From a candidate division Zixibacteria bacterium CG_4_9_14_3_um_filter_46_8 (GTDB taxonomy: Bacteria; Zixibacteria; MSB-5A5; UM-FILTER-46-8), in the NCBI GenBank assembly GCA_002791595.1, contig PFXJ01000092.1, positions 17,847 through 81,846 on the forward strand: DNA of 64,000 bases. The letters are read 5' to 3'. The notes beneath the pieces are model-generated. The model was not told the origin of the DNA. It worked only from the letters and a program-made list of their open reading frames with translations, and searched no databases. Made by a program: the position numbers and the translations under genes. This document shows, piece after piece, positions 1 through 64,000 of the stretch. Every line of letters begins with the position of its first letter. The stretch's first letter is position 1.

Positions 1-1
1 A

Positions 2-457
2 GGGATATTCCGCAACTTACAGGGCCTGCCCCCTGAATTTGCGGAGGTTGTTCCCAATAATGGAATTTTGGAAGTGGCCAATGACGAAAGGGTTTTCGCT
101 ACTTATGTCGATGATGATTTTCCCCTTGATTCGAGCTGGACGTTTGTCTATGCTGTGCATAGTGATAATGTGGGGCCTGAGGATGTTCCGATCAAGAATC
201 GCCTCAATTTGTCGAATCATCCGGATCCATTCAACAACGTTACCGCTATCGGATTTACAATTCCATATCCGGCGGAAGTGAAACTGACCATCTTCGATAT
301 CGCCGGAAGGAATGTTTTCAGCATCGGCGAGAAATATTACGCCGCCGGTCCGCAATCAATAAAATGGGATGCGTCAGAGATACCATCGGGGATTTATTTC
401 TGCAGGTTGAGGGCCGGCAGTCAAGCATCCGTTGAAAAAATGATTTTGGTGAAATAG
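2..457 (+). CDS. 3' end of a secreted protein with a T9SS (Por) C-terminal sorting domain; the gene starts upstream of the window
   Basis: Frame 2 is open from position 2 with no stop. The C-terminus reads NHPDPFNNVTAIGFTIPYPAEVKLTIFDIAGRNVF...GIYFCRL, which is the typical Por_Secre_tail / T9SS CTD pattern (NxPNPFN ... F.i.G..v ... GiYfyrL). No start codon lies upstream within the window. Confidence 0.6.
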   Translation, partial: GIFRNLQGLPPEFAEVVPNNGILEVANDERVFATYVDDDFPLDSSWTFVYAVHSDNVGPEDVPIKNRLNLSNHPDPFNNVTAIGFTIPYPAEVKLTIFDIAGRNVFSIGEKYYAAGPQSIKWDASEIPSGIYFCRLRAGSQASVEKMILVK

Positions 458-657
458 CATCGCCACCAATATCAAAGGCATATCAAGAATCAAAAGGGCG
501 CAAACAGTTATTGATAATCAAAGTAAGAGGTGATAATATAGGGGAAGTGCGGGAGAGCGGCGGTGTCCGGGGGACAAGCCCTCGGCTACCGAAGGCATGC
601 TCCTGAGGCAAATAGGACTCCGAGCCTGCCGTAGATGTGATTTTATTGAGGAGGATT

Positions 658-1872
658 ATGGATTATTCAAAGATTTACGAGAAACTGGCTCGCCCGCAGG
701 GCGGCAAAATCATAATGTTGGTGCTCGATGGAATTGGGGGGATTGTTGATGAAAAAACCAATGGCACCGAACTTCAAACGGCTCATATCCCCAATTTGGA
801 TGCTCTGGCGAAGGAATCATCGTGCGGATTACTGCAAATTGTGGGGCCCGGCATCACGCCGGGAAGTGGGCCGGGGCATCTTTCCCTATTCGGATACAAT
901 CCGATAGAATATGATATCGGCAGAGGAGTCCTCTCGGCGCTGGGAGTGGAATTCGACCTCCAGCCGGGTGACGTGCCGGCACGGGTGAACTTTGCCACTA
1001 TAGATAAGGATGGGAAGATAATTGATCGTCGCGCGGGAAGGATAGATGATGCCACCAACCGGCGCGTCTCGCAGAAAATAAGGGACAATGTGAAGCTGGA
1101 TTATGAGGTCGAGTACTTCTTTGAGACCGAGAAAGAACATCGCGCTGTTTTTGTGCTAAGAGGCAAAAATCTTTCCGGCGATTTGTCCGATACCGATCCC
1201 CAAATGGTTGGCTATGCGCCTCTAAATGTCAAACCGCTTTCTGAAAGATCCGAATATACCGCGAAAATAATTCAGAGCTTTATCGATAAAACCCGTGCCA
1301 TCCTCTCTGATGAAGCCAAAGCCAATATGATTTTGATGCGGGGTTTCGATTATTATCAACCGTTCCCCTCGCTATATGAACGATTCAAACTGCACGGGGT
1401 CTGCATCGCCGAATATCCGATGTATCGCGGGGTGAGCAAACTGCTGGGGATGGATTTGGTGCCGCATCCGCCGATAATCGCGGACCGTTTCAAGGCGCTG
1501 GCGGATGTTTATGGCGACAAATATGACTTCTATTTTGTCCACGTCAAGAAGACCGACAGCAACGGTGAAGATGGCAATTTTGACGGCAAAGTCAAAGTTA
1601 TCGAGGAAATCGACAAACATATCCCCCGTCTTCTGCAACTTAATCCGGAGGTGCTGATTGTAACCGGAGATCATTCCACACCGGCGGTGATGAAATCGCA
1701 TAGCTGGCATCCGGTGCCGGCGCTTTTGCATTCAAAATATGCGATAAGGGACGATGTTCGGCAATTCAATGAACTGGCCTGCTCCAAGGGAATTCTTGGG
1801 ACAATGCCGGGGATCAATTTGATGGGGTTGGCCCTGGCGAATGCGTTGAGATTGGATAAGTTTGGGGCGTGA
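658..1872 (+). CDS. apgM: 2,3-bisphosphoglycerate-independent phosphoglycerate mutase, archaeal type
   Basis: The N-terminus MDYSKIYEKLARPQGGKIIMLVLDGIGG and the overall ~400 aa length match ApgM family proteins. A GAGGAGG RBS sits 4 nt upstream of the ATG at 658. The ORF track's upstream ATG at 637 lies inside the RBS. Confidence 0.85.
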   Translation: MDYSKIYEKLARPQGGKIIMLVLDGIGGIVDEKTNGTELQTAHIPNLDALAKESSCGLLQIVGPGITPGSGPGHLSLFGYNPIEYDIGRGVLSALGVEFDLQPGDVPARVNFATIDKDGKIIDRRAGRIDDATNRRVSQKIRDNVKLDYEVEYFFETEKEHRAVFVLRGKNLSGDLSDTDPQMVGYAPLNVKPLSERSEYTAKIIQSFIDKTRAILSDEAKANMILMRGFDYYQPFPSLYERFKLHGVCIAEYPMYRGVSKLLGMDLVPHPPIIADRFKALADVYGDKYDFYFVHVKKTDSNGEDGNFDGKVKVIEEIDKHIPRLLQLNPEVLIVTGDHSTPAVMKSHSWHPVPALLHSKYAIRDDVRQFNELACSKGILGTMPGINLMGLALANALRLDKFGA

Positions 1873-2181
1873 GGGAACAATGCGAAATTTTATCAGGTCT
1901 CGGACCCGATAAACTTGTAAGCCATTGGCTTAATCGGGGATGTGGCCTGGCAGGTTAAAACCCACCCCGCTTCAGGCGCGGGGAGGAGCACCCTCATCCT
2001 ACCAAAACTAATGCCGGATGGAATAGATAAATTAGGGGCATCTACGATATGGGCATCTTCCGGAACACAATTCGCCGGATTATTGTTTGACATCCGACAC
2101 GGCATAAGATATATTAATTCCGTTGGTTAGTGGCTTTCGGCAATTTAGTATCATTTAATTATTTCAAATTCTGGAGATATT

Positions 2182-4350
2182 TTGCGGAGACTCTTCGCAT
2201 TATCGGTTCTTATCTCGGTTTTATCAATGAGCGTGCAGAGCAGGGGGCAGGTATTTGAATATGTCGGTTCTACCCTTTGGTCGGGGGTTAAAGATGTGCA
2301 AGTTGTAGATAATTATGCTTATTGCGCCGTGCAAAATGGATTAATGATTCTTGATATTTTAGATCCGGAGAAACCGGAAATCATTGGCCGATATTATTAT
2401 TCTGAAGGTGGGCGCACAGCGATTGAGGTCGTCGGCCAATTTGCTTATTTGACGGCTGGCACCGCTGGTTTGGTCATATTGGACGTCTCCGACCCATCGA
2501 ATCCTCTATATATCGGCAGCTACGATACTCCTGATTGCGCGGTCGATGTAGCCATTTCAATCAATGGTGCCGAAAGGTATGCTTATGTCGCCGATATTGG
2601 ATCCCTGCAGGTCATTAACGTTACGGAACCTGCAAGTCCGGCATATATCGGCTTCTACTCGGCGTGGGCCTGCGATGTAGAAAAAGTGTTTATGGATGGC
2701 AATTATGCCTATTTGGCGCTTTTGTACCGCATTGATTTGACTGGTAGATTAGAAATAGTTGATATGTCAAATCCATCAAACCCTAATTACATTGGGGGGT
2801 ATGGGAACTATAATATCGATATCCAGGGCTTGTTCATCAGGGATGGATATGCCTATATTGCCAATTCATGGTATGAATACCCCGGGAGTCCTTTTCATGG
2901 GCTTCTCGTCCTCGATGTTTCCAACCCTGCTAATCCCACATTCATTACCAGAGCGGCCACTGGTCATCCTGCAACCAGCATCACATTGAGCGGCAATTAT
3001 GCTTATTTGACGGAGCTTCTCACTCTTATAATTTATGATATAACAAATCCCGCTAATCCGAATCCGGTCGGCTCTTGTTCGGGTGCAAGAAATTATTCCG
3101 TCGGCTCATCGGTTTCCGATGATGTATTCTATGGCGCTGATGGCGGTTTGAACCTTTTCGATGTGTCAAATCCTTCATCGCCCGCGCTTATTGGCAATGT
3201 GGCCCGCGGCGAAACTCATGGCGTGGCGATTCGAGCTGAGCTCGCCTGTAGAGTTGGTTCTGCGCCGGGCTTTCAAATATTCGATATCTCCGACCCTATT
3301 CTTCCGAAGCCAAGGGGTTCCTATGAGACGCAGGATATTGCTGGAAGTGTTTTTCTGCAGGGGATCTATGCGTATGTGCCGGACGGATCAGAGGGAGTGA
3401 AAATCATCAATATCTCCAACGCTTCAGGACCTGTTTTGGTGGGAGTTTATGATAATCCGAGTGGAGGGGCGCGCCAGGTTTTTGCCTACGAGGATGTTCT
3501 CTATGTAGGCATAGACGAAAGCGGCATAGATATTGTTGATGTTTCCGATCCGGCCAATCCTGTATTGGTCGGCCAGAGTCCAATTCCGAGCTACGCCATC
3601 CGTGGAATTGATGTAAGCGATGGTCATCTGTATGCGTTGGCTTCCTATCCTTTGAATCAGATGTACATATTCGACATATCTGATCCATTGCACCCGATAA
3701 CCAAAGGGACTTATGATATTGAATACCCCAATGGGATCTTTGTAGCAGGCAATATCGCTTACGTTGTGAGTGATGCCGGGCTTGGAATTTTGGATGTTAG
3801 CGATCCATCTAATATATCGCTGATTGGCGGCTATGCCACTCCGGATTGGGCCAAAAAAGTGTATGTCGTCGGCAATACAGCGCTGGTTAGCGTAAATCTA
3901 TCAGGCCTTCTGGCATTGGATGTTTCGGATCCCGCAAATGTCACGATGCTACAAAGCATCGACACACCGGGCAGAGCTTATGACATTGCGGTGTCGAATG
4001 GTTATATTTTCCTCGCTGATGTATATTCATTAATAATATTCCGAATGCTTCAATCGGAGATACCCGATGATGGTGAATATCTGCCGCCCGATTTCGCCCT
4101 TTCTCCTAATTACCCCAATCCATTCAACGTCACGACAACAATTCAGTACGATCTCCCATATCAAACCGATGTAAAAATTGACTTCTTTGATCTTCTTGGC
4201 CGCAAAATTAAGACCCTCAACGAGGGGCTCAAGCCGGCTGGCAAATATTCTATTTTATGGAACGCAGATGGATATTCTTCTGGTATTTATTTTTATAAAA
4301 TGACCGCCGGTGAATATTCCCAATCCCGGAGATGCACTCTGATTAAGTGA
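2182..4350 (+). CDS. Secreted LVIVD-repeat beta-propeller protein with a T9SS C-terminal sorting domain
   Basis: N-terminal signal peptide after a TTG start (GGAG RBS upstream). There are at least 12 repeats of the type YAY(v)A...GL.ILDVSDPSNP..IG, i.e. LVIVD repeats. The C-terminus reads NYPNPFNVTTTIQYDL...GIYFYKM, a T9SS CTD. Confidence 0.75.
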   Translation: MRRLFALSVLISVLSMSVQSRGQVFEYVGSTLWSGVKDVQVVDNYAYCAVQNGLMILDILDPEKPEIIGRYYYSEGGRTAIEVVGQFAYLTAGTAGLVILDVSDPSNPLYIGSYDTPDCAVDVAISINGAERYAYVADIGSLQVINVTEPASPAYIGFYSAWACDVEKVFMDGNYAYLALLYRIDLTGRLEIVDMSNPSNPNYIGGYGNYNIDIQGLFIRDGYAYIANSWYEYPGSPFHGLLVLDVSNPANPTFITRAATGHPATSITLSGNYAYLTELLTLIIYDITNPANPNPVGSCSGARNYSVGSSVSDDVFYGADGGLNLFDVSNPSSPALIGNVARGETHGVAIRAELACRVGSAPGFQIFDISDPILPKPRGSYETQDIAGSVFLQGIYAYVPDGSEGVKIINISNASGPVLVGVYDNPSGGARQVFAYEDVLYVGIDESGIDIVDVSDPANPVLVGQSPIPSYAIRGIDVSDGHLYALASYPLNQMYIFDISDPLHPITKGTYDIEYPNGIFVAGNIAYVVSDAGLGILDVSDPSNISLIGGYATPDWAKKVYVVGNTALVSVNLSGLLALDVSDPANVTMLQSIDTPGRAYDIAVSNGYIFLADVYSLIIFRMLQSEIPDDGEYLPPDFALSPNYPNPFNVTTTIQYDLPYQTDVKIDFFDLLGRKIKTLNEGLKPAGKYSILWNADGYSSGIYFYKMTAGEYSQSRRCTLIK

Positions 4351-4768
4351 TTGAAAATACTCGAAAGTTCATTGAAACACTAATGGCGAATCCTCAATAG
4401 AATGCCCATTGCTTTCCAACAAGACTAATTTTAGGCATAGACTTTGAATTACCCCGAACAATATTTCATAATTCACAGTATAATATCCATGCAAAACCAT
4501 GGAATCAATCAAGTCGGTTAAAAAAATACTATTGGGCATTTATTATCCAAATAAACACTTGCCAAAACAAATCATCAGTATTATAGTTAGCGAAATTTGA
4601 AATTCCCTGATGAAGAAATTTTAATAATGACGCTGAATAATCCCTCTGATAAGATGGGGATAATTCTTTGCTTAAGAGAAATATCTCAGACAGGTTATCA
4701 GTAGCGTGAAAAGTCATTATGGAAGTCGGGAAGAAATTGCCAAAGTTATTTTCTGAATAGGATCATTT

Positions 4769-5413
4769 TTGCTTCCTAAAAAAATCTCGAGTGGCGAACA
4801 TGTACCGTCTGAGCCTTACCTGGCTTATTATGATCATGAAGAATGTTATGTTAATTTGTCGGGGCGATACGACTATCTGGAAACGTCGTATTATGCTTCT
4901 CAGGATTTGGAATGCACGGGCAGAAACGTCCACCCCACTTGCAAGGAAATCCTCGATGCCTATGTGACTCCCCTTTTTTTGGAGAAGGCGAAATTATCCG
5001 GTTTGGCGGTGCCCGAGTATTATATCACTAATGGTTTCTTTGAGCCTCCGGTGATAATTGATACTATGAACCCGTTTATGGTGCGCAGCAGTATAGTCCT
5101 TAAAGCTGGTCACAAGAATAGGGTGGCGAAATCGATGACACGGAATTATACGTACGCGATCTGCTGTCAGGAGCTTCCCCTTACGGCACAAGTAAAATAT
5201 TTCCGCTTGGTGCTGGGATGGAGCAACTCACGCCGATTTAGAGAAATAGCGGATTCGGTTTGGAAAGTGTTTCACATCCCGCTGGCGCGGATTAGAGTGA
5301 TAATTTTAGAGAGTGGAGAGATGCTTTTGAGCAATGTTGAACATCTGCCTTTCGAGCGACTTAATGCCAAAGAACTTGCATACCTTCAGGAAAAAGTAAC
5401 ATGGGAAGAATAG
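4769..5413 (+). CDS. Hypothetical protein co-transcribed with the RimK-like ligase; possible RimK-like ATP-grasp N-terminal (RLAN)-type partner or substrate
   Basis: 214-aa ORF with a TTG start. Its stop overlaps the start of the ATP-grasp gene by 13 nt. I recognise no catalytic motif. The RLAN assignment rests only on gene context and is an inference. Confidence 0.45.
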   Translation: MLPKKISSGEHVPSEPYLAYYDHEECYVNLSGRYDYLETSYYASQDLECTGRNVHPTCKEILDAYVTPLFLEKAKLSGLAVPEYYITNGFFEPPVIIDTMNPFMVRSSIVLKAGHKNRVAKSMTRNYTYAICCQELPLTAQVKYFRLVLGWSNSRRFREIADSVWKVFHIPLARIRVIILESGEMLLSNVEHLPFERLNAKELAYLQEKVTWEE

Positions 5414-6291
5414 GAATTTTTATTGAGCGATATACCATAACGCGTAGCGAAGAGATGGGTGCGCTGATGCGTTACAGCCAAGTGGCCAGACGGCTGGGTC
5501 ATCAAGTCGATTATATATTCAGGCCCGATATGTATAAAATACCCCAATATGATGCGATCTACATCAGGGCCCATACTGACCCACTGAATTCCTCATACAT
5601 TGCCGCTCGGACAGCGCAATTGAATGGGGTTCGGGTCATCGATGACCCGGATTCGATTTATATCTGCTGCGATAAAGTTAATATGTATCAGCATCTCAAG
5701 AATGCCGGTGTGAGTATGCCCGAGACCCTATTTCTTGAGCAACGTGATTTGAATCTGGAACGGGGAGCCGAGCTTTTCCACACCTTAAGCAATCCATTAG
5801 TCCTCAAAGCTCCGAACAGCAGTTTCTCTATGTATGTCGAAAGAGTTCAAACACCCAAAGAATACGTCAGAGTCGGGAATCGTTTTCTTCGCCGGGCGGA
5901 TCGGATTGTGGCTCAGCGTTTCATACGGTCGGAATTTGACTTGCGGGTAGGCGTGCTGGCCGGGGAACCGTTGTATGTCTGCCAGTATCTAATTCCCAAG
6001 AAACGGTGGAAAATCCTGACCCACATTGAGAATGGCAGGATTATTTGTGGACCCGTGAAGGGAGTTGAACTGGATCAAGCTGACCCTCGTTTGCTGGATA
6101 CCGCGCTTCAAGCCGCAAAAGCTATAGGGAATGGATTCTATGGCATTGACTTGAAGCAGGTCGATGATGGATTCGTGGTGATCGAAGTCAATGATAATCC
6201 GACTATCAATGCCGGTGAGGAAGATCAGAAAGCGCCCCATCTCTACGAGCGGATAACACGTTATCTTATGGGTGAATGGGGCCTGTCATGA
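5401..6291 (+). CDS. RimK-like ATP-grasp ligase (alpha-L-glutamate ligase / glutathione synthetase-like)
   Basis: ATP-grasp fold signatures are present: PLVLKAPNSSFSMYV, GEPLYVCQY, and a C-terminal GIDLKQVDDGFVVIEVNDNPTIN that matches the RimK/GshB Mg-ATP site. The length of 296 aa is typical of RimK. Confidence 0.8.
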   Translation: MGRIGIFIERYTITRSEEMGALMRYSQVARRLGHQVDYIFRPDMYKIPQYDAIYIRAHTDPLNSSYIAARTAQLNGVRVIDDPDSIYICCDKVNMYQHLKNAGVSMPETLFLEQRDLNLERGAELFHTLSNPLVLKAPNSSFSMYVERVQTPKEYVRVGNRFLRRADRIVAQRFIRSEFDLRVGVLAGEPLYVCQYLIPKKRWKILTHIENGRIICGPVKGVELDQADPRLLDTALQAAKAIGNGFYGIDLKQVDDGFVVIEVNDNPTINAGEEDQKAPHLYERITRYLMGEWGLS

Positions 6292-6740
6292 TCCGGAAGA
6301 CCAATATCCGTATCGGGACTATAAATGATCTCGATGCCCTGGTCGATCTGGAATTGCGGGGATTCACCGCAGATCATTTTAGCCGTTCCCAATTTGCCTA
6401 TCTTCTCATCAGAGCCAATGCCACCACTTTTATTATGGAAAGTCAGGGGGGGATTATAGGCATGGCGACTATGGTGTGGCGAAGCAACTCAAACACCGGC
6501 CGACTATATAATATCGTCATCGATCCTTTACTGCGGGGGCATGGGCTGGGCACTGCCCTCTTGGAAGCGTGTCAGAATGAAGTGGCAAGGAGGAATTGCC
6601 GGAAGATCTCGCTGGAGGTTCGGGCTGATAATAAGTCCGCGATAGCATTTTACGAAATGCATGGATACCAAGTCCAGGAATCGTTACCGGGGTATTATTC
6701 CGATGGCGCATCGGGTTTGCGAATGACCAGGTCAATCTGA
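6288..6740 (+). CDS. GNAT family N-acetyltransferase (RimI-like)
   Basis: GNAT motifs A and B: RGHGLGTALLEACQNEVARRNCRKISLEVRADNKSAIAFYEMHGYQ. The start codon overlaps the stop of the ATP-grasp gene as ATGA, indicating translational coupling. Confidence 0.8.
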   Translation: MIRKTNIRIGTINDLDALVDLELRGFTADHFSRSQFAYLLIRANATTFIMESQGGIIGMATMVWRSNSNTGRLYNIVIDPLLRGHGLGTALLEACQNEVARRNCRKISLEVRADNKSAIAFYEMHGYQVQESLPGYYSDGASGLRMTRSI

Positions 6741-6940
6741 AATGCTTATCATCCAATAAAATGCCGCGTCTCTCTGGAATGCCCGATCAAATTCCAAGAC
6801 ATTAACTCTTGACATTTTTGGAGCAGTTTAATAACATCAAAGTCATAGTGGATAGCCTTAGAGATGCTATTCCAACCCGACCGTCTTGAAATGAAACGTT
6901 TGATTATCATCGGTAATTCGCTTAACGAAGGGAAATTTCT

Positions 6941-7846
6941 GTGAATATGCATTTATGGCTTGAGCAGGCTCTAAAATGGCTCATTGCGGTTGGGCCAAAG
7001 GTTGTGGTGACCGTGATCCTCACCCTAATTGCCTTGAGGGCCTCAAGGTCGCTCTCAGATCGTTTTCTGTCCGCTTTCAAAAAAGCTAAGCCGGAGATGG
7101 AAATGCAGAAGCGCGCGGATACGCTTAGTTCGCTGATGCGTTATGTGGCCACCGTAATAATCATAGTGGTCTCCTCGATAATGATTCTGGACGAATTTGG
7201 AATTGATATCGGCCCCATACTGGCGGCCGCAGGCATAGTTGGTTTGGCTGTCGGTTTCGGGGCTCAGCACTTGGTTCAGGATGTTATCAGCGGATTCTTT
7301 ATTCTGATAGAAGATCAAATCCGTGTGGGTGATATTGTCCAGATCGCCGGCAAAAGCGGCCTGGTAGAAAGAGTCAATTTGAGGATGACCACTTTGCGCG
7401 ATTTATCCGGCAATGTTCATTTTGTGCGCAATGGCCAGATAGATGTGGTTACCAATATGACCAAGGAATATTCCTACTATGTGTTCGATATCAGCATTAG
7501 CTATCGCGAAGATATAGAGGAAGTAACCGCTATTATCAAGGAAATCGATGAGCAGATGCGAAATGATCCCCAATTCAAGGATTTTATTCTGGAGCCTATT
7601 GATGTTTTGGGTTTGGACAAGTTCGCCGACTCAGCCATCATAATTCGAGCTCGAGTTAAAACCAAACCGATACGACAATGGAAAGTGGCCAGAGAATTCA
7701 ATCGACGGTTGAAAAAGGAGTTTGATGAAAGAAAAATCGAAATGCCCTATCCACACCTTATGTTATATATGGGTCAGGATAAGAAGGGGGATTCGGCGCC
7801 TTTAAACGTTTCTCTAACAGGAAAATCGGAACATCTTTCCGAATAG
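6941..7846 (+). CDS. mscS: Small-conductance mechanosensitive channel, MscS family
   Basis: Three N-terminal TM helices followed by the MscS signature GFGAQHLVQDVISGFFILIEDQIRVGDIV and a C-terminal beta domain. The start could be the GTG at 6941 or the ATG at 6947. Confidence 0.85.
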   Translation: MNMHLWLEQALKWLIAVGPKVVVTVILTLIALRASRSLSDRFLSAFKKAKPEMEMQKRADTLSSLMRYVATVIIIVVSSIMILDEFGIDIGPILAAAGIVGLAVGFGAQHLVQDVISGFFILIEDQIRVGDIVQIAGKSGLVERVNLRMTTLRDLSGNVHFVRNGQIDVVTNMTKEYSYYVFDISISYREDIEEVTAIIKEIDEQMRNDPQFKDFILEPIDVLGLDKFADSAIIIRARVKTKPIRQWKVAREFNRRLKKEFDERKIEMPYPHLMLYMGQDKKGDSAPLNVSLTGKSEHLSE

Positions 7847-7968
7847 CAAGTTTATACTATTTTCATTCATATTTGTCTGGATAAAGATAATTTATCCCCA
7901 AATGAGTTCAATTTGCGTAATTCGAAAACACTATTAGTCTGAAGAAATTCAATTTTACAGGAGGCAAT

Positions 7969-8562
7969 ATGCCTATAACACATCCCGATCTTCCATACGC
8001 GCGTAATGCGTTGGAACCCTATATGAGCGCCAAAACCTTTGAGTTTCATCATGGCAAGCATCTCAAAGCTTATGTTGACAACACAAACAAGTTGATTGCC
8101 GGCACCCAGCTTGAAAATGCCGACCTTGAAACGATAGTCAAAGAGACTGCCAAGGATTCCTCCAAGGCAGGCATATTCAACAATGCGGCCCAGGTTTGGA
8201 ATCACATATTCTTCTTCAAATGTATGAAACCCAATGGCGGCGGGGTTCCCTCCGGCAAAATCGCCGAGATGATAAATGCGGCATTTGGAAGCCATCAGAA
8301 GTTTGTCGATGAATTCAAAAACGCTGGTGTAACGCAATTCGGTAGCGGTTGGGCCTGGTTGGTTCTGGATGGCCGACAGCTTAAGGTATTTAAGACTCCC
8401 AATGCTGAAAATCCGCTGGCTCATGGCTTGAAACCACTGTTGGGTGTCGATGTCTGGGAACACTCCTACTATCTCGATTATCAAAACCGTCGTCCTGATT
8501 ATCTCGCCGCCTTCGTGGATAAGCTGATTAATTGGGATTTTGTCAATTCCTTGTTGACCTAA
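7969..8562 (+). CDS. Fe/Mn superoxide dismutase
   Basis: The N-terminus PDLPYARNALEPYMSAKTFEFHHGKHLKAYVDN and the downstream block GVDVWEHSYYLDYQNRRPDYL are canonical Fe/Mn-SOD metal-ligand regions. A GGAGG RBS lies upstream. Confidence 0.9.
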   Translation: MPITHPDLPYARNALEPYMSAKTFEFHHGKHLKAYVDNTNKLIAGTQLENADLETIVKETAKDSSKAGIFNNAAQVWNHIFFFKCMKPNGGGVPSGKIAEMINAAFGSHQKFVDEFKNAGVTQFGSGWAWLVLDGRQLKVFKTPNAENPLAHGLKPLLGVDVWEHSYYLDYQNRRPDYLAAFVDKLINWDFVNSLLT

Positions 8563-8714
8563 GATTAGCGGCCACAAATATGCATCTTCACGGTCGGCCT
8601 GGATACAATCCTGGCTATTGTAGGGCAGTTTGTGGGTTGGATTTTAAATTCCGATGATAATCGGGAATAGCAATCCGAGAATACGACTACCGGACACACC
8701 CCGGCCTTCGGCCA

Positions 8715-8765
8715 CCCCTCTCAAGAGGGGATTGTTCTATCTCTTATTTCCCCTCTTAAGAGGGG
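8715..8765. repeat. Tandem pair of near-identical hairpins CCCCTC-TCAA-GAGGGG and CCCCTC-TTAA-GAGGGG downstream of the SOD gene
   Basis: Read directly from the sequence: two 16-nt perfect stem-loops about 20 nt apart. The same CCCTCAAGAGGG palindrome recurs at 16281-16295. It may act as a terminator or as a REP-like element. Confidence 0.5.
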
Positions 8766-9055
8766 CGGATACTCTGACATCGTCGGAGGAGACGGGGTGT
8801 GTTATTTCAATATCAACAGCCGCTTGGCCTCCTCCAATCCCCCTTGCTCCATACGCGCCTTAAAATCCATTCGGCAGGGAATATTTTTTTGTAGTGCGGG
8901 GCGTTTCTGCCCCGTATATAATTAAGGGCCGTAGGTCAGACCATCGGTTCCTTTGAAGTGTTCTCCAAGCGATGGGGAACCTTTCTGCTCGAGCTGGTGT
9001 ATAATTAGCGTTGCAAAGATCGAAAATGAACTCTTACATCTCTAAGGAGCCCAAA

Positions 9056-9529
9056 ATGCGCAAAATCCTCTTAAAAACGAAGTGGCCCAATGCGATAGCA
9101 ATGATCGGGTTAATCGTGCTGTTTAATGCGGTTATTTCATCCGCCGGGGAGCATCCTGAACACCCAATGGAGCATCCCTCTGAATCTGCTAAGGTAGATA
9201 CGGAAGCTATAGCAACAGCAATTACTGATTATGTCGCCACCGATGCCAAGCTCAAAGGGGAGTATTTTCTCATATATGACCCTGTCTCCAAAAGCCCCTT
9301 GCTGTTAACATTAACCAAGGTTCATAAAGACCGCTTATCTAAAGTGGGAGAAGACCTTTATTTCGCCTGCTCTGATTTTAAAGAAAAGGAAGGGAAAGTT
9401 TTCGATTTAGACTTTTTCTTGCGACCTGAACACGGTGAACTGAAGGTAACTGAAATTATGATCCATAAGGTGGAAGGAAAGCCCCGGTATGAGTGGTATG
9501 AAGAAAAGGGCGTCTGGAAGCACAGATAG
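9056..9529 (+). CDS. Hypothetical small secreted protein
   Basis: AGGAG RBS 8 nt upstream of the ATG at 9056. Signal-peptide-like N-terminus (MRKILLKTKWPNAIAMIGLIVLFNAVISSA) and an acidic His/Pro/Glu-rich stretch EHPEHPMEHPSE. I see no family-level match. Confidence 0.5.
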   Translation: MRKILLKTKWPNAIAMIGLIVLFNAVISSAGEHPEHPMEHPSESAKVDTEAIATAITDYVATDAKLKGEYFLIYDPVSKSPLLLTLTKVHKDRLSKVGEDLYFACSDFKEKEGKVFDLDFFLRPEHGELKVTEIMIHKVEGKPRYEWYEEKGVWKHR

Positions 9530-9752
9530 GTTTTCAGTTGTGGCTGATCAAAACTGATGCCCGACAGGGTGGGGGCGGTTTTGACTTTTTTGAATCACCA
9601 AAAGCCAAGGGCTTTTCGCCAGCTTGAAAACACAGATGGCGATATCGCTCTCCCTCGAAATTTTCTTGACAATCAAACCATCGGCGCCAAATGCTGGAGG
9701 TTACAATGCCCGGTAGAATTAGTGTGGTAAGATTATCGTGGTTTGAATAATT

Positions 9753-10769
9753 ATGAAGGTTCTTCTTATGTTCCGCAGGAATACGGCTGTATCGGCAGTC
9801 ATCATTATCTCCTTTTTGTTGATAACCGATTTTCCCGAACAGGGAATTGGGTCGGTCGATTCCGAAGCAAAAAAGCGTCATTTTACTTTTTCCTATGAAT
9901 TGAGTATCAGTGATATTCCCCGCGAGGCAAACGACCTGAAAATATGGATTCCGTTTCCGCTGACTGACAGAGATCAAAACATAGAGAATTACCGAATATC
10001 CTCTCAACTTCCGTACTATACATACATCGACCCGGAATATGGGAATAATATCCTTGGTGTCAAATCCACGGGCAAAATCCCTGAGGAAGTGAAGATTAAA
10101 CTCGATTTTGAAGTCACCCGTCGTGAAGCAGGTCCTTTGACTGAAGAGAGAACTGACAACCATGGCGCCGATTTGCGGGAGTTGGGACGGTTCTTGGCAG
10201 CAGACAGATTGGTTCCGATCGATGGAAAAATTGCGGAGGAGGCCAAGCAGGTGATCAGTGATGATATGTCCGGAATTGAAAAAGCACAGGCGGTCTATAA
10301 TCATCTAACACAGGTCATGAGATACGATAAATCCGGGACGGAATGGGGACATGGCGATGCCTTATACGCTTGTGATACTCGAAAAGGCAATTGTACTGAT
10401 ATTCATTCCCTCTTTATAGGGATGATGAGGGCTTGCGGCATTCCCGCCAGGTTTGTAATAGGATTCCCTGTCCCGGAAGAGAGGACTGCGGGCGAAATCC
10501 CTGGGTATCATTGTTGGGCGGAGTTTCACCTGGAGGATAAGGGATGGATCCCGGTGGATATTTCCGAGGCAATCAAACATCCCGAGAAGAAGGAATATTA
10601 TTTCGGCCGGCTTGACCCGAATCGGATCTCTTTCACTGTCGGCCGCGATATACCGCTGGAGGCCGATGCACAATACGGGAGGTTGAATTTTTTTATCTAT
10701 CCGTACATTCTTATCAATGGGAGGCCATTCGATAATGCCGAATATAGTTTTAGTTTCGCTCAAAAATGA
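9753..10769 (+). CDS. Transglutaminase-like cysteine peptidase domain protein, secreted
   Basis: Signal peptide present. The transglutaminase core catalytic triad context is YACDTRKGNCTDIHSLFIGMMRACGIPARFV ... GYHCWAEF ... GWIPVDIS (Cys-His-Asp). Confidence 0.75.
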   Translation: MKVLLMFRRNTAVSAVIIISFLLITDFPEQGIGSVDSEAKKRHFTFSYELSISDIPREANDLKIWIPFPLTDRDQNIENYRISSQLPYYTYIDPEYGNNILGVKSTGKIPEEVKIKLDFEVTRREAGPLTEERTDNHGADLRELGRFLAADRLVPIDGKIAEEAKQVISDDMSGIEKAQAVYNHLTQVMRYDKSGTEWGHGDALYACDTRKGNCTDIHSLFIGMMRACGIPARFVIGFPVPEERTAGEIPGYHCWAEFHLEDKGWIPVDISEAIKHPEKKEYYFGRLDPNRISFTVGRDIPLEADAQYGRLNFFIYPYILINGRPFDNAEYSFSFAQK

Positions 10770-11312
10770 TCCCGGCCTTTCCCCATAGTAGATAGTAGGT
10801 CCAAGACACTGTTGTCCTGACAATAAATGTGTCCATAGCGCAGGGATCTAAACCTTCGATTCTTGGTATTTGCTCGCCAACCCTTAATCGCAAGTATAAG
10901 AAAGCAGGTTTTATATTTCTTTTGCTCGTCAACCTTCTGGGTTGATTGGGCCAAGGTCACCCCTTTTAGATAATTATCAAGATTTTCAGGTCGATTTTCG
11001 TGTAGAAGCATTTCGAAGAATGGTGCGATTGCCTGCGGGGGTTTTGACAATTGAATTCATGCCGACCTGCACTATTAACCCACTAACCCACATCGCCAAA
11101 CGACGGGTCAATCTAACGACTGGCATAATTTTCGAGATTGAATTAAATCAAGTGTGGTACCATATTTACTTTGGCCCCTCCTGCGATATATTTACTGGAA
11201 AAAAGACATTAATCCGCATATATTGCGGCCGCTCTTCAATTCCTTATATTATTGATTGAAAGTCAATGTTTCTGGTGCGATGGTCGCTAATTCAGAGATT
11301 AGGTGCCAAATT

Positions 11313-12431
11313 ATGAAATACTCCGGATCGGGTTTGGCCCTAAGCCAACCCAAAGCCGCGATCCTTAACTCGCGGCAACCCAAAAGGCCTATCGGAACTG
11401 ATTCCTGGATAATCGCCACCATCGAAGCAGTAAAATATTGCGCTCAAAACGGCTTTACTATTCTGACCAGTATAGGGATGAATACGTATGAGATCGTATT
11501 ATACGCCGGTTCAAGATTCGTCTGCCCGATGATAGTTGTCATTGCACCGTCATCGCCCCGAGCAAGCGACATTCGGCATATTGTCAAAGACCATCATCTA
11601 AATGAGGAATCGGTGGGATTTTACATGGCTGATGAATTGGAAACTTTGAAAAAAATAGAATGGCCTGCGCGCGATAAGATAATTATCACTCTATCAGATA
11701 TGATAATCCCAATTTCGATTCGAGAGGGTGGAAATCTTTCCTCCCTTATTGAAGATTACCCCGCTGATAAAGTCGTTATGGAAGAGTTTTTAATCCCCTA
11801 TAACTCAAACCAGCGGACATTGAAGCAGGATTATTCTCGACTGAAAATAGCGGGATGGGCACAAGATAAGCAGTGGGATTTCCTAATTCATTGGACAAAG
11901 TCGTCAAATGGCCCCTGGCCTGGCGAAACCACTTACGATTATTATGATGCCGTAGTAAATTCAGAATCGTATGCGCGCTCGGGGAAGGAAACCCTCTGCC
12001 GTATTTTGAAAGAGAAGAAACTTAGAGCGTCCAACAAACATCTTCATAAAGGAATTATGGCTGTGGCTTTCTCGGGATTGATGCCAGCCGATGCGGTTCC
12101 GCTTATGAAATGGCGTGCCAGATATATGAATATGAGTTTTGAGCCTTATGGGATCGCCATCCACAATTCAATTTCGGGGGAGTTGGGAATCCAAAAAGTC
12201 CTTTACGGAAGCCCCGACATTTACGAGACATTGCAGGATGAAGATAAAACTTATTTCCATTCGCTGGGGAAAATCGGCGATTGGATGCCGGAAAAGGAAT
12301 TCCGATTCATCGGGGATTTTGAGTTGGGGAAAATTCCCACCGATAAAATCAGGGTGATAGTCAAGAACAGCAGTGAAGTCCCGGAAGTTCAAAGATATAC
12401 GGAGTCCCAAGTCCTGGCTCTTTTTGAATGA
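11313..12431 (+). CDS. Hypothetical two-domain protein: N-terminal Rossmann-like region, C-terminal domain unknown
   Basis: Start chosen at the ATG with an upstream AGGTG. The N-terminal 120 aa (PIGTDSWIIATIEAVKYCAQNGFTILTSIGMNTYEIVLYAGSRFVCPMIVVIA) resembles a SLOG/DprA-like nucleotide-binding fold. The C-terminal 230 aa has no motif I recognise. About 540 bp of non-coding DNA lies upstream. Confidence 0.5.
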   Translation: MKYSGSGLALSQPKAAILNSRQPKRPIGTDSWIIATIEAVKYCAQNGFTILTSIGMNTYEIVLYAGSRFVCPMIVVIAPSSPRASDIRHIVKDHHLNEESVGFYMADELETLKKIEWPARDKIIITLSDMIIPISIREGGNLSSLIEDYPADKVVMEEFLIPYNSNQRTLKQDYSRLKIAGWAQDKQWDFLIHWTKSSNGPWPGETTYDYYDAVVNSESYARSGKETLCRILKEKKLRASNKHLHKGIMAVAFSGLMPADAVPLMKWRARYMNMSFEPYGIAIHNSISGELGIQKVLYGSPDIYETLQDEDKTYFHSLGKIGDWMPEKEFRFIGDFELGKIPTDKIRVIVKNSSEVPEVQRYTESQVLALFE

Positions 12432-12472
12432 TGAGTCGATTTTGATCTTGTTATTGAAGAGGAGGAATTCTA

Positions 12473-13036
12473 ATGCTAAGAACCGTTTTCACGCTTGTTG
12501 TTTCCATTATGGCGCTGGTATCCAAAGGTATTGCTGGCGAAAATGAGATTGTTAAAAAGAAAATGGAGGTCAAAATGAATTTGGAGATTAAGTCATCCGC
12601 CTTTATTAACGGTGCGGCCATCCCGAAAAAACATACTTGCGATGGAGAAGATGTTTCGCCGTCCTTGTCATGGGATAAGATTCCCGCAGGCACAAAGAGT
12701 TGGGCATTAATCTGTGATGATCCCGATGCCCCGGTAGGCACCTGGGTTCACTGGGTGATTTATTGCATTCCGCCGGAGACAAAATCGTTGCCCGAAGCGA
12801 TCGCCAAAAATCAAGTTGTCTTTAAGAGCGCCAAGCAAGGCAAAACCGATTTTGGAAAAATCGGCTATGGGGGCCCGTGTCCTCCGAAAGGAAAACCGCA
12901 TCGATATTTCTTCAAACTCTATGCGCTTGATTTTATGCCTGATTGGCCGGCAGGCCGCACCAAAGCCGAAGTTATGAAAGGTATCGAAGGACATATCTTG
13001 GCTCAGGGCGAATTAATCGGCAAATATGGGCGATGA
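12473..13036 (+). CDS. YbhB/YbcL family phosphatidylethanolamine-binding (PEBP/Raf-kinase-inhibitor-like) protein, secreted
   Basis: Signal peptide present. PEBP signatures CDDPDAPVGTWVHWVIY and GYGGPCPPKGKPHRYFFKLYALD. A GAGGAGG RBS lies upstream. Confidence 0.85.
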   Translation: MLRTVFTLVVSIMALVSKGIAGENEIVKKKMEVKMNLEIKSSAFINGAAIPKKHTCDGEDVSPSLSWDKIPAGTKSWALICDDPDAPVGTWVHWVIYCIPPETKSLPEAIAKNQVVFKSAKQGKTDFGKIGYGGPCPPKGKPHRYFFKLYALDFMPDWPAGRTKAEVMKGIEGHILAQGELIGKYGR

Positions 13037-13075
13037 TTTTCGCATTCTCAGGATCGCGTCGAATGCCATCAGCCA

Positions 13076-14032
13076 TCATCTATTTTTTATTAGTTCCAGT
13101 TGCCGTCGAGCTTCTTCCACGGCGATCTCATATATCGGTGAAGCCAGCTCCAGGAAGCGGTCATAATTTTGGGCAGCGGAATCGAAATCGCCCAGGCTCT
13201 CTTCCACTTGGGCTAATCGATAATAACATTCGGCTTCAGCGGGTTGGAGCTTGATGGTGAATTCGAACTTGTCGTGAGCCGCGCCGAGTTCGCCATTGAG
13301 TTGATAGGCATTGGCCAGATTATAGTTAAGGCGATAATTTTCGGGGTCCAGCGCCAGTCCGGAAATAAATACGCCTATTGCCAAATCAAAATTCCCGGTC
13401 ATGCAGTAGGCGACTCCCAGGTTGGTGATAATATCGGTGTCGGCCGTGTCGAGACAGTGGGCTTTCAAGTAGCATTTGATGGCCTCTTCGTACATCTGTC
13501 GATCATCATAAGTTATTCCGAGATTGAAATAAGCGGTGGCTGATGCGCTGTCTAATTCGATAGCTTTCTGAAAATGAACCGCGGCAGATTCGGGCATGGC
13601 AATAGCATCAAATATCGATCCAATTGAAAGATGGGCTTGCGATTGTAAGTAAAGATCCGATTTGCCTTCGATAGCGAGGTAATAGGCATCCAAAGCTGAT
13701 GGGAAATTATTCTGCATCTCAAATGCCAACCCGATATAATAATGCAATCCTACCAACTGCGGATTGTATTCTTCCGCAAAATAAAACTCAGATAACGCCT
13801 GATTATATTTTTGTTGTGATAGATATAACTGGCCCAATGCAAAATAGCACTGGGCACAATCCGGTTTGACTCCAATTGCAGTCTTATAGAGGCCCTCCTG
13901 AATAGCAGGTTCGGATGAAGATGAAGCCTGTCTTAGACAAATCAGACTGCTGTCAAGTGCGGTTTGTCCTAATGCTCCCAACGGCGCAATCAGCATTAGC
14001 ACCATAATATACAGTATTGAAATCCATTTCAT
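13076..14032 (-). CDS. Tetratricopeptide (TPR) repeat protein, secreted
   Basis: Signal peptide followed by about seven TPR-like 34-aa repeats (A..Y..LG..Y...Y..A...F..A). Convergent with the upstream PEBP gene. Confidence 0.8.
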   Translation of the reverse strand: MKWISILYIMVLMLIAPLGALGQTALDSSLICLRQASSSSEPAIQEGLYKTAIGVKPDCAQCYFALGQLYLSQQKYNQALSEFYFAEEYNPQLVGLHYYIGLAFEMQNNFPSALDAYYLAIEGKSDLYLQSQAHLSIGSIFDAIAMPESAAVHFQKAIELDSASATAYFNLGITYDDRQMYEEAIKCYLKAHCLDTADTDIITNLGVAYCMTGNFDLAIGVFISGLALDPENYRLNYNLANAYQLNGELGAAHDKFEFTIKLQPAEAECYYRLAQVEESLGDFDSAAQNYDRFLELASPIYEIAVEEARRQLELIKNR

Positions 14033-14135
14033 CGATGCTCCCTCCTCTGATACCTTTATTATCGGTGAAATGTCCCCTCAATGTAGAAACTGCCCCGCCA
14101 TCATTTCAAATTGCAATGCTCGATTAAAGGAAGGC

Positions 14136-15818
14136 TTATTTTATCAAGGCCATTCTGCCTATTAATATCCTCTCTTGGCAGGCAAGCCGATAATAATAAA
14201 TGCCGGAAGGCAGAGCGTTCCCGTTCCAGCCAATGGTATTATCCCCCCTCGTCAGGAAATGGCTGGAAGAGCTGATTAATTTCCCTTGAAGATTATAGAC
14301 ATTTAGAATAGCGGTGGCAGATAGGGGGGAATGAAGAATGATATTAGTCTGGGCATTAAACGGGTTGGGGTAATTACCGATAATAGCGAATTCCCCCGGC
14401 AAACTTTCGGTTAAGTCATTGACACCGGTCAGAGTATCGACAAAGGCGGAATAAAGGAATGGCTGGTTATTGGCCGACGATAGCAACGTTACGATCAAAA
14501 TCACACTATCAACTGGACTGCCGAAGTCAATCGTGAGCGATCCCAAACCATTTTGGTCACATATTACCGAATCATAACTCGCGATCCCGCTTTCACCAAA
14601 GACAATGGCATCCATCGCCCAATTCAGTTCCGGCTCCCCTTTCATTTCAAAGCGAATATTATCCGTATATACCTCGAGGTTTTTGAAGGCGATATAGTTG
14701 CTCCCGATGCCGGAAGGTGCTTTGATGGTAGTTTGGTCATATACAGGTAGAGTCGAATGAGTCCTCATTATGGAAATCGGCGGATAATTGGAGCCCTCTT
14801 CGAAATGTAAACTGTCGTCCTGCAGGCCAGTGAAGTAATTCCAGACCATAAAGCGGCGATATTCGGACCACAGCGAACTTTCATTTAAGTAAAAATAGGC
14901 ATCGAGAACTTCATCGACCGCGTTTATGACCGTCCCTTCCCAGATATTGCGCATGGCATCTATGCCGAAATTTTGATAAATATACTGGGGCCAGACAAAC
15001 ATCCCGTACTCATGGGCGCCGTTTTCGGTGCTGTGGGCATAATGAGGGTAATTATAAAAATCATAGAGGTAATTGTAGTTGTCATTCACAGCATCATAGA
15101 GGATATCTTCCGACCAGGTGGAACTGTTTTCCATAAACCAGGCATCAGCCCAGACATTGTAGGAAAATTGTACGGCATGATAAAACTCATGAACCACGGT
15201 AACCTTTAGGGGCTCGGTTCTATCGGGATACCCGAAACCGCTATAACTGGGATCTACATAAATATAGCTGGTATATGAATAGGGTCGGTCGGGATATTGG
15301 CTTGACGGGCTTTCGGGCCAGGCCACCCCATAAGTTCCGAAATAGTGATGCATATATGCATCATATAAGCCATCGCCGCCTCCATTTACGCCATCAGATG
15401 GCGGCATCGTATACCCCAACGTATCAAATAGGGCCCATGATTCTTCGAAAAACTCCCCACAGCGATTGACAAAATCGGGATGACCATCGGCAGGAAGAGT
15501 ATCGGTGGTTGCCTGATAGACCGCATCGCCGCCGGTGGTATCATAATGAATCCTGAAATGCCCTTCCGGTGTGTCATAATATTTTTGCATATTGACACGA
15601 GAGAGCAACGTGCCGAAATCGAATGAATAATTATCTCCTCGATTGATCTCCGGAATAGACTGCATCAGAGGAATAAGGCCGCATTTGGTTTGGGAATTGT
15701 TGTTAATTGAACAATGTGCGATTTGAAAGGGAAGAAGAGCAACTAACAAAACAAAAATACAGAGTTTCGATACCATTATTCGATAAAACATGCTTTTTGC
15801 CATTTTCCGCCTCCGCAA
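14136..15818 (-). CDS. Secreted zinc metallopeptidase (HExxH gluzincin-like) with a T9SS C-terminal sorting domain
   Basis: Signal peptide present. VTVVHEFYHAVQ carries the HExxH motif, with a glutamate 20-26 aa downstream (ENSSTWSE). The C-terminus IGNYPNPFNAQTNIIL...GIYYYRL is a T9SS CTD. Confidence 0.7.
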   Translation of the reverse strand: MRRRKMAKSMFYRIMVSKLCIFVLLVALLPFQIAHCSINNNSQTKCGLIPLMQSIPEINRGDNYSFDFGTLLSRVNMQKYYDTPEGHFRIHYDTTGGDAVYQATTDTLPADGHPDFVNRCGEFFEESWALFDTLGYTMPPSDGVNGGGDGLYDAYMHHYFGTYGVAWPESPSSQYPDRPYSYTSYIYVDPSYSGFGYPDRTEPLKVTVVHEFYHAVQFSYNVWADAWFMENSSTWSEDILYDAVNDNYNYLYDFYNYPHYAHSTENGAHEYGMFVWPQYIYQNFGIDAMRNIWEGTVINAVDEVLDAYFYLNESSLWSEYRRFMVWNYFTGLQDDSLHFEEGSNYPPISIMRTHSTLPVYDQTTIKAPSGIGSNYIAFKNLEVYTDNIRFEMKGEPELNWAMDAIVFGESGIASYDSVICDQNGLGSLTIDFGSPVDSVILIVTLLSSANNQPFLYSAFVDTLTGVNDLTESLPGEFAIIGNYPNPFNAQTNIILHSPLSATAILNVYNLQGKLISSSSHFLTRGDNTIGWNGNALPSGIYYYRLACQERILIGRMALIK

Positions 15819-15994
15819 AAGGGAATAAGTGCTTCTTGATAAAGAAATGATTAATGGAAACTATTGGCAAGATATATTTTCGTATGTCAAGTGGCTGAGA
15901 CACCCAATGGAAAATTGAGACTCCCATTAAGGCTACCCGGTGCACAGAGATGGCTGATGCCTTAATTAGCAGTCCATTCCTAGTCCCCTCTGCA

Positions 15995-16240
15995 GAGAGT
16001 GTTGAAAAAGTCAGGAAACCCGAAAAACGATCTTTACCTTCTCCCGCTTCGTCGGGAGAAGCTTGCCCGTCTGTGGAGGGGTGTCCCGACTTGTCGGGAA
16101 GGGAGAGGGTGTAACCCTAAGCTCCCTTATCCTCCGACTCCTTCTCCCAGTTAATGGGAGAAGGAGAGAAAGAAAAGATATTTTTGAAGCGCGTTCTTTT
16201 TCATGGTAGCCCAGCTTTTTCAACAAGCCCTTCCGCGGGA
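15995..16240 (+). repeat. Copy A of a ~250-bp repeat family with terminal inverted repeats and conserved internal hairpins (MITE-like or structured RNA)
   Basis: By my by-eye alignment it is near-identical over the conserved segments to 52670-52920 (same orientation) and to 44620-44850 (inverted). Flanking TIR is TTGAAAAAG(C/T)CAGG ... CTTTTTCAA. Internal hairpins are CTTCTCCCG-CTTCG-TCGGGAGAAG and CTCCTTCTCCCA-RTTAA-TGGGAGAAGGAG. Confidence 0.75.
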
Positions 16241-16316
16241 ATGACATGTGGAGGAAGTCCGGAAGCCACTTATTCAACAATCCCTCAAGAGGGGACTATA
16301 ATTAATAATTCCGTGC

Positions 16317-19300
16317 TTAGAATTCCGCCCCGAAAGAGAAATAATGTCGTGGTTTTTCGGAGATGCCGTTCCAATCGGTGCGCCAGGCGGCGTCATATTT
16401 AAGGACAAATATCCCCAGATTGGCGCGGGCGCCGAAACCAAATCCGGCTTTCAAATCATTAAGGCGAGTGGTGCCATTGACAGTCTTAACGCCGCGGAAT
16501 CCTTCATCTTCAAACCAGGTCGCTCCCATATCGTAAAACCACACGCCATTCACGTAGGAAATGGTCATCGGCAGAGGGAATTTCATCTTGAAATATTCGA
16601 TAAAAGGATAGCGGAATTCGAGGTTCATCAGGGCGTAATGGTCGCCGGTGGTTTCGTAATAATTGTAGCCGCGAAGCGGGGTAACCAGACTTCCGAAGTA
16701 GATATCGCGGATGCCATAAATATCGTTGCGCTCGGTTTTCCGCCCGATCCAATTGGCAGTTCCGCCCAGAAAGAACTCCTGCGGTGTCTTACCGAAGGAT
16801 GCCCCGCCGGAAAATCTGGTAGCCAGCAGGTATCTGGTGTTGATATTAAGATACTTTCGATAGTCAAATTCCGTTGTTTGGAAATCCAGATTGGAATCAA
16901 ATAATTTATTTATGGACTGACGGTAATGAAGCGCATATCGATGGCCATTAACCGGGCCGGTTATGCCCCAAAGGACGGTGTCATTTATCAATGATAATGA
17001 GGTTTCAAAAGCGCGTTTATCACTATCATCAAATGGCGGGTCATGATATTTCCTGCCGATGGAGAGATGCAAGGCTGACAATTCCAAGCGGGTGAACTTG
17101 GAAAATGGCCAACTGGCGGAAACCACTCCCCCGTAGATACGGTCGCTGAAAAGGCGATCCAGCGGATCGATATAGTAGTTTTGGCTGTGGAACAGCCCAA
17201 TTCCATAGTCAATCCTGTGGGCGGTGTAAAAATAATAAGCTTCGACATTTAGCTGGTCAAGGAAGTTTCCGAGGTTGGTGCTGATAAACAGATTATGATT
17301 TCCGAATATATCCGAAAAAGCAAAAAATGATTGACCAGAAAATCCATAATAGGTGTCGTAGCCAAGGTCTCCGGCAACATAATCCGGGGTGAATTTGAGC
17401 TTATATTTTTTCTTGATGAAATTACCCTCGGAATCTTTATAAACCGGAATGGAATCTTGATTGGCGGAACTCGTGGTCTTAGTGGTATCGGCGATCTCAG
17501 GATATTCAGAGTCGATATGTTCTTTACCCACGGAAAAGACATAATCGCTAAAATCAGGAGTTGATTTCTCGGCGGATTTAACGCTATCAGCAGGGCTTTC
17601 AGCAGGAGGGGGAACCGGCACAAAAATGGATTTGGGGTCCTTGGCCACGAAAGGTGTTGGCGCAAGTCCGTTGCCATCGGTTTCTATCGGCTTGATTTTC
17701 TTCATCAAGAAAATATCGAAACCTGCCTTTTGAAAACCCGAAAATGCAATTTGATCGCCATCGGGCGACCATGCCGGAGAAAAACACCCTGATAAGGCAT
17801 TTGTTATGGGATAGACTTTTCCGTCAGGAAGTTCCTTTATGTAAAGATTATATATCCCATTCCTATCAGACACGAAGCAGAGATGGCCGCCATCGGGCGA
17901 AATCGCCGGATCGGTGTTTATGCCGGTGGTGTCAGTGATAGCGGTAATGGAATGCTCCGGGATGTCCATTTTGAATATATTATAGGTTCCATAGGTAAAA
18001 GCTGTATCGTCCTCTGCTGGATGACTTGGGCGATCCGACGAGAAGATGATACCGCCGCCATCCGCCATAAAATCGGGCTCTTTATCATCATAGAGATCGT
18101 CGGTCAATGCTGTGGCCGTCCCTGTCTTGAAATCTGCCAGATATAAATCGGATTTACCATTTTTCGTAGCTGAAAAGACAATGGAATTTCCGTCGGGAGA
18201 GAAGTCCGGCGATGAGATGCTATCAAATTTGAATTTGAATTTGTCGGAGATTTTCTTCTTGCGGACATTCATGGTCATTAATTTGTCGTAGCCATGGCTC
18301 TTGGATACAAATGCGATATTTTTGCCATCCGAGGACCACGACAGCCCGGATTGATAAGCGTGGAATGACTCGAATTGAGCCGATTGCGCCCCGCGCAAGA
18401 GCCGTTCGATTATGGCCCCATCGATGGTTGAGATAATCAGGATTTCCGGATAGGAGGATCTATCGGAGAAAAAAGCAAGCCTATCACCCGATGGGGCGAA
18501 TTCCGGTTTTTCGTTGTAAAATGAATTGTCTTTTTCGTGATCGGTAAGAGGTTTGGCGATATCTTTTGGCTCGGTGCGGATTGCTATTTCAGGCCAGTAC
18601 TCCTTGCGCATAGCCAGCATCCATTCCTTTTCGAATTCCTCAGTGGTTTTTCCGATGGAGGCTTTCAGGGCCTTATCAATTGTCAGGTGCAGCTTCCCTT
18701 TGGCCAGAACTTCAGTGATTTTCTCCTCGCCATACTTTTCGACCAGATATGCAATTGCCGACTGGCCTTCCTTATAGACCAAAAATCCTCCCGCCCATTC
18801 GAGGGGTGCGAGGTAACCATTTATGGTGGCATCGCGCATATACATATCGGAAAATGTGTCCCAGCCATGACGGGACGAATACTCCGCATATCCTTCAGAA
18901 AACCAAAGGGGAAGACGGAATAGATACTGGCGGGAAATCAGCGAGCTGAGCGTATTGCCGTAAAGCATATCGAAAATCAGGGCGTGAGTAAGCTCGTGAT
19001 GAAGGACATGCCGAAAATCCTCATAAGAACCACTAAAGGGAATGACCACTCGATTCTTGAAGGCCTCAGTAAATCCCCCCACTCCTTCCTCAATCAAACT
19101 GCCTATTACATTGGTTTGTTGAAATTCATTATGGGAGCAATAAACGATAACCGGGACCCTTTTTTTCAGATCGTAATTCAGCTCTTTGCGTATTTTGTCA
19201 TAAGCGTCCTCAAGAACATCGACGGCAAATGTAGCCAATGGTTGGGCGTCGCGGTAGAAATAGACATCGAAATCCTCGCTTTGGATATAATACCAGTCGA

Positions 19301-19418
19301 AGGTTTTATACTGAACCTTGTTCTTCCCGAAATATTGCTGTTCCTGGGAAAAGGCAGAGTCGTATAAGATGATAAGGAACAGGAACAGGAAGATGGCTGA
19401 AAGTCGTTTTGATATCAA
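16317..19418 (-). CDS. Large outer-membrane protein: N-terminal HExxH peptidase-like domain, TolB-like (PD40) beta-propeller repeats, C-terminal beta-barrel
   Basis: Signal peptide present. HELTHALIFD carries the HExxH motif. There are multiple PD40-type repeats (SPDG....F.S.R.G...LY). The C-terminal ~350 aa is rich in alternating aromatic residues and ends ...FSFGAEF, a terminal Phe typical of an OMP beta-signal. Confidence 0.7.
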   Translation of the reverse strand: MISKRLSAIFLFLFLIILYDSAFSQEQQYFGKNKVQYKTFDWYYIQSEDFDVYFYRDAQPLATFAVDVLEDAYDKIRKELNYDLKKRVPVIVYCSHNEFQQTNVIGSLIEEGVGGFTEAFKNRVVIPFSGSYEDFRHVLHHELTHALIFDMLYGNTLSSLISRQYLFRLPLWFSEGYAEYSSRHGWDTFSDMYMRDATINGYLAPLEWAGGFLVYKEGQSAIAYLVEKYGEEKITEVLAKGKLHLTIDKALKASIGKTTEEFEKEWMLAMRKEYWPEIAIRTEPKDIAKPLTDHEKDNSFYNEKPEFAPSGDRLAFFSDRSSYPEILIISTIDGAIIERLLRGAQSAQFESFHAYQSGLSWSSDGKNIAFVSKSHGYDKLMTMNVRKKKISDKFKFKFDSISSPDFSPDGNSIVFSATKNGKSDLYLADFKTGTATALTDDLYDDKEPDFMADGGGIIFSSDRPSHPAEDDTAFTYGTYNIFKMDIPEHSITAITDTTGINTDPAISPDGGHLCFVSDRNGIYNLYIKELPDGKVYPITNALSGCFSPAWSPDGDQIAFSGFQKAGFDIFLMKKIKPIETDGNGLAPTPFVAKDPKSIFVPVPPPAESPADSVKSAEKSTPDFSDYVFSVGKEHIDSEYPEIADTTKTTSSANQDSIPVYKDSEGNFIKKKYKLKFTPDYVAGDLGYDTYYGFSGQSFFAFSDIFGNHNLFISTNLGNFLDQLNVEAYYFYTAHRIDYGIGLFHSQNYYIDPLDRLFSDRIYGGVVSASWPFSKFTRLELSALHLSIGRKYHDPPFDDSDKRAFETSLSLINDTVLWGITGPVNGHRYALHYRQSINKLFDSNLDFQTTEFDYRKYLNINTRYLLATRFSGGASFGKTPQEFFLGGTANWIGRKTERNDIYGIRDIYFGSLVTPLRGYNYYETTGDHYALMNLEFRYPFIEYFKMKFPLPMTISYVNGVWFYDMGATWFEDEGFRGVKTVNGTTRLNDLKAGFGFGARANLGIFVLKYDAAWRTDWNGISEKPRHYFSFGAEF

Positions 19419-19711
19419 ATTTCTACCCTTCTTAATCTAAACAGTTTATGCAAAATAGCGGTTCCATTTGCGTATAGCCGCATGAATTTTACGCCGCTTG
19501 AGCAGATCCGGTTCCGCACCATACAAAGGCGATAGTGCAGGATCTCGGGCTCAATATAGATGCGTAGGCCCCGCTTTTGCAAGAATGATATTGTCGAAAC
19601 TTCTATGAAAAAGGGTATGAAGGTAATCAAGGGTGCGTAACGCATGGGCATCCATTTCGACTTACGGGGTAGAGATTTGAGGGTCGTTGTTGGTATGGAG
19701 CGCGAGAGATA

Positions 19712-22444
19712 TCAGGGATTGCTGCCCAGCAGTTTATCAAGAAAATCCCCACTTCCAATTTCGCTTATCCGGAGCAACCTGACTTTCGAAGCCAGATTAG
19801 ATTCTATATTTGCTGGAGTATATAATTCCTGGTGGGCTTTGGAAAAATCGTCATCCGCGATGACCACATTAAGCAGGATATTCAAATTGGGGGCAATAGT
19901 CGTCAGATTTCTGAATCTATCATTGATGGCTTTGTTGAAGGTGGTTATTGATGTGGCAACTTCGATTGCGGAGAGAATGTTTTGGGAACCTGTTAGAATT
20001 ATCAAATCTATTTCTTTTACCAATCTGAAAACATTAGGGGTAAGACCAACTTCAAAACCGCTCAGCTTCAGGCTCAACTCGTTCAACATTGGGGATTTCC
20101 TTTGTTCAGTTTCTCCGATGTGAACATTGTAACCTCTGCTTTTCGCGGTCTCGGCGATGACCTTAATTATTCCATTATGATCGAGCAGAATGGGGATATC
20201 GATGTCTAAGGCTATCTGATCAGCTATCGCCTGATTTATTTGGCCGGGCGTTTTTGCCCTCGGATTCAAAATATAGAATTCCCGTTTTTGGCCTTTAGTC
20301 TTCAGTTTCTTGCAATATTTGGTCAGCACTTTATCAATTGTGCTCATTTGCGGGCGGTAGGAATTGACTAATTGAGAATATGTCATTACCAGCAATTCAT
20401 CAAGGCTTGCTTTCGTATGTTCCGAAAGATGGCTGAAAATAAGTTGCTGGGCAAGGTTTTCGGCTGGGATGGAATCAAGGAATTTTATTGCCCCTGACGG
20501 CTCAACCATATCTACCATGAACCACTTCTTTTCTTTCTTGTCAAATATAAAGTTCCCACTGGAAAGCAATAGTCGCAGATCAAACTTGGCCAGCCGAGCC
20601 AATAGCCCTTTTTCGGAGAGATATGGCAACAAGCCGGTCATCAGTGTGGTCTCATCTGCGCCGCCGTGATACCTGATTATTTGCTCACATTTTTGCAGGA
20701 GAGATTTCTCTTCATCTGTGGAGAGATGCTCTTTTATCGCCTCTAATTCGATGGTTGACTCGTAGGGCTTGAAAGAGAGAATGAAATCGCCCAACATCGA
20801 GCCGGTTCTTTTCTGGTGAATCGTTTGGGTGTAGTTCTCAATCGGCGGTTGATAAACCATCCCCCGATTCCTGCATTCCTCCAATGATGGAAGCCTGAAA
20901 CCCGCCCTTATTGCGGCGCGGTTCATCGCCATCCACACGCCGATGTCCCGGTTGTGAAAGGTCAATGCCATCCATCCATCTGGTTTGATAACCCGCCGGC
21001 ATTCCTTGAATATTTTGAACAGCATATCTTCATAAAATTTTCTATCTTTCGCTCCATCGAAGCCGGAATGCCGGGTTTCGATGGCTTCATTTTCCTTGGG
21101 CGCTCCATTCTTCAAACCGAGGAATTCCCTGATCCAGACTAGATAGAAGTCAGACAACTCCGCGTATTGGACATTTCCCCCAAATGGTGGGTCGGTGATC
21201 ACCGCGTCAATGGATGCGTCAGGCAGTTTGATCTCGTGGCTTGATTGAGTCAGAATCCAACAAGTGGCTCCGTTATGTATCTCCTCCCAGGGTTTAAGAG
21301 TCCTGGGAAACGAGCAAAAGTCCCCGATCTCCCGTTCTTGCTCGGCTTTGCCGGCTTTGAAGGCGGCAAAACGCTTCCGCATCGGGTCAATCGGAGACGC
21401 TTCCAAGTATGTATAGGGTGGCCAGTATATGTGGCCGGGCCATTCCAAAGGCCTATCGCCCCGCCATGCTTCGCTTCTAATAACCATCTTGTTGACGAAA
21501 CGAATCGAGGCGGAGAAAATATGAATCAACCCTTGTTTTATTGATTCGTCTTTTACATTTTCTCTAATCCATTTCTTTGCTAAGCCCAAGCTTATTCGCT
21601 GTCTTGGCGTGAAGTAGTCGGCAAATTTGAGAAAGCCCTTGTTATAAAGATTGTTCTCCCTAACGGAATTCATATCAGGGAAATCATCCTTCGGTATCAC
21701 CAATTTTTCTTTTTTTATTACGCTTTTTTCTGTCTTTGAAATTGAATTATAGAGCCTAATATCTCCAATTGTTGCCGGCCTAATGCGCCGTTCCTCACAG
21801 TTTTCGCAATTCACCAAAACGGAAAGCATCTTATCCGGAAGCCGTTCGCAATCGTCAGCTTTCAATCGCGCTTTGCATTTCGGATTGGTGCATTCATAAA
21901 CAGCGTTGGGATGTTTTGTCGCATTTCCCAAGACCACCGAGCTCTTGCAGTCAGGGCATTTTATCACATTCGACCATTCGAACCATTCCGCAACAGCCGA
22001 CTTACCGCACTTGGTGCATTTCGCACGAAAAAGAGTCTCAATGTTTTGTTTGCTCCAGTCGAACCATTTTTGGAACGCCTTTTCCACAGCATCGATATCT
22101 ATCGGTGAAGCTTCAACCTGGGTTATCCAGGTCGCCAAAGGATTTAAGTCTATTCCGACCACCCGTCTCCGCAACTTCAAAGCTTCAACCACTGTCACCC
22201 CGCCCCCGCAGAATGGATCCAAAATGATGTCCCCCGGATTGGAATAATGCTCGATCATTTTCGAGAAAACGTTATGTGGCCGTCTGGCATAGTACCGGTG
22301 CATCTTATAAATGGGCGTGTGAGCTTTTGCCAGCACCGGCGCTATGATAGGTCTAAGCGGTTTGCTCTTAAGACCCTCTTTTTGGACCTGCAAATCTATG
22401 GCTTCGTGGACGGTTTTGGCTTGTAAATCAAGTTCCCTATTCAT
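19712..22444 (-). CDS. Zn-ribbon-containing N6-adenine/N4-cytosine DNA methyltransferase (COG1743-like), 910 aa, with a ~400-aa C-terminal extension of unknown function
   Basis: Motif I is ILDPFCGGGVTVVEA (FxGxG), and motif IV, ITDPPFGG (DPPF), lies ~300 aa downstream. Between them are several CxxC pairs (CTKCGK...CPDCK...CTNPKCK...CENCEE). The ATG is 2 nt downstream of the murA stop (TAA-TT-ATG), with a GGCGGAG RBS inside the murA 3' end. I see no nuclease motif and no R or ATPase partner gene on either flank. Confidence 0.8.
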   Translation of the reverse strand: MNRELDLQAKTVHEAIDLQVQKEGLKSKPLRPIIAPVLAKAHTPIYKMHRYYARRPHNVFSKMIEHYSNPGDIILDPFCGGGVTVVEALKLRRRVVGIDLNPLATWITQVEASPIDIDAVEKAFQKWFDWSKQNIETLFRAKCTKCGKSAVAEWFEWSNVIKCPDCKSSVVLGNATKHPNAVYECTNPKCKARLKADDCERLPDKMLSVLVNCENCEERRIRPATIGDIRLYNSISKTEKSVIKKEKLVIPKDDFPDMNSVRENNLYNKGFLKFADYFTPRQRISLGLAKKWIRENVKDESIKQGLIHIFSASIRFVNKMVIRSEAWRGDRPLEWPGHIYWPPYTYLEASPIDPMRKRFAAFKAGKAEQEREIGDFCSFPRTLKPWEEIHNGATCWILTQSSHEIKLPDASIDAVITDPPFGGNVQYAELSDFYLVWIREFLGLKNGAPKENEAIETRHSGFDGAKDRKFYEDMLFKIFKECRRVIKPDGWMALTFHNRDIGVWMAMNRAAIRAGFRLPSLEECRNRGMVYQPPIENYTQTIHQKRTGSMLGDFILSFKPYESTIELEAIKEHLSTDEEKSLLQKCEQIIRYHGGADETTLMTGLLPYLSEKGLLARLAKFDLRLLLSSGNFIFDKKEKKWFMVDMVEPSGAIKFLDSIPAENLAQQLIFSHLSEHTKASLDELLVMTYSQLVNSYRPQMSTIDKVLTKYCKKLKTKGQKREFYILNPRAKTPGQINQAIADQIALDIDIPILLDHNGIIKVIAETAKSRGYNVHIGETEQRKSPMLNELSLKLSGFEVGLTPNVFRLVKEIDLIILTGSQNILSAIEVATSITTFNKAINDRFRNLTTIAPNLNILLNVVIADDDFSKAHQELYTPANIESNLASKVRLLRISEIGSGDFLDKLLGSNP

Positions 22445-22446
22445 AA

Positions 22447-23709
22447 TTACTCCGCCAGCCTTTTAATATCGGCCCCCACCGACTGCAATGCCTCATCGAT
22501 ATTTTCATATCCTCTATCGATATGATAAGCCCGCAGAATCTCGGTGGTTCCTTTCGCTCCCAGCGCCGCCACCACCAGCGCCGCGCCGGCCCGTATATCC
22601 GAAGCCATCACCGATGCTCCGTGCAGATGCTCGACGCCACTGATGACCGCCCGATCCCCCATCACTCTGATATCAGCTCCGAGCCTTTTCAGTTCCATCG
22701 CATGCCCCATTCTGTTCTCAAAGACGGTCTCGACTATATTGCTGACTCCGTCCGACACCGCGCATAATGCCATAAAGCAGGATTGAAGGTCGGTGGGAAA
22801 TCCGGGAAAGGGAAAGGTGGTTATATCGACAGATTTCAATCGATTCTGACAGGAAACCGCCAAGCCATTCTCCATTTGGATTACATCAACTCCCATATCG
22901 CGGAGTTTCATAAGAGGCATCTGCAAATCCGATTCTCGCGCATTCTCAAGGAATAATTCACCGCCGGCAATGGCGACTGCGCAGGCATAAGTGCCGGCGA
23001 CGAGCCGATCCGGCATCGCATCATAGTGGCACCCATAAAGCCGCTCGACACCTTCGATTTCGATGAAAGTGGAACCGGCACCCTGTATGCGGGCGCCCAT
23101 TCTGATGAGGAAATTGGCTAAGTCCACAACCTCCGGATCGCAAGCGGCGTTGACAATGCGGGTGATTCCATTTCCCAAAGCTCCGGCCAGCATTATGTTT
23201 TCGGTGCCGGTATGGCTGGGCCTATCGAAGAATGCTTCGCCGCCACGGATTTTCTCGGCAGTCGCACGAATATACCCCTCCTTATCGGAAACGACTGCTC
23301 CAATCGATTGAAATCCTTTGATATGCAGGTCAACCGGACGCGCCCCAAGGACACATCCTCCGGGCAGAGATACTTCCGCCTGGCCGAATCGTCCCAGTAA
23401 GGGCCCCATCACCAAGAATGAAGCCCTCATTTGTCTGACCAGCTCATACGGGGCGCGGAAGTTGGCGATATTCTTGGCTGATATTATTACTCGATGGGAT
23501 TCACCATCATGATTGACTTCGGCTCCCAGAGTCTTCAAGACTTTGAGCATAGCATCTATGTCCCGGATATTGGGGACATTGTCAATAATGCACTCGCCAT
23601 CAGAAGCCAAAATTGTGCCTGCAAGGATTGGCAAGACCGAATTTTTCGAGCCGCCGATGCCAATGCGACCTGTTAATCTTTTTCCACCATTTATGACTAA
23701 TTTATCCAT
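22447..23709 (-). CDS. murA: UDP-N-acetylglucosamine 1-carboxyvinyltransferase
   Basis: MDKLVINGGKRLTGRIGIGGSKNSVLPILAG and the overall 420 aa length match MurA (EPSP synthase fold). Confidence 0.9.
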   Translation of the reverse strand: MDKLVINGGKRLTGRIGIGGSKNSVLPILAGTILASDGECIIDNVPNIRDIDAMLKVLKTLGAEVNHDGESHRVIISAKNIANFRAPYELVRQMRASFLVMGPLLGRFGQAEVSLPGGCVLGARPVDLHIKGFQSIGAVVSDKEGYIRATAEKIRGGEAFFDRPSHTGTENIMLAGALGNGITRIVNAACDPEVVDLANFLIRMGARIQGAGSTFIEIEGVERLYGCHYDAMPDRLVAGTYACAVAIAGGELFLENARESDLQMPLMKLRDMGVDVIQMENGLAVSCQNRLKSVDITTFPFPGFPTDLQSCFMALCAVSDGVSNIVETVFENRMGHAMELKRLGADIRVMGDRAVISGVEHLHGASVMASDIRAGAALVVAALGAKGTTEILRAYHIDRGYENIDEALQSVGADIKRLAE

Positions 23710-23757
23710 TGTCTTATTCCCTGATATTTGGAAAATTAAGAGACATGCGCCTTGATA

Positions 23758-24096
23758 TCATTCGTTCTTTTTGCCGATCATATATCCAAAGATGGTCAGC
23801 ACCAGCACTCCGATGCCGGCGGCTCCTCGGTACAAATAGAAGCTATTATATCCGAATCTGAAAATATCATTACCCGCCACAACCAGCAAGACCAAGCTTT
23901 GCAGAAGCAAGATGACGAATAGCACCTTATTGGCGCGAATCGGATCGCCGCCAAATCCAAAAGCGGCGTAAATTGAACCCCAGTTGACTAAGAATATTGG
24001 CAGGATATCTATCCGACCCGAAGCGAACAACTGCGTGATGAGCACCATCAATGCCGCGGCGATACCGGATCCTATAATGTTGAGAATATGAACCAT
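23758..24096 (-). CDS. Hypothetical small integral membrane protein
   Basis: 112 aa with 3-4 predicted TM helices. Start and stop are contiguous with the downstream lipoprotein gene. Confidence 0.5.
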   Translation of the reverse strand: MVHILNIIGSGIAAALMVLITQLFASGRIDILPIFLVNWGSIYAAFGFGGDPIRANKVLFVILLLQSLVLLVVAGNDIFRFGYNSFYLYRGAAGIGVLVLTIFGYMIGKKNE

Positions 24097-24097
24097 A

Positions 24098-24532
24098 TCA
24101 ATAGAGATAAATTATCTTCCATCCATCAGGTGATTTAAGGAGACCTACTTTGGTGTAATTCTGTATGCCGGTATCTTTGCCGATAAAGCTCAATTCCACT
24201 TCCGCTCGATCGTCGGTAATCTTGCCCTTGCCGACAACTATCTGGCTATTCAGGTAATATAACCGCCGATTGCCGCTGTCAATTAAGCTATTGAAAAACT
24301 CCGCCTTGTAATAAATCAGGGAGCGAGACGAGTCTTCCGGCGACATTTCTTCCAAACGGCTCTTTATCATCCCTTCCCAGTTCACCATGGACTCAATTGC
24401 GGTCGAATCGTTGCTGATGATCGCCCCAACGAATTCCTTGACCACATTACGCGGATCATCCCTCCCCGAACAGCTAATTATTAACAATGAGAAGAGGAGA
24501 AATATAACCGGCCAGTATCTTCGCTTATTCAT
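24098..24532 (-). CDS. Hypothetical lipoprotein
   Basis: Lipobox-like signal MNKRRYWPVIFLLFSLLIISCSG. No functional motif. Confidence 0.55.
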   Translation of the reverse strand: MNKRRYWPVIFLLFSLLIISCSGRDDPRNVVKEFVGAIISNDSTAIESMVNWEGMIKSRLEEMSPEDSSRSLIYYKAEFFNSLIDSGNRRLYYLNSQIVVGKGKITDDRAEVELSFIGKDTGIQNYTKVGLLKSPDGWKIIYLY

Positions 24533-24693
24533 TCTTTACGCTCAAGCTAAATATTATCCTATTCTCTCGAACTGTCAAGCGTATTGGGATAATAAATCAA
24601 AAAAACTGCGTTTTTGGGCCTCGAATTTGAGGCGGCCCTTTTGTAGAACGGCTGAATCTTATCCCAGCAAGATTGGCAACGGTCGGTTTAAAT

Positions 24694-24723
24694 AAAAAAC
24701 CACCCCCTTGTCAGAGGGTGGTT
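24694..24723 (-). terminator. Rho-independent terminator after the creatininase / histidine phosphatase gene pair
   Basis: The minus-strand reading is GGATAACCACCCTCTGACAAGGGGGTGGTTTTTT: a GC-rich stem with a U-tract. Confidence 0.6.
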
Positions 24724-24959
24724 ATCCGGATCTGAATCCCTGTTGTTATCCGGCGGCCAACCGATCTGTTTATGGTTATACGGGGACTAGATCCATACCG
24801 CAAAGCTACCGCTATTCTGAATGGAGGCCGGTTATCTATTCTCTCGGATTGATAACCTGATTACAGTCGCTTCGCCTGCAATAAAAGCATTATAATTAAC
24901 ACTTTTGCCGATAATCTCATCCCTTACCGTAACATAAGTGGATAGATTTAATGTCCATC

Positions 24960-25529
24960 CTATTTTATTTTCACATCCCCTTTGACAAACTTTAAGTCGG
25001 GTATGGATAATACAATCAGGGAGGGAAGGACCAGTTGATTGAAGATTTTGAATGCTCCAATCTTGAGCACCCTGGACAGAAAAACCGAAAGTATCAAACC
25101 GTGGGAGACTGCAACGATATTCCCACAATTGTCATTGGACATTAAATAATCAACTACCGATTTAAGACGGTAATAACAATCATCTGCAGTTTCATCTCCT
25201 AAAATCATACTGGCGGGATTGGTGAAGAAATTTCTGATTGAAATATCATAATCGCTCTTACGCACGTATCCTTGTGGATTTCGGTCAACATCTCGAAGCT
25301 GGTCAATTTTCTCCAGCGGGACATTGTATTTTTCAGCCATTATAGCCGCGGTTTCCAATGCTTTGGGTTCCGGGCTGGTGTAGATTTTATTCAGCTCATA
25401 ATGAGAAATCCTTTCACAGAACTCGAGGGTTTGTGTTGCTCCCTCACTGGAGAGATGCCAGGTAGATGGATGTCGATTGGGATCTATGCGAGGCATCGCA
25501 TGACGGATCAAAATCAGTCTTCTCACCAA
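24960..25529 (-). CDS. Histidine phosphatase family protein (phosphoglycerate mutase-like)
   Basis: N-terminal RHG-type motif LILIRHAMP and a downstream catalytic His context (VAVSHGLIL). Confidence 0.75.
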   Translation of the reverse strand: MVRRLILIRHAMPRIDPNRHPSTWHLSSEGATQTLEFCERISHYELNKIYTSPEPKALETAAIMAEKYNVPLEKIDQLRDVDRNPQGYVRKSDYDISIRNFFTNPASMILGDETADDCYYRLKSVVDYLMSNDNCGNIVAVSHGLILSVFLSRVLKIGAFKIFNQLVLPSLIVLSIPDLKFVKGDVKIK

Positions 25530-26452
25530 CCGAACCTGCCGAAAATAAGAAATGCCATAATCAAGAGGATGATGATTACTGCCAGGCCCAATATCCGTTT
25601 GAATTCGGTTCGAAAAATATACATCCCGTAAAATCTGCTCGTCACCTCTTTTGAAACATCATCGCCATCGAGATGGCGGCAGATTATATCTAATCCGATC
25701 CGATCCAAAATTCTAATGGAGGCCTCCGAGAATTCGACCGATGCTTTATGGGGAGCGCCGAAGTATCCCAGTCCTTTTCCCTTAGACCATGACGATTTCC
25801 TCCCCAATTGATGGTAAGGCACAAGCATAGGCTCAAGACCCTTATATCCGGCTTGCACGCATTCCGGCTGAATTTTTAGCATCATTGAGGTCTCCCACCA
25901 TCCGGCGTGAATGTCTTCACTCAAGAGCCGCTTTTCTTGGTCAGTGAATTCGATGCCCATTTCTTTCTCAAAATCAGCGATGAACCCGCCGGAAAGGAAT
26001 TTCTCGGCTATGGCGCCGGTAATCGAAATCATCCGGGCGTCGTATTTTTTGGAGACGCGACTGCAGGCCTCCTCCAAAGCCACGATATGCCGGGGGCCGC
26101 CATGAAATGAAAAAACGATAATATATTTGAAACCGTAAATAGCAAATGCCGAACCGACGCCGGAAACGAGGTCTCTGACCACGCGTTGTCTTAAATTTAT
26201 CGAACCGATAAATTTGAAAACTTGTGTGCCTACCGGCAAGAGGGGATGGATGACTATATCCCATTCGGGTTTGAGCGTTTGAAGCTTCTCCGCGGTGGAA
26301 AAAGCGAAATATTCGGCATTGAAAGCATCAACACCCACCGGTAAATGGGGACCGTGCTCCTCCAACGGAGATATGGGAATGAAAATCGCTGTCTTGTCTC
26401 GCCGAAGCGAGTCAACCTGGCGATAATTTAGTCTTTCAAAACGATGAATCAT
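25523..26452 (-). CDS. Creatininase family amidohydrolase
   Basis: The metal-binding N-terminal block PLEEHGPHLPVGVDAFNAEYFA resembles the creatininase EQHGPHLPL motif. Overlaps the downstream gene by 7 nt. Confidence 0.7.
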   Translation of the reverse strand: MIHRFERLNYRQVDSLRRDKTAIFIPISPLEEHGPHLPVGVDAFNAEYFAFSTAEKLQTLKPEWDIVIHPLLPVGTQVFKFIGSINLRQRVVRDLVSGVGSAFAIYGFKYIIVFSFHGGPRHIVALEEACSRVSKKYDARMISITGAIAEKFLSGGFIADFEKEMGIEFTDQEKRLLSEDIHAGWWETSMMLKIQPECVQAGYKGLEPMLVPYHQLGRKSSWSKGKGLGYFGAPHKASVEFSEASIRILDRIGLDIICRHLDGDDVSKEVTSRFYGMYIFRTEFKRILGLAVIIILLIMAFLIFGRFGW

Positions 26453-26584
26453 AAAACACTACCAATAAGAGAACAGTGCTCCGACCATAGGTTATAATAT
26501 ATCAACGGCGAAAACAATCATAAATGAAATTGAGAAACGAATAACTCTTGCAAATGGTTCATAGTTAATGTATCTAAAGAAACT

Positions 26585-27739
26585 TTGAAGACATTCGAGG
26601 TTTTGATTCAGGTTGGTTTAATAATTCTGAGTGTCGGATACGCCATCGGCATACTAATTCTCAGAAAAGGTCTGAATTTGGCCTCACAGATGACCGTGAA
26701 CACATTGACTGATGATGAAAATTTGCCTTCGGTGACTGTTCTAGTCCCTGCTCGAAATGAGGCAGAAAATATCTCCAAAGTGGTAGATGATCTCAGCAGA
26801 CAGGATTACCCTCGCAATAAGATTCTCTTTATGATAATAGATGATTTTTCCGAAGATGGCACGGCTGAAATGGCCCGGAATGCGGTTTTGATGGATGAAC
26901 GATTCAGGATACTGGAGCTATCCGGCCAAACCGATTATATTGCCCGGACTTTACTTTCTGCCAAGAAGAGGGCAATTGATTTTGGGGTCCGCAACGCCAC
27001 CACAGATTTTGTGCTTTTCACTGATGCCGATTGCCGCCTTGGACCTTGCTGGGCAAGAAGTATGATGAGCTATTTGGGCGGCTCCTGCTCCATTGTTGCC
27101 GGGCATGTCGGATTTCATTATGATTCCGTGCTGAAAGGAGCGCTGGCGTTGGAGTCTTTGGCCACCAGATTAATTTCCGCTGGAGCCATCGGGCTGGGCG
27201 AAGCGATAACTTGCGCCGGTGGGAATTGGGGTTATCGCAGGCAGATTTACGAAAAACTGGGAGGATTTGAGAGATATCAGAAAGTCCTCTCCGGCGATGA
27301 TACCCTTTTGATTCAATCGGCAGTGGCTAAAGGGGAAAAGGCGGTTTTCAATTTCGACAAGCGGAGCTTTGTATTTACGACTGAGCGAGGAAGCCTCTAT
27401 GAGATATTCATCAGGCGAATCCGCAGGCTGGGCATCACGCCGAATTTTCAGGCCGGAATTATGATTTTTTCTGCATTGATTTTCATTTATGCCTGGCTGT
27501 TGGCGCTGACGCCGGTGTTGGCTTTAATCAGGCCATCATTAATAGGCATTCTGATAGCGGCATGGGTGTGGAAATTCGCTTTTGATTTTTGGATTTTAAG
27601 TAATGGGGCAAAGATCTTTGATGCGACTCCGTTGCTAAAATATCTTCCTATCACCGGTATGATATATCCTTATTATATCGCCATTGTGGGATCGCTGTCG
27701 CTGGTGATGCGCGGGAGCTGGAAAGGACGCATAGCTTGA
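26585..27739 (+). CDS. Family 2 glycosyltransferase, membrane-bound
   Basis: N-terminal TM helix, then the GT-A motifs VLVPARNEAENI ... IIDDFSEDGT ... DAD, then four C-terminal TM helices. Confidence 0.8.
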   Translation: MKTFEVLIQVGLIILSVGYAIGILILRKGLNLASQMTVNTLTDDENLPSVTVLVPARNEAENISKVVDDLSRQDYPRNKILFMIIDDFSEDGTAEMARNAVLMDERFRILELSGQTDYIARTLLSAKKRAIDFGVRNATTDFVLFTDADCRLGPCWARSMMSYLGGSCSIVAGHVGFHYDSVLKGALALESLATRLISAGAIGLGEAITCAGGNWGYRRQIYEKLGGFERYQKVLSGDDTLLIQSAVAKGEKAVFNFDKRSFVFTTERGSLYEIFIRRIRRLGITPNFQAGIMIFSALIFIYAWLLALTPVLALIRPSLIGILIAAWVWKFAFDFWILSNGAKIFDATPLLKYLPITGMIYPYYIAIVGSLSLVMRGSWKGRIA

Positions 27740-28512
27740 AAAATATAATTTTAGCCATATCGCTTTTGCTGATTTGGGCCAACCACGCACTGAGCTTTGA
27801 TTTTCTGAGGGCGGAAAAGGCGAAATATGAAGTAAGGTACCTGACCTTGCCGGTAGTGCGAGTTTCGATGGAAAGCACGCCGATTACCGAACCCGATTCC
27901 GGCTCTTATAGGATCTACATCACTGCCCGAACGACCAAATTCTGGAGCATGTTTTATCCCATCGATAATTTTTACTGGACTTACCTGGATACCATTGGCC
28001 TGCCCCTGATATACCGCCGGAATATCAACGAGAAATCGCTCAAAAAGCAGTCGAGTGAGCAATTCGATCATCGCTTCAACCGTATCTATTACGAAGGCGA
28101 TACCGCCATTGATCATCCCGGAGACCTGGAAAATTTCTTCTCCGCACTCTATCGATTGCGGACTGCCCCGCTATATCTGGGAATGGCCGACAGCTTTTAT
28201 ATCAATGTGGAAAAAGCCTCCTGGATAGCCCGATGGACAGTTGAAGGGATTAAAGACATCAAAGCCGGCGGCAAACAGATCAGTTGTTATCAAATCGATG
28301 TCAAGTTCACTTCCAAACTGCAGGATACCAAACGCTTGCCCACAGACGCCCTGTCGTTAAATCTGGTCAGCGAAGATACTATTTTGAAAATCTATATCTC
28401 TAAGGATGATTGGCGATTGCCGATCAATGTGGAGTACCAATTGACTCCATTCGATGTCGAAGCTATCATCACCGAATTCCCAAAGGGTTATTTGGAACCG
28501 GAAAACCGTTAA
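27736..28512 (+). CDS. Hypothetical secreted protein (possible DUF3108-like partner of the glycosyltransferase)
   Basis: Signal peptide present. The start overlaps the GT2 stop as ATGA. No catalytic motif. The family guess rests on context only. Confidence 0.45.
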   Translation: MKNIILAISLLLIWANHALSFDFLRAEKAKYEVRYLTLPVVRVSMESTPITEPDSGSYRIYITARTTKFWSMFYPIDNFYWTYLDTIGLPLIYRRNINEKSLKKQSSEQFDHRFNRIYYEGDTAIDHPGDLENFFSALYRLRTAPLYLGMADSFYINVEKASWIARWTVEGIKDIKAGGKQISCYQIDVKFTSKLQDTKRLPTDALSLNLVSEDTILKIYISKDDWRLPINVEYQLTPFDVEAIITEFPKGYLEPENR

Positions 28513-28528
28513 CGATGTTGATCAGAAA

Positions 28529-30235
28529 ATGCTGTTGCCCGGGGATAAGTTATCACTCTTGCTGAGTATCCTGCCGATTCTGGCTTACGCCGAGACTCAC
28601 TACCGCTTTACCGGTTTTCCAAGTCGATATTTTAAGCGCGAACCGGAGATCATATTCGATCTTCCCCGACGCCTTGAACCCGGCGCTGATTTGCCGGTAA
28701 TATTGCTGATCAAAGATGCTGATCGTTACCCGATATCGGTTGAATCCATTGAGGCAACTATTCGACAGAAACAGCCAAGCGAGACAATAAAGTTTCAACT
28801 ACCGGTATCGAAAGTAACCGATTACCTTTTTTATCAAATCTTCACCATCCAAAATTCCCAACTTCCCCAAGGCGGATTTGAAATCAATATCGCCTTCAAA
28901 TATGCCTCCAAGGGCAAGATAAAAAAAGCCCAAAACGACAATCACCGCGGCACCCGTCATAAGCCGTTCAAAGTGTATCACAATTCCGAATCCTGGCCCA
29001 AAGACAATGGGTGGTATGCTGGCGACATCCATGCCCATTCCGATGCCACCGATGATTTCGTGGAATTCGGCGCGCCGATAGAAGTTTACGCGAAGATGGG
29101 GCCGCCTCTGGGACTGAGTTTTATGGCTATCACTGACCATTCTTACGACATCGATGATGAACCCGGAAAATATTACGCCCCGGACCTGGATCTCAAAAGA
29201 TGGAAACATCTGAGCAAATCGATTTCGGAATCAAATGCCAACCCTGGATTCATCATTATTCAGGGTGAGGAAATTTCCTGTGGCAGCAAAGACAGTCGCA
29301 ATGTGCATTTATTGGGGCTAAATATGAATAGATTTATCCCTGGCTATGGGGATTCCGCTGAAAGCTGGTTTAATAATAGTCCAACATCGCCGATCGGCCA
29401 AGTAGCTGGCGAGATCACGGGCCAGGGTGGATTGCCTGTTGCGGCGCATCCCGGAGAAAAGCCAACATTTCTGGAAAAGCTTTTGCTTAACCGCGGACCT
29501 TGGACTTTCGATGATTGCGACAGCGATGATTTTCACCATCTGCAGATACTAAATGGACGCCGTACCGATTCATTTTTCGCCGGTATTGCGCTTTGGAGGA
29601 AATTGTTGATCGAAGGGCATCACAAATATGTTGTGGCAGGCTCGGATGCGCATGGGAATTTGAATCGCCTGCGGCAGATACGAATGCCATTCTTGAATTT
29701 TCGGGAAAGCGATCGTCAGACCTTCGGATGCTCACGGACGTTAGTTTATCTTGGAGATACCCCTCCCTCGGCTTTTTCAATTCTGGAAGCAATCAGACTC
29801 GGCAACTGCATTATCACCGACGGCCCCTTTATTAATTTGTTTTTCAAGAACTCCGACAGTGAAAGACGTATTCCCGGAGATACTATCGAAAATATGGGCA
29901 CATCCGACTGGCAGCTTAATATCGAATTGAAGACAACGGAGGAATTCGGCCCACTCGGAAAGATGAGGATTTATTATGGTGATATCAATAAAAGAAAGGA
30001 ATCAATGCTGATTTACGAAGATGCTTTCCCGAAAACCTATCACGACCATTTTGAGAGCCTGAATATTACCAATGCCCTTAATTCCAATGTCTTGCCTGGC
30101 ACCCACCAGAAGAAGGATTTCCGTTACGACTCTGGAATCACACCGTCCCCAAAGTTGAATGGCTATATCAGGGCTGAATTGACCACCGTCAAAGGAAACA
30201 TCTGCCTGACGAATCCGATCTGGATAAAATCATAA
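28529..30235 (+). CDS. PHP-domain (polymerase/histidinol-phosphatase-like) metal-dependent phosphoesterase, large form
   Basis: GDIHAHSDATDD and AITDHSYDID are the PHP His/Asp metal-ligand motifs. The alternative upstream ATG at 28454 would overlap the previous gene by 59 nt. Confidence 0.65.
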   Translation: MLLPGDKLSLLLSILPILAYAETHYRFTGFPSRYFKREPEIIFDLPRRLEPGADLPVILLIKDADRYPISVESIEATIRQKQPSETIKFQLPVSKVTDYLFYQIFTIQNSQLPQGGFEINIAFKYASKGKIKKAQNDNHRGTRHKPFKVYHNSESWPKDNGWYAGDIHAHSDATDDFVEFGAPIEVYAKMGPPLGLSFMAITDHSYDIDDEPGKYYAPDLDLKRWKHLSKSISESNANPGFIIIQGEEISCGSKDSRNVHLLGLNMNRFIPGYGDSAESWFNNSPTSPIGQVAGEITGQGGLPVAAHPGEKPTFLEKLLLNRGPWTFDDCDSDDFHHLQILNGRRTDSFFAGIALWRKLLIEGHHKYVVAGSDAHGNLNRLRQIRMPFLNFRESDRQTFGCSRTLVYLGDTPPSAFSILEAIRLGNCIITDGPFINLFFKNSDSERRIPGDTIENMGTSDWQLNIELKTTEEFGPLGKMRIYYGDINKRKESMLIYEDAFPKTYHDHFESLNITNALNSNVLPGTHQKKDFRYDSGITPSPKLNGYIRAELTTVKGNICLTNPIWIKS

Positions 30236-30256
30236 TTATTCGGATTGATGATATCA

Positions 30257-31036
30257 TTACTGCACGACCCGCCGCCTAAGTAGCCTTAACGCCACCGCGA
30301 AAGCGATCGAGCCAACTATTATCACCCAGATAACGCTCTTCCAAATATCCGGATGGATCACTCCGGTTATCAAGCTCCGAGTGATTAAAACCACATGATA
30401 GAGTGGCATGAAAAAGGCAACTTTCTGCGCCCAAGGAGGTAATTGGCTGACCGGGAAAAAAGTGCCGGCGAAAATGAACATCGGGGTCATTATTAGAGTG
30501 AAAAGGAAATCAATATAGTTTATGGCCGGAATCCAGGAGATATAGGCAATAGCGATACTTCCGAACATAAAACCGCCTATCAGGCAGACGAAGGGCATTA
30601 ATAATGCCAGGGGCGATTTGACCAACCCAAATAAGAAAATGACAATCATTATGGATACCGCTTGAAGCAATGCCCGGCAGGCTCCATAAAGAATCTCGCC
30701 GGTGATAACATCTTCTATCGAAAGCGGCGTGGCTATCATCGCATCCCAGGTCTTCTGATAATGCATTCTCACATAGCCGCCGATGGCACCCTCGAAGAAA
30801 GGAGCGGTCATTATTACTGAGGATACCAACGCCGGCGCAATGTATTGGACATAAGAATAGCCATCGATGTCGCTTACCAGCGCTCCCAACCCATATCCCA
30901 TACCGACCAGATAAAACAGCGGGTCCAGAAATGGAGGAATAAGGGTGGTCTTCCACATCTTGATAAACACGTCTCGATGTCGAAGCAGGACGCTGAAAGC
31001 GCCACGGGAAAGATTCGGGAAAATCAGGTTCAGCAT
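30257..31036 (-). CDS. ABC-2 type transporter permease
   Basis: Six predicted TM helices and an ABC-2 family layout. Immediately downstream of the ATPase gene. Confidence 0.8.
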   Translation of the reverse strand: MLNLIFPNLSRGAFSVLLRHRDVFIKMWKTTLIPPFLDPLFYLVGMGYGLGALVSDIDGYSYVQYIAPALVSSVIMTAPFFEGAIGGYVRMHYQKTWDAMIATPLSIEDVITGEILYGACRALLQAVSIMIVIFLFGLVKSPLALLMPFVCLIGGFMFGSIAIAYISWIPAINYIDFLFTLIMTPMFIFAGTFFPVSQLPPWAQKVAFFMPLYHVVLITRSLITGVIHPDIWKSVIWVIIVGSIAFAVALRLLRRRVVQ

Positions 31037-31073
31037 ATTGGCATAAGATTATTCATAGGGATTGCCGTCATAA

Positions 31074-31988
31074 CTATTCCCTTAGTGACCTGCCAGTCAA
31101 TTTTAGAAATAAGTCCTCTAGATTGGCATAACGTTCTATGACCCGCGGTAAATTCATCTCCGCTAAGGAATCCAAGATAGGTTTGGGATCATTGGTGAAT
31201 ATGTATATGGTATCACCGAAATATTCATAAACTTCATTTTCGATCAATGGCTTCAGGCTTTCATATACTTGCCCCTCTATTTCCTGAAGTTCTATCACCA
31301 TCCTGCCGGGAAGTTTCCTGATGAGCTCCATCGGAGGTCCTTCAGCGATGAATTTACCATTATCGATCATAACCAACCGGTCGCAAAGATAAGTCGCTTC
31401 ATCCATATAATGCGTGGTCAATAATATGGTAATTCCTTTCCGCTTGAGCTCTCGCAGTTTCTGCCAGACCAAATGCCTCGCTTGCGGGTCAAGGCCGGTG
31501 GTGGGTTCATCAAGTATGAGAATTTCCGGGTCATTAATCAGTCCGCGCGCCAAAGTCAGCCGTCTTTTCATACCGCCCGATAATTCCATCACTGCCGATT
31601 GGTTCTTAACATTCAATGAGAAGAATTCGAGCAATTCCCGAGCGCGTGCGACAGCGTCTTTTTTCGAAATGCCATAATATCGGGAGTAGGTAATCAAATT
31701 TTCATAAGTTGTCAAATCGGGATCCAAGTTATCTTCCTGAGGAACAACGCCCAGAATCTTTTTGACTCCACGAGGCTTGTTCATCACATCCATCCCTTTG
31801 ACTCTCAGTTGACCCGAAGTAACACTAACAAAGCAATAGATCATTTTCATAATGGTCGTTTTGCCGGCGCCATTTGGTCCCAGGAAACCGAAAAGCTCCC
31901 CCTGTTCGATAGCAAAATTCACGGAATCGACGGCGGTGATATCACCATAGCGTTTGGTGAGATTCTTGCCGGTGATGATGGCTGTCAT
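31074..31988 (-). CDS. ABC transporter ATP-binding protein
   Basis: Walker A GPNGAGKTT, signature LSGGMKRRL and Walker B ILILDEPTTGLD. Confidence 0.9.
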   Translation of the reverse strand: MTAIITGKNLTKRYGDITAVDSVNFAIEQGELFGFLGPNGAGKTTIMKMIYCFVSVTSGQLRVKGMDVMNKPRGVKKILGVVPQEDNLDPDLTTYENLITYSRYYGISKKDAVARARELLEFFSLNVKNQSAVMELSGGMKRRLTLARGLINDPEILILDEPTTGLDPQARHLVWQKLRELKRKGITILLTTHYMDEATYLCDRLVMIDNGKFIAEGPPMELIRKLPGRMVIELQEIEGQVYESLKPLIENEVYEYFGDTIYIFTNDPKPILDSLAEMNLPRVIERYANLEDLFLKLTGRSLRE

Positions 31989-32007
31989 ACCCTTCTTAAT
32001 GCCTGAC

Positions 32008-32982
32008 CTAAGAAGGACGGATTGATTCGCTCAAATTATACTCTTTTCCGGGTTTCATTGTGACCGCGTCGTAACCCAGAGAGCGAAGTTCCTGGGCGAA
32101 TCCCTCAAAACCATGCAAAGTAAAAATTCTCTTGGGATTGACCTGCTCGACATATTTAACCAATGACTCATAATCGCAATGGTCGGAAATCAGGAATGCC
32201 CGATCTATTCCGTGAAAATTCCAGGCCCCCCCATCGATGCCCCATCCACTTAAGAAGATCAACACCTTATTATTAATTGCGGCAATGTTCTTGAAATTTT
32301 TCATATGCGGGGGTATGATGAGGGCTCCTTCAAATGGCCCACCATTGAACATTGAATATTTTCCCAATTTGATCCCGAACCTCTCATATATCTTCGCAAT
32401 CCTATATATATCTCTCTCCACGGTAACGTCGATTCCGAAAGAAGCCAGAATCGCTATGGCTTCCTGCGCTTTGCCAAGAGTATAAGCCATAACTATCGGT
32501 TTGCGTCGATTATTGATTGCTTCCAAAACAAAGGCCGCGAATTCCCGTTCAGTCTCCTCCCGTCGAGGGAATAAATATTGAGGAGCGCCATAGGTTGTCT
32601 CCATCACCAGGATATCGCATTGCTCAATTCCGGCTGGCAGGCAGGTCCGCGAATGCCCCAAGCGGAAATCCCCAGTATAAACTAAGCGGATGTGGTCGGT
32701 TTCAATTAAAATCTGGGATGATCCTAAGATGTGTCCGGCAGGGAACAGCTTAAAGCGTGCCCCGTTGGATGCGACCCACTGGTCGTATCCAACACGATTT
32801 ACGCCGAGATTCCCCAGACGGTGACAGGTCAACGCCGCCGTCTCGGGGGTGCAAATTATTCGTTTATGTTTCGCAGTATGATCGGCATGAGCATGAGAAA
32901 TATAGCAAGATGGTTTGATTCGCTTTGAATCCATCCATAAATCAATTCCCTGATAGTAAAGCCCTTTATCATGCAGAATCAT
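32008..32982 (-). CDS. MBL-fold metallo-hydrolase (beta-CASP / RNA-processing-type)
   Basis: HxHxDH motif ISHAHADHT, and a C-terminal DHCDYESLVKYVEQVNPKRIFTLHG typical of the beta-CASP family. Confidence 0.7.
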   Translation of the reverse strand: MILHDKGLYYQGIDLWMDSKRIKPSCYISHAHADHTAKHKRIICTPETAALTCHRLGNLGVNRVGYDQWVASNGARFKLFPAGHILGSSQILIETDHIRLVYTGDFRLGHSRTCLPAGIEQCDILVMETTYGAPQYLFPRREETEREFAAFVLEAINNRRKPIVMAYTLGKAQEAIAILASFGIDVTVERDIYRIAKIYERFGIKLGKYSMFNGGPFEGALIIPPHMKNFKNIAAINNKVLIFLSGWGIDGGAWNFHGIDRAFLISDHCDYESLVKYVEQVNPKRIFTLHGFEGFAQELRSLGYDAVTMKPGKEYNLSESIRPS

Positions 32983-32994
32983 TGAATCATATTC

Positions 32995-33486
32995 CTAATC
33001 GCCCTTTGTTTTATATCCGATATCGCGGAGAAACTTCATCCGCGATCTAACGTCTTCCTCTGTTTCCACTCCTTTAGGCGAAAACCCATCTATGACCCCC
33101 ATTATACCTCTTCCTTGCTCGGTCTCTGCCACAATAATCTGGAGGGGATTGGCCGTGGCGCAATAAATAGTCAAGACCTCAAAACAACATTTCAGGGCAT
33201 GGGTCAAATTTATCGGGAAAGCGTTTTTAACGAAGATTATGAAGCTATGACCGGCGCCAATGTTTTGGGCAGTGTCGATAGCCCTTTGCTTCAAATCATC
33301 ACTATTGCCTGCGGCGCGAATCAAGCAGGGTCCTGAAGCTTCACAAAACGCCAGCCCGAATTTGACATTCGGTGAGGACGAAATTACTAACTCGTAGATG
33401 TCCTCGACCGTTTTGATGAAATGCGACATCCCCAGGATCACATTCGTCTCCGCAGGTAATTCAACTTGGACAATCTCTAATTCCAT
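32995..33486 (-). CDS. Conserved hypothetical protein, possibly adenosine-specific kinase family (DUF355-like, archaeal-type)
   Basis: 163 aa with an archaeal-looking sequence. The family name comes from memory of the fold and size only, not from motif proof. Confidence 0.35.
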   Translation of the reverse strand: MELEIVQVELPAETNVILGMSHFIKTVEDIYELVISSSPNVKFGLAFCEASGPCLIRAAGNSDDLKQRAIDTAQNIGAGHSFIIFVKNAFPINLTHALKCCFEVLTIYCATANPLQIIVAETEQGRGIMGVIDGFSPKGVETEEDVRSRMKFLRDIGYKTKGD

Positions 33487-33563
33487 TACACCTCCTGAAT
33501 AAAATACGGCGCCTTTTTCTCATAGCAATCCCAGACCATTTATGAGAGGAAAAGTCTGATGGG

Positions 33564-34430
33564 TCAGTTGGATTGTTCGACCTTCATCGTGGAATAATTC
33601 AGCTCGGACCCAAGAGCGCTGTGGGGGATTAAGAAGATGATCATCATCAATACTGCGGCCCCGATTACAAAAAGCCGGGGACGTCTATCTCTGAATACCG
33701 CTATGGCCGCTATAAACCACCCTATGGACGCAATCAGGGTTTTGTTGTCGGTCAGGTCGAACCCAAAGGGAAATCCGGTCCAGTAATCCCCAAAGGCATA
33801 TTTTTGCATTAGAGGACCAAGAATAAATCCGCCGGCAAATAAAAATGCAATCGTCCACAATGCGTAGGTTTTCAGCTTCTGGTCTGAGATTAAGGCTTGC
33901 ATGCCAGCGCGTGTAGATACCAGCATAGCCATAAACATACAAAATATATGCGGGATAAGAACCATATTCGGCACTGCCCCCTTAAATCTTATCACCACAT
34001 CCGTATATTCTGGAATACGGACTGCATTATTCCCCTGCACCAGATAAATATTGTATTGGAGTTTTCCGGCTGGAGGTTGATGGGGAAGATATGCCTTCAG
34101 ATAATCGCCATCATGATTCATCTGAATCTGTGTCCAGGACTCATCAATCTTGTATCGCTTGTAAGAGAGGACGCCATTTATAGAATGGTCAGGAATCTTG
34201 ATGCTTACCGGATGGTCATCATCGCCGCCATGGCTGCGTTCTAATCCGTATTTTATTTCCATTCCTCCGAGCGATGTTTTGCCTTTCATGGGATAGGTTG
34301 GACCCGTCGCTCTCTGGTAAACCGCCGAAGCCAGTGTTATGGCAACTGCCAAAATCCACAAGACAACATTTCTATTCATAAATATCCTCTCAATATATCC
34401 ATCCTTGATTGGCCAACCTAAAATAGCCAT
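33564..34430 (-). CDS. Hypothetical integral membrane protein
   Basis: N-terminal signal-anchor, a ~130-aa extracytoplasmic domain, and four C-terminal TM helices. Confidence 0.5.
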   Translation of the reverse strand: MAILGWPIKDGYIERIFMNRNVVLWILAVAITLASAVYQRATGPTYPMKGKTSLGGMEIKYGLERSHGGDDDHPVSIKIPDHSINGVLSYKRYKIDESWTQIQMNHDGDYLKAYLPHQPPAGKLQYNIYLVQGNNAVRIPEYTDVVIRFKGAVPNMVLIPHIFCMFMAMLVSTRAGMQALISDQKLKTYALWTIAFLFAGGFILGPLMQKYAFGDYWTGFPFGFDLTDNKTLIASIGWFIAAIAVFRDRRPRLFVIGAAVLMMIIFLIPHSALGSELNYSTMKVEQSN

Positions 34431-34462
34431 TCGAAAAAATCAACTTATATTTGCTGGCGAGA

Positions 34463-36031
34463 TCAAGAGGGAACATAGCGATTGGTAATATTGGCGCCCG
34501 TTTTCCCCGCTACAACCTTAAATTCTGCGGGATGGGTGGTCGTATCTCTGATAACATCAATGTGAAAACCAAGTTTTTCGGTGATCAACCGAAGTCGCCC
34601 GGCGTTATCGCCAATCAAGATATTGCCAACTTCAGGATTTACGATTAATTGAAATGAGTTAAACTCCGAGGCGACTTTAGCCCTCTTGAACCACCGTTCG
34701 ATTTTAATGGCGACAGTTTCATTCGAAAGTACTCGTCCTATCCCATCGCAGTGAGGGCAGGGCTCCGAAAAAGTGTGCATTAATGATGGCCGGACGCGCT
34801 GACGGGTCATCTCGATCAGCCCGAGATCTGATACCTGGGTGATGAAGGTCTTGCTACGATCCTTCTTGAGCTCCCTCTTGAACTCATCGAACAGGCGGCG
34901 CTTACTCTCATTATATTTCATATCGATGAAATCGATGATGAGAATTCCCCCTATATCTCGAAGGCGCATCTGGCGCGCGATTTCTTTGGCGGCCTCAAGA
35001 TTTGTATTTAAGAGAGTGGCCTCATTATCGCGCTTGCCGACAAATTTCCCGGTATTTACATCAATGGTCACCAGGGCTTCGGTTTGATCGATAACGATAT
35101 AAGACCCTTTCGCAATCCATACTTTGCGATCCAGCATCTTTTCGATCTGGGCCTCGACATGGAAATGATCAAATATCGGAATCCCTTCACTATATAGATC
35201 CACCTTGTTCATCAGATTGGGCGCCACCATCCGCAGGTAATTACGAATGTTACGATACTCTTTCTTTGAATCGACTATGACGCTCTCGATTTCGGAGCTG
35301 AGCAGATCGCGGATAATCGATGATGTCATCTCCATGTCGCGATGAAGCAACACGGGCGCGGGATGCTTTTCAGAACGGGATGAAATTTTTTTCCATAAGC
35401 GGAAGAGCAAACCTATATCCGCCTTGAATTCCTTCTCGGATTTCCCTTCAGCCACAGTCCTGATGATCACCCCAAATCCCTCCGGGCAAAGCTTGTTGAC
35501 AATGCCGCGAAGCCTTTTCTTTTCCCCCCAATTGGATATCTTCCGCGATATGCCTATACCCGATGACCCGGGAACCAAAACCAGATATCTCCCGGGCATC
35601 GAAATCTCGGTGGTTACCTTAGGACCCTTTTCTCCGATCGGCTCTTTAATAAGTTGCACCAGCACATCCTGATCTTTCTTGAATAAATCAGAAATCCTGC
35701 GGCTTAAATGCTTTTTAGGATGATGGTAAGGTTCGCCCGCATCATCTTCCGCTTCATCATAAAATGTAAAATGCCCCTCGCCCTCGAAATCGCCGACATC
35801 GGAATAATGCAGGAAGGCATTTTTGTCCATGCCGATGTCTATAAATGCGGCCTGTAAACCGGGCAACACCGACGAAACCTTCCCCTTATATATATTTCCT
35901 ACCAGCCGTTCATTTTCAGGTCGTTCTACAAGAAGTTCAACGAGGCGACCTTCCTCGATTATTGCAATCCGGCTCTCATAATCAGTTACATTAATGACTA
36001 TTTTTGTGCCGGCATCTCCATCATTCACCAC
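34463..36031 (-). CDS. rng: Ribonuclease G/E family endoribonuclease
   Basis: S1 domain GNIYKGKVSSVLPGLQAAFIDIG, RNase E/G catalytic core (DxxxD region), and a Zn-link CPxCxGxG motif (CPHCDGIG). Confidence 0.85.
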   Translation of the reverse strand: MVNDGDAGTKIVINVTDYESRIAIIEEGRLVELLVERPENERLVGNIYKGKVSSVLPGLQAAFIDIGMDKNAFLHYSDVGDFEGEGHFTFYDEAEDDAGEPYHHPKKHLSRRISDLFKKDQDVLVQLIKEPIGEKGPKVTTEISMPGRYLVLVPGSSGIGISRKISNWGEKKRLRGIVNKLCPEGFGVIIRTVAEGKSEKEFKADIGLLFRLWKKISSRSEKHPAPVLLHRDMEMTSSIIRDLLSSEIESVIVDSKKEYRNIRNYLRMVAPNLMNKVDLYSEGIPIFDHFHVEAQIEKMLDRKVWIAKGSYIVIDQTEALVTIDVNTGKFVGKRDNEATLLNTNLEAAKEIARQMRLRDIGGILIIDFIDMKYNESKRRLFDEFKRELKKDRSKTFITQVSDLGLIEMTRQRVRPSLMHTFSEPCPHCDGIGRVLSNETVAIKIERWFKRAKVASEFNSFQLIVNPEVGNILIGDNAGRLRLITEKLGFHIDVIRDTTTHPAEFKVVAGKTGANITNRYVPS

Positions 36032-36135
36032 TCACCTCAATAAACAAAGTTTCATACAAATGGCTCCTTAGCCTTTACTTACAAATAATAATAGGTGGTA
36101 GTGATAGTGCGGACCGTCCCACTTTTCAAATTTTT

Positions 36136-37080
36136 TCAAAGCCCGCCATCACCCACCATCTCACCTTGATGCGGATGGTATCCATTGATGAATTCAAGAG
36201 CGCTCATCGCAGTCTTGCCTTCAGGCTGAATAGTCAATATCTCAACCATCCCATCCATGCACGTTACTAACAACCCCCTTTTCTCCGACCCCACAACCAT
36301 TTCCCCCGGACAACACCGCCGTTCTCCACCACCAGCTATGGTTGCCCGCAGGATTTTTACCTTCTTACCTCTAAAAAAAGTGAAGGCCCCTGGCCGCGGC
36401 GACAATCCTCGCACCAAATCAACTACTTTCTTGCATGGTTTCCCAAAATCGATCCTACAGAAATCAGTCGTTATCTTCGGGGCTAATGATGCCAATTCAT
36501 CTGATTGTGCCATGGCCTCCGCTTTGCCGTACGAAATCACTTCGACCGTCTCAGATAGCAGTTCAGCTCCAATTACTGAAAGCTGATCATATAGCTCTCC
36601 GAAAGTCGTCCCGGCCGCTATTGGCCACTCCCTCTGCTTTAAGATATCGCCCGTATCCACCCTAGGTTTCAGGAAAAATGTCGTTACTCCCGTGACAGAT
36701 TCTCCATTCATAATGGCCCAGTTGATGGGTGCGGCGCCACGATATTTAGGAAGCAGAGAAGCATGCAAGTTGACACTTCCTAAAGAAGGGATGCTCAACA
36801 ACCCCCGAGGAAGAATTCTAAAAGCCACTATCGCAAATAGTTCGGGGCGGAGATTCAGCAACGTTTCTACAAGGCCCTCATCGGAAAGTTTCAGCGGTTG
36901 GAATATGGTCAGACCCAGACTCTGGGCGAGGGACTTTACCGGAGATGATCTTAATTCTCTTCCTCTTCCCGCAGGTTTGTCAGGATTAGTTACAACGGCC
37001 AAAATTTTGTGATTATCCTTAAAAAGCCTTTCTAATGAAGGGAGAGCAAAAGAGGGATTGCCCATAAAGACGATCCTCAA
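36136..37080 (-). CDS. fmt: Methionyl-tRNA formyltransferase
   Basis: MRIVFMGNPSFALPSLERL..., formyl-transferase N-domain HASLLPKYRGAAPINWAI. Overlaps def by 4 nt. Confidence 0.9.
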   Translation of the reverse strand: MRIVFMGNPSFALPSLERLFKDNHKILAVVTNPDKPAGRGRELRSSPVKSLAQSLGLTIFQPLKLSDEGLVETLLNLRPELFAIVAFRILPRGLLSIPSLGSVNLHASLLPKYRGAAPINWAIMNGESVTGVTTFFLKPRVDTGDILKQREWPIAAGTTFGELYDQLSVIGAELLSETVEVISYGKAEAMAQSDELASLAPKITTDFCRIDFGKPCKKVVDLVRGLSPRPGAFTFFRGKKVKILRATIAGGGERRCCPGEMVVGSEKRGLLVTCMDGMVEILTIQPEGKTAMSALEFINGYHPHQGEMVGDGGL

Positions 37081-37601
37081 TTAAAAACCTCGATGTCTCC
37101 CGCTTTTAATTTACGCAATTTGCCATTAATAAGCTGCTTTTTAAGGAAACTAAAGTAATCGATGAACAATTTCCCTTCAAGATGGTCATATTCGTGGAGC
37201 AGCACTCTGGCAATTAAACCGTTTCTTTCCATTCTTATCGGATTTCCATCAATATCCAGGGCCTCCACTAATACTCTATCGGGACGAATGATATTTTCAA
37301 ACAGTCCGGGGAATGATAGGCAACCTTCTTCACCTCCCTGTTCCCCTTCAGTTTCGATGATTTTCGGATTGATCAAAACAAAGGGTCTCTCATCGGCATT
37401 AACCGATGAGGGATCAACAGCATAAATGCGGATATCGTGCCCCACCTGATTTGCCGCCAAGCCAATGCCCTTCTTGACTATCATCGTCTCAATTAAATCC
37501 TGAGCAAATTGAGCCAAATCGGAATCGATATTCTCGATCAGGGAAGACTCCTTTCTAAGGATTGGATCTCCATAATATTTCAAGTCAAGAATGGCCACCA
37601 A
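37077..37601 (-). CDS. def: Peptide deformylase
   Basis: All three PDF motifs are present: GIGLAANQVG, EGCLSFPG and HEYDHLEG. Confidence 0.9.
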   Translation of the reverse strand: MVAILDLKYYGDPILRKESSLIENIDSDLAQFAQDLIETMIVKKGIGLAANQVGHDIRIYAVDPSSVNADERPFVLINPKIIETEGEQGGEEGCLSFPGLFENIIRPDRVLVEALDIDGNPIRMERNGLIARVLLHEYDHLEGKLFIDYFSFLKKQLINGKLRKLKAGDIEVFN

Positions 37602-37632
37602 ATTTTCCTTCGGTTTTCAATCGCCGCCGGCT

Positions 37633-37950
37633 CTATTCCGGCGTTTTCCCGCCGATCGCGCTGCGAAGAATTTCGATTTTTACATTCTCCGCAATGCGCA
37701 GGACGATAATATTATCCTTTTCGCTCATTCCAACAATTGTTCCCAAAATGCCGGAATTGGTCACTACTCTGTCCCCCTTTGTTAACGCCGAAAGCATCTT
37801 TTGATGTTCCTTCTGTTTTTTGGATTGCGGACGGATCAGCAGGAAATACAATACCACAAACATTAAAATGAAGGGCAGGAAACTCAATAGAAAATTGCCG
37901 CCTCCCTCCTGGCCACCGGATGGAGCCATCGCATAAGCTACACCTAACAA
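37633..37950 (-). CDS. yajC: Preprotein translocase subunit YajC
   Basis: A single TM helix, then LIRPQSKKQKEHQKMLSALTKGDRVVTNSGILGTIV, a close match to YajC. Confidence 0.85.
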   Translation of the reverse strand: MLGVAYAMAPSGGQEGGGNFLLSFLPFILMFVVLYFLLIRPQSKKQKEHQKMLSALTKGDRVVTNSGILGTIVGMSEKDNIIVLRIAENVKIEILRSAIGGKTPE

Positions 37951-38125
37951 ACTATCTCCTTTTCAGTTAAATGATTAATGATTAAAATATCATCGGATAA
38001 TTTATCCCCAAAGAGGGCCTTTCGCAAGAAAATTAATTTACCGACATAAGCGATCGAATGAGGTGCTTTTGTAAGCAAGTCATGATTCCCATCCTGCGCC
38101 CAATATTAGCGCGCCATCATCCCTA

Positions 38126-39736
38126 ATGCTCCATCAATATTACTTGACTTTCTATTTATCATTCAATATTATCTCAAATACCTTTATACTCAAAGTTGGA
38201 TTTGATTCTACAATAATGGTTGCTGGTTTATTGGAAAACTCTTGTAGCAAAATTCATCTGGGACTCCTTACCATTCTGGGATTCTCTTTTTGGTTCTTGG
38301 TGGGATTCCCCTTCGCGAATTATAATGAGTCATATGTATGGATAGCCCTTCTCAATAAGCTCGGATTTTGGGATACTTTTACTCATCGGTTTGAAGTAGT
38401 CGTGAGTTTTAGACCACTTTTTCAGGCTTCTGGTTGGCTGGCATATCGGCTTCTTGGCAATTCGATGAATCCGGTACAGATCATCAATTATGTATGGGCG
38501 ATGACATCGTGGCTCATTCTTTTTGGGGCAATAAAAGAAAAGAGGGTTTTTAGTCTGTTATCTCTTGTCGTTGGGGGAGTATTCTTTTCGGGCTACATTT
38601 ATCTTTTTACTTTACACGGAATTGGTTATAGCTCATTACTTTTCATGACTGCAATTTTATTTTACAAGGAGTCAAATTATTTTTCGAAAGCAAGTATTAT
38701 CCAATTATTCCTTTTGACTTTCATTTGTTCGCAATTTCACTCTTTCGCCTTTTTGTTGTTCCTTGCTTTCACTGCGGGAATGATGCTTGAAAAGAGGAAT
38801 GAAATTGCCAGGTGGCAGATCTTAGCGGTATTGATATTCGCCCTAGCAATGATAATGACCGGCTATATTGAGATGAGAATTTTCTACGAGAAGGTTCCCT
38901 CCCTGACAAACCTTGATTTTCTCAATGTGCTTTCAACGTATAAGACAGTAGAAGTCAATCGATTAGCATCATTGGTCTCTCTCTCATTGGTTATTATAAC
39001 GATAATGAGTATGAGGCTCTCCGCGCTAATTAAAATGCTGGTAACAGCAACGGCTACTTTGCTCTCGATTTTCTTTATGAACGTGGGTCTACCGATTATT
39101 ATGTTATGGATATTCACATGCCTTCTTAAGGCAATAATCCTCAAGAAATGGTCCATAGCGTCTTTAATTGGTATGGCGTTTTTGATCCCTTTATTCGGCT
39201 ATCGCGGACACCCTACTTACGCTATCATGGTACTTATGGCATGTGCCGCTATTGTTCCGATGGGTTGGCCTGCATTTGAAGCTAAGTTGGGGTTCTTTAA
39301 TGCAAAGATAGCGTCCTCGTTGACAGCAATTGTGCTGGTAATCGCCCTTACATTGAGGATGGGAGTGGATTTGCCGATTATATCAAAATTGGCGAATCCC
39401 TTGCTGGCAGAAAAAGAAAAAACCTTCCAACTGGAAAGTGTTATCAAATGGGTTATGCAATCCCAGTATAGTGATTATGAACTAAGGTTCAACAAATCGA
39501 AGTATTCTCTAACTTCGGTGGAGCATAAAATCGATCGCACCAATAGACCCCCTACACTTCAACAATTTCTCGATTATTATATGGATTGGCTGCGTCCTGC
39601 CCATCAGAAGGATATAGAAAATTCCCGATCCCTGCTGGTCTGCTTCGGTAGCGAAAAAATTGAGGGTGCGGGCATTTTGTATGTAGTGAAGGGAAAATAC
39701 GCGGGAGATGCGATAGTATATCTTCAATCCGAATGA
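38126..39736 (+). CDS. Hypothetical polytopic membrane protein (possible GT-C-type glycosyltransferase or mannosyltransferase-like)
   Basis: More than 12 predicted TM helices plus a C-terminal soluble domain. No catalytic motif identified. Confidence 0.5.
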   Translation: MLHQYYLTFYLSFNIISNTFILKVGFDSTIMVAGLLENSCSKIHLGLLTILGFSFWFLVGFPFANYNESYVWIALLNKLGFWDTFTHRFEVVVSFRPLFQASGWLAYRLLGNSMNPVQIINYVWAMTSWLILFGAIKEKRVFSLLSLVVGGVFFSGYIYLFTLHGIGYSSLLFMTAILFYKESNYFSKASIIQLFLLTFICSQFHSFAFLLFLAFTAGMMLEKRNEIARWQILAVLIFALAMIMTGYIEMRIFYEKVPSLTNLDFLNVLSTYKTVEVNRLASLVSLSLVIITIMSMRLSALIKMLVTATATLLSIFFMNVGLPIIMLWIFTCLLKAIILKKWSIASLIGMAFLIPLFGYRGHPTYAIMVLMACAAIVPMGWPAFEAKLGFFNAKIASSLTAIVLVIALTLRMGVDLPIISKLANPLLAEKEKTFQLESVIKWVMQSQYSDYELRFNKSKYSLTSVEHKIDRTNRPPTLQQFLDYYMDWLRPAHQKDIENSRSLLVCFGSEKIEGAGILYVVKGKYAGDAIVYLQSE

Positions 39737-39831
39737 TGGCATTCCTGAAGCATAGCTCAAAAACATATCAAAGCGGGCATCTGTCCCCAGCAACGGCAAA
39801 TTGACAAATATCAAGTCTTGGTTGCCTTAGT

Positions 39832-40362
39832 TCAGGCTTTGCGGTTGGGCTTAACCGCCCGATTTCTTAGTTTCCTGCGCAACTTTGGCCAATGCTCTTT
39901 TGCTAAGATGAAACCTATGCATTTTGCTGAGCCGCAATAGCATGGATGATCCTCACAGCAGTCATAATCATATCCATAGTTATAAGTTATCTCCTCGCCT
40001 GGTGAAATATCACGCGTCGCAACTATCCAGATATGCCCCCTAAATATTTCTGATTCGCAATTAGCTTCGCAGGAGTGGTTGATATATTTGGCGAGATTAT
40101 AAGGCACATCCCCATCTATATCGTGCCTCTTATTGAGCGTAAATAGATATACGCGCCCTTTATCTTTGCGTCTTGGGTGTATGTTTTCATATTTCTCATA
40201 ACGTCGGTCCGATTCCGCCTTGGAGATTTTCTCTCCAACATATTCAATGATACGTGTCCCGTTCTCTATCTCGCTGGTTGCGAATACTCCTGTACCGTGG
40301 ATACGAGATTTTTTTGCTCGGATTTTAAGCGCCACTTTATTTCCCATATTGGTCATTCTCAA
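39832..40362 (-). CDS. SET-domain protein lysine methyltransferase
   Basis: GTGVFATSEI, NHSCEANC, the EEITYNYG tyrosine motif, and a post-SET cysteine cluster CCEDHPCYCGSAKC. Confidence 0.75.
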   Translation of the reverse strand: MRMTNMGNKVALKIRAKKSRIHGTGVFATSEIENGTRIIEYVGEKISKAESDRRYEKYENIHPRRKDKGRVYLFTLNKRHDIDGDVPYNLAKYINHSCEANCESEIFRGHIWIVATRDISPGEEITYNYGYDYDCCEDHPCYCGSAKCIGFILAKEHWPKLRRKLRNRAVKPNRKA

Positions 40363-40424
40363 TCCAGATAATAATCATAAACAGGATTTGATACTCGCGA
40401 TTGCCTCATTTCCCCTGATCGAAG

Positions 40425-40859
40425 TCATTCGTGAAGGTCTTCGAGACTGCTTTCGGTGATATTGTCCAGAACACCATTTACAAAACGCCCCGAATCTTTA
40501 GTGCTGTATTTCTTCGCTAGTTCGATTGATTCATCAATTGCCACTTTGCGAGGTATTTCCGGTAAAAACACTATCTCGCAAACCCCCATCCTGAGGATAT
40601 TGCGGTCAACAAGAGCTACCCGGGACATTTGCCAATTTTGAAGGTTTCGTTTGATTAGTTCGTCGATTGTAGCTTTATTTCGAAGAACAGTCCTGAAGAG
40701 TTTTTCCCCGAAGAACTCCGCTTTCTCGCCCAAATCATATCGCTCATAACAATAATTCCAAATTTCCTGCAGAATCTCGGGACTTTCCCTGTATTCGCCT
40801 GCTTCAAAGGCATAGAGCGCTTCAAGAACCGCTTGTCTGGCTTTTCGTCTGGGACCCAT
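40425..40859 (-). CDS. nusB: Transcription antitermination factor NusB
   Basis: MGPRRKARQAVLEALYAFE... and the 144 aa length. Lies downstream of ribH, as in many bacteria. Confidence 0.85.
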   Translation of the reverse strand: MGPRRKARQAVLEALYAFEAGEYRESPEILQEIWNYCYERYDLGEKAEFFGEKLFRTVLRNKATIDELIKRNLQNWQMSRVALVDRNILRMGVCEIVFLPEIPRKVAIDESIELAKKYSTKDSGRFVNGVLDNITESSLEDLHE

Positions 40860-40936
40860 ATCTATTTTGCAAAGAACAGAAAAATAATTAATGCTAAATA
40901 TGTTTCTACTGTCAAATAGGATTAAGAACGGTTTCT

Positions 40937-41401
40937 TCAGATCATAGTATAAAGGTTGGCCATCTCAATAGCTGAAAGCGCCGCATCCCAGCCTTTATTG
41001 CCAGCCTTAGTGCCGGCCCTCTCGATGGCCTGTTCGAGAGTGTCGGTAGTGATGATACCATAAATAACGGGTATGCCGGTCTCCAACGAAACATTTGCCA
41101 CACCCTTTGTCACCTCCGCGGCGATGTAATCAAAATGCGGAGTGCTTCCCCTTATTACCGCCCCGATAGCGATTACCGCGTTATAGGTCTTTGACTGGGC
41201 CAAACGCTTGGCGGCATAAGGTATCTCAAACGAACCTGGCACTCTGACAATAGTGATATCCCCGTCTTTGCATCCGTGGCGATAAAGACAGTCTAAGGCT
41301 CCCTCAAGGAGCTTATCAGTAAGAAATTCATTGAACCGGGAAACAACCAGAGCGAATTTTTTCCCGGCGCCATTAAGATCGGCTGATATTGTTCTGGGCA
41401 T
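40937..41401 (-). CDS. ribH: 6,7-dimethyl-8-ribityllumazine synthase
   Basis: [20 protein letters not shown]...PGSFEIP matches the lumazine synthase fold. Confidence 0.9.
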
Positions 41402-41413
41402 GCATTCTCCTTG

Positions 41414-42625
41414 CTATTTCGGTTTTAGGTTAAGAAGATGACCGAGCTTATCTCGTTTGGTCTCAAGATAATGCAGGTTATATTTATTATTCTCGACCTC
41501 CAGCCTTATGCGGTTGGTTACCTTCAAACCATGGCCTTTTAGCGCCACTATTTTCTTGGGATTGTTAGTTAGAAGACGTATGGAACTCAATCCCAAATCA
41601 CGTAATATTTGAGCTCCAACCCCATAGTCACGCAGGTCGGGCTCGAAACCAAGTTCAATGTTCGCTTCCACGGTATCTCGTCCATTATCTTGAAGCTCGT
41701 ACGCTTTAATCTTATTCGCCAGGCCGATGCCGCGACCTTCCTGACGCATATAAAGTAATACTCCGAGTCCTTCTTTTTCAATCATTTTCATCGCGGTAAT
41801 TAGTTGATCGCCGCAATCGCATCGCAATGAATGGAAAACATCACCGGTGAGGCATTGCGAATGCACCCTGACCAATATGTTTTCCTTCCCCGACACCTTT
41901 CCCTTGACCAAGGCGACATGGTGATGGTCATCGATATCACTGCCATAAAGGTGCATCCTAAAATGCCCGTACTGGGTGGGGAAATCGACTTCGGCTTCTT
42001 GATGCACCAATTTTTCGGTGCGCTGGCGATATTCAATCAGATCCTTCACCGTAATGATGCGCAAATCGAATTTCCCGGCTAATTCCATCAACTTAGGCAC
42101 ACGTGCCATCCGGCCATCCTCATCCATAATTTCGCAAAGGACTCCGGCGGGTTTAAATCCTGCCAGCCGCACCAAATCAACGGAGGCTTCGGTATGGCCG
42201 GCCCGCGCCAGCACTCCTCCTTGGAGCGCTTTAATCGGGAAGATATGCCCGGGGCGCGCCAGATCAGATGGTATGCTGTCATCATCAACCAAAACCTTTA
42301 TGGTGCGAGCCCGGTCCGCGGCGGAGATGCCTGTCGTCGCACCCGCGACCGCATCAACAGATATATGAAATCTGGTTCCATGCAAGGCGGTGTTGATCTT
42401 CGCCATCGGTTCCAGGTTAAGTCTCTCCAACCGCTCACTGGGCAAGGCGACACAAATCAAACCGCGTCCCTCACGGGCAATAAAATTAACTGCTTCGGGT
42501 GTGGCTTTCTCTGCCGCCATTATAAAATCGCCTTCATTCTCTCGATCTTCATCGTCGCAAACGATAACTATTTTGCCCTCCCTTATGGCCCCAAGCGCTT
42601 CCTCTATCTTATCAAATGAATCCAT
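41414..42625 (-). CDS. ribBA: Bifunctional 3,4-dihydroxy-2-butanone-4-phosphate synthase / GTP cyclohydrolase II
   Basis: N-terminal DHBP synthase ([12 protein letters not shown]) and C-terminal GTP cyclohydrolase II with CxCGDQ (CDCGDQ) and GRGIGLANK. Confidence 0.9.
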
Positions 42626-42632
42626 TATATCA

Positions 42633-43271
42633 TTACCAACCTTTCTCTTTCAGTTTGTCAATGGTCAAACTGCCAAGGGGATTGGAAGCATTTAACATAT
42701 TTTCTATATACTTGGCTATCAGGTCAAATTCGAGATTAACCGGATCGCCTATTTTCTTATATACCAAATTTGTGGACTGCACTGTGTGCGGGATCAGACT
42801 CACCGTGAAATGCCCGGGAAAGGCATCCACTACTGTCAAGCTGATCCCCTCCATAGCTATTGACCCCTTTGCCACCAGATATCGCCAGAATCTTTCCGGA
42901 TATTTCACTTCAATATCAACCTGCTCTCCCTTGGGGCTGATGCCGGTAATCTCACCAACGCAATCGATATGCCCCGAAACCAAATGCCCGCCCAAACGGG
43001 ATGACAGTGTCAATGATCGTTCGAGGTTCACTCGATCGTTCTGCCTCAAGCTCCCCAGATTCGTTTTCCCCAGCGTCTCTTTGATCGCCTCCACTTCGAT
43101 TGATTCGCGATCAAAATCAGTTACCGTCTGGCAGGCGCCATTAATATTTATGCTGTCGCCAATATGCATATCCGCCGGAACCACGCGGCATTTAATGCTA
43201 TACACTAACCCATCACCCCTTCTCCTGATGACTGCTACCTGCGCTACTTCCTCGATTATGCCTGTAAACAT
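42633..43271 (-). CDS. ribE: Riboflavin synthase alpha subunit
   Basis: MFTGIIEEV... and the duplicated lumazine-binding repeats ([19 protein letters not shown]). Confidence 0.9.
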
Positions 43272-43280
43272 AAGCCCTTC

Positions 43281-44375
43281 TTATGATTGAAAATCGGGAT
43301 ACCCTATAAATATAGACTCGTTATCAGTCCGACTCCAATAGAATGGCTTGAATCGGATATGTCTGCCTCGCCCCACCTTGCTATGAATTGAGCTGAAGGG
43401 CACACCATCGCCAAATAAATATGGAGCGTGTGAGAGAACAATCTTATCCACCGCTTTCTCATCAAGAAACGCATTAAAAACCTTACTTCCGCCTTCAACC
43501 AGGATCGAAAAGATGCCTTCCTTGGCGGCTCTTTCAAGAAATGCCTTTATTGAAATCTTCTTGGCCCGAGTCTTAATTGACCATATCTCCACATTCTTCC
43601 CATAATTGGCTTTCGGCGCCCGCATGGGGATTGCCACAATCGTCCGGATATTGGAGGCAGTGGATAATATGTCCAAATCCGATGGCAACATCCTATCGTC
43701 ACAAAAGACAATACGGACCGGATCCCGCCCCTTCACCAATCTGACATTCAATCTTGGATTGTCAACAATTGCGGTCTTTGCCCCAATCAAGACAGCATCA
43801 CAACCAGCCCTCAAATGGTGAACATAACCCAGAAAATCGTTACTGGACAGATAGCGGCTATCGAATTTGCTGGAATAAATGAATCCATCCAAAGACATGG
43901 CTGCTTTCAGAATCACAAAAGGGATTCCGGTCGTTTTGTATTTGAAATACATCTCATTTAGTTGGGCCCCTTCTGCTTCCAAGAGGCCGCTACGGACTTT
44001 AATCCCGTTTCTTCTGAGCTCCGTTAATCCATCTCCCTTGACAAAAGGATTATTATCTTTGTTTGAGCAGATAACTTCCTTGACGCCGGCCGCTATTATG
44101 GCTTGAGTGCATGGAGGCGTCTTCCCGAAATGATTACAAGGTTCCAAATTCAGATACATACTTGAACCCCGGGTTTTGCCCTTCGCCGCTTTGATTGCCC
44201 GTGTTTCCGCATGCGCTGCTCCGTAACCCCGATGAAAACCAACTCCAGCGATTTCATTTCCATTGACTATTACTGCTCCAACCATCGGATTGGGTGACAC
44301 TTTTCCCCAGCCCTTAAGCGCCAAGGAGAAGGCCATCCGCATCATTTTCCGATCTTTATCTGAAAACCTTGCCAT
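43281..44375 (-). CDS. ribD: Bifunctional diaminohydroxyphosphoribosylaminopyrimidine deaminase / 5-amino-6-(5-phosphoribosylamino)uracil reductase
   Basis: CMP/dCMP-type deaminase zinc motif HAETRAI...EPCNHFGKTPPC, plus a C-terminal RibD reductase domain. Confidence 0.9.
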   Translation of the reverse strand: MARFSDKDRKMMRMAFSLALKGWGKVSPNPMVGAVIVNGNEIAGVGFHRGYGAAHAETRAIKAAKGKTRGSSMYLNLEPCNHFGKTPPCTQAIIAAGVKEVICSNKDNNPFVKGDGLTELRRNGIKVRSGLLEAEGAQLNEMYFKYKTTGIPFVILKAAMSLDGFIYSSKFDSRYLSSNDFLGYVHHLRAGCDAVLIGAKTAIVDNPRLNVRLVKGRDPVRIVFCDDRMLPSDLDILSTASNIRTIVAIPMRAPKANYGKNVEIWSIKTRAKKISIKAFLERAAKEGIFSILVEGGSKVFNAFLDEKAVDKIVLSHAPYLFGDGVPFSSIHSKVGRGRHIRFKPFYWSRTDNESIFIGYPDFQS

Positions 44376-44572
44376 AAAAAAATCCCCACTTCGGGGATAT
44401 TATTAAATAAAGGTTATTGTCAATAGAAACTCGCGCACCAATAAACCTTCAACCTTCTTCCATCCGGACTATGGCCGTCGGCGTCAGAATTTCACTGGCT
44501 CAGCTTGCGCTCGCGGGCTTTCACCGCCGGTTAAGGAATTTCACCTCACCCCGAAGGTTGATATAAATTTAT
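44376..44572 (-). promoter_or_regulatory. FMN riboswitch (RFN element) with a terminator-type expression platform, leader of the rib operon
   Basis: The minus-strand reading is CUUCGGGGUGAGGUGAAAUUCCUUAACCGGCGGUGAAAGCCCGCGAGCGCAAGCUGAGCCAGUGAAAUUCUGACGCCGACGGCCAUAGUCCGGAUGGAAGAAGGUUGAAGG. It matches the conserved RFN blocks GGUGAAAUUCC, ACCGGCGGU, AGCCCGCGAGC, GACGCCGACGG and AGUCCGGAUGGAAGAAGG. It is followed by the hairpin AUCCCCGAAGUGGGGAU and a U7 run directly upstream of the ribD ATG. Confidence 0.85.
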
Positions 44573-44619
44573 GCATTTTTAGCGAAATGTCAAGTTAATT
44601 CGGCCTATTTTTTGGATGG

Positions 44620-44850
44620 GCTCCTTTGGGCTTATTGAAAAAGCGGGGCTGCCATGAAAAGGGAAGTGCTTTAGAAAATCCTTTTCTTTCTCTCCTTCTC
44701 CCATTAATTGGGAGAAGGAGTTGGGGGATGAGGGAGCTTATGGGGTTGCACCCTCATTCGTCCCGACCAATCGGGACACTTTCTCCCGACGAAGCAGGAG
44801 AAGGTTGAGATTATTTTTCGAGTTTCCTGGCTTTTTCAATACTTCCCTTT
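44620..44850 (-). repeat. Copy B (inverted orientation) of the ~250-bp TIR-flanked hairpin-rich repeat
   Basis: Its reverse complement aligns to copies A and C. It lacks the ~25-nt variable segment and carries the A-type variable hairpin (GUCCCGAUUGGUCGGGAC). It lies between the FMN riboswitch and the dtd promoter. Confidence 0.7.
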
Positions 44851-44921
44851 CCCAGCCCATCAGGGGTTTTTTATTGACATGCGCAGGCCTTAATGGTAAA
44901 TTTGAGAACTTTCGGAATTAT

Positions 44922-45362
44922 ATGAGAGTAGTAATCCAGCGCGCCAAGTCCGCTTCGGTCCGAGTCGAGGGGCGAACGGTGGGAGCTATCGGAATCGGTA
45001 TGGTTGTCCTATTGGGTGCCACGAAGGGCGATACTGAAGGTTCGGTGCGAAAAATTGCGGAAAAATTGATGCATTTGAGGATTTTCGAAGATGGCCAAGG
45101 GAAAATGAATTTATCTGCCAAGAGCGTAGGAGCCGAATTCTTGGTCATCAGCCAATTCACTCTTTATGCGGATACTTCCCGTGGCCGCCGCCCATCATTC
45201 ACAGATGCCCTCGAGGCCGCGGAGGCGGAGCGATTATACCTTAAATTGGCAGAATATCTTCGTGAGTCCGGCTTTAAGGCCGAAACCGGTCTTTTCGGAG
45301 CGAAGATGCAAGTGGAATTGGTCAATGATGGCCCGGCGACTTTCATCATCGAGGAAAAATGA
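44922..45362 (+). CDS. dtd: D-aminoacyl-tRNA deacylase
   Basis: MRVVIQRAKSASVRVEGRTVGAIGIGMVVLLGATKGD...SQFTLYAD and the ~147 aa length. The in-frame upstream extension to 44721 runs through repeat copy B, so I reject it. A TTGACA-17-TAAATT promoter lies at about 44873-44901. Confidence 0.85.
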   Translation: MRVVIQRAKSASVRVEGRTVGAIGIGMVVLLGATKGDTEGSVRKIAEKLMHLRIFEDGQGKMNLSAKSVGAEFLVISQFTLYADTSRGRRPSFTDALEAAEAERLYLKLAEYLRESGFKAETGLFGAKMQVELVNDGPATFIIEEK

Positions 45363-46015
45363 CGGTTATTAATTTCACAATCGAGAACGCTATCGCTAAA
45401 CCATCGGCATTATGGGTGAAAGCCGCTCTGAAGGATAAACCCTTCATCTTGGCTTCGAGCTCTCCCAGGCGGCGTCAAGTGCTGGAGCTTCTGGGACTAA
45501 ATTTTCAAATTTGCAATCCGATTGTGGACGAGTCCTTGTTGGCAAGTGGTGATGCCGCCGTATTCGCCGAAACTATCGCCGCCAGCAAGGTCGATGCCAT
45601 CAAAAGTAAATTCCCCGACCAGCTTATTATTGGCGCAGATACGGTTGTTGTCTTGGGCGAGCGAATCTTGGGAAAGCCGGGTGATGCTGATGAAGCTATT
45701 GAGATGCTTCATCTGCTTCGTGATAAAGAACACTGTGTCATCACCGCGGTGGCGGCATGTGGCCATGGGAATTATCAGCTGATTGTTTCTCACGAAAAGA
45801 CCCGTGTCTTTTTTAGGAACTACACGGAAACTGAATTGAGAGAATATGTTACTTCGGGTGAGCCGATGGACAAGGCCGGCTCCTACGGTATTCAGGGAAT
45901 GGGCAGTATATTGGTCGATAAAATCGAGGGTGAGCTTGATAATGTCATCGGCTTGCCGCTGAACTGCCTTGCTAATCTTTTGGGGAAAATCGAGTATGTC
46001 GGAAACCGCATATAA
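45359..46015 (+). CDS. maf: Maf-like nucleoside triphosphate pyrophosphatase (septum formation protein Maf)
   Basis: FILASSSPRRRQVLELLGL and GADTVV motifs. The start may instead be the GTG at 45416. Overlaps the dtd stop. Confidence 0.8.
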   Translation: MTVINFTIENAIAKPSALWVKAALKDKPFILASSSPRRRQVLELLGLNFQICNPIVDESLLASGDAAVFAETIAASKVDAIKSKFPDQLIIGADTVVVLGERILGKPGDADEAIEMLHLLRDKEHCVITAVAACGHGNYQLIVSHEKTRVFFRNYTETELREYVTSGEPMDKAGSYGIQGMGSILVDKIEGELDNVIGLPLNCLANLLGKIEYVGNRI

Positions 46016-46769
46016 AGGCGTCGGCGAACTGCTGCGGCGTGCCCGTGAGCTCAAGAAGCTGAGCTTCGATGAGGTTTATTCGGAGTTGAGGATCCATCCC
46101 AAATTTCTCGAAGCGATGGAAGAAGAGCAATTTGAAGAACTCCCCGGAGATGCTTACATCAAACCTTTTTTGAGAACCTATAGCATATTTCTCGGTATAA
46201 ATATCGACGAGAAATTAGATTCCGAACCTGAAAGAGAAATCGTAATTCCCAGTAAAATCGCCCCGGTTCCGCAGAAAAAAAGCAATCTTAAGAGGTGGCT
46301 TCAGGTTTCTCTCCTTTATCTGGGGGCATTGGGAGTGATTTCCATCATAGGCCTCAAGTCCGGCATTTTGGACATATATAGATTCAAACCACAAACCGTC
46401 TCCCCTACAGAGAAGATGTCCCCGGCCCCGGCACAACAGAACTTCCTTTTGGAATTGATGGTGTTTGATTCTTTGACAGCCATTGTCATCAGCCAGGATG
46501 ATACTCTGCTGGCACGCAAATTATGTCGGGGCAATGTAATGCGTTTCTCCAATCGCGATTCCTATGACCTTATTCTCACGCCGGCTCAAAATGGCCGCGT
46601 CTATGCCAATAGGTCCCCGTTATATTTCCCTGGGCTGGCAAACGATACTTTACGAATCACTTTGAATGAGGTGAATTATCAGCCTTATATTGACACTTTA
46701 TTTTTAGGCGAGGTACCCCATGAGACTAATCCAGAAAATCAAAATCAGCTTCATAAGAAGAAAATATAA
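45996..46769 (+). CDS. RodZ-like helix-turn-helix domain membrane protein
   Basis: N-terminal HTH (LLRRARELKKLSFDEVYSELRIHPKFLEAME), a single TM segment, and a C-terminal DUF4115-like domain. Overlaps the maf 3' end. Confidence 0.6.
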   Translation: MSETAYKGVGELLRRARELKKLSFDEVYSELRIHPKFLEAMEEEQFEELPGDAYIKPFLRTYSIFLGINIDEKLDSEPEREIVIPSKIAPVPQKKSNLKRWLQVSLLYLGALGVISIIGLKSGILDIYRFKPQTVSPTEKMSPAPAQQNFLLELMVFDSLTAIVISQDDTLLARKLCRGNVMRFSNRDSYDLILTPAQNGRVYANRSPLYFPGLANDTLRITLNEVNYQPYIDTLFLGEVPHETNPENQNQLHKKKI

Positions 46770-47292
46770 CAGCCACCCCTTTTCTTTCGGCGATATTTTG
46801 CACAAACCGCAGAGGTTGCTCGTAGCGTTGCCATCTTCACCAAAATTATCAATGATGTGCGGCGATATAATTACGTACTTCAAAGATATTTTTGATATTG
46901 ATGAGCTGAAGTTTGCTTTCAAAAACATTCCGGCAGGCGAGCTTCTCGAATTCATCCAAGGGTATGAAGTTTACGTTCCCAATGCGGACCAACCTTCGCA
47001 GCATGGTTTGCCTAATGCAGGATTTCTGGCGAAGGTTGTCCAATTCAATCCACAAGTCGCCATTGATTTGGAACCGACACGCGACCCGTTCAACTCCATA
47101 GTGCTACTCGAAAGCGGCGCCCCGGCCAGGCTCGGGCTGGATCGCGGATTTGGGCTCCCGTTCTATAATCTTGAGATCAGACCGCAATTAACTGGCGCCT
47201 TCAAAGAACATTGCGATGATATGTACGAATTCCTCATTGGATTCTTGAACTGGAATACTCCAGTTGCCTTCGAACCGGCGCCGGAGGTGTAA
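46720..47292 (+). CDS. Hypothetical protein immediately upstream of smc
   Basis: 190-aa ORF whose stop overlaps the smc start. No motif. The true start is uncertain, possibly a later Met near 46852. Confidence 0.4.
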   Translation: MRLIQKIKISFIRRKYNSHPFSFGDILHKPQRLLVALPSSPKLSMMCGDIITYFKDIFDIDELKFAFKNIPAGELLEFIQGYEVYVPNADQPSQHGLPNAGFLAKVVQFNPQVAIDLEPTRDPFNSIVLLESGAPARLGLDRGFGLPFYNLEIRPQLTGAFKEHCDDMYEFLIGFLNWNTPVAFEPAPEV

Positions 47293-50200
47293 TGTACCTG
47301 TCCAGCCTAAAATTAAGCGGTTTCAAATCCTTTCCCGAAGGAAGCCATCTGAAATTTAATGGCGGCATTACTGTTATTGTAGGACCCAATGGATGTGGAA
47401 AGACCAATATTGTCGATTCGATAAGATGGGTTCTTGGCGAGCAAAGGGTATCCCTTCTGAGGGGCGACAAAATGGAGGAAGTTATTTTCAATGGCACGGT
47501 GGAGATGAAGCCTTTGGGAATGGCGGAGGTTTCGCTGGAATTCGACAATACCGGCGGGCTTCTGGCGATAGATTACGACCAGGTACTTATCACGAGACGT
47601 TTATATCGTTCCGGCGAAAGCGAATATCTTTTGAACAAACAACCCTGTCGGTTGAAAGATATCACCAACCTCATTCTAAACACCGGCATTGGGCCGCATG
47701 CATACTCGGTGATACAGCAAAATATGGTCGAAGCCATTTTATCGGAGAAAACCGATGATCGGCGATTCCTTTTCGAGGAAGCGGCTGGCATATCCGGATA
47801 CAAATTGCGTCGCCGGGAAACGCTTCGGAAGTTGGATACGGTCAGCTCCGACCTTCTGCGAATAAATGACATCGCCTCCGAAATCGAAAAGCAGGCTAAC
47901 TCATTGAAACGACAGTCATCGAAGGCTGAACGGTTCAAGGAATTGTCGCGGCAGTTCAGGCAGTCTCAATTATCCCTTATCGCCTACAGCTACGGCAACT
48001 TCCAAAGAATAATCAGCGAAAAGCAAAGCCATAAGGGCGCGATATCCGACAAACTTTCGGAAATCAAAACCAGTATGTCCCAGGTTTTGGCGGATCAGGA
48101 AGAGAAAAAACTGGCCGCCGGCGCCATTCGCGATACCATTCAGGACCTTTCTGCGGAATTGGCGCCGATCGAATCCGAATTGGTTGAAAATGAAAAACGA
48201 TACTCCATCAACGAACAAAGTCGCACTTTCTTAAACGGAAATTGCGCCCGGATATCAGCTGAGCTGGAAAAATCACAGGACCGGATCAAAATCCTGGCAA
48301 TGCAGGAAAGTGAACTCAGCCAGCAAATAGCTGACATCGAACTGGAACGCCAGCAAGCAGAAGCTGTTTTTTCGACTCTCGATGCCGAATTGCTCACAGC
48401 CGAGAATCGCCTCGAATCCAAGAGAAAGGAAATCAAACCTATTCAGGAGAGCCTGGAAAATGCCGGCAACAAGCTGGCTTCGGAACGTTCCAATCAGGAG
48501 GCTTTGATCGCCCGCCGTGATGAATATCAGACTCACCTTGAAAATCTTCTGCTCAAAATGCGGACTATATCCGAAAGGACCTCCGATACTGAAAATCGAA
48601 AACTGGATTTAGAGACCCAAAGGGATGAATTACTTCAATCTATTGCGCGGCTAAAATCCGAAAAAGCGGCTATGGAAATTGAGCTCTTGGGGCATCACGA
48701 AAAGATGCGGATCCTGCAAGAGCAGGCGTTGGAAGATTCGAACCTCCGTAGCTCACTCTCCGCCAGATTAGATACTCTTCGGGAACTCAAATCCTCTTAC
48801 GAGGGGTACCGCGAAGGCTCCAGAAGCATATTAAATGACGCCGTGGGTTTGAGCGGGATCAATGGCCCCGCCGCGGACCGGCTCCGAATTCCTGCAGAAT
48901 TGCTCCTCGCCGCCGAATCGGCGCTCGGACAGGACGCCGAACTTATCTTATGCAACGCTTTAGGCACTGCCCTTGATACCATCGATCAACTCTGCGAACT
49001 TAAGAAAGGCACCGCCGGATTCTGGATAGAAAATCCACAGATGATGGAATCCCTCGCGGTCATTCCAGACTCCATCTCTTCCCTACCGGGATTTGAAGGA
49101 CGTTTGGGCGATATGTTGTCCGATGGCTCTTCCTCGAACCTCACCAGAATCCTTTTGGGCAACGTAATTTTAATGAGGGACCGTGAATCGGCCGTTGAAG
49201 CCTCAAAATCACTTTCTCCGGGCTTATGCGTCGTCACCCGTCGTGGCGAGCTGTTCCGGTGGGGTGGAATTATCAGCGGCGGGAGTTTCGGTTCCGAAGG
49301 TTCCATCGTTGGCAGAGAAAGCGCCATCGATACCTTAAGCCAGCAAATGCGCCAGCTCGATATTCAAATCCAGACGCTTCAGGAGCAATCCGGCGAATTG
49401 AGCGACACCGAACTAAACCTCAAGGCTCAAATCACTGATACCGAGAATCGGCTATCCTTGGCATTTTCCAAACTGGGTAAATTAGAGCAGGAGCTTGCAT
49501 CTCTGGACGCCGATAAAACTCACCTTGAGGAAAACCGTGATTCCATCTCCAATGAAATTGCTGATCTCCAATCAAGACTGAACTTTACTGGAGATGCGCT
49601 GCAGCGCAATGTCGGTGCAATCGCAGAGTGCCTCCAGAAATATGAAGCCCTGAAAGCCGAGCTAACCGGCAAATCGTCGCAGTTGGAGATGGAGGACCTT
49701 GACTTCCGCAAAATGAGCCGGGAGGTGAATACCGCCAAAGTCAAAGTAATCAATCTCCAATCAGAGAAAATGCGGCTCGAATCGGAAATGAGGAATAATC
49801 TCGAACTGCGGGAACGCACCCGCGAAAATATAGATCAATACCGCGGTGAGCTAAAACGTTCGCAGGATGAATTGCAGGCCTTGCAATTGGACAAAGATGA
49901 CCTTTCTGCCAGAATAAAAACTCTGGGACAGGAAAAGGAAATTCGGGTCAGCCGCCTAACCATGATAAAAGATGAGTTTAGCAAAAGCGAAACCGCCATT
50001 TCCCAGCTTGAGACCAAGTTATCTGCTTTACGCGACGAACATGAAGGATTTTTGAAACTAGAACATGAGCTGGGTATTGCCATCGCCGAAGCGGAGGGCG
50101 AGATTCATCATTTGACCCAAAAAGGAACTGAAGACTACGGACTTGAGCTCGATTCTATCCAGCCGCCTGAAAGTGGCTTCGATCCGGTATTGGCCGAAGA

Positions 50201-50864
50201 GGAAGTTCGCGCTTACGAAGAGAAGATTAAGAAGCTTGGCCCGATAAATATGCTGGCGTTGGAGGAATATGAGAAAGCGCGGGACCGTTTTGATTTCATC
50301 ACCAAGCAAAGGGCCGACCTCACTGACTCCCGGGATTCATTAAAACAGGTGATCAGGAAAATTAATCAGACTGCCGCCGAGAAATTCCTGACGACCTTTG
50401 AGCTGATTCGCCAAAATTTCAAGAATGTTTTCAAGGAGATCTTTGAGGGTGGGGAGGCCGATATATTGCTCTCGGACATCAATGACCCGTTGGAATGTCC
50501 CATTGAGATATCCGTCAGCCCGCGCGGCAAAAAGATATTCTCCTTGGCTCAACTTTCCGGCGGCGAACGGGCACTGATATCTATCACTCTCTTATTCGGG
50601 ATGTATTTCGTAAAACCGTCGCCATTCTGTGTCCTCGATGAAGTTGATGCTCCTCTTGATGACATCAACCTCCAGCGATTCCTCAAGGTCTTGAAGAAAT
50701 TCGCAACCAACACCCAGTTCATTATTATCACGCACAACAAACTAACGATGAATGCGGGCAATACTCTTTATGGAGTTACGATGGAAAGGCCGGGGGTCTC
50801 CAAACTGGTTTCAGTCCGACTCGAAGAGATATCGGATAAAGACTTGGCTTTAACTCGCACATGA
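47292..50864 (+). CDS. smc: Chromosome segregation protein SMC
   Basis: N-terminal Walker A FKSFPEGSHLKFNGGITVIVGPNGCGKTN, a long coiled coil with a hinge, and C-terminal LSGGERALISITLLF signature plus Walker B VLDEVDAPLD. Confidence 0.9.
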   Translation: MYLSSLKLSGFKSFPEGSHLKFNGGITVIVGPNGCGKTNIVDSIRWVLGEQRVSLLRGDKMEEVIFNGTVEMKPLGMAEVSLEFDNTGGLLAIDYDQVLITRRLYRSGESEYLLNKQPCRLKDITNLILNTGIGPHAYSVIQQNMVEAILSEKTDDRRFLFEEAAGISGYKLRRRETLRKLDTVSSDLLRINDIASEIEKQANSLKRQSSKAERFKELSRQFRQSQLSLIAYSYGNFQRIISEKQSHKGAISDKLSEIKTSMSQVLADQEEKKLAAGAIRDTIQDLSAELAPIESELVENEKRYSINEQSRTFLNGNCARISAELEKSQDRIKILAMQESELSQQIADIELERQQAEAVFSTLDAELLTAENRLESKRKEIKPIQESLENAGNKLASERSNQEALIARRDEYQTHLENLLLKMRTISERTSDTENRKLDLETQRDELLQSIARLKSEKAAMEIELLGHHEKMRILQEQALEDSNLRSSLSARLDTLRELKSSYEGYREGSRSILNDAVGLSGINGPAADRLRIPAELLLAAESALGQDAELILCNALGTALDTIDQLCELKKGTAGFWIENPQMMESLAVIPDSISSLPGFEGRLGDMLSDGSSSNLTRILLGNVILMRDRESAVEASKSLSPGLCVVTRRGELFRWGGIISGGSFGSEGSIVGRESAIDTLSQQMRQLDIQIQTLQEQSGELSDTELNLKAQITDTENRLSLAFSKLGKLEQELASLDADKTHLEENRDSISNEIADLQSRLNFTGDALQRNVGAIAECLQKYEALKAELTGKSSQLEMEDLDFRKMSREVNTAKVKVINLQSEKMRLESEMRNNLELRERTRENIDQYRGELKRSQDELQALQLDKDDLSARIKTLGQEKEIRVSRLTMIKDEFSKSETAISQLETKLSALRDEHEGFLKLEHELGIAIAEAEGEIHHLTQKGTEDYGLELDSIQPPESGFDPVLAEEEVRAYEEKIKKLGPINMLALEEYEKARDRFDFITKQRADLTDSRDSLKQVIRKINQTAAEKFLTTFELIRQNFKNVFKEIFEGGEADILLSDINDPLECPIEISVSPRGKKIFSLAQLSGGERALISITLLFGMYFVKPSPFCVLDEVDAPLDDINLQRFLKVLKKFATNTQFIIITHNKLTMNAGNTLYGVTMERPGVSKLVSVRLEEISDKDLALTRT

Positions 50865-50871
50865 GAACAAT

Positions 50872-51804
50872 ATGGGATTTTCGATAAAGTCTCTTCGAGA
50901 AAAATTATCCAAGACTACCAATAAGATATCGGCCGGCATCCGCAGTATTTTGCCCAAGGGAAAGAAGATCGATGATGCCCTTTTGGATGAACTGGAGGAG
51001 GTTTTGATTTCAGCGGATATTGGACCGGAAGCGACAATGCGGATCATTGACCAAGCCCGCAATCAGTATCATGGCGGCAAAATCACCGATTCCGAACAGC
51101 TCGAGGAACTAATAAAGACTACCTCTGTGGAAATACTCAAGGGTGCCGATTCACACCCCAACCTTGAAACCATCACCAAACCAGAAGTCATAATGATCGT
51201 GGGGGTGAACGGGGCCGGCAAGACGACGACTATCGCCAAGCTTGCCAGATATTACCGGTCGAATGGAAAAACTGTTTTGCTTGCCGCCGGCGATACATTC
51301 CGTGCCGCGGCCATCGAACAATTGGGAATATGGGCCGACCGTGTTGGTGTTGATATTGTAAAGCATGGGCAGGATTCGGATCCGGCCGCGGTCGTTTTTG
51401 ATGCGATCAATGCGGCCCGATCGCGCGGCAAGGACGTGGTCATAATCGATACCGCCGGCCGATTACATACCAAGAGCAATCTGATGGAAGAATTAAAGAA
51501 AATCCGCCGAGTAGCCGCCAAAGCCCATAGTGGCGCTCCTCACCAAACCTACTTGATTATCGATGGCACTACCGGACAGAACGGTCTCAAGCAGATAAAG
51601 CTATTCGACCAGGCCATAGGCCTAACCGGATTGATCCTTACTAAAATGGATGGCACCGCTAAGGGAGGTGTGGTCCTGGCGGCCGCCACCCAATTCAAAA
51701 TACCGGTAAGATATATAGGCTTTGGAGAAACGGCAGATGATTTTGATTCCTTTGACCCCCAATCGTTCGTAGCCGCCATATTCGATTCCAAGTCTGATGA
51801 TTAA
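50872..51804 (+). CDS. ftsY: Signal recognition particle receptor FtsY
   Basis: NG domain with GVNGAGKTTTIAKLA, DTAGR and TKMDGTAKGG. Confidence 0.9.
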   Translation: MGFSIKSLREKLSKTTNKISAGIRSILPKGKKIDDALLDELEEVLISADIGPEATMRIIDQARNQYHGGKITDSEQLEELIKTTSVEILKGADSHPNLETITKPEVIMIVGVNGAGKTTTIAKLARYYRSNGKTVLLAAGDTFRAAAIEQLGIWADRVGVDIVKHGQDSDPAAVVFDAINAARSRGKDVVIIDTAGRLHTKSNLMEELKKIRRVAAKAHSGAPHQTYLIIDGTTGQNGLKQIKLFDQAIGLTGLILTKMDGTAKGGVVLAAATQFKIPVRYIGFGETADDFDSFDPQSFVAAIFDSKSDD

Positions 51805-51859
51805 AAATATCTTTACTTGAGCTTCACATCGAATTGAGTAAATTGAGATCCTGAATTCC

Positions 51860-52306
51860 ATGATGAAAATAAATATTTACGTCGGCGGCAGGGATAGACG
51901 CGACTGGGCGGCAGAAGGTATTAGCCATTTTATCCAACTACTTCGGCCATTTGCCAACATATCGATTGATATATTTTCTCCAGAACAAGGCTCAGAGCCC
52001 AAAGATACAGAATCGCTCTTCAATAGGGTGCCGGCTGGCATCCCCATCGTGCTATTAGACCACTCCGGCGCAACCAAAAATTCCATCGAATTCGCCCGAT
52101 TAGTCAAAGACCTCTCCGGTCATTCCGGCAAATTGGCATTTTTCATCGGCGGGCCTGAAGGTTTCTCGAAAGATATCATCGACCAGGCGAAGAATGTGAT
52201 TTCCCTCTCCCCGATGACATTCAGCCATCGCCTGGCCTTGATAATTTTCCTCGAACAATTATATCGTGCCTTCGATATCTCTTCAAAGGGAAAATATCAG
52301 AGATAA
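51860..52306 (+). CDS. rlmH: 23S rRNA (pseudouridine1915-N3)-methyltransferase RlmH
   Basis: SPOUT fold, 148 aa, IVLLDHSG....FFIGGPEGFS. Confidence 0.8.
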   Translation: MMKINIYVGGRDRRDWAAEGISHFIQLLRPFANISIDIFSPEQGSEPKDTESLFNRVPAGIPIVLLDHSGATKNSIEFARLVKDLSGHSGKLAFFIGGPEGFSKDIIDQAKNVISLSPMTFSHRLALIIFLEQLYRAFDISSKGKYQR

Positions 52307-52669
52307 TTCAATGCCATAGGGGGAATGTTGAAAAAACAACGGTAGGTAGAGATCTTGACCTCGACCTGGACGCCAATGGCGTCCATAAATTATTCGAATG
52401 CAGGGGTCAAGACCCCTGCACCCCCCATTCCCAAACCAAGTTCCGAAGGATGGGTTAATCAAATTGCGTAAGGATAAAAGCTCAATCATTTACTGGAGGT
52501 TACCTACTATCGAAATTAGGGTAAATTGACCCATCAATTCAAAAATAGAAATGATGGGTCAAATCAATCGAGATTGGACATCCTTGATAGTTTCGCTACT
52601 CGCTCGAACGCGATCTTAAGCTAACCGGATTGACCCATCCTATGAACCGCGTATGTCATTCCCGTGAAA

Positions 52670-52920
52670 GGGAGTGTTGAAACAGCCAAAAAACTCGAAA
52701 AATGACCTCAACCTTCTCCCGCTTCGTCGGGAGAAGCTTGCCCGCCTGAGGTAGGGTGGCCCCGCCTATAGCGGGGACAGATGAGGGTGTAACCCCATAA
52801 GCTCCCTCATCCTTCGACTCCTTCTCCCAATTAATGGGAGAAGGAGAGAAGGAAAAGATTTTTTTGAAGTGCTTCCCTTTTCATGGCAGCCGAGCTTTTT
52901 CAATAAGCCCGAAAGCGGGA
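52670..52920 (+). repeat. Copy C of the ~250-bp TIR-flanked hairpin-rich repeat
   Basis: Same orientation as copy A. The variable hairpin is CCCCGC-CUAUA-GCGGGG here, versus UCCCGAC-UUG-UCGGGA in copy A; the stem is preserved by compensatory changes. It abuts the stop of the mrp/apbC gene. Confidence 0.75.
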
Positions 52921-52922
52921 AT

Positions 52923-53846
52923 CTAATTTTCTGGATTTCCCAAATCGCTTGGAATGGTTGCAAGTGTTTTATCGGGCAATGCCAAAATCGACCGCACAAC
53001 TTTTTCAAATGCCGCGGCAGTAGCGCTTTTGGAATAATGCTCATAGAATGAAATCCCCAAGTCGGACGATTCCACAATTCGAGGATCGATGGGAACTCGA
53101 CCCAGAAATGGGACCCCCATCTCTTCCGCCATTTTTTCTCCTCCGCCGATTTTAAAAACATTCGTCGTCTCTCCGCAGTGGGGGCAGACGAAGCCGCTCA
53201 TATTCTCAACTACTCCGATGATCGCCATCCCCACTTTCCGGCAAAAAACAATCGACCGACGGACATCATCAATTGCAACATCCTGCGGAGTGGTCACGAT
53301 GACCGCGCCATCCAAGCCGGACAGCAACTGGGCAATCGTCAAAGGTTCATCACCGGTACCGGGAGGCGAATCGATCACCAGATAATCCAAATCGCCCCAT
53401 TCCACATCACGTAGAAACTGCCTGATGATGCTAAATTTTAATGGCCCCCGCCAGATTACCGCCTCATCTTTGTCTGGGGTCATGAACCCAATGGACATTA
53501 CAAAAAGATTATTTCCTTTCCTGACCGGGAATATCACATTTTCGGTCCCATCCAGCGGATGCCCTTCCAGGCCGGTCAGCCTTGGGATACTCGGGCCATG
53601 TATATCAATATCCAATAGGCCCACTTTTTTCCCCGCCAGCGTTAGTGAAGTCGCCAGATTCACGGCCACAGTGCTCTTCCCAACCCCTCCTTTGCCCGAC
53701 AAGACGACAATCTTATGCTTGATCTTGGACATCCTGCCGGTTATGGCGTGCCGATCCACAAAAGCCTTGCCCATGCTGGCTCGACGTTGTTCTATTTCAT
53801 CCTGACGATCATCGTCTATCGCATCGGATTCATGCTCATCTGACAT
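52923..53846 (-). CDS. apbC: Mrp/NBP35 family iron-sulfur cluster carrier ATPase
   Basis: Deviant Walker A KIVVLSGKGGVGKSTVAVNLA and a CxxC motif (CPHCGE). Confidence 0.9.
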   Translation of the reverse strand: MSDEHESDAIDDDRQDEIEQRRASMGKAFVDRHAITGRMSKIKHKIVVLSGKGGVGKSTVAVNLATSLTLAGKKVGLLDIDIHGPSIPRLTGLEGHPLDGTENVIFPVRKGNNLFVMSIGFMTPDKDEAVIWRGPLKFSIIRQFLRDVEWGDLDYLVIDSPPGTGDEPLTIAQLLSGLDGAVIVTTPQDVAIDDVRRSIVFCRKVGMAIIGVVENMSGFVCPHCGETTNVFKIGGGEKMAEEMGVPFLGRVPIDPRIVESSDLGISFYEHYSKSATAAAFEKVVRSILALPDKTLATIPSDLGNPEN

Positions 53847-54004
53847 TTATATGCAATCCTCTAATTTACCGAAATCCTCACTTTATCTTCCCACAATAAT
53901 TCATTATCCCCAATATGCTAATACCCCCAAACCCACATTTGTTTCATATTTTTTGACAGGAATTTCTGCCATAATTCCCTAATAATTGTATTCCGGATTC
54001 GTAT

Positions 54005-54940
54005 CTAATCTAAAAAACCGAGAGCTCTCAGATGCCTGACACCCCTTCGCAGATCTTCTTCTGCGACCTGAGGGCGCATCTCCAAAACGCATAGAGTATC
54101 CTTAGGCAGAAAACCCTTGATTGCCAGGAAATCGATATCGCCGTCACCCGGCGGGAGATGATCCCTGATGCCTATGCAGTCGTGAATGTGGATTCCCACA
54201 ACCCTATCCTTATATTTTCGCAGATACTCAAGGGAATCCCAGTATCCAAGATTGCTTATATTGGCGGCATGGCCAGTATCATACCACAGCCCCAGATACT
54301 CCGTATTATATTCGCTGAGCAAAATCCCGAACTCATCGCAATTCGGAATCTGCGAAACATAATAGCGATTTTCCATCCCGATGCACACTCCGAGTTTTTC
54401 CGCGACAGGCACCAAATAATCAAGGCTTCGACGGGCATTATCCAGATGGATGTCTTTGCCGGCATCACGCCGCATTAACAGCTTATCGAAATATGCCCGG
54501 TATGATTCTGGAGGACCAAGCTCTGCTTTCAATGGTTTTCTAAAAGCTTTTTCTTCGAGACGCAGAGTGCCATCACTTACGTCACCCAGATGAAAAACCA
54601 CTGCTGACGCATTGAGGTCGGCGGCATTTTGAAGCGTCCTCTCGGAAAGCCGAATCGCTTCTTTACGGATCTCATTGTCATTTGAGGCCAGATCGAAGAA
54701 TTCAATATAATTCCCTGCCTTTTCCATTTCCGGGGTGAGTGGGCAAATATTATGCAAACTCGTTATATTTATCTGTCCCTGCCGGGCGTTAATGGCAATC
54801 TCTTTGAAATATGTTTCTTTTACCTGAAAATTTATTTCAAGGTTTTCAAAACCGATATCACGGGTCTTAGCCACTATACGCGCGCCGTCACCGGCAGATT
54901 GATAATGCCAACTTGTAGATAAGGAAAATATCATAGCCAT
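54005..54940 (-). CDS. Sugar phosphate isomerase/epimerase (xylose-isomerase-like TIM barrel)
   Basis: AP_endonuc_2-type TIM barrel length and His/Glu/Asp metal ligands (ENRYY..., HIHD...). Specificity cannot be read from the sequence. Confidence 0.7.
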   Translation of the reverse strand: MAMIFSLSTSWHYQSAGDGARIVAKTRDIGFENLEINFQVKETYFKEIAINARQGQINITSLHNICPLTPEMEKAGNYIEFFDLASNDNEIRKEAIRLSERTLQNAADLNASAVVFHLGDVSDGTLRLEEKAFRKPLKAELGPPESYRAYFDKLLMRRDAGKDIHLDNARRSLDYLVPVAEKLGVCIGMENRYYVSQIPNCDEFGILLSEYNTEYLGLWYDTGHAANISNLGYWDSLEYLRKYKDRVVGIHIHDCIGIRDHLPPGDGDIDFLAIKGFLPKDTLCVLEMRPQVAEEDLRRGVRHLRALGFLD

Positions 54941-55045
54941 CTGTCATCAACCGATTAGATTCATCAATAAAGAGTCTTAGATCCCTCCCATCAAATAAAA
55001 CGAGGACACCTCTTACCGGCGTCCCCTCAATCTCTCTACCCGGAA

Positions 55046-57127
55046 TTAATTCTGGGCCTCTCTGGCCGCTTTTGCCTCCGCAATTATCTTCTCCTGAACT
55101 TCGCGAGGGACTTCCTCGTAATGAGAAAACTCCATGCTGTAGGTTCCGCGTCCCTGAGTCATCGAACGCAAAGCAGTAGCATATTTGTAGAGTTCAGTTA
55201 GCGGCGCCAGGGCTTTGACCACCTGGTATTTCCCATCAGGCTCCATCCCCATAATCTTGCCCCGTCGCGATGATATATCACCCATTATATCTCCCGCAAA
55301 ATCCCCTGGAACCGTGATTACAACTTTATAGATCGGCTCCAGCAGAATCGGGTTAGCCTTTTCAAAACAGGCCTTGAATCCCATTGATCCGGCGATCTTG
55401 AACGCCATTTCCGAAGAATCGACATCGTGATAGGAACCATCATAACAGCTCGCCTTAAGGTCCACCACTCGAAATCCTGCTAGTTCTCCTTGTTCCATCG
55501 CCTCCACGATCCCTTTCTCCACCGCCGGAATGAATTTCGAGGGAATAACACCCCCAACTATCGCATTCACAAATTCAAAACCGCTTCCCCGAGGCATAGG
55601 CTCTAACTTCACCCAGCAATCGCCATACTGACCTCTCCCGCCTGACTGACGCTTGAATTTGCCCTGCGACTCAGCTTTGCTCTTGATTGTTTCCCGGAAT
55701 GGAATTTTGGGTTTAACCAACTCCACCTCAACCCCAAACCGCTCCCTCAGGCGCGCGGCATTTACCTCCAGATGTATATCTCCCTGCCCGAAGACTATTG
55801 TCTGTTTGATATCCCCGTCAACCTTCATAAAGAAAGTGGGGTCTTCCTCGTGAAGCTTCGCCAGGCCCGCGGCAACCTTCTCTTCTTCCCCCTTTTTCGT
55901 CGATACTATCCCCATCCGGTGAAGCGGATTGGGAAATTGCGGCGGCGGTATGCGAAAATCCACACTTTTACCGCAAAGCGTCTCGCCCGTATGCGAATTT
56001 TTCAACTTTACAGTGGCCGCAATATCACCAGCAGCCGCCACATTTATTTCTTTCCGATCCTTGCCATTCAATTGAAATATCTGGTTGAACCGCTCAGTCG
56101 TGCGCCCCGCCGCAATGACCAGCTCGTCGCCCGCATTAACCTTCCCGGAATGAACTTTAAACAGCGAAAGCTCGCCGACATGATGCACCGAAATGGTTTT
56201 GAATATATAGATGACCGCTGGACCGCCCTCAGATACCGGCAGTGCGACCTTCGTGTCTGTATCGCCCTTGAATACTATCGCCGCTTCCTTATCCCTAGGG
56301 GATGGGCACACCGAAACAATAAAATCCATTAGCAAATCTATGCCGATATTCTGAGTAGCAGAACCGAGCAACACAGGCGATATTTTCCCGGAGGCGATAC
56401 CTTTCTTCAGTCCGGAAGTCACTTCCTCTCCGGTCAATGAACCAGAATCGAAGAATTTCTCAAGCAAGGCATCATCAGATTCCGCCGCCGCCTCTACCAA
56501 TTTTTCTCGAGCCGCGGCTGCCTGGCCTGCTAAGTCCCCAGGTATTTCCGCCGCGGTGGCTTTGCCCTGAGAGTAATAATAAGCTTTCATTGTCAGGAGA
56601 TCAACGACACCCTTAAATTCTAGCGCCATCCCGATCGGCAATTGCATCGGCACCACGCGAGCCCCAAATAAATCCATAAGATTCCCAATGACCGCATTCG
56701 AATTTGCATGTTCTTTATCCATTCTGTTGATGAAAAATAATTGGGAGCATCCATTACTTTCAGCAAGCTTATTGGCGGACTCAGTTCCCCCTTCAATTCC
56801 CCCGACCGCATTGGCCACGATAATCGCGGTATCAATCACCTTAAGCCCGCCTATCAATTCGCCCACAAAATCCGAATACCCGGGCAGATCCAGAATATTT
56901 ATCTTATGAATTTTCCATTCCAGATGCAGAAGTGACGATGTTATCGAGATTCTGCGGGCAATTTCATCGGGAAGATAGTCCGATACGGTTGAACCATCAT
57001 CGGTAGATCCCAATCGTCCTATCACTCCGGCATTGAACAATAAAGCCTCCGCCAGTGAGGTTTTGCCAACACCGCCATGGCCCCCCAATCCGATGTTCCT
57101 GATATTTTCTGCACTATAATCCTTCAA
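55046..57127 (-). CDS. Elongation factor G family GTPase (EF-G paralog)
   Basis: GTPase G1 GGHGGVGKTS, G3 DLPG and G4 NRMD, followed by EF-G domains II-V. G1 differs from the canonical AHIDAGKTT, which suggests an EF-G2-like paralog. Confidence 0.8.
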   Translation of the reverse strand: MKDYSAENIRNIGLGGHGGVGKTSLAEALLFNAGVIGRLGSTDDGSTVSDYLPDEIARRISITSSLLHLEWKIHKINILDLPGYSDFVGELIGGLKVIDTAIIVANAVGGIEGGTESANKLAESNGCSQLFFINRMDKEHANSNAVIGNLMDLFGARVVPMQLPIGMALEFKGVVDLLTMKAYYYSQGKATAAEIPGDLAGQAAAAREKLVEAAAESDDALLEKFFDSGSLTGEEVTSGLKKGIASGKISPVLLGSATQNIGIDLLMDFIVSVCPSPRDKEAAIVFKGDTDTKVALPVSEGGPAVIYIFKTISVHHVGELSLFKVHSGKVNAGDELVIAAGRTTERFNQIFQLNGKDRKEINVAAAGDIAATVKLKNSHTGETLCGKSVDFRIPPPQFPNPLHRMGIVSTKKGEEEKVAAGLAKLHEEDPTFFMKVDGDIKQTIVFGQGDIHLEVNAARLRERFGVEVELVKPKIPFRETIKSKAESQGKFKRQSGGRGQYGDCWVKLEPMPRGSGFEFVNAIVGGVIPSKFIPAVEKGIVEAMEQGELAGFRVVDLKASCYDGSYHDVDSSEMAFKIAGSMGFKACFEKANPILLEPIYKVVITVPGDFAGDIMGDISSRRGKIMGMEPDGKYQVVKALAPLTELYKYATALRSMTQGRGTYSMEFSHYEEVPREVQEKIIAEAKAAREAQN

Positions 57128-57235
57128 TTATATCTCCTTCAATTCAACCATACATAATTCAACTTAGAAAAATAATTAGTGCAATGTCCTATGTCAATAT
57201 AATCCATTCTCGCGCAGGAAAATAAAAGCACACTA

Positions 57236-57263
57236 AAAAGGCCGCCTGGCGGCGGCCTTTCGA
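57236..57263 (-). terminator. Rho-independent terminator downstream of the multiheme cytochrome gene
   Basis: The minus strand reads GGCCGCCGCCAGGCGGCC followed by UUUUU: a perfect GC stem-loop with a U-tract. Confidence 0.65.
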
Positions 57264-57283
57264 ATGCCTTGCTGAACCTATGC

Positions 57284-58927
57284 TCACCGACTTATAGTCA
57301 GCGAGTTAATTGCATCATTTAGCAACTTAAAGGCATATTTACTGTTATGCACTCCCTTACTGCCGTCATTGTTGACAAATTTCCAATTGAACGCCGCATA
57401 GGTACTATCCGTGCCGCTCGGCTCACTGGCCAGTAATCCCTCAAGAGTATCCAAGAGAACCGTCATAGAATCCTGAACGCCATTGACATTGAAATTGGTG
57501 GCTCCAATATGACAACCGGTGCAGTTATCGAGCGACGGCTGGAATTTATGCGGTGTATGCTGTGCCAAGCCATCATCATTTGACGAAACCTTAGAAATAT
57601 GACATGAGCCGCAGGCTTGGTTATTTAGCAAAGCCGTATGTGCTGAATTCGTATAAGTGCTGTCGTACTCATGACCGCCCACACCCGCAAACATCGCTCC
57701 GTGGACGTGAACCGGCTCAGAAAAATCATCCACTTCCAACTGCTTCTCATTATGACACCTTGAGCAGAGAATTCCCTGGGGTTCACGAAGTTCCCCGGGA
57801 TGCTGAGGGAAGTGCGGATCGTGACAAACCAAGCATGCGATTGATGTCCTCGGAGGATCAAAGGGGTAATGCTGTCCATGGCTGTCCGTGAATAGCCAGT
57901 CAAGGTATCCATTGGCAGTATGGCAGGCATCTCCGCAGGGATTGGCGCCGGCGGCATTGGCAGAAGTCGAATGCGCTGATGAATCCCATTGAGCGCTATA
58001 ATTATAATGTTTAGTCTCATGACAATCCGAACACTGAGCAGCGCTTATAGTCATCACCATGACCGAATCGAAGCTGTCTGTATGATCATAAACACCGCCA
58101 TTCCAATCCAACGAATCCCGATTAGACCATTTATAAATCGAATCGGCTTCAGTCGGATGGCAAGGTCCAGCATTCACACAGGATTGGAGACTATCTATGG
58201 TCTGGATGGTAACCTTATGCTCCGACCCCGGTCCATGACATTCTTCGCACTGCACACCTTCCAAATATGGGAAATGAAATTCATCATAGCCGCCATTAGC
58301 TAATCCCGCATCCCAGCCAGTGGTATGACAGGGCAAACAATTATCATTTTCCCCATTGCCCCCATCCAATAACGATTCAAACGCATTGGCATGCTTGCTT
58401 TCAAGCCACGAAGTATAAAGCGCCGGACGGCCGGCTATGTCCCCATGACACCCGCCGTCAGCACAGGTCTCCGCCCCAATATAATAACTGGTATCATTTC
58501 CAGTCGGCGGAGTATAAGTATCCACATTAATGCGAATCGAATCCAGGATTTCAAGCTGACCATCACTAATAGTCAGATAGAAACTATAAATCCCCCTCCG
58601 GTCCGGAGCATTCCAGTCGGTCACGGTGCTTTCCGGATAGAACAATCTTCCAGCGGCTACCACCCACGCAAATGTCATCTCATCGTTGTCAGGATCCGTA
58701 TAAGCTGCTGTCAACGTAATGGTTTCGCCGGCTCCAATCGAGTCCGCGCTGGATGTTATACTTCCAACTGGACTTTGATTTGGAGGGACCACCTTATCTT
58801 TGCCGCAACCCGTAATTATGAATCCTGTCCCCATAACAACAATAAGCAACAGCTTTAGCAGTTTGTTATCCAACAACGCACTCCTCCTATGTAAAAGCAT
58901 TGCACTTCTTTCAAAAGCATTTCTCAC
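57284..58927 (-). CDS. Multiheme c-type cytochrome, lipoprotein
   Basis: Lipoprotein signal ...FIITGCG. There are 7 canonical CxxCH motifs (CLPCH, CEECH, CSDCH, CLVCH, CSRCH, CGSCH, CTGCH) and two extended ones (CGDACH = Cx3CH, CADGGCH = Cx4CH). Confidence 0.85.
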   Translation of the reverse strand: MRNAFERSAMLLHRRSALLDNKLLKLLLIVVMGTGFIITGCGKDKVVPPNQSPVGSITSSADSIGAGETITLTAAYTDPDNDEMTFAWVVAAGRLFYPESTVTDWNAPDRRGIYSFYLTISDGQLEILDSIRINVDTYTPPTGNDTSYYIGAETCADGGCHGDIAGRPALYTSWLESKHANAFESLLDGGNGENDNCLPCHTTGWDAGLANGGYDEFHFPYLEGVQCEECHGPGSEHKVTIQTIDSLQSCVNAGPCHPTEADSIYKWSNRDSLDWNGGVYDHTDSFDSVMVMTISAAQCSDCHETKHYNYSAQWDSSAHSTSANAAGANPCGDACHTANGYLDWLFTDSHGQHYPFDPPRTSIACLVCHDPHFPQHPGELREPQGILCSRCHNEKQLEVDDFSEPVHVHGAMFAGVGGHEYDSTYTNSAHTALLNNQACGSCHISKVSSNDDGLAQHTPHKFQPSLDNCTGCHIGATNFNVNGVQDSMTVLLDTLEGLLASEPSGTDSTYAAFNWKFVNNDGSKGVHNSKYAFKLLNDAINSLTISR

Positions 58928-59296
58928 GCCTCATAATAAAACGCATAATAAACCGTGATTCACGATTGAGTCAAGAAAAAAACGCACCTATTTGGGATTA
59001 TTATGGTAAATCAAATTGGAGGGCCACGCTCCGTCGGGGCCGATGGTGGGACAAAGGACGCGATGAAACGCGTCCCTCCATCGGGTAGGCGGGACATTCA
59101 CATCCCACGTGTAGACCCGCAGGCAAGAATGTCTGCGCCACCAAGCATACACTATTCCCCGGTAGTGCGGCAACTCCACATGCCGCATTCAGCCTGCGGA
59201 GCAGGGATGCCCCGCGCTACGGTCACAAACGATCCATATTTCCTGTAGGGCGGGAGCCCTGTATCGCGCCGATCAGTCTCCGATAGCCCGTATCAA

Positions 59297-60085
59297 TCAA
59301 TTGATGCCTGTTTCCCCGTACTCCTCCCGAAGAATCTGTTGGAGTAGCTTGGCATTTTTCACCGCCTGGCCCTGATGGCAGTTATTGAAAAATAGATATA
59401 CGCTCTGGGTGGTTTCTTTGAGTTGGCGCAGGTATGCTAGCCAGCCATCCAGTTCCGACCCGCTGTAGTTATAATCATATCGTTCGCCACCCCCGCCCCA
59501 CCATTTGGCTTCATTGCGTCCATGAAATCGAACATACCCGATATCGATAGTCGCCTTTCCATCGGGCAGGAGCATTCCGTCAAGTTGCGGTTCATCCACA
59601 TTGCAGTACCCGATTTTTTCCCTGGATAGCATTTCGAAAAGCTTGGGCGTCACCCAGCTATTATGACGAAACTCCACAAACAGATTGTGCCCTTCAAAAT
59701 CATGCATGTGCCGCTTGAAATATTCCAGATTGGCACGAGTGAGCTTAAATGACCACGGGAATTGTGCCAGAAATCCCTTGAGTTTACCGGACTCGATCAA
59801 TGGCTTGACAGCTTCCAATAGTTTGGCGGCACCGCCAAAGCTCTCATCGCGCGAATGGGTGAAGTCCTGATGGGTTTTCACGATAAATTCGAAATCATCC
59901 TGCGTTTTTCGCGCCATGTTATAAAAGACGCTCGGGTGCGGAATCCCATAATATGTGGAATTTATCTCCACGCACCTGAAATGATCCTTGTAATAATCAA
60001 GCATCTTTCCTTTCTCGATGCCCGGGGGATAGAAAGGCCCGACCCAGTCGGCAAAGCTATATCCGGAGGTCCCTATCTTAAACAT
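59297..60085 (-). CDS. DUF72 (UPF0759) family protein
   Basis: MFKIGTSGYSFADWVGPFYPPGIEKGKMLDYY...EINSTYY is the characteristic DUF72 N-terminus. Confidence 0.75.
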   Translation of the reverse strand: MFKIGTSGYSFADWVGPFYPPGIEKGKMLDYYKDHFRCVEINSTYYGIPHPSVFYNMARKTQDDFEFIVKTHQDFTHSRDESFGGAAKLLEAVKPLIESGKLKGFLAQFPWSFKLTRANLEYFKRHMHDFEGHNLFVEFRHNSWVTPKLFEMLSREKIGYCNVDEPQLDGMLLPDGKATIDIGYVRFHGRNEAKWWGGGGERYDYNYSGSELDGWLAYLRQLKETTQSVYLFFNNCHQGQAVKNAKLLQQILREEYGETGIN

Positions 60086-60213
60086 TTTTATGCTTTTTGG
60101 AAGAATTCTGCTGAAATCGGACTGCGCCGCATTTCGGACAAATCCATTTGCGTTTCTTGTGGAAGGAGCGCTTTTGTTCGACCATCGCTATTTTGCATTT
60201 CTTGCACATCATC

Positions 60214-60810
60214 TCAATCGATAAATCCCAGCCAGTCGCCCAGAAGAAATTGTAGGCGGCCGATTAAAAGTGAGATTCGCGCCATCACCGTATAGCCGAA
60301 AGTGCTCCCGAAAAATATCATCAGGAAATAAATTCCGATCTTGGCGCCGACTCCAATTGCGCCTTTATGCGGTTGCGAAAAATAAAAGTAAATCAGCACC
60401 GATAAAACGGCCACGATGATTATGATGTTGGATAAACTGTTGATGGGCAACATAGTGGCTTTCATTTGCGCAATTATTTGGGCCTGCATCATCGCCGGTA
60501 TCGACACCCCGGCTCCCACACCGATGATAATCGATAGCGGTATTCGCGAATAAGGTGATAGCTTTTTGGAAAAGCGCAGAAACATCACCATGCCCAAAAT
60601 GCCGGGAATGATATAGGAAAGCTTCCCTTCGCTGAAAATCGGGATAAAAAGCTTGGGAATCAACGTGGTGGAAACAGTTACCGCCACGAAATAACCAACA
60701 CTCACTCCCAATAATATGTGCTCAGCCGCCTTGTAGAAGGGATTGTCCTTATACAAAAATGAATAAATCGCCAGCGTCAATATCGCGGCCACGGTTATCC
60801 CGTAATTCAT
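60214..60810 (-). CDS. Hypothetical polytopic membrane protein (operon gene 4 of 4)
   Basis: 198 aa, about six TM helices. Its start abuts the stop of the upstream gene. Confidence 0.5.
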   Translation of the reverse strand: MNYGITVAAILTLAIYSFLYKDNPFYKAAEHILLGVSVGYFVAVTVSTTLIPKLFIPIFSEGKLSYIIPGILGMVMFLRFSKKLSPYSRIPLSIIIGVGAGVSIPAMMQAQIIAQMKATMLPINSLSNIIIIVAVLSVLIYFYFSQPHKGAIGVGAKIGIYFLMIFFGSTFGYTVMARISLLIGRLQFLLGDWLGFID

Positions 60811-61670
60811 TATCGGCCTTTCCTCCTTCTTCCCGCTATCATCACTGTATTCCCAACCAATATCAAAATAATCACAAAGATATGCGCGCCGGATTGGGCA
60901 TCCATCCCTTTGACTGCCCGCCCCGGTTTTCCAATCAGCATTTCATATTCCGCCGCTCCCTTGAGCCCCGCCGCCAGACCGACCAATTGGCCGGACTGCA
61001 GAAAAGGATACATAGTTGTCGCCATTACTGCGGTGACCGCCGGGATAATCTTTACGCCATATCTTGCCTGGGCATAATTGACCCAATAAACCGGAATATC
61101 GCCATCGCCGACTGTTATTACCGCCGCAATATCCTTATAATTTTCTATACCTTCCATAACCGGAAAGCTCCGTATATCCTGGCCGGTATAATCCGAAGGG
61201 AACTCATGGTCAATTCGCTCCCCCAGCGCCAGAATCGCCGTCGTAAATTGGGGACGGAATCCCCAGAAGAGATAATCCTCTCCATACTTCTTATCATACT
61301 CACTCCCGATGCGGCGCAGATTGTCATCACCAACCGCCGCCCCTTCCGCCAGAAGCGCCATTCCGAATACTTTAAGATTTTTCCTGAAACAATGCCTTAG
61401 CAGGGCCTCCGCCAATGGCACCATCTCCGGCAAGGTCGAAGTCTCATGGTCAAATGAGAATATCACCGCCGAGTGTGGAGGGAGCCGGTCAAGAAATCCA
61501 TAGACCTGCCGGACTTCCGCAGTGACTCTCAACGGCAACCCGACTCGAAATATCAGCGGAGCAGCTACCACTATGGCCATCAAGATGAAAATAAAATGAC
61601 GACCCTGAATGCCCATTTTGTTCTTATCATTCTGACCCATCCTATTTTCCTCCCAGGTAGGTCCGCTCAA
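60810..61670 (-). CDS. Hypothetical membrane-anchored protein (operon gene 3 of 4)
   Basis: N-terminal TM segment, a ~220-aa soluble domain, and a C-terminal TM segment. Overlaps the upstream gene by 29 nt. Confidence 0.5.
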   Translation of the reverse strand: MSGPTWEENRMGQNDKNKMGIQGRHFIFILMAIVVAAPLIFRVGLPLRVTAEVRQVYGFLDRLPPHSAVIFSFDHETSTLPEMVPLAEALLRHCFRKNLKVFGMALLAEGAAVGDDNLRRIGSEYDKKYGEDYLFWGFRPQFTTAILALGERIDHEFPSDYTGQDIRSFPVMEGIENYKDIAAVITVGDGDIPVYWVNYAQARYGVKIIPAVTAVMATTMYPFLQSGQLVGLAAGLKGAAEYEMLIGKPGRAVKGMDAQSGAHIFVIILILVGNTVMIAGRRRKGR

Positions 61671-62265
61671 TTCCCAGTATCACCCGTAGCGAAGTGGCGA
61701 TAGTCCCCAGGGCAATCCCGATATATATTCCCCGACGGGCCGCCATCGAAGGCACATTGAGAATCCAATCTGCCGCTTTGGGGATATATGAAGATATTAT
61801 TTCTCCCACTGGAATTCTTCCCAACATCACTATAATCGCCGCCACCAGCAAGAATATCGCCTGGCTGTTGCGGGCCCGGAATCCTCGATAGGCCGCGGAA
61901 GCCACAAAAAATGACAGAAGCGAAAACATTGTGGCTTGCATCGGCGCCTGCACATTTTGAAATAACCAATGAAAGACGGTTCCCTCGCCTCTTCCAAAAA
62001 ACAGACCCGCCACCAACATAACCGTTATTCCCATAAGGATCAAAATGCTGAAAGGCCGCTCTTTGGCGTCTCTGCCGGAAGCGATGACAGCGTGATGCTT
62101 TATCAGCATCATCGCTCCCACCAGCAGTGAGAATGCGTATATGATCTGCACCCAATCCAGAATCGCTTCATACAGGGCGGTCGAAGCTTTATGCGGCACA
62201 AAAAATTGAACCAGCATAAAAGTCCCCAAGGCAAAGCAGATTAATAGGGGAAGTTTCCGATGCAT
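61642..62265 (-). CDS. Hypothetical polytopic membrane protein (operon gene 2 of 4)
   Basis: 207 aa, about six TM helices. Confidence 0.5.
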   Translation of the reverse strand: MHRKLPLLICFALGTFMLVQFFVPHKASTALYEAILDWVQIIYAFSLLVGAMMLIKHHAVIASGRDAKERPFSILILMGITVMLVAGLFFGRGEGTVFHWLFQNVQAPMQATMFSLLSFFVASAAYRGFRARNSQAIFLLVAAIIVMLGRIPVGEIISSYIPKAADWILNVPSMAARRGIYIGIALGTIATSLRVILGIERTYLGGK

Positions 62266-62271
62266 TGCGGG

Positions 62272-63444
62272 TTATCCTATCTCAAGAACAGAAAGCAATT
62301 CGCCGCCTCCAGCAGTCACCAAGATGGCGCCCAATATGAGCAAAATCCCTAATATCAGCTTAAGCATATCCTGCCCTTTTAGCGAGCTTAGAACCAGAGG
62401 ATCCTTGGCCAAATACCCTGATGCCGCAAAATACTCCTCCCCAATCAATACATAATCGCAAGCGACAATAAAGAACGAAAGCTGGATGGTGGAATCGGTT
62501 CCGGCGATTTGAATGGCGCCGATAGAATTGCCGGTCTCGGCCAAAATCAGGGACTCCGCCTCGAATGACCCCATAAAGAGATTGGTGGCAGGCCTTTGTC
62601 TTACCATAATTCCATCGACCGCCGCCGCATATCCGAATTGGCTATCGGTCAGGTAGAAGATATTCTCAGCCACATAACGGTCGGGATGTCCGGCTTTGAC
62701 ATACGCCTCATAAGCAACCTCTTGGGCAACGGCGGCAACCACGGGATCGTTATTGGGAAACAGTAGCGGCGTGTTATATTCGGCGGCTTTCGTCGCCACC
62801 GAGGAAAGCACATTCATCGAGGCAATCGTAGCCACCCTTTGCATACTTCCCCTGCCCGCAGAATATAGTATCGGTTTGCCAAGCTCTGTGGCGCGACCAA
62901 CCGCCTCATCAATCGCCTGCAAACCGGCTATCGGCCGGACGTAGAAGAATCCGCCCTTCCGCCCCCGATAAAAATAATATCCCAGAACCACGATGCAAAT
63001 CAGCACCCCAATTAAAACATTTGTTCGGCGGGAATTGAACAATTGCGGTGATGATTTCGCCGGTTCGGAGTCCACTATTATGGCCCCGCCACTTACATCG
63101 GTGAAGATCAGACGGTATGTGTAGCCTACCCCATTTTCTACATTATCGTCAACATAAACAGAATCATCGATTGGTATTTTCCCCAAATCGTCCCAACCGG
63201 AACCGGAAACAACCCTCCTTTGAATCTCTATCCGGACATATTCGGCTTGAGAAGCCCTGAGCGGCTCGGTATCCCAGACCACAGTGATACTATTACCGCC
63301 ATCATCGGGCGTGTCAAAAGCCCTTACGCCTCCGATAGCCGCAGTTGGAAGAATCAAGAGAAAGATGGCAAAACATAGAGCGATCATAATTTCATATCCC
63401 GATGCGATTTGATGAAGTTTATCGGCAACTGACTTGGTTGTCAA
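62272..63444 (-). CDS. Hypothetical membrane protein with an N-terminal fibronectin-III-like domain (operon gene 1 of 4)
   Basis: Signal-anchor, then an FN3-like segment (NSITVVWDTEPLRASQAEYVRIEIQRR...GYTYRLIFTD), a TM helix, a ~190-aa domain and a C-terminal TM helix. Confidence 0.5.
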   Translation of the reverse strand: MTTKSVADKLHQIASGYEIMIALCFAIFLLILPTAAIGGVRAFDTPDDGGNSITVVWDTEPLRASQAEYVRIEIQRRVVSGSGWDDLGKIPIDDSVYVDDNVENGVGYTYRLIFTDVSGGAIIVDSEPAKSSPQLFNSRRTNVLIGVLICIVVLGYYFYRGRKGGFFYVRPIAGLQAIDEAVGRATELGKPILYSAGRGSMQRVATIASMNVLSSVATKAAEYNTPLLFPNNDPVVAAVAQEVAYEAYVKAGHPDRYVAENIFYLTDSQFGYAAAVDGIMVRQRPATNLFMGSFEAESLILAETGNSIGAIQIAGTDSTIQLSFFIVACDYVLIGEEYFAASGYLAKDPLVLSSLKGQDMLKLILGILLILGAILVTAGGGELLSVLEIG

Positions 63445-64000
63445 GCCAATTCACAATATGCGATAGGCGAGCTTGGGCATGTGAACAATAAACATAGCCA
63501 AGCCTAACCCCAATCCCGGATTAAATCCGGGACGAAGGGGTTCGACTTGACCATGCCACTCGTCCGAGGTCATCAGGTTTAGAAATGATGATGTTGAAAA
63601 TAGGATAGAGTGGGTGTTGATGAAGATGCATGAGAAGTCGGAAAGGCAATTCCCTCACCCGCCTCCGCCTGCGGCGGAGCTACCCTCTTCCGATGAACGA
63701 GAGAGGAGAGTAGGTCAAACCTACTTGGGCTTGACGTTTCTCTTAATCCGACTTCGAGTGTCATACCAGCGAACGCTGGTATCCAGAAATGAATCTGGAT
63801 TCCGGATCAAGTCCGGAATGACACTGCAAGGAAAGGGGGCAGGCGGTGAGGGAGATTGCTCCCACCCCAAATCCCGTCCCACGAAAAATACTCCTTGACA
63901 ATTCCGGAAATCATTGTAAAATTAAATCAACGTCCATCTCATTGCGTGTATGGCAGACCTCCCGGTCTGCCTTGATGGGTAGGCAGACGAGGACGTCTGC

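Follow-up and report, generated by a model that had tools for sequence, protein, structure and literature searches.

Systems that join an RLAN domain, a RimK-like ATP-grasp ligase and a GNAT-fold protein were reportedly predicted as amidoligase systems by Iyer, Abhiman, Burroughs and Aravind in 2009, on the strength of comparative genomics; in the literature searched, no biochemically characterised member of this RLAN-RimK-GNAT class was found. Described systems resemble it in part. In Pseudomonas, the RimK system comes with a protease of its own, RimB, by which the modification is regulated (PMC11957791). Ngg, a GNAT plus ATP-grasp enzyme, makes N-acetylglutaminylglutamine and has a peptidase in its operon (PMC8070244). 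Closthioamide assembly involves the pair CtaD/CtaG, an ATP-grasp enzyme and a papain-fold transacylase that is PF11814-like (PMC7183216).

The three genes at positions 4,769 to 6,740 of the window (the whole 64-kb stretch of Zixibacteria DNA analysed) are a split-gene member of the predicted RLAN-RimK-GNAT peptide-making or peptide-tagging class. With the parts assigned through Pfam and NCBIfam, the locus has an RLAN protein, an adjacent RimK-like ATP-grasp enzyme and a linked GNAT, and has no papain-like peptidase. An earlier note on this DNA had described the genes as overlapping at both junctions and as an operon of the predicted RimK-like/RLAN/GNAT type; the coordinates below bear out the first statement, and the second is upheld by the score of ORF1 against the RLAN family and by the gene order of relatives.

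4351-4768, forward strand: AT-rich intergenic region 5' of the operon, 418 nt
4559-4587, forward strand: candidate promoter TTGCCA-17-TATAGT, from a consensus scan alone
4759-4762, forward strand: AGGA Shine-Dalgarno-like motif for ORF1, 6 nt 5' of the TTG, read from sequence
4769-5413, forward strand: ORF1, TTG start, 214 aa, RLAN protein encoded by a separate gene
5388-5391, forward strand: AGGA Shine-Dalgarno-like motif for ORF2, within the 3' end of ORF1, 9 nt 5' of the ATG
5401-5413, forward strand: overlap of ORF1 stop and ORF2 start, 13 nt, ATGGGAAGAATAG
5401-6291, forward strand: ORF2, ATG start, 296 aa, RimK/LysX-clade ATP-grasp amidoligase with a pre-ATP-grasp domain
6288-6291, forward strand: overlap of ORF2 stop and ORF3 start, ATGA, read from sequence
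6288-6740, forward strand: ORF3, ATG start, 150 aa, RimI/Ard1-type GNAT, N-alpha-acetyltransferase by prediction (154 aa from an alternative start at 6276)

With an in-frame TGA upstream at 4754-4756, no ORF1 start other than the TTG at 4769 would preserve the conserved region. For ORF3, the start at 6288 is the JGI gene call and gives the 4-nt ATGA overlap; the start at 6276 would give a 16-nt overlap. No Rfam RNA family or riboswitch was matched within 4300-7000. The ORF1-ORF2 overlap is 13 nt long in 78 of 81 loci, at 47-66% protein identity, and follows the pattern NTGG-N6-TAG; purine-rich motifs resembling GAGGAG or AAGGAG occupy the place of the ORF2 Shine-Dalgarno in related loci too. 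A programmed -1 frameshift in this overlap, which would yield an RLAN-ligase fusion, was considered and rejected: no slippery heptamer is conserved there, and in loci L052 and L078 a stop closes the ORF2 frame directly before the start codon. The ORF2-ORF3 junction is tight yet variable, with an overlap in 38 of 78 loci and a gap of 0-30 nt in 35 (73 of the 78 thus showing an overlap or a gap of ≤30 nt).

ORF1, ORF2 and ORF3 are real genes. Each protein has hundreds of homologues, RLAN is followed by ATP-grasp and GNAT in 80 of 80 independent genome loci (those long enough to show gene order, mostly from Zixibacteria) and the 13-nt overlap recurs as described, so that the arrangement is far beyond chance; the survey of related gene neighbourhoods that the earlier note had proposed came out in its favour. 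RLAN and the RimK-like ligase adjoin in 81 of 82 loci, and the GNAT is linked in 74 of 82, the remaining loci ending at contig ends. Distant relatives carry RLAN-RimK fusions of 475-500 aa, one of which has a GNAT gene beside it, and one distant GNAT-RLAN-RimK fusion is 651 aa long. In canonical relatives RLAN lies within the ligase, as its N-terminal domain, and has no free C-terminus.

ORF1 scores 38 bits against PF14401 (RLAN) in Pfam, where the gathering cut-off is 25 (E 1.7e-9, residues 28-208), in a profile comparison of the kind suggested in the earlier note. The RLAN model has an ATP-grasp fold according to two methods, and the secondary-structure order of ORF1 is that of ORF2 with two deletions. 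The relationship between RLAN and ORF2 appears at fold level only; hhalign detected no sequence homology between the two, whether run locally (probability 3.7%) or globally (0.03%), and the RLAN profile had no significant match among PDB sequences. The catalytic lysine and the Mg2+-binding D / E-x-N ligands are missing from ORF1: no lysine of the RLAN alignment reaches 90% conservation, and the E-x-N motif is absent in any register. The strongly conserved residues of the presumed RLAN cleft are D98, NPF 101-103, S122, T124-R125-N126, Q134, R176 and S188; three of these sit on strands equivalent to catalytic positions, D98 in place of the K, R176 of the D and S188 of the E, in a mapping made by secondary-structure order and local motif similarity, with no computed superposition. 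These features predict that ORF1 is an ATP-grasp-fold paralogue without catalytic activity. The standalone RLAN proteins are longer than canonical RLAN by an insertion at roughly residues 78-140.

The earlier note had left open whether this first protein was an RLAN adaptor or the substrate. The RLAN identity stood, with a non-catalytic adaptor as the better reading, and the substrate role did not. Were RLAN itself the acceptor or carrier, in the manner of LysW or S6, its C-terminus would be lengthened by the ligase or its N-terminus capped by the GNAT; such a role would fit the C-terminus of ORF1 in the window, WEE, a Glu-Glu end as in E. coli S6, as well as the predicted disorder of the N-terminal 14-17 residues and a translational coupling expected to give 1:1 synthesis with the ligase. 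However, only 23 of 82 homologues end in Glu (Ile, Asn, Thr, Ser and Ala being among the other endings), the penultimate residue is equally variable, and the N-terminal tail is unconserved. The invariant W212 and TAG stop are explained without an acceptor, because the overlapping ORF2 start codon and Ile/Leu-Gly codons force both; the Glu-Glu end was rejected as a conserved RimK-type acceptor on these grounds. RLAN, moreover, is a domain of the ligase itself in the fusions and has no free C-terminus there. Judged by conservation, the acceptor role seems largely refuted already, and we give it next to no weight.

ORF2 carries the ATP-grasp catalytic residues, that is, ATP-binding lysines, a hinge Gln/Glu and Asp/Glu/Asn Mg2+ ligands. 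K136, Q172 and R182 are invariant both in the 78-sequence locus set and in a 31-sequence alignment; D250, E262 and N264 are conserved at 97% in the former and invariant in the latter. ORF2 aligns end to end with the ligase half of the RLAN-RimK fusions, and its identity among relatives, 66-78%, amounts to very strong conservation. LysX/ArgX and RimK are its nearest relatives, by sequence and by structure, and it falls below the cut-offs of both RimK family models (TIGR00768, 66 vs 143.4 bits; NF007764, 20.4 vs 331) and of the LysX/ArgX model TIGR02144 (51.5 vs 275.6). The Klebsiella ATP-grasp protein CfmP was considered as a parallel and dropped, since the CfmP paper concerns a TupA-like enzyme.

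ORF3 scores 71.6 bits against Pfam Acetyltransf_1 and 80.8 bits against TIGR01575 (rimI), a narrow miss of the 86.4 cut-off and yet its best family match. The nearest PDB sequences are those of Ard1 (4pv6, 3e-12), RimI (5isv, 2.5e-9) and Naa30/50/60. Like NAT-type GNATs, which combine an R/Q-x-x-G-x-G/A CoA motif with a catalytic Glu/Tyr block and a YY loop, ORF3 carries the acetyl-CoA pyrophosphate-binding R-x-x-G-x-G, the LEVRxxN...Y catalytic block and the NAT YY loop (YYxDG); R83-x-x-G86-x-G88, E110, N115, Y122 and Y136-Y137 are 94-98% conserved in 75 sequences. Because these RimI/NAT motifs are present, ORF3 looks like a true acetyltransferase, and the suggestion in the earlier note that it works as a peptidyl-transferase loses ground. 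As a Fem-like peptidyl or aminoacyl transferase, the GNAT would be a second amide-bond-forming enzyme of the operon. GNAT-fold peptide ligases do exist, and work in comparative genomics has raised a peptidyl-transfer role for GNATs linked to ATP-grasp ligases (PMC4431377; PMC10318531). Against this stand not only the RimI-like score, the N-terminal acetyltransferases among its nearest structures and the three retained motifs, but also the size of ORF3, a single domain of 150 aa that gave no match to the FemAB-type family Acetyltransf_6; that family occurs in 12 loci as a separate upstream gene. A transferase of this kind is thus very unlikely here.

A fusion of GNAT to the papain-like domain DUF3335, noted in a classification of papain-like peptidases (PMC10318531), is found in 52 related loci, and the GNAT stands alone in 26, the window included. 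The domain is catalytically intact in these loci, its Q, C, H and D residues being kept in 100% of 50 sequences. Neither ORF3 nor any other part of the 64-kb window contains a DUF3335 homologue. The domain has been lost repeatedly across the tree. A papain-like DUF3335 linked to the GNAT is a frequent accessory of RLAN-RimK-GNAT systems, not a universal one.

No flanking gene that might encode a substrate, transporter or regulator is conserved, the commonest family recurring in 5 of 78 loci upstream and in 5 of 75 downstream; MscS, the downstream neighbour in the window, has the same position in just 3 of 75. In 12 of 82 loci the cassette lies directly 3' of genes for an L-amino-acid ligase, a FemAB-like GNAT (Acetyltransf_6, in its own gene) and two decarboxylases. 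This biosynthetic neighbourhood hints at small-molecule chemistry, but it is limited to part of the tree, has no counterpart in the window and could be inherited synteny. Membership of a defence system was rejected, as none of the PADLOC anti-phage defence models matched ORF1-3. One marginal PADLOC match (E 1e-3) was to the GNAT-peptidase of locus L004.

Our leading proposal, held tentatively and short of even confidence, is that the operon encodes three translationally coupled proteins that form a self-contained amidoligase module in the cytoplasm, with an N-acetylated short alpha-peptide as the likeliest output. ORF2 would be the sole amide-bond catalyst, phosphorylating a carboxylate with ATP so that the amino group of an amino acid (by family precedent, most likely glutamate) attacks the acyl-phosphate. 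ORF1 may be the relic of a duplicated RimK-like ligase that kept the fold while its ATP-binding lysine and its three Mg2+ ligands disappeared. We infer that it pairs with ORF2 at fixed stoichiometry, like the second protomer in RimK/LysX oligomers, and in that case its conserved cleft residues would serve in substrate recognition or in regulation of the ligase. ORF3 would use acetyl-CoA to acetylate the free alpha-amino group of the acceptor or product, an output logic that by analogy would resemble N-acetyl-Gln-Gln (bacterial Ngg) and N-acetyl-Asp-Glu (mammals). In about two thirds of relatives, the GNAT-fused DUF3335 would hydrolyse or transfer the product, and the window version, with DUF3335 lost, would only synthesise it.

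An N-acetylated short peptide is our best guess at the product, and a protein tag is a close rival. In the case of a tag, ORF2 would extend the C-terminus of a specific protein encoded elsewhere (S6 or another) by glutamates or other residues, RLAN would recognise that target, ORF3 would acetylate the N-terminus of the target or of a partner, and the papain-like domain of relatives would trim the tag as RimB does for RimK. What counts against the metabolite reading is that the closest solved and characterised relatives act on proteins: ArgX/LysX on the C-terminus of LysW, RimK on that of S6, and RimI, Ard1 and the Naa enzymes on protein N-termini. S6 and S18, the targets of RimK and RimI, pair as a heterodimer in the 30S subunit, and the strength of ORF2 conservation fits a fixed macromolecular target. 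E. coli rimK does not adjoin rpsF either, so the argument in the earlier note that a locus with no ribosomal context is unlikely to act on S6 is a weak one, and S6 may still be the target; no rpsF occurs among the annotated neighbours. The pairing of Pseudomonas RimK with its regulating protease RimB also favours a tag (PMC11957791). On the other hand, no candidate target is kept in cis across 80 loci, and ORF2 lies far under the RimK and LysX family cut-offs. Neither a LysW-like gene nor genes of lysine/arginine biosynthesis are found nearby, in the window or in the 80 loci, and the link to small-molecule biosynthetic enzymes in 12 loci also speaks against a protein target. Tagging or trimming of a protein is, on balance, possible though doubtful.

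Zixibacteria are a widespread uncultured phylum of sediment and groundwater, and the module, should its product be a new N-acetyl peptide or protein tag, would give a function to genes common among them. Beyond the class prediction, the new points suggested by the sequences are the acetyltransferase-like character of the GNAT and the DUF3335 fusion, present in two thirds of relatives and missing in the window. The locus and its roughly 80 relatives form a clean minimal split-subunit version of the system, with three small soluble proteins and zero accessory genes; this minimal make-up, together with natural variants that either carry or lack the peptidase domain, makes them suited to reconstitution. 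Reading RLAN as a degenerate ATP-grasp copy would turn an 'unknown alpha+beta domain' into a testable pseudoenzyme subunit for specificity or regulation, and a product that proved to be a new N-acetyl peptide or protein tag would enlarge the small set of ribosome-independent bacterial peptide modifications. In a bolder form of the proposal, which we consider rather unlikely, no ATP-grasp pseudoenzyme would have been described before the RLAN proteins, each a dead duplicate of a RimK-like ligase in an obligate heteromer with a live ligase whose target it dictates. In Zixibacteria and allied uncultured phyla, the module would then produce either an N-acetylated oligo-amino-acid solute new to science or a novel protein tag that is reversible, with ligase and GNAT putting it on and the papain-like domain taking it off.

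Among known systems, RimK, the S6 poly-alpha-L-glutamate ligase, shares with ORF2 the ATP-grasp clade, the fold and the catalytic residues, and RimK/RimB resembles the relatives of the window in pairing a ligase with a peptidase. Unlike LysX/ArgX, ORF2 belongs to an operon with no LysW-like carrier and no lysine/arginine pathway genes. Ngg, of the NAGGN osmolyte pathway, similarly pairs a GNAT with an ATP-grasp ligase and has an operon peptidase, but it has an AsnO partner and an M42 metallo-peptidase, and no RLAN; its model, TIGR03103, matches ORF2 and ORF3 negligibly (13.3 and 23.3 bits, cut-off 569), and no AsnO-type amidotransferase occurs among the neighbours. RimI, archaeal Ard1 and eukaryotic Naa enzymes have catalytic and substrate-loop motifs in common with ORF3. 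Unlike them, ORF3 has an obligate link to an ATP-grasp ligase and belongs to a family usually fused to a papain-like domain; it scores just under the rimI equivalog cut-off and lies outside a tsaB/tsaD context.

Pairs of amide-making ligase and papain-fold domain offer a further parallel, glutathionylspermidine synthetase/amidase being an ATP-grasp and papain-fold pair. CtaD/CtaG is such a pair too, and CtaG matches PF11814, as does the GNAT-fused domain of relatives; no carrier protein or thiotemplate is seen here, and the window has no papain-like domain. From the class described in 2009, the locus differs in that its RLAN is no N-terminal domain but a gene of its own, whose fixed 13-nt overlap ties it to the ligase, in that this standalone RLAN has about 60 extra residues, and in that its GNAT lacks the peptidase domain. 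Like that class, it has all three domain types, adjacent, co-directional and coupled in the window, together with distant relatives in which RLAN-RimK and GNAT-RLAN-RimK are fused and a GNAT-DUF3335 fusion in most relatives of the operon.

The three genes lie on one strand, and the earlier note described them correctly at the coordinates it gave:

Window 4769-5413, same strand as ORF2 and ORF3: ORF1, standalone RLAN protein, TTG start, 214 aa
Window 5401-6291, same strand as ORF1 and ORF3: ORF2, RimK/LysX-type ATP-grasp ligase, ATG start, 296 aa
Window 6276/6288-6740, same strand as ORF1 and ORF2: ORF3, RimI-like GNAT, ATG start, 154/150 aa

The TTG at 4769 is the sole ORF1 start that retains the conserved part of the protein because an in-frame TGA lies at 4754-4756. 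The ORF1 and ORF2 starts each have an AGGA motif at suitable spacing before them. The end of ORF1 runs 13 nt into ORF2 (ATGGGAAGAATAG), and ORF2 and ORF3 share an ATGA overlap if ORF3 starts at 6288, the start chosen by the gene caller on identical JGI metagenome contigs. The AT-rich 418-nt stretch 5' of ORF1 holds a 56-aa ORF called by JGI (4369-4539, minus strand) with no Pfam hit on record.

A scan with one genome per species gave 80 loci, mostly from Zixibacteria, with the rest labelled Ignavibacteria, Eisenbacteria, Gemmatimonadota, Calditrichaeota, GN15 and others. The order RLAN, ATP-grasp, GNAT was kept on a single strand in every locus of sufficient length. In 78 of 81 loci the ORF1/ORF2 overlap measured exactly 13 nt and followed the pattern NTGG-N6-TAG; the Trp212 and TAG stop of ORF1 are invariant because the same nucleotides, read in the other frame, give ORF2 its start codon and its Gly/Ala and Ile/Leu-Gly codons. 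The ORF2/ORF3 junction was tight and variable (overlap in 38/78 loci, a gap of ≤30 nt in 35/78). No flanking gene was conserved, the commonest immediate neighbour family occurring in at most 5/78 loci upstream and 5/75 downstream; given the conserved three-gene order, the genes therefore form a self-contained cassette, independent of its flanks, which we count among the new points. Programmed frameshifting to a fused RLAN-ligase product was considered and is unlikely, there being no conserved slippery site and the ORF2 frame being closed just 5' of its start in two related loci (L052 and L078). Apart from the three core genes, the clusters that recurred most often were antisense shadow ORFs on the minus strand in the ligase and RLAN genes (44 and 28 loci, respectively; e.g., L005:6510-6932 and L007:4974-5459 in two related loci), and these long ORFs are better read as a side effect of the strong conservation and codon bias of the sense genes than as genes.

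The ORF2 protein has an identical NCBI counterpart from a candidate division Zixibacteria MAG. ORF2 matched the Pfam families RimK and ATP-grasp_3, and its best NCBIfam matches (rimK_fam, 66 bits; LysX, 51.5; MptN, 40) all fell under curated cut-offs. The closest solved structures by sequence were ArgX (1.5e-8), Pseudomonas RimK (2e-4) and LysX. K92, K136, Q172, D180 and R182 are invariant family-wide and D250, E262 and N264 are 97-100% conserved, from which we predict that ORF2 should be an active ligase.

ORF1, tentatively assigned to RLAN in the earlier note, indeed matched that family (PF14401, 38 bits vs a cut-off of 25); its homologues of named source are mostly from Zixibacteria. Foldseek ranked Pseudomonas RimK first for RLAN (E 1.7e-7, TM 0.58). 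Profile-profile comparison detected no sequence similarity between RLAN and ORF2; the order of secondary structures in ORF1 tracks that in ORF2 from helix 83-90 on, with two deletions. Mapped in this way, RLAN D98 falls at the ATP-binding K136 of the ligase and R176 at the Mg ligand D250, S188/V190 replace E262/N264, and Q134 corresponds to Q172. In no register does the RLAN family have a lysine conserved at ≥90% or an E-x-N motif. This leads us to conclude that RLAN is probably what is left of a duplicated RimK-like module that has lost its catalytic activity. Since many polar residues in it are invariant (D98, N101, S122, T124, R125, N126, Q134, R176, S188), its former active-site cleft may still bind something. 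The other role proposed for ORF1, that of substrate, fits poorly: Glu is the last residue in only 23/82 homologues, the N-terminal tail varies and has a disorder prediction, and fusion proteins have no free C-terminus. Vicinal Cys-Cys pairs occur in ORF1 (C132-C133, ICCQE, window 5162-5167) and ORF2 (C89-C90, ICCDK, 5665-5670); they are 95-100% conserved in the Zixibacteria-type family, are missing from canonical RLAN-RimK fusions, and may form a metal or redox site.

A full HMMER scan of the standalone-RLAN profile against 1.84 billion cluster representatives returned only 131 matches. The distant ones were RLAN-RimK fusions of 475-500 aa, one of which adjoins a divergently transcribed GNAT gene, and one GNAT-RLAN-RimK fusion of 651 aa. 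Zixibacteria-type RLAN has ~60 additional residues relative to the RLAN of fusions (roughly 78-140, central-domain-like strands). Such fusions show that the RLAN, ligase and GNAT activities would act together physically. At one related locus (L087:5001-6956, protein P0217) there is no peptidase gene nearby. A patatin-like phospholipase gene lies close to both inspected distant RLAN-RimK fusion loci (L087:2135-2911, L089:6500-7669), which, with only two cases, may be coincidence.

ORF3 had been proposed to work as a peptidyl-transferase, and here the evidence points elsewhere. Its best family is RimI (80.8 bits vs a cut-off of 86.4), and among solved structures it stands nearest to enzymes that acetylate protein N-termini (Ard1, RimI, Naa30/50/60). 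The R-x-x-G-x-G CoA motif, LEVRxxN...Y block and YY loop are all present. That ORF3 is, on these motifs and matches, predicted to be an acetyltransferase by nature counts among the new points. In 52 relatives the third gene encodes a GNAT fused to a DUF3335 (PF11814)/C39-like papain-fold domain, whose Gln, Cys, His and Asp are 100% conserved; 26 loci, the window included, have the GNAT without it. The GNAT-only forms are dispersed across the tree built from RLAN and ligase, and repeated loss of DUF3335 is therefore implied. The entire 64-kb window holds no DUF3335 homologue, and the apparent loss of the peptidase domain from this version is likewise a new point. DUF3335-GNAT fusions have been mentioned, uncharacterised, in a classification of papain-like peptidases (PMC10318531), and the PF11814-like CtaG is a transacylase acting alongside an ATP-grasp enzyme in closthioamide assembly (PMC7183216). 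A transglutaminase-core (papain-fold) gene 3 kb 3' of the operon (9753-10769), syntenic in near-identical JGI contigs, is not a DUF3335 homologue.

We are highly confident of the identities of the three parts, and more tentative about what they make. ORF2 would convert a carboxylate to an acyl-phosphate and then add an amino acid, with RLAN as its non-catalytic partner; ORF3 would acetylate a free alpha-amino group, and the product would be a short N-acetylated peptide. This metabolite or short-peptide model is the reading we favour, though at less than even odds. It has a precedent in Ngg, where GNAT and ATP-grasp activities yield N-acetylglutaminylglutamine and the operon also encodes a peptidase (PMC8070244). 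In 12/82 loci (L010, L011, L024, L045, L050, L056, L064, L065, L069, L074, L080 and L083), a four-gene cassette lies directly 5' of the RLAN operon, tightly packed on the same strand as if in one seven-gene operon:

L010:872-4899 (in one of these loci), RLAN-operon strand: AdoMet_dc-like decarboxylase, Acetyltransf_6 (FemAB-like) GNAT, ATP-grasp_4/LAL_C2 L-amino-acid ligase, PLP Orn/Arg decarboxylase

The cassette, which is not in the window, hints at a short N-acetylated peptide product. The main rival, protein tagging, seems to us only a little less likely; it draws on the nearest characterised relatives, which for the ligase act on protein termini (LysW, S6) and for the GNAT on protein N-termini (S18 and others), and on RimK having a protease partner of its own, RimB.

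Downstream of the operon, on its strand, are genes for an MscS-type mechanosensitive channel (6941-7846) and a Fe/Mn superoxide dismutase (7969-8562); with MscS in that position in only 3/75 related loci, there is little to tie the operon to osmoadaptation. Two neighbouring secreted proteins, one with 13 LVIVD repeats, carry T9SS C-terminal sorting domains (2182-4350, 14136-15818), which fits an FCB-group organism. A 910-aa ORF (19712-22444, minus strand) matches an N6/N4 DNA methylase domain only at residues 49-102, the remainder being unannotated, and may encode a fused restriction-modification or defence protein.

No PADLOC defence model matched the operon, and no Rfam RNA was found in or upstream of it. 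In the literature searched, neither RLAN (PF14401) nor inactive ATP-grasp domains led to experimental work on the class. Compared with RimK, LysX, RimI and Ngg, the window proteins miss the curated thresholds of all four. The operon is a member of the RLAN/RimK-like/GNAT class, which Iyer and colleagues reportedly named in 2009, and the overall interpretation in the earlier note was essentially right. The class is known already, yet uncharacterised; new to it are the finding that RLAN has an ATP-grasp fold and an apparently dead active site, the constant 13-nt overlap, and the fusion proteins.

Follow-up and report, generated by a model that had tools for sequence, protein, structure and literature searches.

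Three copies of one repeat lie in the window, by which we mean the whole stretch of DNA that was analysed (64,000 nucleotides). Copy A is bordered by a peptidase-MA/PD40 gene (3′ end) and a T9SS-tail gene (5′ end); copy B has an FMN riboswitch and the rib promoter on one side and the dtd promoter on the other; and copy C occupies the spacer between the convergent genes rlmH and mrp (Table 1). The promoter-like sites that flank copy B both fall outside it (rib operon, 44593 to 44566, minus strand; dtd, 44874 to 44902, plus strand), and the mrp stop codon (52923-52925, minus strand) abuts the right target-hairpin arm of copy C. The copies may have effects on these neighbouring genes. An earlier note on this DNA had reported three copies in 64 kb, and we recovered all of them where it had placed them and in the gene contexts that it had given (peptidase/T9SS gap, rib-dtd and rlmH-mrp). 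Pairwise identity among A, B and C is 83-86% over aligned columns, and BLASTN between them returned E-values of 1e-58 to 1e-69, so that the resemblance is far above chance. Five other assemblies have the whole rlmH-mrp spacer with copy C at 100% identity, and a sixth departs from it by one base; an empty allele was found in none of these six assemblies, copy C being fixed in all. In the nearest relative (Mrp 68% identical), synteny is lost and no copy is present. The window copies A, B and C are old, fixed insertions.

We redrew the ends of the three copies from an alignment of 20 complete copies. The consensus element is 219 bp long and without an ORF, its variants measure 222-252 bp, and TIR-to-TIR lengths range from 216 to 252 bp across copies; the ORFs that cross elements are spurious only, and there is no room to encode a transposase. 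The terminal inverted repeats (TIRs) that the earlier note had described are present and longer than it had seen, at ∼20 nt (consensus GGGCTTGTTGAAAAAGCCAGG / CCCAGCTTTTTCAACAAGCCC), and 97.8% of cells in the terminal helix are paired. The TIR type of the family is also written GGGCTTGTTGAAAAAGCC.

Other copies were retrieved by an exact 29-nt match in one metagenome assembly. This gave 37 further matches (14 full, 13 partial and 10 at contig ends) spread over ∼25 other contigs with unrelated flanks, and hence a family of at least 40 copies with the 3 in the window, a lower bound because retrieval needed the exact match. The earlier note had projected hundreds of copies over the whole genome; the number supported here is this minimum of 40. 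The 10 of 37 matches at contig ends indicate that assemblies break at family copies. The window Mrp protein is 100% identical to the Mrp of the Zixibacteria MAG CG_4_9_14_3_um_filter_46_8 (Crystal Geyser), and at 7 of the 10 repeat-bearing loci tested, the proteins have NCBI records that belong to a Zixibacteria MAG whose locus tags are of the CO189_ series. Near-identical copies occur at differing targets (98-100% among loci L021, L028, L038 and L007; 99% between L016 and L045). Copies up to ∼100% identical at separate sites point to recent transposition.

Counting copies and looking for target-site duplications (TSDs) were checks that the earlier note had suggested, and beside the at least 37 further matches we observed an exact 4-nt TSD in 8 of the 20 complete copies. 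In 2000 permutations of the flanks the mean was 1.2 and the maximum 5, and random sequence would be expected to give 0.08. We put the 12 copies without an exact TSD down to decay, a 1-nt ambiguity of the boundary or chimeric flanks. We then rebuilt empty sites as left flank, one TSD and right flank, and compared them with intact sequence elsewhere. All matched empty sites were paralogous copies of other repeats, not allelic sites at the same locus: the rebuilt L021 site agreed at 43 of 44 positions with L014, L032 and L021 and at 39 of 41 with window positions 8701-8741, the L035 site at 30 of 30, the L026 site at 25 of 25 (in over 15 places), the L016 and L028 sites at 41-42 of 44 aligned columns, and the copy C site (ATGTCATTCCCGTGAAAGCGGGAATCTA) at 27 of 28 with intact hairpins in L035 and L016. 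Since taking out the element and one duplicate leaves intact small hairpins, the target, as read from the sequence, is the tetraloop of REP-like palindromes, which fall into at least five sequence classes. Outside the MITE, five target hairpin classes are abundant (22, 9, 8, 10 and 8 occurrences over 285 kb), and insertions occur in hairpin classes with unrelated loops and in both orientations.

Table 1. Positions in the window of the three copies of the probable MITE, their internal hairpins and the flanking halves of the target hairpins
Feature	Position	Strand	Remarks
Composite A target hairpin, left half	15985-15994	+	CCCCTC + loop/TSD remnant TGCA
Copy A, family-1 MITE	15995-16230	+	left TIR degenerate GAGAGTGTTGAAAAAGTCAGG; right TIR ends ...CTTTTTCAACAAGCCC
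REP-type hairpin cassette in copy A	16037-16166	+	module classes match published REPs
Copy A HP1	16038-16061	+	
Copy A HP2	16083-16099	+	
Copy A HP3	16101-16109 pairs with 16124-16132	+	decayed
Copy A HP4	16138-16166	+	
Family-2 MITE, right-hand 54 nt	16231-16284	+	aligns with L007 family-2 element and L035/L045/L016 flanks
Composite A target hairpin, partner	16285-16294	+	TCAA GAGGGG
Copy B partner arm	44615-44622	-	AGCCCATC
Copy B partner TSD	44624-44627	-	AAAG
Copy B, family-1 MITE	44628-44846	-	219 bp
Copy B left TSD	44847-44850	-	AAAG
Copy B target-hairpin arm	44854-44861	-	GATGGGCT
Copy C target hairpin, left arm and TSD	52658-52669	+	ATTCCCGT; TSD GAAA
Copy C, family-1 MITE	52670-52910	+	241 bp; cassette 52712-52846
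Copy C target hairpin, right TSD and right arm	52911-52922	+	TSD GAAA; GCGGGAAT

A second, shorter family (family 2) has a different interior, the same TIRs as the repeat described above (family 1) and a TCAG duplication. Family-1 elements often sit inside a family-2 hairpin, and mosaic repeat clusters are present in the Zixibacteria genome. The family-2 fragment listed in Table 1 holds half of a T1 hairpin (TTCC GCGGGAAT GACAT) and the TIR CACTTATTCAACAATCCC; as it adjoins copy A, copy A is composite, with its true right end at ∼16284. The duplication around this composite has decayed, with 2 of 4 positions matching. Hybrids of this kind have moved as single units. Copy A also has an additional 19-nt segment 3′ of hairpin 1, and copy C is the variant with the additional 19-nt segment and a CCCCGC/GCGGGG hairpin 2.

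The earlier note had offered a MITE family as one of two explanations, and the TIRs, the 4-bp TSDs, the empty sites that match intact sequence, the near-identical dispersed copies and the contigs that break at copies all bear it out. We consider it highly likely that the repeats are a non-autonomous DNA transposon (MITE) family in Zixibacteria that inserts in the loops of palindromic repeats and carries a REP-type cassette.

The strongest competitor holds that the element is mainly a structured RNA, either a small RNA or a cis-regulatory module of the 3′/5′ UTR, for example a REP/BIME-kind array of mRNA-stabilising or processing hairpins, with selection at the RNA level and TIRs that explain the spread only. 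We judge this improbable overall, and the internal hairpins bear on it in both directions. The two perfect hairpins of the earlier note are as it had described them (CTTCTCCCG-CTTCGT-CGGGAGAAG, and CTCCTTCTCCCA-RTTAA-TGGGAGAAGGAG with a 12-bp stem); further helices are formed by GGATGAGGG...CCCTCATCC and by an A/U-rich segment, and four internal hairpins are common to A, B and C. The stems of HP1 and HP3 are ∼4-fold more conserved than the loops, the linkers, even the TIRs. This favors the structured RNA and counts against a reading as MITE only, because a neutrally decaying selfish MITE would not predict it. We dropped the invariance of HP4 as a sign of selection: HP4 had served as the search pattern, and its invariance is therefore an artefact of ascertainment. 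The element folds far more stably than shuffled sequence, but equally well on the two strands (z = -9.8 and -10.8). Hairpin 2 exists in two pairing forms, GTCCCGAC/GTCGGGAC and CCCCGC/GCGGGG, as the earlier note had seen; its claim of compensatory change within the family did not hold, however. Double-sided changes within the MITE family occur only in this hairpin, covariation across the family is not significant (RNAalifold covariation term +0.5), and since both hairpin-2 classes are also free-standing in the same genome, the two forms reflect the exchange of a module and not stepwise compensation. A tally of the pair tables within the family gave ∼10 G.U against 6 A.C cells, which does not inform on strand. 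No intrinsic terminator or outward promoter was found in the element beyond chance. The left TIR has a weak promoter-like site that points inward, as a transcribed element might have, but copies occur in either orientation and in all gap types, including between divergent promoters, where a transcript does not have to run across them.

The hairpin core is a REP-doublet cassette (CCTTCTCCC..GGGAGAAGG, a small variable hairpin, GGATGAGGG ... CCCTCATCC [..]) that is not confined to the MITE: it is also found, there without TIRs, on Rhizobiaceae plasmids and on GC-rich prophage contigs. Its architecture is seen in 18 full doublets and 91 distinct variants of the small hairpin, and in the Zixibacteria MITE the right-hand unit is without the small hairpin. 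In the Zixibacteria genome, cassette motifs fall inside rather than outside the MITE (50 vs 0 and 53 vs 2 instances). As the cassette is confined to the MITE there, we regard the MITE as the vehicle that spreads it.

Across 48 distinct cassette units, the small hairpin had 92.9% of cells paired versus 67.7% in shuffles, and 50 double-sided changes versus 13.9; 0 of 500 shuffles reached the observed values. The covariation that the earlier note had looked for is thus found in the small hairpin of the wider cassette, as it occurs in other bacteria, and not within the MITE family. Such strong covariation favors a structured RNA, as does the excess of G.T over A.C wobbles, 11 to 1 in unit orientation. 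The wobble bias is, however, present in both units of the doublet, which sit on opposite strands, and a single transcript cannot account for that. Related prophages keep the cassette downstream of the capsid gene, at orthologous positions and with compensatory changes (L258 vs L277; L195, L209 and L290), and another instance sits within the rhamnose operon of R. leguminosarum; both lend support to a role in RNA. Capsid tblastn did not resolve the host of the GC-rich prophage contigs. The cassette may be akin to the rhizobial RIMEs of Osteras 1995. Transcription has been reported for rhizobial REPs (PMC2873474), which again favors the RNA reading. Against it, Rfam gave no family match at gathering or permissive thresholds for the window, copy A and 8 cassette-bearing loci: only the FMN riboswitch passed scoring in the window, and the sub-threshold matches were generic long-hairpin miRNA models.

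Whether the family had already been described thus received a divided answer, with no match in Rfam and clear likeness of the internal and target hairpins to published canonical REPs. We matched classes by inspection against the REPs of S. meliloti (ACCTTCTCCCCGCAAGCGGGGCGAAGG), D. radiodurans (GGGAGAGGGCCTTGCGAAGCAAGGGGTGAGGG), R. conorii (TATGTCATTCCCGGCAAAGCGGGAATCCAGT) and N. meningitidis (CCGTCATTCCCACGAAAGTGGAATCTAGAA) (PMC1525189, Additional file 15). HP1 and HP4 resemble the S. meliloti REP; the HP1 3′ arm with the small hairpin and GGATGAGGG resembles that of D. radiodurans; and the target hairpin T1 (ATGTCATTCCCGCGAAAGCGGGAATC) resembles the REPs of R. conorii and N. meningitidis (PMC1525189). 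A scan of GTDB species genomes with the HP4 pattern gave 3 non-family matches only, which share modules, and a literature search by sequence string returned primers only.

The core, a doublet of inverted REP-type units, is REPIN-like and matches published REP classes, its hairpins are conserved, and its wobble bias is strand-specific in unit orientation. Such features would suit a repeat of the REPIN/BIME type that travels as single-stranded DNA through a REP-associated tyrosine (Y1/HUH) transposase, with the internal hairpins as what this enzyme recognises and the TIRs as merely the outermost palindrome. Elements mobilised by Y1 enzymes (IS200/IS605, RAYTs; PMC3333891) make no target-site duplication and do not need TIRs, whereas this element has a 4-nt duplication and 20-bp TIRs. 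Moreover, the TIRs are common to family 2 with its different interior, the cassette never occurs without TIRs in this genome, and the classical GTAG-type 5′ tetranucleotide of REPs is missing. We therefore regard Y1-mediated movement as highly improbable. An IS200/IS605-derived, PATE-like element (subterminal hairpins, no TIRs or TSD) was ruled out by the TIRs and the 4-nt duplication. A local triplication or chance likeness limited to this contig, as the mere three copies in the window might suggest and as the earlier note had allowed for, is virtually excluded by the at least 37 dispersed matches on ∼25 other contigs of the same metagenome assembly, with unrelated flanks, and by between-copy E-values of at most 1e-58.

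Returning to the MITE, we infer a transposase of the DDE type, as the TIRs occur together with a target duplication of fixed length. This enzyme, supplied in trans, would presumably bind the TIRs. Small palindromes rich in G+C, with the pattern CCC-N(1-4)-loop-N(1-4)-GGG, would take up the element at their dyad axis, with duplication of the 4-nt loop, and the target may be recognised as a palindrome or hairpin. We searched for an autonomous IS in several ways. In 285 kb from the same population, there was no pair of TIRs 0.7-3 kb apart that bounded a transposase, and a self-BLAST that looked for segments of 300 bp or more in multiple copies yielded no transposase. Pfam on 27 window ORFs gave no transposase, and tblastn with an approximate IS5 transposase query found nothing. 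Searching a plasmid database with the whole MITE found no family member, and searching viral contigs with the TIR gave 5 matches, about chance level, none with a paired TIR. The TIR may resemble IS903/IS5-like or IS6-like ends (GGnnnTGTTGnAAA).

The element is a familiar kind of selfish DNA; its cargo and its target are unusual. IS1397 is said to insert into the loop of PU, where it duplicates 3-4 bp. IS1397 and ISKpn1 (IS3 family) are REP-targeting insertion sequences; ISPsy8 (IS3 family) has a 3-bp repeat at the REP symmetry axis and ISRm22 a 6-bp repeat at a palindrome axis, and hybrid flanks of REP-inserted IS copies have been ascribed to recombination (PMC1525189). The Zixibacteria MITE is like these elements in its insertion at the symmetry axis, the direct repeat made of central bases, the broken palindrome halves and some hybrid flanks. 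The ISs, however, are autonomous and each is bound to one host REP sequence, whereas the MITE is non-autonomous, enters, in either orientation, at least five hairpin classes whose loops are unrelated, and makes a 4-nt duplication.

With other bacterial MITEs (Correia/NEMIS, RUP, Nezha, Chunjie, QMITE1/2 and MITEAba12; PMC10969869, PMC3184786), the family shares a length of 100-300 bp, the lack of an ORF, TIRs and short TSDs, as well as many intergenic copies, truncated or nested forms, predicted folds that are stable, and differing sizes within a family. Those MITEs insert at TA or AT-rich sites and have a deleted IS as their interior; the Zixibacteria MITE inserts in the loop or dyad axis of several palindrome classes and has a REP-type doublet cassette common to distant phyla. 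The cassette, like REP/BIME/REPIN repeats, is built of short G+C-rich extragenic palindromes at high copy number in inverted doublets or mosaics, but here it comes with IS-like TIRs and target duplications, is never alone, and has no GTAG head. In the pneumococcal BOX, RUP and SPRITE clusters, small repeat families likewise insert into one another to form mosaic intergenic clusters, with different sequences, hosts and target rules (PMC10969869).

The family joins three types of repeat that are usually handled apart: the MITE is bounded by TIRs, has a REP doublet as its cargo and uses REPs as landing sites. Seen in silico, a non-autonomous element here clearly aims at the symmetry axis of several extragenic palindromes that are unrelated to one another, which widens dyad-axis targeting beyond a few autonomous ISs. 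The family also records a mobile-element system that is active in a candidate phylum known from metagenomes alone. The REP-type cassette, with its conserved 9-mers and strongly covarying small hairpin, is common to several phyla and is not in Rfam. Its units occur in Zixibacteria, Rhizobiaceae, other Alphaproteobacteria and prophages, one Ignavibacteria MAG and a published Deinococcus REP. A bolder idea, which we find rather doubtful, is that the unit (CCTTCTCCC-loop-GGGAGAAGG, T, a small hairpin that has a variable stem and cGNAg as its loop, and GGATGAGGG) is one ancient pan-bacterial single-strand element, which a conserved protein reads on the element's own strand, and that the Zixibacteria transposase picks the loops of unrelated REP classes by palindrome or hairpin geometry and not by sequence. 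If so, the MITE would be a natural reporter of how REP-type repeats are recognised, and the idea would bear on the recurrence of near-identical REP classes across phyla.

For annotation, copies of the family should be masked. The copies create spurious ORFs, such as a 213-aa ORF at 44721-45362 that extends dtd, and spurious peptides of the PSPxxGEG, FSHKGRR or RMRG kind.

The three repeats that the earlier note had read in the window, alignable over about 220-250 nt, were recovered with the same sequences and in the gene contexts described there. Copies A, B and C were the sole long repeats within the 64-kb window, with inter-copy BLASTN E-values of 1e-58 to 1e-69 and pairwise identities of 83-86% over aligned columns, and a profile search of the window returned exactly these three. 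Copy B is flanked by two promoter-like sites, neither of which is disrupted, and the insertion of copy C divides a hairpin adjoining the mrp stop codon. We observed no intrinsic-terminator signature in the element, and any influence of the copies on adjacent genes is speculative. The longest ORF across dtd over-extends beyond the true start, an example of mis-called ORFs caused by MITE repeats.

Locations of the repeats and related features in the window and on retrieved loci (L-numbers)
Feature	Location	Strand	Context or content
Copy A	window 15995-16230	+	Between stop of 1033-aa peptidase-MA/PD40 gene and start of 560-aa T9SS-sorting-tail protein, both genes minus strand
Copy B	window 44628-44846	-	Between rib-operon FMN riboswitch and dtd
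FMN riboswitch	window 44448-44562	-	rib operon
Copy C	window 52670-52910	+	Between convergent rlmH and mrp
Longest ORF across dtd	window 44721-45362		213 aa, TTG start; extends into copy B
True dtd start	window 44922		ATG; 146 aa, full Tyr_Deacylase match
Additional non-coding DNA	window 52307-52657		~350 bp, rlmH to copy C; other small hairpins, e.g. CCCATCA...TGATGGG and GGATTGACCCATCC, resembling L009 motifs
Native REP-type doublet	window 8690-8805		Intact; GGCCTTCGGCC (8703); CCCCTC-TCAA-GAGGGG (8715); CCCCTC-TTAA-GAGGGG (8750); longer hairpin, then GGGGTGTGT
Copy A unit	window 15995 to ~16284		CCCCTC TGCA at left, TCAA GAGGGG at right
Family-2 element	L007 4717-4868		~150 bp; contains ATGTCATTCCCGCGAAAGCGGGAAT hairpin
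Further family-2 sites	L016 8830-8995; window 16231-16284		
Tandem hairpin mosaic	L014 1862-2799; L012, L019, L033, L042 1-340		~365 bp; T2 hairpin, GGCCGAAGGCC, GGCAGATGTCCTCGTCTGCC, T3 hairpin, TTCCGGACTCGATCCGGAA
Lone right TIR	L009 13158-13175		Perfect, GGCTTTTTCAACAAGCCC; same locus in L037
Hairpin-rich non-coding DNA	L009 12660-13175		~500 bp before right TIR; recognisable left TIR absent
Element in MAG 'bacterium AUK196'	L001 35-141		37-mer GGGAGAAGGTGTCCCGACTGGTCGGGACGGATGAGGG; bounded by 17-nt direct repeats ATTGGTTGARATGTTAT
Viral-contig cassettes	L093 1294-1435; 11010-11155		Intergenic
Plasmid cassette	L294 1506-1660		R. leguminosarum pRL3b4

Further copies were retrieved by scanning JGI metagenome contigs with the exact, perfectly conserved 29-nt hairpin 4, one of four internal hairpins that form a REP-type cassette. 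This gave 42 loci (45 matches), many of which lie at contig ends. For seven of the ten repeat-bearing loci tested, the proteins matched NCBI records from a single Zixibacteria MAG (CO189_ locus tags), and the Mrp protein encoded in the window shows 100% identity to one from the MAG candidate division Zixibacteria bacterium CG_4_9_14_3_um_filter_46_8. That hairpin 4 does not vary is an ascertainment effect of its use as the search pattern. A profile search of assembly Ga0210044 (221 kb of retrieved DNA) yielded 14 full, 13 partial and 10 contig-edge matches. None of the retrieved repeat loci overlaps the window, which puts the genome's complement at 40 copies or more, a lower bound given that retrieval needed the exact 29-mer and that the collection is incomplete; the hundreds estimated in the earlier note are possible. 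The GTDB species genome set contained no family members, and three non-family matches in GTDB genomes had modules in common with the MITE.

We set the element ends from 20 complete copies, whose terminal inverted repeats (TIRs) are GGGCTTGTTGAAAAAGCCAGG on the left and CCCAGCTTTTTCAACAAGCCC on the right. The most frequent length is 219 bp, with variants of 222, 241 and 252 bp arising from a 19-nt segment 3' of hairpin 1, the form of hairpin 2, or an 11-nt insertion. In the predicted fold, a TIR-TIR terminal stem surrounds five local hairpins (z-score of about -10 on either strand).

Just outside the TIRs, 8 of the 20 copies carry an exact 4-nt direct repeat (GAAA, TGGA, CTTG, TTTC or AAAG), and three further copies match at three of four positions; 2000 flank permutations gave a mean of 1.2 and a maximum of 5 exact repeats, and random sequence would give 0.08. 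Beyond the duplication, the two flanks form an inverted repeat whose sequence differs from copy to copy (ATTCCCRC/GYGGGAAT, CCCCTC/GAGGGG, CCCACAG/CTGTGGG, CCCCGC/GCGGGG and GATGGGCT/AGCCCATC). We then reconstructed empty sites by joining the left flank, a single duplication and the right flank, and matched them to intact sequence elsewhere. Four sites, in L014, L032 and L021, matched the L021 reconstruction at 43 of 44 positions, and window 8701-8741 matched it at 39 of 41; the reconstruction of L035 matched at 30/30, that of L026 at 25/25 (more than 15 sites), those of L016 and L028 at 41-42 of 44 aligned columns, and that of copy C at 27/28. The presence of these rebuilt sites intact elsewhere indicates that the MITE inserts at the dyad axis of pre-existing hairpins, with duplication of the 4-nt loop. 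Outside the MITE, the target hairpin classes number 22, 9, 8, 10 and 8 instances in 285 kb, and one class, with GAAA/TTTC loops, takes insertions in both orientations. Because of its 39/41 match to the L021 target, the native doublet in the window could serve as an insertion site that is still unoccupied.

Between targets, copies share 98-100% identity, which points to recent activity of the family. The window copies, more diverged than the near-identical copies elsewhere, are older insertions, and copy C is a fixed insertion across six assemblies. Where a copy shows no clean duplication, its flanks have decayed or are chimeric, as has likewise been seen for ISRm22, where Tobes and Pareja invoke inter-copy recombination (PMC1525189). 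With TIRs, a 4-nt duplication, palindrome-loop insertion and recent spread all found, the MITE alternative raised in the earlier note is borne out; apart from the FMN riboswitch in the window, no Rfam match was obtained for the window, copy A or eight cassette-bearing loci, and the repeats are another bacterial MITE family.

We propose that a DDE-type transposase supplied in trans would make a 4-nt staggered target cut centred on the dyad; none was found for these TIRs in the window, same-population contigs, plasmids or viral contigs. Such an enzyme may recognise, in duplex DNA, a symmetric consensus with CCC..GGG on either side of the loop, or else a hairpin that has been extruded. The GGG/CCC termini of the element, by which mini-hairpins are re-formed at both junctions, may also have a part.

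Canonical REPs have been tabulated by Tobes and Pareja (2006, Additional file 15; PMC1525189). The S. meliloti REP ACCTTCTCCCCGCAAGCGGGGCGAAGG is of the type of hairpins 1 and 4, the D. radiodurans REP GGGAGAGGGCCTTGCGAAGCAAGGGGTGAGGG corresponds to the hairpin 1 3' arm, small hairpin and GGRTGAGGG of the cassette, and the R. conorii TATGTCATTCCCGGCAAAGCGGGAATCCAGT and N. meningitidis CCGTCATTCCCACGAAAGTGGAATCTAGAA REPs are of the type of the target hairpin ATGTCATTCCCGCGAAAGCGGGAATC (PMC1525189). REPs are targeted by ISs of five families; of these, ISPsy8 and ISRm22 enter precisely on the axis of the palindrome, making repeats of 3 bp and 6 bp, respectively (PMC1525189). Cargo and target thus appear, by sequence comparison, to lie within described REP classes, and autonomous ISs offer a precedent for insertion directed to the axis. 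Within an incomplete coverage of the literature, we found no report of a MITE behaving so or of any Zixibacteria repeats. The family is notable in that REP loops of several classes are targeted and the REP-doublet cargo occurs across phyla.

A second family shares the family-1 TIRs around a different interior; in L007 it has its own TCAG duplication inside a CCCCGC/GCGGGG-type hairpin. L016 also carries tandem family-2 mini-versions of ~40-50 nt. In L035 and L045, family 1 is nested in the family-2 hairpin loop (TTTC), and this same right end of family 2 lies 3' of the family-1 copy in L016 and of copy A, where the left portion of family 2 is lacking. Copy A thus seems to be a hybrid with one TIR from each family that moved as a single unit, which explains why its flanks do not match. 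The BIME-like ~365-bp mosaic recurs, at 94-96% identity, on a number of contigs, and some of its copies have received a MITE insertion. The lone TIR in L009 may terminate a longer, third element sharing that TIR. L001 has its 37-mer in common, without a difference, with young Zixibacteria MITE copies, and the element there is bounded by direct repeats instead of MITE TIRs; it could reflect a related organism, horizontal transfer or a different vehicle.

Covariation had been claimed for hairpin 2. Double-sided changes do occur, essentially there only within the family, but stepwise compensation did not hold up, with an RNAalifold covariation term of only +0.5. We read the two forms as probable module exchange, because both match hairpin classes free-standing in the same genome and are freely combined with the 19-nt segment. 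The stems of hairpins 1 and 3 are ~4-fold less variable than loops, linkers and TIRs (minor-allele fraction 0.022-0.028 vs 0.09-0.12; paired vs unpaired columns, p = 2e-5), a conservation not predicted by simple neutral decay.

The cassette, which may be the equivalent of rhizobial RIMEs, also occurs in distant bacteria. Viral contig L093 has two elements with the module order of the MITE, and GGGAGAAGG-N(12-40)-GGATGAGGG, when searched across viral contigs, gave at least 120 loci (GC 0.60-0.74 among contigs checked). Among the matches listed, at least 18 distinct complete elements share one architecture, a doublet of inverted units spanning 120-177 nt: a left unit (CCTTCTCCC-cttgt-GGGAGAAGG)-T-(small hairpin, loop cGAAg or cGCAg)-GGATGAGGG, 30-70 variable nt, and a right unit CCCTCATCC-(small hairpin)-(CCTTCTCCC-acaag-GGGAGAAGG). 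No TIR or duplication was visible around the complete elements listed. They lie in short gene spacers, and some are orthologous in position, 3' of the HK97-type capsid gene in related prophages, with compensatory differences. BLASTN against plasmids found the cassette in 130 records (Rhizobium 92, Shinella 17, Sinorhizobium 5; the remainder Neorhizobium, Methylobacterium, Phyllobacterium and others), nearly always in unannotated spacers, for example within the R. leguminosarum rhamnose operon.

The small hairpin had 91 distinct sequences, 87% of which formed four or more pairs on folding (mean MFE -8.5 vs -3.5 kcal/mol in shuffles). When 48 distinct units were aligned, pairing over the five outer pairs was 92.9%, compared to 67.7% for shuffles and 24-40% after sliding, with 50 double-sided changes vs 13.9 in shuffles; none of 500 shuffles attained the observed values. 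G.T exceeded A.C by 11 to 1 in unit orientation, even though the units within a doublet are on opposite strands. We argue from the stem conservation and small-hairpin covariation that the cassette may do something as a single strand, DNA or RNA. Cassettes with the conserved 9-mers CCTTCTCCC/GGGAGAAGG and GGATGAGGG/CCCTCATCC are very common on GC-rich prophage contigs (L174-L293 are viral-contig cassettes) and Rhizobiaceae replicons, and yield spurious ORFs with peptides such as FSHKGRR, PSPxxGEG and RMRG.

Follow-up and report, generated by a model that had tools for sequence, protein, structure and literature searches.

The TRAP (DctPQM) and TTT (TctABC) transporters are multi-subunit systems that operate without an ABC ATPase, present an extracytoplasmic binding-type domain of alpha/beta architecture, and are encoded in catabolic operons with several paralogous sets per genome; DUF3394 is a domain of TAXI-TRAP fused permeases. 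In the Rnf/Nqr complexes (NqrB-E, RnfD/G/E/A), two 6-TM proteins of ~200 aa are joined by one subunit that combines a TM anchor with an outer domain and by one larger subunit. The GlmL/MutL family (PF13941) consists of ASKHA ATPases that assist glutamate mutase and ornithine degradation as accessory proteins, and members of the hydantoinase/GlmL branch are soluble enzymes or accessory factors; to our knowledge, energy coupling by an ASKHA (actin/Hsp70-fold) ATPase is not known for any membrane transporter. Finally, Pfam PF20539 (DUF6754) is a catalogue entry without function, structure or literature, and our literature searches on DUF6754, PF13941 and GlmL/ASKHA found nothing relevant.

Here we describe a four-gene module, p1 to p4, in a 64-kb stretch of Zixibacteria DNA (the window). 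The reading that we favour, tentatively and at somewhat less than an even chance, is that p1-p4 form a new four-subunit complex of the cytoplasmic membrane, most likely a solute importer; we infer its topology, transport function and substrate class alike from sequence. The module shares with TRAP and TTT all the traits listed above, but it has no sequence similarity to them; p3 consists of one lobe that a pair of TM helices anchors, whereas their binding protein is two-lobed and free or lipid-anchored, and two small 6-TM subunits, accompanied by a conserved cytoplasmic DUF6754 subunit, stand in place of a 12-TM permease. As far as literature could be found, neither the operon nor the three partner families of DUF6754 have been described.

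Gene layout of the operon

The block lies at positions 60214-63387/63444 of the window, with all four genes co-directional on the minus strand where the original prediction had placed them, and the module is compact (~3.2 kb). Its features and immediate flanks are as follows:

62272..63387, minus strand: p1, 371 aa from ATG 63387 (390 aa if from TTG 63444)
61642..62265, minus strand: p2, 207 aa, polytopic with ~6 TM helices, no known family
60810..61640, minus strand: p3, probably 276 aa from ATG 61640; the ORF reaches back to TTG 61670
60214..60810, minus strand: p4, 198 aa, polytopic with ~6 TM helices, no known family
60078..60212, minus strand: zinc-ribbon ORF, 44 aa, two CxxC pairs, unannotated
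63388..64000, minus strand: highly structured non-coding leader

The start of p1 is most likely ATG 63387 (MIALCF...) rather than TTG 63444, and was revised because an independent gene call at locus L103 (same genome, 99.97% identical) gives a protein of 371 aa. Likewise, p3 most likely begins at ATG 61640, which is preceded by GGGAGGA and yields a length in agreement with that of p3 homologues. With this start, p2 and p3 no longer overlap by 29 nt, as had been reported, but lie 1 nt apart, while the tight packing itself stands: p1 and p2 are separated by 6 nt, and p3 and p4 overlap within TAATG (-1 nt). These junctions bear out the view of one tight operon of membrane proteins, and the four genes constitute one translationally coupled operon. 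The SD-like sites found at the p1-p4 junctions, taken with the tight coupling, argue for a single complex and for an importer.

Protein families and known membrane complexes

All four proteins are predicted to be membrane-localised, which also counts in favour of an importer. It had been claimed that the operon carries no ATPase, transporter or enzyme signature; this holds in Pfam, NCBIfam and PADLOC with p1 as the one exception, a catalogued DUF that had been overlooked. PF20539 matches p1 with 344.2 bits (E=5e-103, gathering score 27 bits) over residues 133-379 in the 390-aa numbering and model positions 3-249 of 257, that is, over the full model, while p1 orthologues score 375-404 bits and relatives bear the NCBI name "DUF6754 domain-containing protein", so that p1 is, by profile match, clearly assigned to DUF6754. 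The protein is predicted to run from an N-terminal signal/anchor helix through an FN3 ectodomain (~aa 20-115) and a TM helix to the cytoplasmic DUF6754 of ~200 aa, which is highly conserved and contains invariant Asp, Glu and His residues, and to end in a C-terminal TM helix. The p1 family comprises at least 7,878 members; its long forms add only FN3 repeats, so the stalk varies in length, and the ectodomain is missing in Marinimicrobia and Bacillota. A single IMG record gives a p1 the product name "di/tricarboxylate transporter", which is weak evidence for the importer reading; a DASS/CitT-like identity was rejected after comparison with E. coli CitT by hhalign (DUF6754 alignment, probability 0.4%) and by BLASTP (P0415, E=3.6).

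No family in Pfam, NCBIfam, PADLOC or PDB sequences was matched by p2, p3 or p4. Hydropathy analysis gives approximately the six TM helices originally proposed for p2 and for p4, and the TM helices at both ends of p3 are indeed present. In p2 the motif QATMFSLLAFFVASAxYRxFRxRN and a C-terminal GxERxYLGG are conserved, and in p4 LYKDNPFYKxAEH and GIYFLMIxFGAxFGxTVMARISLLIGR. Between its two helices p3 holds a Rossmann-like alpha/beta domain of ~210 aa, probably extracytoplasmic, and it ends in an RRRKGR tail. Both p3 and p4 have invariant Asp, Glu and His residues, and no invariant Cys or cofactor motif is conserved in p2, p3 or p4. Profile comparisons of p1 with p3 and of p2 with p4, made for internal duplication, were negative, and the four proteins thus represent four distinct families. 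The p4 family alone amounts to 2,219 representative clusters at 50% identity (E<=1e-3), and its long inserts contain no informative domain. The lineage-variable insertions (FN3 repeats in p1, loop inserts in p2 and p4) all fall on the predicted outer face, an observation that we count in favour of the importer reading.

It is highly improbable that p1-p4 are divergent parts of known transporters (ABC-2, ECF, TRAP, TTT) or adjacent by accident without joint function. Proteins of ~200 aa with 6 TM helices superficially resemble ABC-2 or ECF-S components, and 13 of 81 p2 members give sub-threshold matches to DUF3394 (best E 0.07), but a member-wise Pfam scan of 81 p2 and 61 p4 sequences returned only scattered sub-threshold matches to dozens of TM families that have nothing to do with one another, as is typical of hydrophobic noise, and no ABC ATPase, EcfT, DctM/Q/P or TctA/B/C is found in the module or recurs nearby. 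The ABC2_membrane, EcfT and S-component models gave no match at E<=1 for p2 or p4 and were not among the commonest matches of the same 81 and 61 members; an ABC_tran gene is absent from the operon and accounts for only 2 of the 116 ORFs that flank the module at the various loci. An ABC-2 or ECF-type transporter was rejected, since neither the permease models nor a cognate ABC ATPase were found, and a TRAP or TTT identity was set aside with no DctM, DctQ, TctA or TctB match in Pfam or NCBIfam and with p3 as a single lobe. The original prediction had named matches to well-characterised families, for example ABC-2 or ECF components, as a refutation, and the profile searches found none. Three of these results weigh against our own reading as well: p1-p4 resemble no transporter family of Pfam, NCBIfam or the PDB sequences, either by sequence or by profile, the comparisons with CitT were negative, and the single lobe of p3 differs from classical two-lobe binding proteins.

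A further reading is that the module translocates ions or acts as an enzyme complex in the membrane, either as an analogue of Rnf/Nqr, Mrp or a decarboxylase pump or as an intramembrane hydrolase/transferase; the conserved acidic residues of DUF6754 and p4 would be putative catalytic or ion-binding sites. In size and topology, p2 and p4 (~200 aa, 6 TM) and p3 (TM plus outer domain) may recall NqrD/E and NqrC, the invariant Asp, Glu and His residues of DUF6754, p3 and p4 would suit such a role, and very weak MrpG-like matches recur for p2. We nevertheless regard this as quite improbable: no Rnf-Nqr, Mrp or decarboxylase match in Pfam or NCBIfam rises above noise, p2-p4 are devoid of conserved Cys and cofactor motifs, no redox partner recurs in the neighbourhood, and a multihaem cytochrome that adjoins the operon here is not conserved with the module. 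An Rnf/Na+-NQR identity was accordingly rejected (no Rnf-Nqr or FMN_bind match, no FMN-binding motif, a different gene order), as was a MotA/ExbB/TolQ stator, MotA_ExbB being matched by 1 of 61 p4 members (E=0.24) with no ExbD/MotB-like partner.

Distribution and gene neighbourhoods

Among 80 p1 genes with enough downstream DNA, 76 are followed by p2, p3 and p4 in this order, and all 7 informative GTDB loci, which represent at least 5 lineages, keep the same order. Such conservation across phyla is far beyond chance and excludes accidental adjacency, and it answers the earlier doubt whether the block is conserved as a unit elsewhere. Strict co-occurrence and order, together with translational coupling, are the evidence from which co-assembly of p1-p4 is suggested. 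Carriers are found in Zixibacteria, Ignavibacteria, Marinimicrobia, Riflebacteria, Bacillota and the unclassified "bacterium ADurb.Bin157". The proposal of a novel envelope or transport complex thus stays plausible; its supposed restriction to this lineage does not hold and the suggested link with FCB genomes and T9SS is not borne out, as Riflebacteria, "bacterium ADurb.Bin157" and monoderm Bacillota MAGs carry the module too. Thousands of genomes of these and other groups encode it, often in several copies, although p2, p3 and p4 belong to no named family and p1 is classed only as a DUF; if the module is a new transporter class, metabolic reconstructions of abundant sediment and ocean lineages lack a major uptake route.

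The module occurs in 1-4 tandem copies, an amplification that had gone unremarked, and sets of 2-4 paralogous modules are kept in tandem across contigs, which fits a diversification of specificity. Apart from the three families A, B and c treated below, recurrent neighbours are lacking: no family is present at more than 6 of 88 loci or in more than 4 of 116 de-duplicated flanking ORFs, and the module is a self-contained unit.

The neighbourhoods most telling for an importer come from Bacillota-type genomes, where the module shares small operons with regulators and with peptidases or amidases. In arrangements such as IclR-p1-p2-p3-p4-DUF1028-amidase, p1-p4 are the sole membrane proteins, and elsewhere the module is found next to M20, M24/M16 or amidohydrolase genes and PucR. 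In Marinimicrobia, aldehyde dehydrogenase and aminotransferase genes follow downstream. We count both settings as a transport-type context. Against this, the association with peptidases and amidases comprises ~6 contexts from one clade and is absent from Zixibacteria-type loci, whose neighbours are unrelated housekeeping genes, and some loci lie beside polysaccharide genes (Wzz, Wzi, Poly_export, epimerase).

On the importer reading, it is tempting to hypothesize that p2 and p4, each with ~6 TM helices and mutually unrelated, would form the membrane core and provide the pathway, while p3, which a TM helix holds in the membrane at either end, would set its Rossmann-like ligand-binding domain on the outer face and capture the substrate. 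The extremely conserved DUF6754 of p1, held between two TM helices at the cytoplasmic, membrane-proximal side, might gate or couple transport, which is a guess, and in the Zixibacteria-type lineage p1 would also bear an outward FN3 stalk. The imported solute would most likely be small and nitrogenous, for example a peptide, an amide or an amino-acid derivative. Since the module is compact, self-contained and found in simple regulated Bacillota-type operons, it is realistic to express it in another host, to solve its structure and to screen for substrates.

The polysaccharide genes raise the question of whether the module might instead be an envelope-biogenesis device for lipid-linked glycans or exopolysaccharide, namely a flippase, polymerase or co-polymerase-like complex. 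A Wzz/GNVR gene stands right after the cluster in L007 and L008; in L019 p4 is followed by a Wzi-like gene, and Wzi accounts for 2 of the 116 flanking ORFs; on one contig an epimerase, Poly_export and Bac_transf are directly downstream, an NAD-dependent epimerase adjoins the module in L089 and L096, and Marinimicrobia have CdsA and an RlpA-like gene upstream. The variable length of the p1 stalk could be read in the same sense. However, such neighbours are sporadic, none exceeding 2-4 of the 116 de-duplicated flanking ORFs, monoderm Bacillota carry the module as well as diderms, p1 of Marinimicrobia and Bacillota lacks the ectodomain, and the module does not resemble the Wzx, Wzy, Wzm, GtrA, MOP or ABC-2 families, so that we judge this role to be rather unlikely.

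The GlmL-like ATPase trio and the flanks of the operon

At 19 of 101 loci the module is accompanied by a GlmL-like ASKHA ATPase (A) and two further uncharacterised proteins (B and the small c), a link that is absent from the original prediction. The trio occurs as ABc-1234 and as 1234-cAB, and the existence of two different arrangements argues that its connection with the module is functional rather than accidental; a single trio can adjoin 2-3 modules. A matches PF13941 (E ~1e-120) with intact ASKHA nucleotide-binding motifs and a mean column identity of 69%, and belongs to this family on the strength of its profile match. It reaches 219.8 bits against the GlmL equivalog model NF040745, with a cut-off of 475, is ~140 aa longer than GlmL, and is paired with B, c and the membrane module instead of B12-binding, GlmE or B12-dependent mutase genes, and it was therefore not accepted as a GlmL equivalog. 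The B family, too, is very large and uncharacterised, and its Riflebacteria-type members give weak RnfC_N and Biotin_lipoyl barrel-sandwich matches, which are among the points that could speak for the ion-translocating reading. Searches of PDB sequences and profiles gave no match for p1-p4, A or B, whether the alignments used were small or large, and the PADLOC anti-phage defence models matched none of p1-p4, A, B and c.

These findings open the reading that the module serves as the membrane base of a machine driven by ATP, which would perform export, remodel the envelope or anchor filaments instead of importing a solute. A would dock with B and c on the cytoplasmic DUF6754, whose high conservation would suit docking, and drive conformational work across the membrane; in the present genome the ATPase would be encoded elsewhere. 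Recurrence of the trio in two arrangements, its sharing by several modules, the intact nucleotide-binding motifs of A and the size of the B family all speak for it. We consider it unlikely all the same: none of the three genes is present in the 64-kb window or in the 1.8 kb past its end, most loci with 9-10 kb flanks are without them, A is closest to the hydantoinase/GlmL branch, and we know of no ASKHA ATPase that powers such a membrane machine. A broader and similarly doubtful conjecture, drawn from sequence, is that the DUF6754 module could be the membrane part, made up of four novel protein families, of an unrecognised class of transport or translocation machine whose full form would be energised or regulated by a GlmL-type ASKHA ATPase with two novel proteins. 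If the module does work with this ATPase, it would represent a new type of membrane energy coupling, and an ASKHA-energised machine, if true, would be widespread in uncultivated anaerobic phyla. For the importer that we favour, genomes with A, B and c may have the trio docked on DUF6754 or engaged in processing the imported substrate.

Upstream of p1, the hairpin-dense DNA noted originally was confirmed: the 613 bp at 63388-64000 fold at z = -4.5 and -5.5, no shuffle equalled them, and they are the most structured among 15 regions tested. They contain twin GCAGAC-N6-GTCTGC palindromes and match no Rfam family, and comparisons with repeats, Rfam and other regions led us to reject a dispersed repeat or a known RNA. 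From the context of L103, this leader belongs to a divergent intergenic region of ~680 bp between p1 and a T9SS-cargo gene that sits just past the window edge. At the other end, the 44-aa zinc-ribbon ORF, which had been missed, starts 1 nt past the p4 stop and ends overlapping the start of a DUF72 gene. A zinc-ribbon gene with both CxxC pairs directly follows p4 in L001, L016, L017, L039 and L048, and it is a lineage-specific downstream neighbour that is possibly co-transcribed with the operon.

Organisation and anatomy of the operon

The four minus-strand genes p1 to p4, numbered in gene order, very probably encode the four subunits of a conserved membrane complex, whose component families are novel. 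The four consecutive ORFs on which the original prediction was based are present in the ORF listing, and the starts of p1 and p3 have been revised.

62272-63444, minus strand: p1 ORF
61642-62265, minus strand: p2 ORF
60810-61670, minus strand: p3 ORF
60214-60810, minus strand: p4 ORF

The p1 start is most likely ATG 63387, giving 371 aa (MIALCFAIFLLILPTAAIGG...) with a signal-peptide-like N-terminus, and that of p3 most likely ATG 61640 (276 aa), since homologue lengths agree; both revisions are backed by the independent gene call in L103, another assembly of the same organism (99.97% identity over 7 kb). GGGAGGA precedes the p3 ATG, and p4 has a GGAGG motif upstream of it. With the revised starts, p1 and p2 are 6 nt apart, p2 and p3 1 nt apart, and p3 and p4 overlap at TAATG; the tight packing described at the outset stands, the p2/p3 overlap gives way to the 1-nt gap, and p1-p4 look like one translationally coupled transcription unit.

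Read from hydropathy and charge distribution, p1 consists of a signal/anchor, an ectodomain of ~100 aa, a TM helix followed by RGRKGG, a cytoplasmic domain of ~200 aa and a last TM helix; residues 133-379 match Pfam DUF6754 (E=5e-103). The most conserved stretch of the operon lies in p1 (FEAESLILAETGNSIGAIQIAGT..Q..FF..ACDY.LIGEE.FAAS.YL) and is invariant across phyla; it coincides with the part that resisted modelling (pLDDT 30-43), is moderately hydrophobic, and may sit within the membrane or inside an interface between subunits. In the source organism, a candidate division Zixibacteria MAG, both p2 (PJA26941.1) and p4 (PJA26939.1) carry the name 'hypothetical protein' and are polytopic, with ~6 TM helices each and strong family-specific motifs.

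In keeping with the uncharacterised proteins first described, profile searches assigned p1 to DUF6754 only and found no match for p2, p3 or p4 in Pfam, NCBIfam or PADLOC. When 81 p2 and 61 p4 orthologues were scanned singly, only scattered sub-threshold matches to dozens of unrelated TM families appeared, and profile searches against all PDB sequences returned nothing for any subunit. No homology was detectable between p1 and p3 or between p2 and p4, and the subunits therefore represent four distinct families. The domain of p3 is Rossmann-like. An ion-translocating or enzymatic complex is quite unlikely. One IMG record names P0415, a Bacillota-type p1 protein of 260 aa, 'di/tricarboxylate transporter'; no similarity to E. 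coli CitT could be reproduced.

Spread and amplification of the module

The p1-p2-p3-p4 module is uncharacterised, widespread and modular, and is explained by no known system. A GTDB scan with p1 gave loci from Zixibacteria, Ignavibacteria, four Marinimicrobia, Riflebacteria and 'bacterium ADurb.Bin157', with the four genes adjacent and in the same order in 7/7 loci having enough DNA. A metagenome scan with the DUF6754 alignment yielded more than 554 relatives, 80 loci being retained. Taking all loci together, 80 p1 genes have 2.7 kb or more of DNA downstream, and in 76 of them p2, p3 and p4 come next in that order, so that the block is indeed conserved as a unit elsewhere. The exceptions are as follows.

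L034:6322-7281: orphan p1, no p2-p4 within 9 kb
L041:159-893 and L079:7852-8613: extra p1 directly before a complete module
L061: p2 match split in two, the module therefore being in fact complete

At L010:10559-14107 the order is kept and unrelated ORFs are inserted between p2 and p3 and between p3 and p4. It is highly improbable that the adjacency is accidental or that the module is a divergent known transporter.

The families are large (at least 7,878 matches for p1, 676 for p3, and 2,219 clusters at 50% identity for p4) and extend to monoderm Bacillota MAGs, for which reasons the proposed FCB-specific or T9SS-linked system finds no support. The tight membrane-protein operon remains plausible as a new envelope or transport complex; its multi-phylum occurrence shows that it is not restricted to one lineage.

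The whole module is often repeated head-to-tail, with two copies in 6 loci and three in 5, and L096 (GCA_028280325.1, 7745-20347) holds four within 20 kb, one on the plus strand and three in tandem on the minus strand. An identical three-module arrangement occurs in four separate contigs (L061, L067, L070, L083); such persistence of the duplication from contig to contig suggests that the paralogues are specialised. The L096 copies adjoin a gene of DUF483, an archaeal family.

Neighbouring genes and possible functions

Zixibacteria-type and other FCB loci show no further recurrent neighbour family (maximum 6/88 loci, 4/116 de-duplicated flanking ORFs), and the module is self-contained there. 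Contexts in the short-p1 clade (Bacillota-type, p1 without ectodomain) are more suggestive.

Gene contexts in the short-p1 clade
IclR-module-DUF1028-amidase
module-M20 peptidase-PucR-racemase-Opp
DUF1028 / module, with Opp and two amidohydrolases near
M20/M28 peptidase and epimerase adjoining the module
module-nitroreductase-M24-M16

We tentatively favour a solute importer as working hypothesis for the function, on several grounds. In small catabolic operons that are regulated and encode amide-bond hydrolases, the sole membrane proteins are those of the module. Its amplification has produced sets of paralogues, a frequent feature of transporter operons. The signature of p3 is that of a ligand-binding domain facing outwards. 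Finally, the predicted outer face carries all of the lineage-specific variation, and the membrane core and the cytoplasmic domain hardly vary. Polysaccharide genes (Wzz, Wzi, Poly_export, Bac_transf, epimerase) adjoin the module sporadically, and an envelope-glycan device seems unlikely.

A machine driven by an ASKHA ATPase is likewise doubtful. Three genes, A, B and c, flank the module in 19/101 loci (for example L004:4662-7924 and L008:11244-14525; also L038, L045, L047 and L072).

A: ~600-605 aa, GlmL/MutL-family ASKHA protein (PF13941, E about 1e-120)
B: 375 aa, no family
c: ~100 aa, no family

The arrangement is A-B-c-1234 in Marinimicrobia and 1234-c-A-B, then Wzz, in Riflebacteria-type loci. 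The phosphate-1, phosphate-2 and adenosine motifs of A are all intact; its score is well under the GlmL equivalog cut-off. For B, which has no Pfam family, there are at least 8,000 homologues, all unannotated, and the trio is conserved and itself an uncharacterised system. Our literature search found no mention of DUF6754 or PF13941. None of A, B and c lies within the 64-kb window or in the 1.8 kb past its end; the latter stretch carries a divergent Por_Secre_tail gene instead.

Downstream of p4 lies a small ORF.

60078-60212, minus strand: unannotated zinc-ribbon ORF, 44 aa (MMCKKCKIAMVEQKRSFHKKRKWICPKCGAVRFQQNSSKKHKNV)

It fills the p4-DUF72 spacer, beginning 1 nt past the p4 stop and overlapping the DUF72 start at its end. 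The ORF is conserved in five related loci (L001, L016, L017, L039 and L048), where it directly follows p4 and has both CxxC pairs, and was found once away from p4 (L010, 3.3 kb distant). Downstream of DUF72, a 547-aa protein with many CxxCH motifs (57284-58927, minus strand), whose L103 counterpart is annotated Cytochrome_C554 / Paired_CXXCH, is not conserved alongside the module in other lineages.

Upstream region and other non-coding elements

The hairpin-dense DNA reported upstream of the operon proved unusually structured.

63388-64000, minus strand: leader and divergent intergenic region upstream of p1, 613 nt

Its fold z values are -4.5 and -5.5, also put at about -5 to -6, no shuffle folded as well, and among 15 regions tested it shows the strongest structure. 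It has no Rfam family match and no DNA-level conservation in a Zixibacterium with a 70%-identical operon; a dispersed repeat was ruled out. The window edge carries two GCAGAC-N6-GTCTGC palindromes (63953-63970 and 63983-64000) with a spacing of 30 nt. Elsewhere, a second strongly structured non-coding stretch occupies 52300-52600 (z -4.5 by shuffle control; no Rfam match at gathering threshold), and an FMN riboswitch (RF00050, 105 bits; 44448-44562, minus strand) lies upstream of the minus-strand ORF 43281-44375.

Follow-up and report, generated by a model that had tools for sequence, protein, structure and literature searches.

BIMEs are clusters of REP units in enterobacteria, and NIMEs are RS segments of Neisseria bounded by dRS3 repeats. 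REP units are dispersed in many intergenic regions, and REPs and REPINs are mobilized by RAYTs, which are Y1 transposases of the IS200/IS605 type. The attC sites of integrons fold into imperfect hairpins that have extrahelical bases and carry the R''-L''...L'-R' boxes at their base, and such sites follow promoterless cassettes in series, usually in the company of intI.

Another family of palindromic repeats comprises the Neisseria Transformation Sequence (NTS), CGTCATTCCCGCGMAVGCGGGAATCYRG, and the broader Ssn-related motif (SRM; PMC11893778, Nat Commun 2025). As described in that report, these are oriented hairpin repeats whose binding and cleavage by small GIY-YIG nucleases (SsnA, cd10448) require the DNA to be single-stranded (ssDNA); the three nucleotides 5' of the palindrome (GTC) matter for cleavage, the C directly 3' of it matters for binding, and the NTS consensus ends in ATCYRG (PMC11893778). 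The report further describes the repeats as clustering around particular genes, including surface-protein genes, and the SRM as abundant in Sphingomonas, among others; the gene for the cd10448 GIY-YIG (Ssn) protein is often itself flanked by the motif (PMC11893778).

We analyzed the end (63445-64000) of a 64,000-nucleotide stretch of DNA from a candidate division Zixibacteria bacterium, hereafter called the window. On balance, we consider it probable that this segment, which lies between two promoters, is a mosaic of REP-like hairpin units that is specific to the lineage and centered on an inverted pair of the NTS/SRM type. The ends of the spacer are ordinary sigma-70 promoters, directed leftward into a DUF6754 operon and rightward into a T9SS gene with delta-60 repeats, and the 450 bp between the -35 boxes would be a mosaic of REP-like palindromic DNA, comparable to the enterobacterial BIMEs and the NIMEs of Neisseria. 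Its centerpiece would be a tail-to-tail inverted pair of the NTS/SRM class, GTC-AT[stem-loop]AT-CCAG. The likeness to NIMEs and BIMEs lies in the mosaic of different short palindromic units, which is intergenic, species-specific and often found beside variable surface-protein genes; unlike them, the cluster in the window has no tandem unit structure, and no other copies of its units occur within the window.

The spacer and its divergent promoters

The segment corresponds to a spacer of ~690 bp that separates two divergently oriented transcription units in a Zixibacteria genome. The two divergent -35 boxes are separated by 450 bp, and the segment consists of those 450 bp, one promoter and a partial 5' UTR. 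The neighbor on the minus strand is a gene for a DUF6754 protein, whose homologs come from candidate division Zixibacteria. A promoter scan located the sigma-70 promoter of the DUF6754 operon at 63416-63444 (minus strand), with TTGACA as the -35 box (63444-63439), a spacer of 17 nt and TAAACT as the -10 box (63421-63416). This promoter is conserved in relatives, and AATTGGCTTGACA...ATAAACTT is kept upstream of the orthologous genes in L004-L006. Public records call the start of the DUF6754 gene either at a TTG at 63444, giving 390 aa (62272-63444, minus strand), or at an ATG at 63387, giving 371 aa, a form called on 8 contigs. Since the conserved promoter falls within the longer ORF, the true start is likely the ATG at 63387 and the product the 371-aa form. 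The gene is part of a conserved Zixibacteria cluster (59297-63387 in the window, minus strand; L004-L009), in which it is accompanied by three membrane proteins (~207, 275 and 198 aa) that lack a significant Pfam domain, and DUF72 is usually next.

On the plus-strand side, an exact 30-mer scan retrieved a metagenome contig (L001) that is identical to the window and extends it by 1.1 kb. The extension contains, 70 nt beyond the window end, a GAGGAG Shine-Dalgarno sequence and the ATG (virtual position 64070) of a T9SS gene, the product of which has 280 aa in L001, with a signal peptide, delta-60-type repeats and a C-terminal T9SS sorting domain. The promoter of this gene, also detected by the promoter scan (63895-63922, plus strand), is composed of TTGACA, a 16-nt spacer and TAAAAT, and agrees with the consensus at 11 of 12 positions. 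The length of the gene varies between records of the same species, from 280 aa (L001 213-1055) to 488 aa (L009 253-1719); the difference amounts to four 52-aa repeats between two identical repeat copies, and reflects either real variation in repeat number or assembly collapse.

Two GCAGAC-type hairpins, GGCAGACC-TCCC-GGTCTGCC and GGCAGACG-AGGA-CGTCTGC(C), occupy 63952-64000 (plus strand), as read from the sequence and its L001 extension. Both lie within the ~140-nt 5' UTR of the T9SS gene, and a third GCAGAC hairpin, GCGCAGACA-GGAA-TGTCTGCGC, is located ~40 nt past its stop codon, which makes 3 copies of this family within 1.05 kb. A first-pass annotation of this DNA had suggested that the two hairpins mark the start of a repeat array. 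The contig extension revealed the T9SS gene instead, and with the T9SS promoter upstream and the ATG 70 nt past the window, the hairpins sit in a 5' UTR and not at the start of an array. From their positions, the GCAGAC hairpins may be mRNA-end hairpins of the T9SS transcript.

The two GCAGAC palindromes at the window end, together with GCCTAAC and GTTAGGC-like cores inside the long hairpin described below, would also suit the edge of an array of integron attC or other recombination sites, or a palindromic array past the window. We assign next to no probability to this reading, as the extension contains a gene and no array, the pairing runs 8-14 bp past the putative core sites with an imperfect partner core, and no integrase gene is adjacent, the DUF6754 operon lying on one flank and the T9SS gene on the other. 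An integron attC site as such was rejected: the core-like GCCTAAC is located mid-stem, the flanked gene has a strong promoter of its own, and no array appears in the extension.

Hairpins are concentrated in the segment. In a census of perfect hairpins (stem of at least 7 bp, loop of 3-8 nt) across the entire 64-kb window, 9 of the 46 hairpins fell within 63501-64000 versus 37 across the other 63.5 kb, a ~30-fold excess. As RNA, the 556-nt segment folded at -219 kcal/mol on the plus strand (z -7.7) and -230.8 kcal/mol on the minus strand (z -8.2), and on neither strand did any of 100 shuffles equal these values. All of the perfect stem-loops named in the first-pass annotation are present in the sequence, including CTCCGCC-TGC-GGCGGAG (63663-63679) and AGTAGGT-CAA-ACCTACT (63709-63725), which were also recovered by the census, and the small hairpin GGGAG-ATTG-CTCCC (63850-63863). 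The stem-loop given as CCGGAUUUAAUCCGG exists too, but in a minus-strand reading; the plus strand reads CCGGATTAAATCCGG. Most hairpins of the cluster outside the unit pair are unique sequences. A short-word BLAST of the segment against the rest of the window and the relatives' loci recovered the conserved promoter only; the other 63 kb of the window contain no further copy of the segment's palindromes, and the GCAGAC-N-GTCTGC and CCGGA-type patterns were found nowhere else in the window. This counts against the reading as REP-like units, since numerous copies per genome, in excess of shuffled sequence, are the hallmark of REP and SRM elements.

Perfect palindromes of 16-20 bp within a divergent promoter region, with GCAGAC-N4-GTCTGC occurring twice just downstream of the plus-strand promoter, might be transcription-factor operators for both promoters. 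However, each of the at least seven different palindromes would call for a regulator of its own, most of the palindromes are 70-380 bp away from either -35 box, and the third GCAGAC copy, 3' of the gene, would be senseless for an operator. The stem, the 3-6-nt loop and the oriented non-palindromic flanks are instead the geometry of REP and NTS elements, and we consider the operator explanation very unlikely. A replication origin was also considered and rejected, since the mixed gene orientation and a GC skew that tracks the coding strand give it no support.

The segment is non-coding, and the earlier claim that it holds no plausible ORF was borne out. A Pfam search of its five ORFs gave no match, and the 92-aa ORF, which gene callers had annotated on the segment in two public assemblies, matched only itself among 5.8 billion proteins. 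Lacking a homolog, this ORF is a spurious gene call, and gene callers thus put spurious ORFs onto hairpin-repeat clusters of this type in public assemblies. ORF calls of 92-101 aa on hairpin-repeat clusters are located at 63620-63898 (plus strand) in the window, L002 15-293, L009 1891-2169 and L031 1997-2302. An Rfam scan, the check that the first-pass annotation had proposed, found no family in the segment. At the gathering threshold nothing matched there, the sole match in the window being an FMN riboswitch; at an E-value threshold, the best match in the segment (E 0.12) was a miRNA model on the long hairpin. ARAGORN found no tRNA or tmRNA in the window.

Inverted hairpin units in an apparent four-way junction

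RNA and ssDNA folds produced an apparent four-way junction of ~67 nt at 63757-63825. This had been noticed before as a closed 7-bp helix around three hairpins; the fold is as stated, and forms on both strands, but its span is 63757-63825 instead of 63761-63830. The z-scores on the two strands were -6.2 and -6.6 for the junction as RNA, and -7.2 and -6.8 as ssDNA. It was rightly held not to be a tRNA: ARAGORN reported none, the arms have 6-8 bp and the loops 2-6 nt, and there are no junction nucleotides.

Searching all sequences at hand for GTCA followed by a perfect hairpin, we found that the outer hairpins of the junction are one unit type on opposite strands, GTCA-TACCAGC-GAAC-GCTGGTA-TCCAGA (plus) and GTCA-TTCCGGA-CTTGA-TCCGGAA-TCCAGA (minus). 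Unit 1, T-GTCAT-ACCAGCG-AA-CGCTGGT-ATCCAGA, is located at 63759-63787 on the plus strand (SRM pattern match and alignment A4, see below), and unit 2, T-GTCAT-TCCGGA-CTTGA-TCCGGA-ATCCAGA, is inverted, at 63795-63823 on the minus strand (hairpin search and alignment A4). Each unit contributes its own stem as one of the outer hairpins; the two GTCAT heads pair to give the closing helix GTGTCAT/ATGACAC, and the two TCCAGA tails, 6 nt apart, pair to give the middle hairpin ATCCAGA-AATGAA-TCTGGAT (63781-63800). All of the junction stems are perfect Watson-Crick helices that fold equally on both strands. A perfect junction without unpaired nucleotides is therefore the geometric consequence of a tail-to-tail inverted pair with shared flanks. 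The junction gives no evidence of a dedicated structured RNA, since it is explained by two inverted GTCAT...ATCCAG units with strand-symmetric stems. A false trail is thereby closed: what looked like a cloverleaf arises incidentally from a pair of repeats in inverted orientation, and represents no new RNA class.

Both units have GTC before the palindrome (TGTC-AT...) and C after it (...AT-CCAGA), as reported for the NTS. Their flanks and outer stem equal those of the published NTS consensus, with which unit 2 has GTCATTCC...GGAATCCAG in common. When compared with the SRM pattern as given in the report, HGTCWYN(0-2)YYVSBRHN(0-5)WNVSBRGN(0-2)RNCYNB (PMC11893778), unit 1 matched, and unit 2 and one Sphingopyxis copy were each one position off; the pattern by itself is weak, with at least one match in 31 of 200 shuffles of the 65 kb. 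The combination of GTCA, a perfect 7-8-bp hairpin and TCCA occurred twice in 65 kb versus never in 200 dinucleotide shuffles, and the unit pair is the sole SRM-type pair within the 65 kb. We aligned 11 units (alignment A4), comprising the NTS consensus, 2 units from the window, 3 from L028 and 5 from replicons of Sphingomonads. None of the 11 varied in the GTCA and TCC flanks. The 7-bp stem was 100% paired, with compensatory changes at 4 of its 7 pairs, a count that is not independent evidence of covariation because the units were preselected as hairpins.

Like the NTS and SRM, the locus has an oriented hairpin repeat of ~28 nt, which is intergenic and beside a gene for a secreted or surface protein, and which is composed of a 5' (C/T)GTCAT, a 7-bp stem starting with ATnCC, a variable loop of 2-5 nt and a 3' ATCCAG. 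The differences are that the 65 kb contain just two units besides one or two degenerate ones, whereas NTS/SRM repeats typically number hundreds per genome, and that the inner stem sequences of the window units differ from those of the NTS. The host belongs to the Zixibacteria, a phylum without mention in the main text of the report, where, to our knowledge, there is also no description of a tail-to-tail pair with a 6-nt spacer giving a perfect junction (PMC11893778). In addition, the window yielded no Ssn gene: a regular-expression search of its six-frame ORFs for the GIY-YIG motif returned no Ssn-like ORF, and none was present among the Pfam-tested ORFs.

The units are like REP/REPIN sequences in their inverted short palindromes, short spacer and single-strand folding, and in a function that would derive from the hairpin and a short conserved 5' sequence. 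In contrast, REPIN units are near-identical and form one long hairpin, whereas the stems here differ and the flanks are common, giving a junction, and the conserved 5' sequence is GTCAT here rather than of the GTAG type.

By analogy with Neisseria, we infer the activities of the units, their dependence on Ssn included, as follows. The units would act as ssDNA hairpins, in which the stem and the 3' C are bound by a small Ssn nuclease of the GIY-YIG type that cuts 5' of the palindrome; units of this type would also tend to bracket surface-protein genes. Here too, the NTS/SRM-type units adjoin a gene for a secreted, repeat-variable protein. The locus would extend the NTS/SRM family, whose description dates from 2025, to a candidate phylum for which metagenomes are the sole source, and if an Ssn partner exists in these genomes, it would be a natural test case for the role of the repeat outside Neisseria.

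The long hairpin near the DUF6754 promoter

The RNA fold and its pair list revealed a long hairpin of 35 bp, including 8 G·U pairs, at 63483-63565 on the minus strand. In a GC-regressed fold scan, it was the most extreme 120-nt stretch in the 65 kb. All 8 of the G·U pairs are on the minus strand and none on the plus strand, a bias with a two-sided probability of ~0.008 under a neutral model. As RNA, the hairpin folded at -44.9 kcal/mol (z -8.4) on the minus strand versus -27.4 kcal/mol (z -4.5) on the plus strand, and as ssDNA at -19.9 versus -15.2. The 8/8 bias points to selection on a minus-strand transcript, and some RNA-level function of the long hairpin is therefore likely.

On the minus strand, the hairpin is followed by a U-rich tail, UUUAUUGUU (~63490-63481), and it stops 39 nt short of the DUF6754 -35 box. 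A stable hairpin thus stands directly before a U tract, as in a terminator; a simple terminator scanner left it out, the stem being beyond the limits of the scanner. Judging from this arrangement, it looks like a terminator or insulator against minus-strand transcription from the spacer, and the long hairpin with its tail may shield the DUF6754 promoter in this way. Rho-independent terminators likewise have a hairpin followed by such a tail, but their stems are usually far shorter than the one here, which has 29-35 bp and 8 G·U pairs, and there is no upstream minus-strand gene for it to terminate. In L027, a hairpin AGGGCGGTGA...TCACCGCCCT followed by TTGCTTTT is present both upstream and downstream of a homologous T9SS gene.

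The tip of the long hairpin is a perfect palindrome from the census, TCCCGGAT-TAA-ATCCGGGA (63514-63532). It belongs to a direct-repeat family (D1), being 78% identical to 63799-63821, and the pattern CCGGAYYWRRTCCGG occurs in the window only in this palindrome and in the unit at 63795-63823. By sequence likeness, the tip palindrome is a degenerate relative of this CCGGA-type unit.

The same strand bias would fit an orphan structured ncRNA of ~420 nt on the minus strand, running from a weak promoter that overlaps the T9SS promoter through the junction to the long hairpin and its U tail (63565-63481). The hairpin is far more stable on that strand, where it has its 8 G·U pairs and A·C pairs are absent, and is followed by the U-rich tail; the entire region also folds strongly in this orientation (z -8.2, as above). 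A minus-strand promoter-like site, ATGAGA-18-TACAAT, agrees with the consensus at 9 of 12 positions (-10 at 63918-63913), and 63560-63650 is unstructured, G-poor and pyrimidine-rich on the minus strand, resembling an sRNA seed. However, the -35 box is poor, and the stems of the junction are uninformative as to strand and accounted for by the inverted unit pair. No homolog was found in relatives, Rfam or the phage and plasmid collections, and the closest sequenced relatives are without the region, which is hence not a conserved RNA gene. We regard such an ncRNA as unlikely, although the long hairpin keeps it in play as a rival.

Relatives, other replicons and the rest of the window

Across nine contigs that represent this species in different samples, the spacer is identical save for one SNP at 63565, which leaves no covariation signal; exact and protein-guided scans of the GTDB representative genomes did not find the species. 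In the next relatives, DUF6754 is 63-69% identical and the four-gene operon and DUF72 are kept. Upstream of DUF6754, these relatives have only 130-240 bp and then a different neighboring gene, and nothing in their loci could be aligned to the segment past the DUF6754 promoter. Since the region is missing from the closest sequenced relatives, it is lineage-specific and not a conserved RNA gene. The notion of a conserved structured RNA, for which the first-pass annotation had looked to the conservation of the stems in relatives, is thereby lost, as the relatives have no homologous region.

A lineage-specific region beside a gene that relatives lack at this place might have a neutral origin, in which the spacer was born of the insertion of the T9SS gene and the hairpins are functionless by-products, either decayed MITEs or quasi-palindromes perfected by template switching. 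The genome has other MITE-like repeats, and the same-species copies are all identical, hence show no measurable selection. Such an origin is at odds with the specific flanks that both units have in common with a family from other phyla, with the G·U bias of the long hairpin (two-sided probability of ~0.008 under the neutral model) and with the perfection of all stems, which is contrary to decay. We find a purely neutral origin improbable.

The segment was also compared with other replicons. The phage collections contained no notable match to the segment, with 0 in one viral-contig scan. A plasmid BLAST identified a 27-nt exact match between 63796-63822 of the window, the hairpin of unit 2 with its flanks, and an intergenic repeat of Sphingopyxis indica pMC4 (L023 3001-3027), which lies in an intergenic palindrome pair (E 3e-3 for the 556-nt query). 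This identity reflects either convergence within the NTS/SRM family or horizontal spread. Several Sphingomonadaceae have like units; all of these lie in unannotated DNA, and a single record often contains several.

Homologs of the T9SS gene (~60% identity) in three other contigs (L027, L028 and L030) have the same layout as the window: a hairpin-dense stretch, a TTGACA promoter, a 5' UTR, GGAGG, the ATG of the gene and more hairpins. Identical hairpins recur on either side of the gene in L027. In L028/L031, four canonical SRM copies (GTCATCCCCGCGAAAGCGGGGATCCAG and a variant) adjoin two tandem homologous T9SS genes. Three of the four copies in L028 bound a 217-nt unit, which is repeated three times, an arrangement like that of NIMEs. 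In L031, which covers 21 kb around the L028 locus, 31 of the 36 perfect hairpins of at least 8 bp are intergenic, with several recurring families. The recurrence of hairpin families in these other contigs indicates that hairpin mosaics are common in the intergenic DNA of such genomes, and the segment would be one example.

A more far-reaching proposal would be that inverted NTS/SRM pairs are strand-symmetric targets of an Ssn-type ssDNA nuclease, which extrude as four-way junctions, bracket genes for repeat-rich T9SS surface proteins and tune their recombination or repeat number in Zixibacteria and other uncultured T9SS lineages; or else that the 420 nt in question give an orphan regulatory RNA on the minus strand, which ends at the G·U-rich hairpin. 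We offer this as speculation, and judge it quite unlikely to be correct.

Apart from the spacer and its counterparts, several structured or repeated elements were observed. Matches to Acido-Lenti-1 (RF01687) in L031 are located on repeated hairpin pairs at 7691-7735 and 7908-7952 (minus strand) and 2343-2387 (plus strand), two of the three between SRM copies, suggesting that the 'sRNA' motif belongs to a repeat mosaic. In the window, a structured intergenic stretch (8686-8802 and 8890-8915), with a GC-corrected fold z of ~-4 on both strands and no Rfam match, consists of a CACACCCCG...CGGGGTGTG helix around two CCCCTCTyAAGAGGGG hairpins, then GTGCGGGGCGTTTCTGCCCCGTAT, and lies upstream of a small ORF that begins at ~9057. 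A MITE-like repeat of ~270 nt occurs at 15996-16270 and 52672-52945, and as a partial inverted copy at ~44600-44780, the copies being 85-90% identical. Its ends are of the TTGAAAAAGC/GCTTTTTCAA type, perfect hairpins of 9 bp and 12 bp (CTTCTCCCGCTTCGTCGGGAGAAG; CTCCTTCTCCCAnTTAATGGGAGAAGGAG) lie within it, and its third copy abuts the FMN riboswitch (RF00050), which Rfam placed at 44448-44562 on the minus strand with 105 bits.
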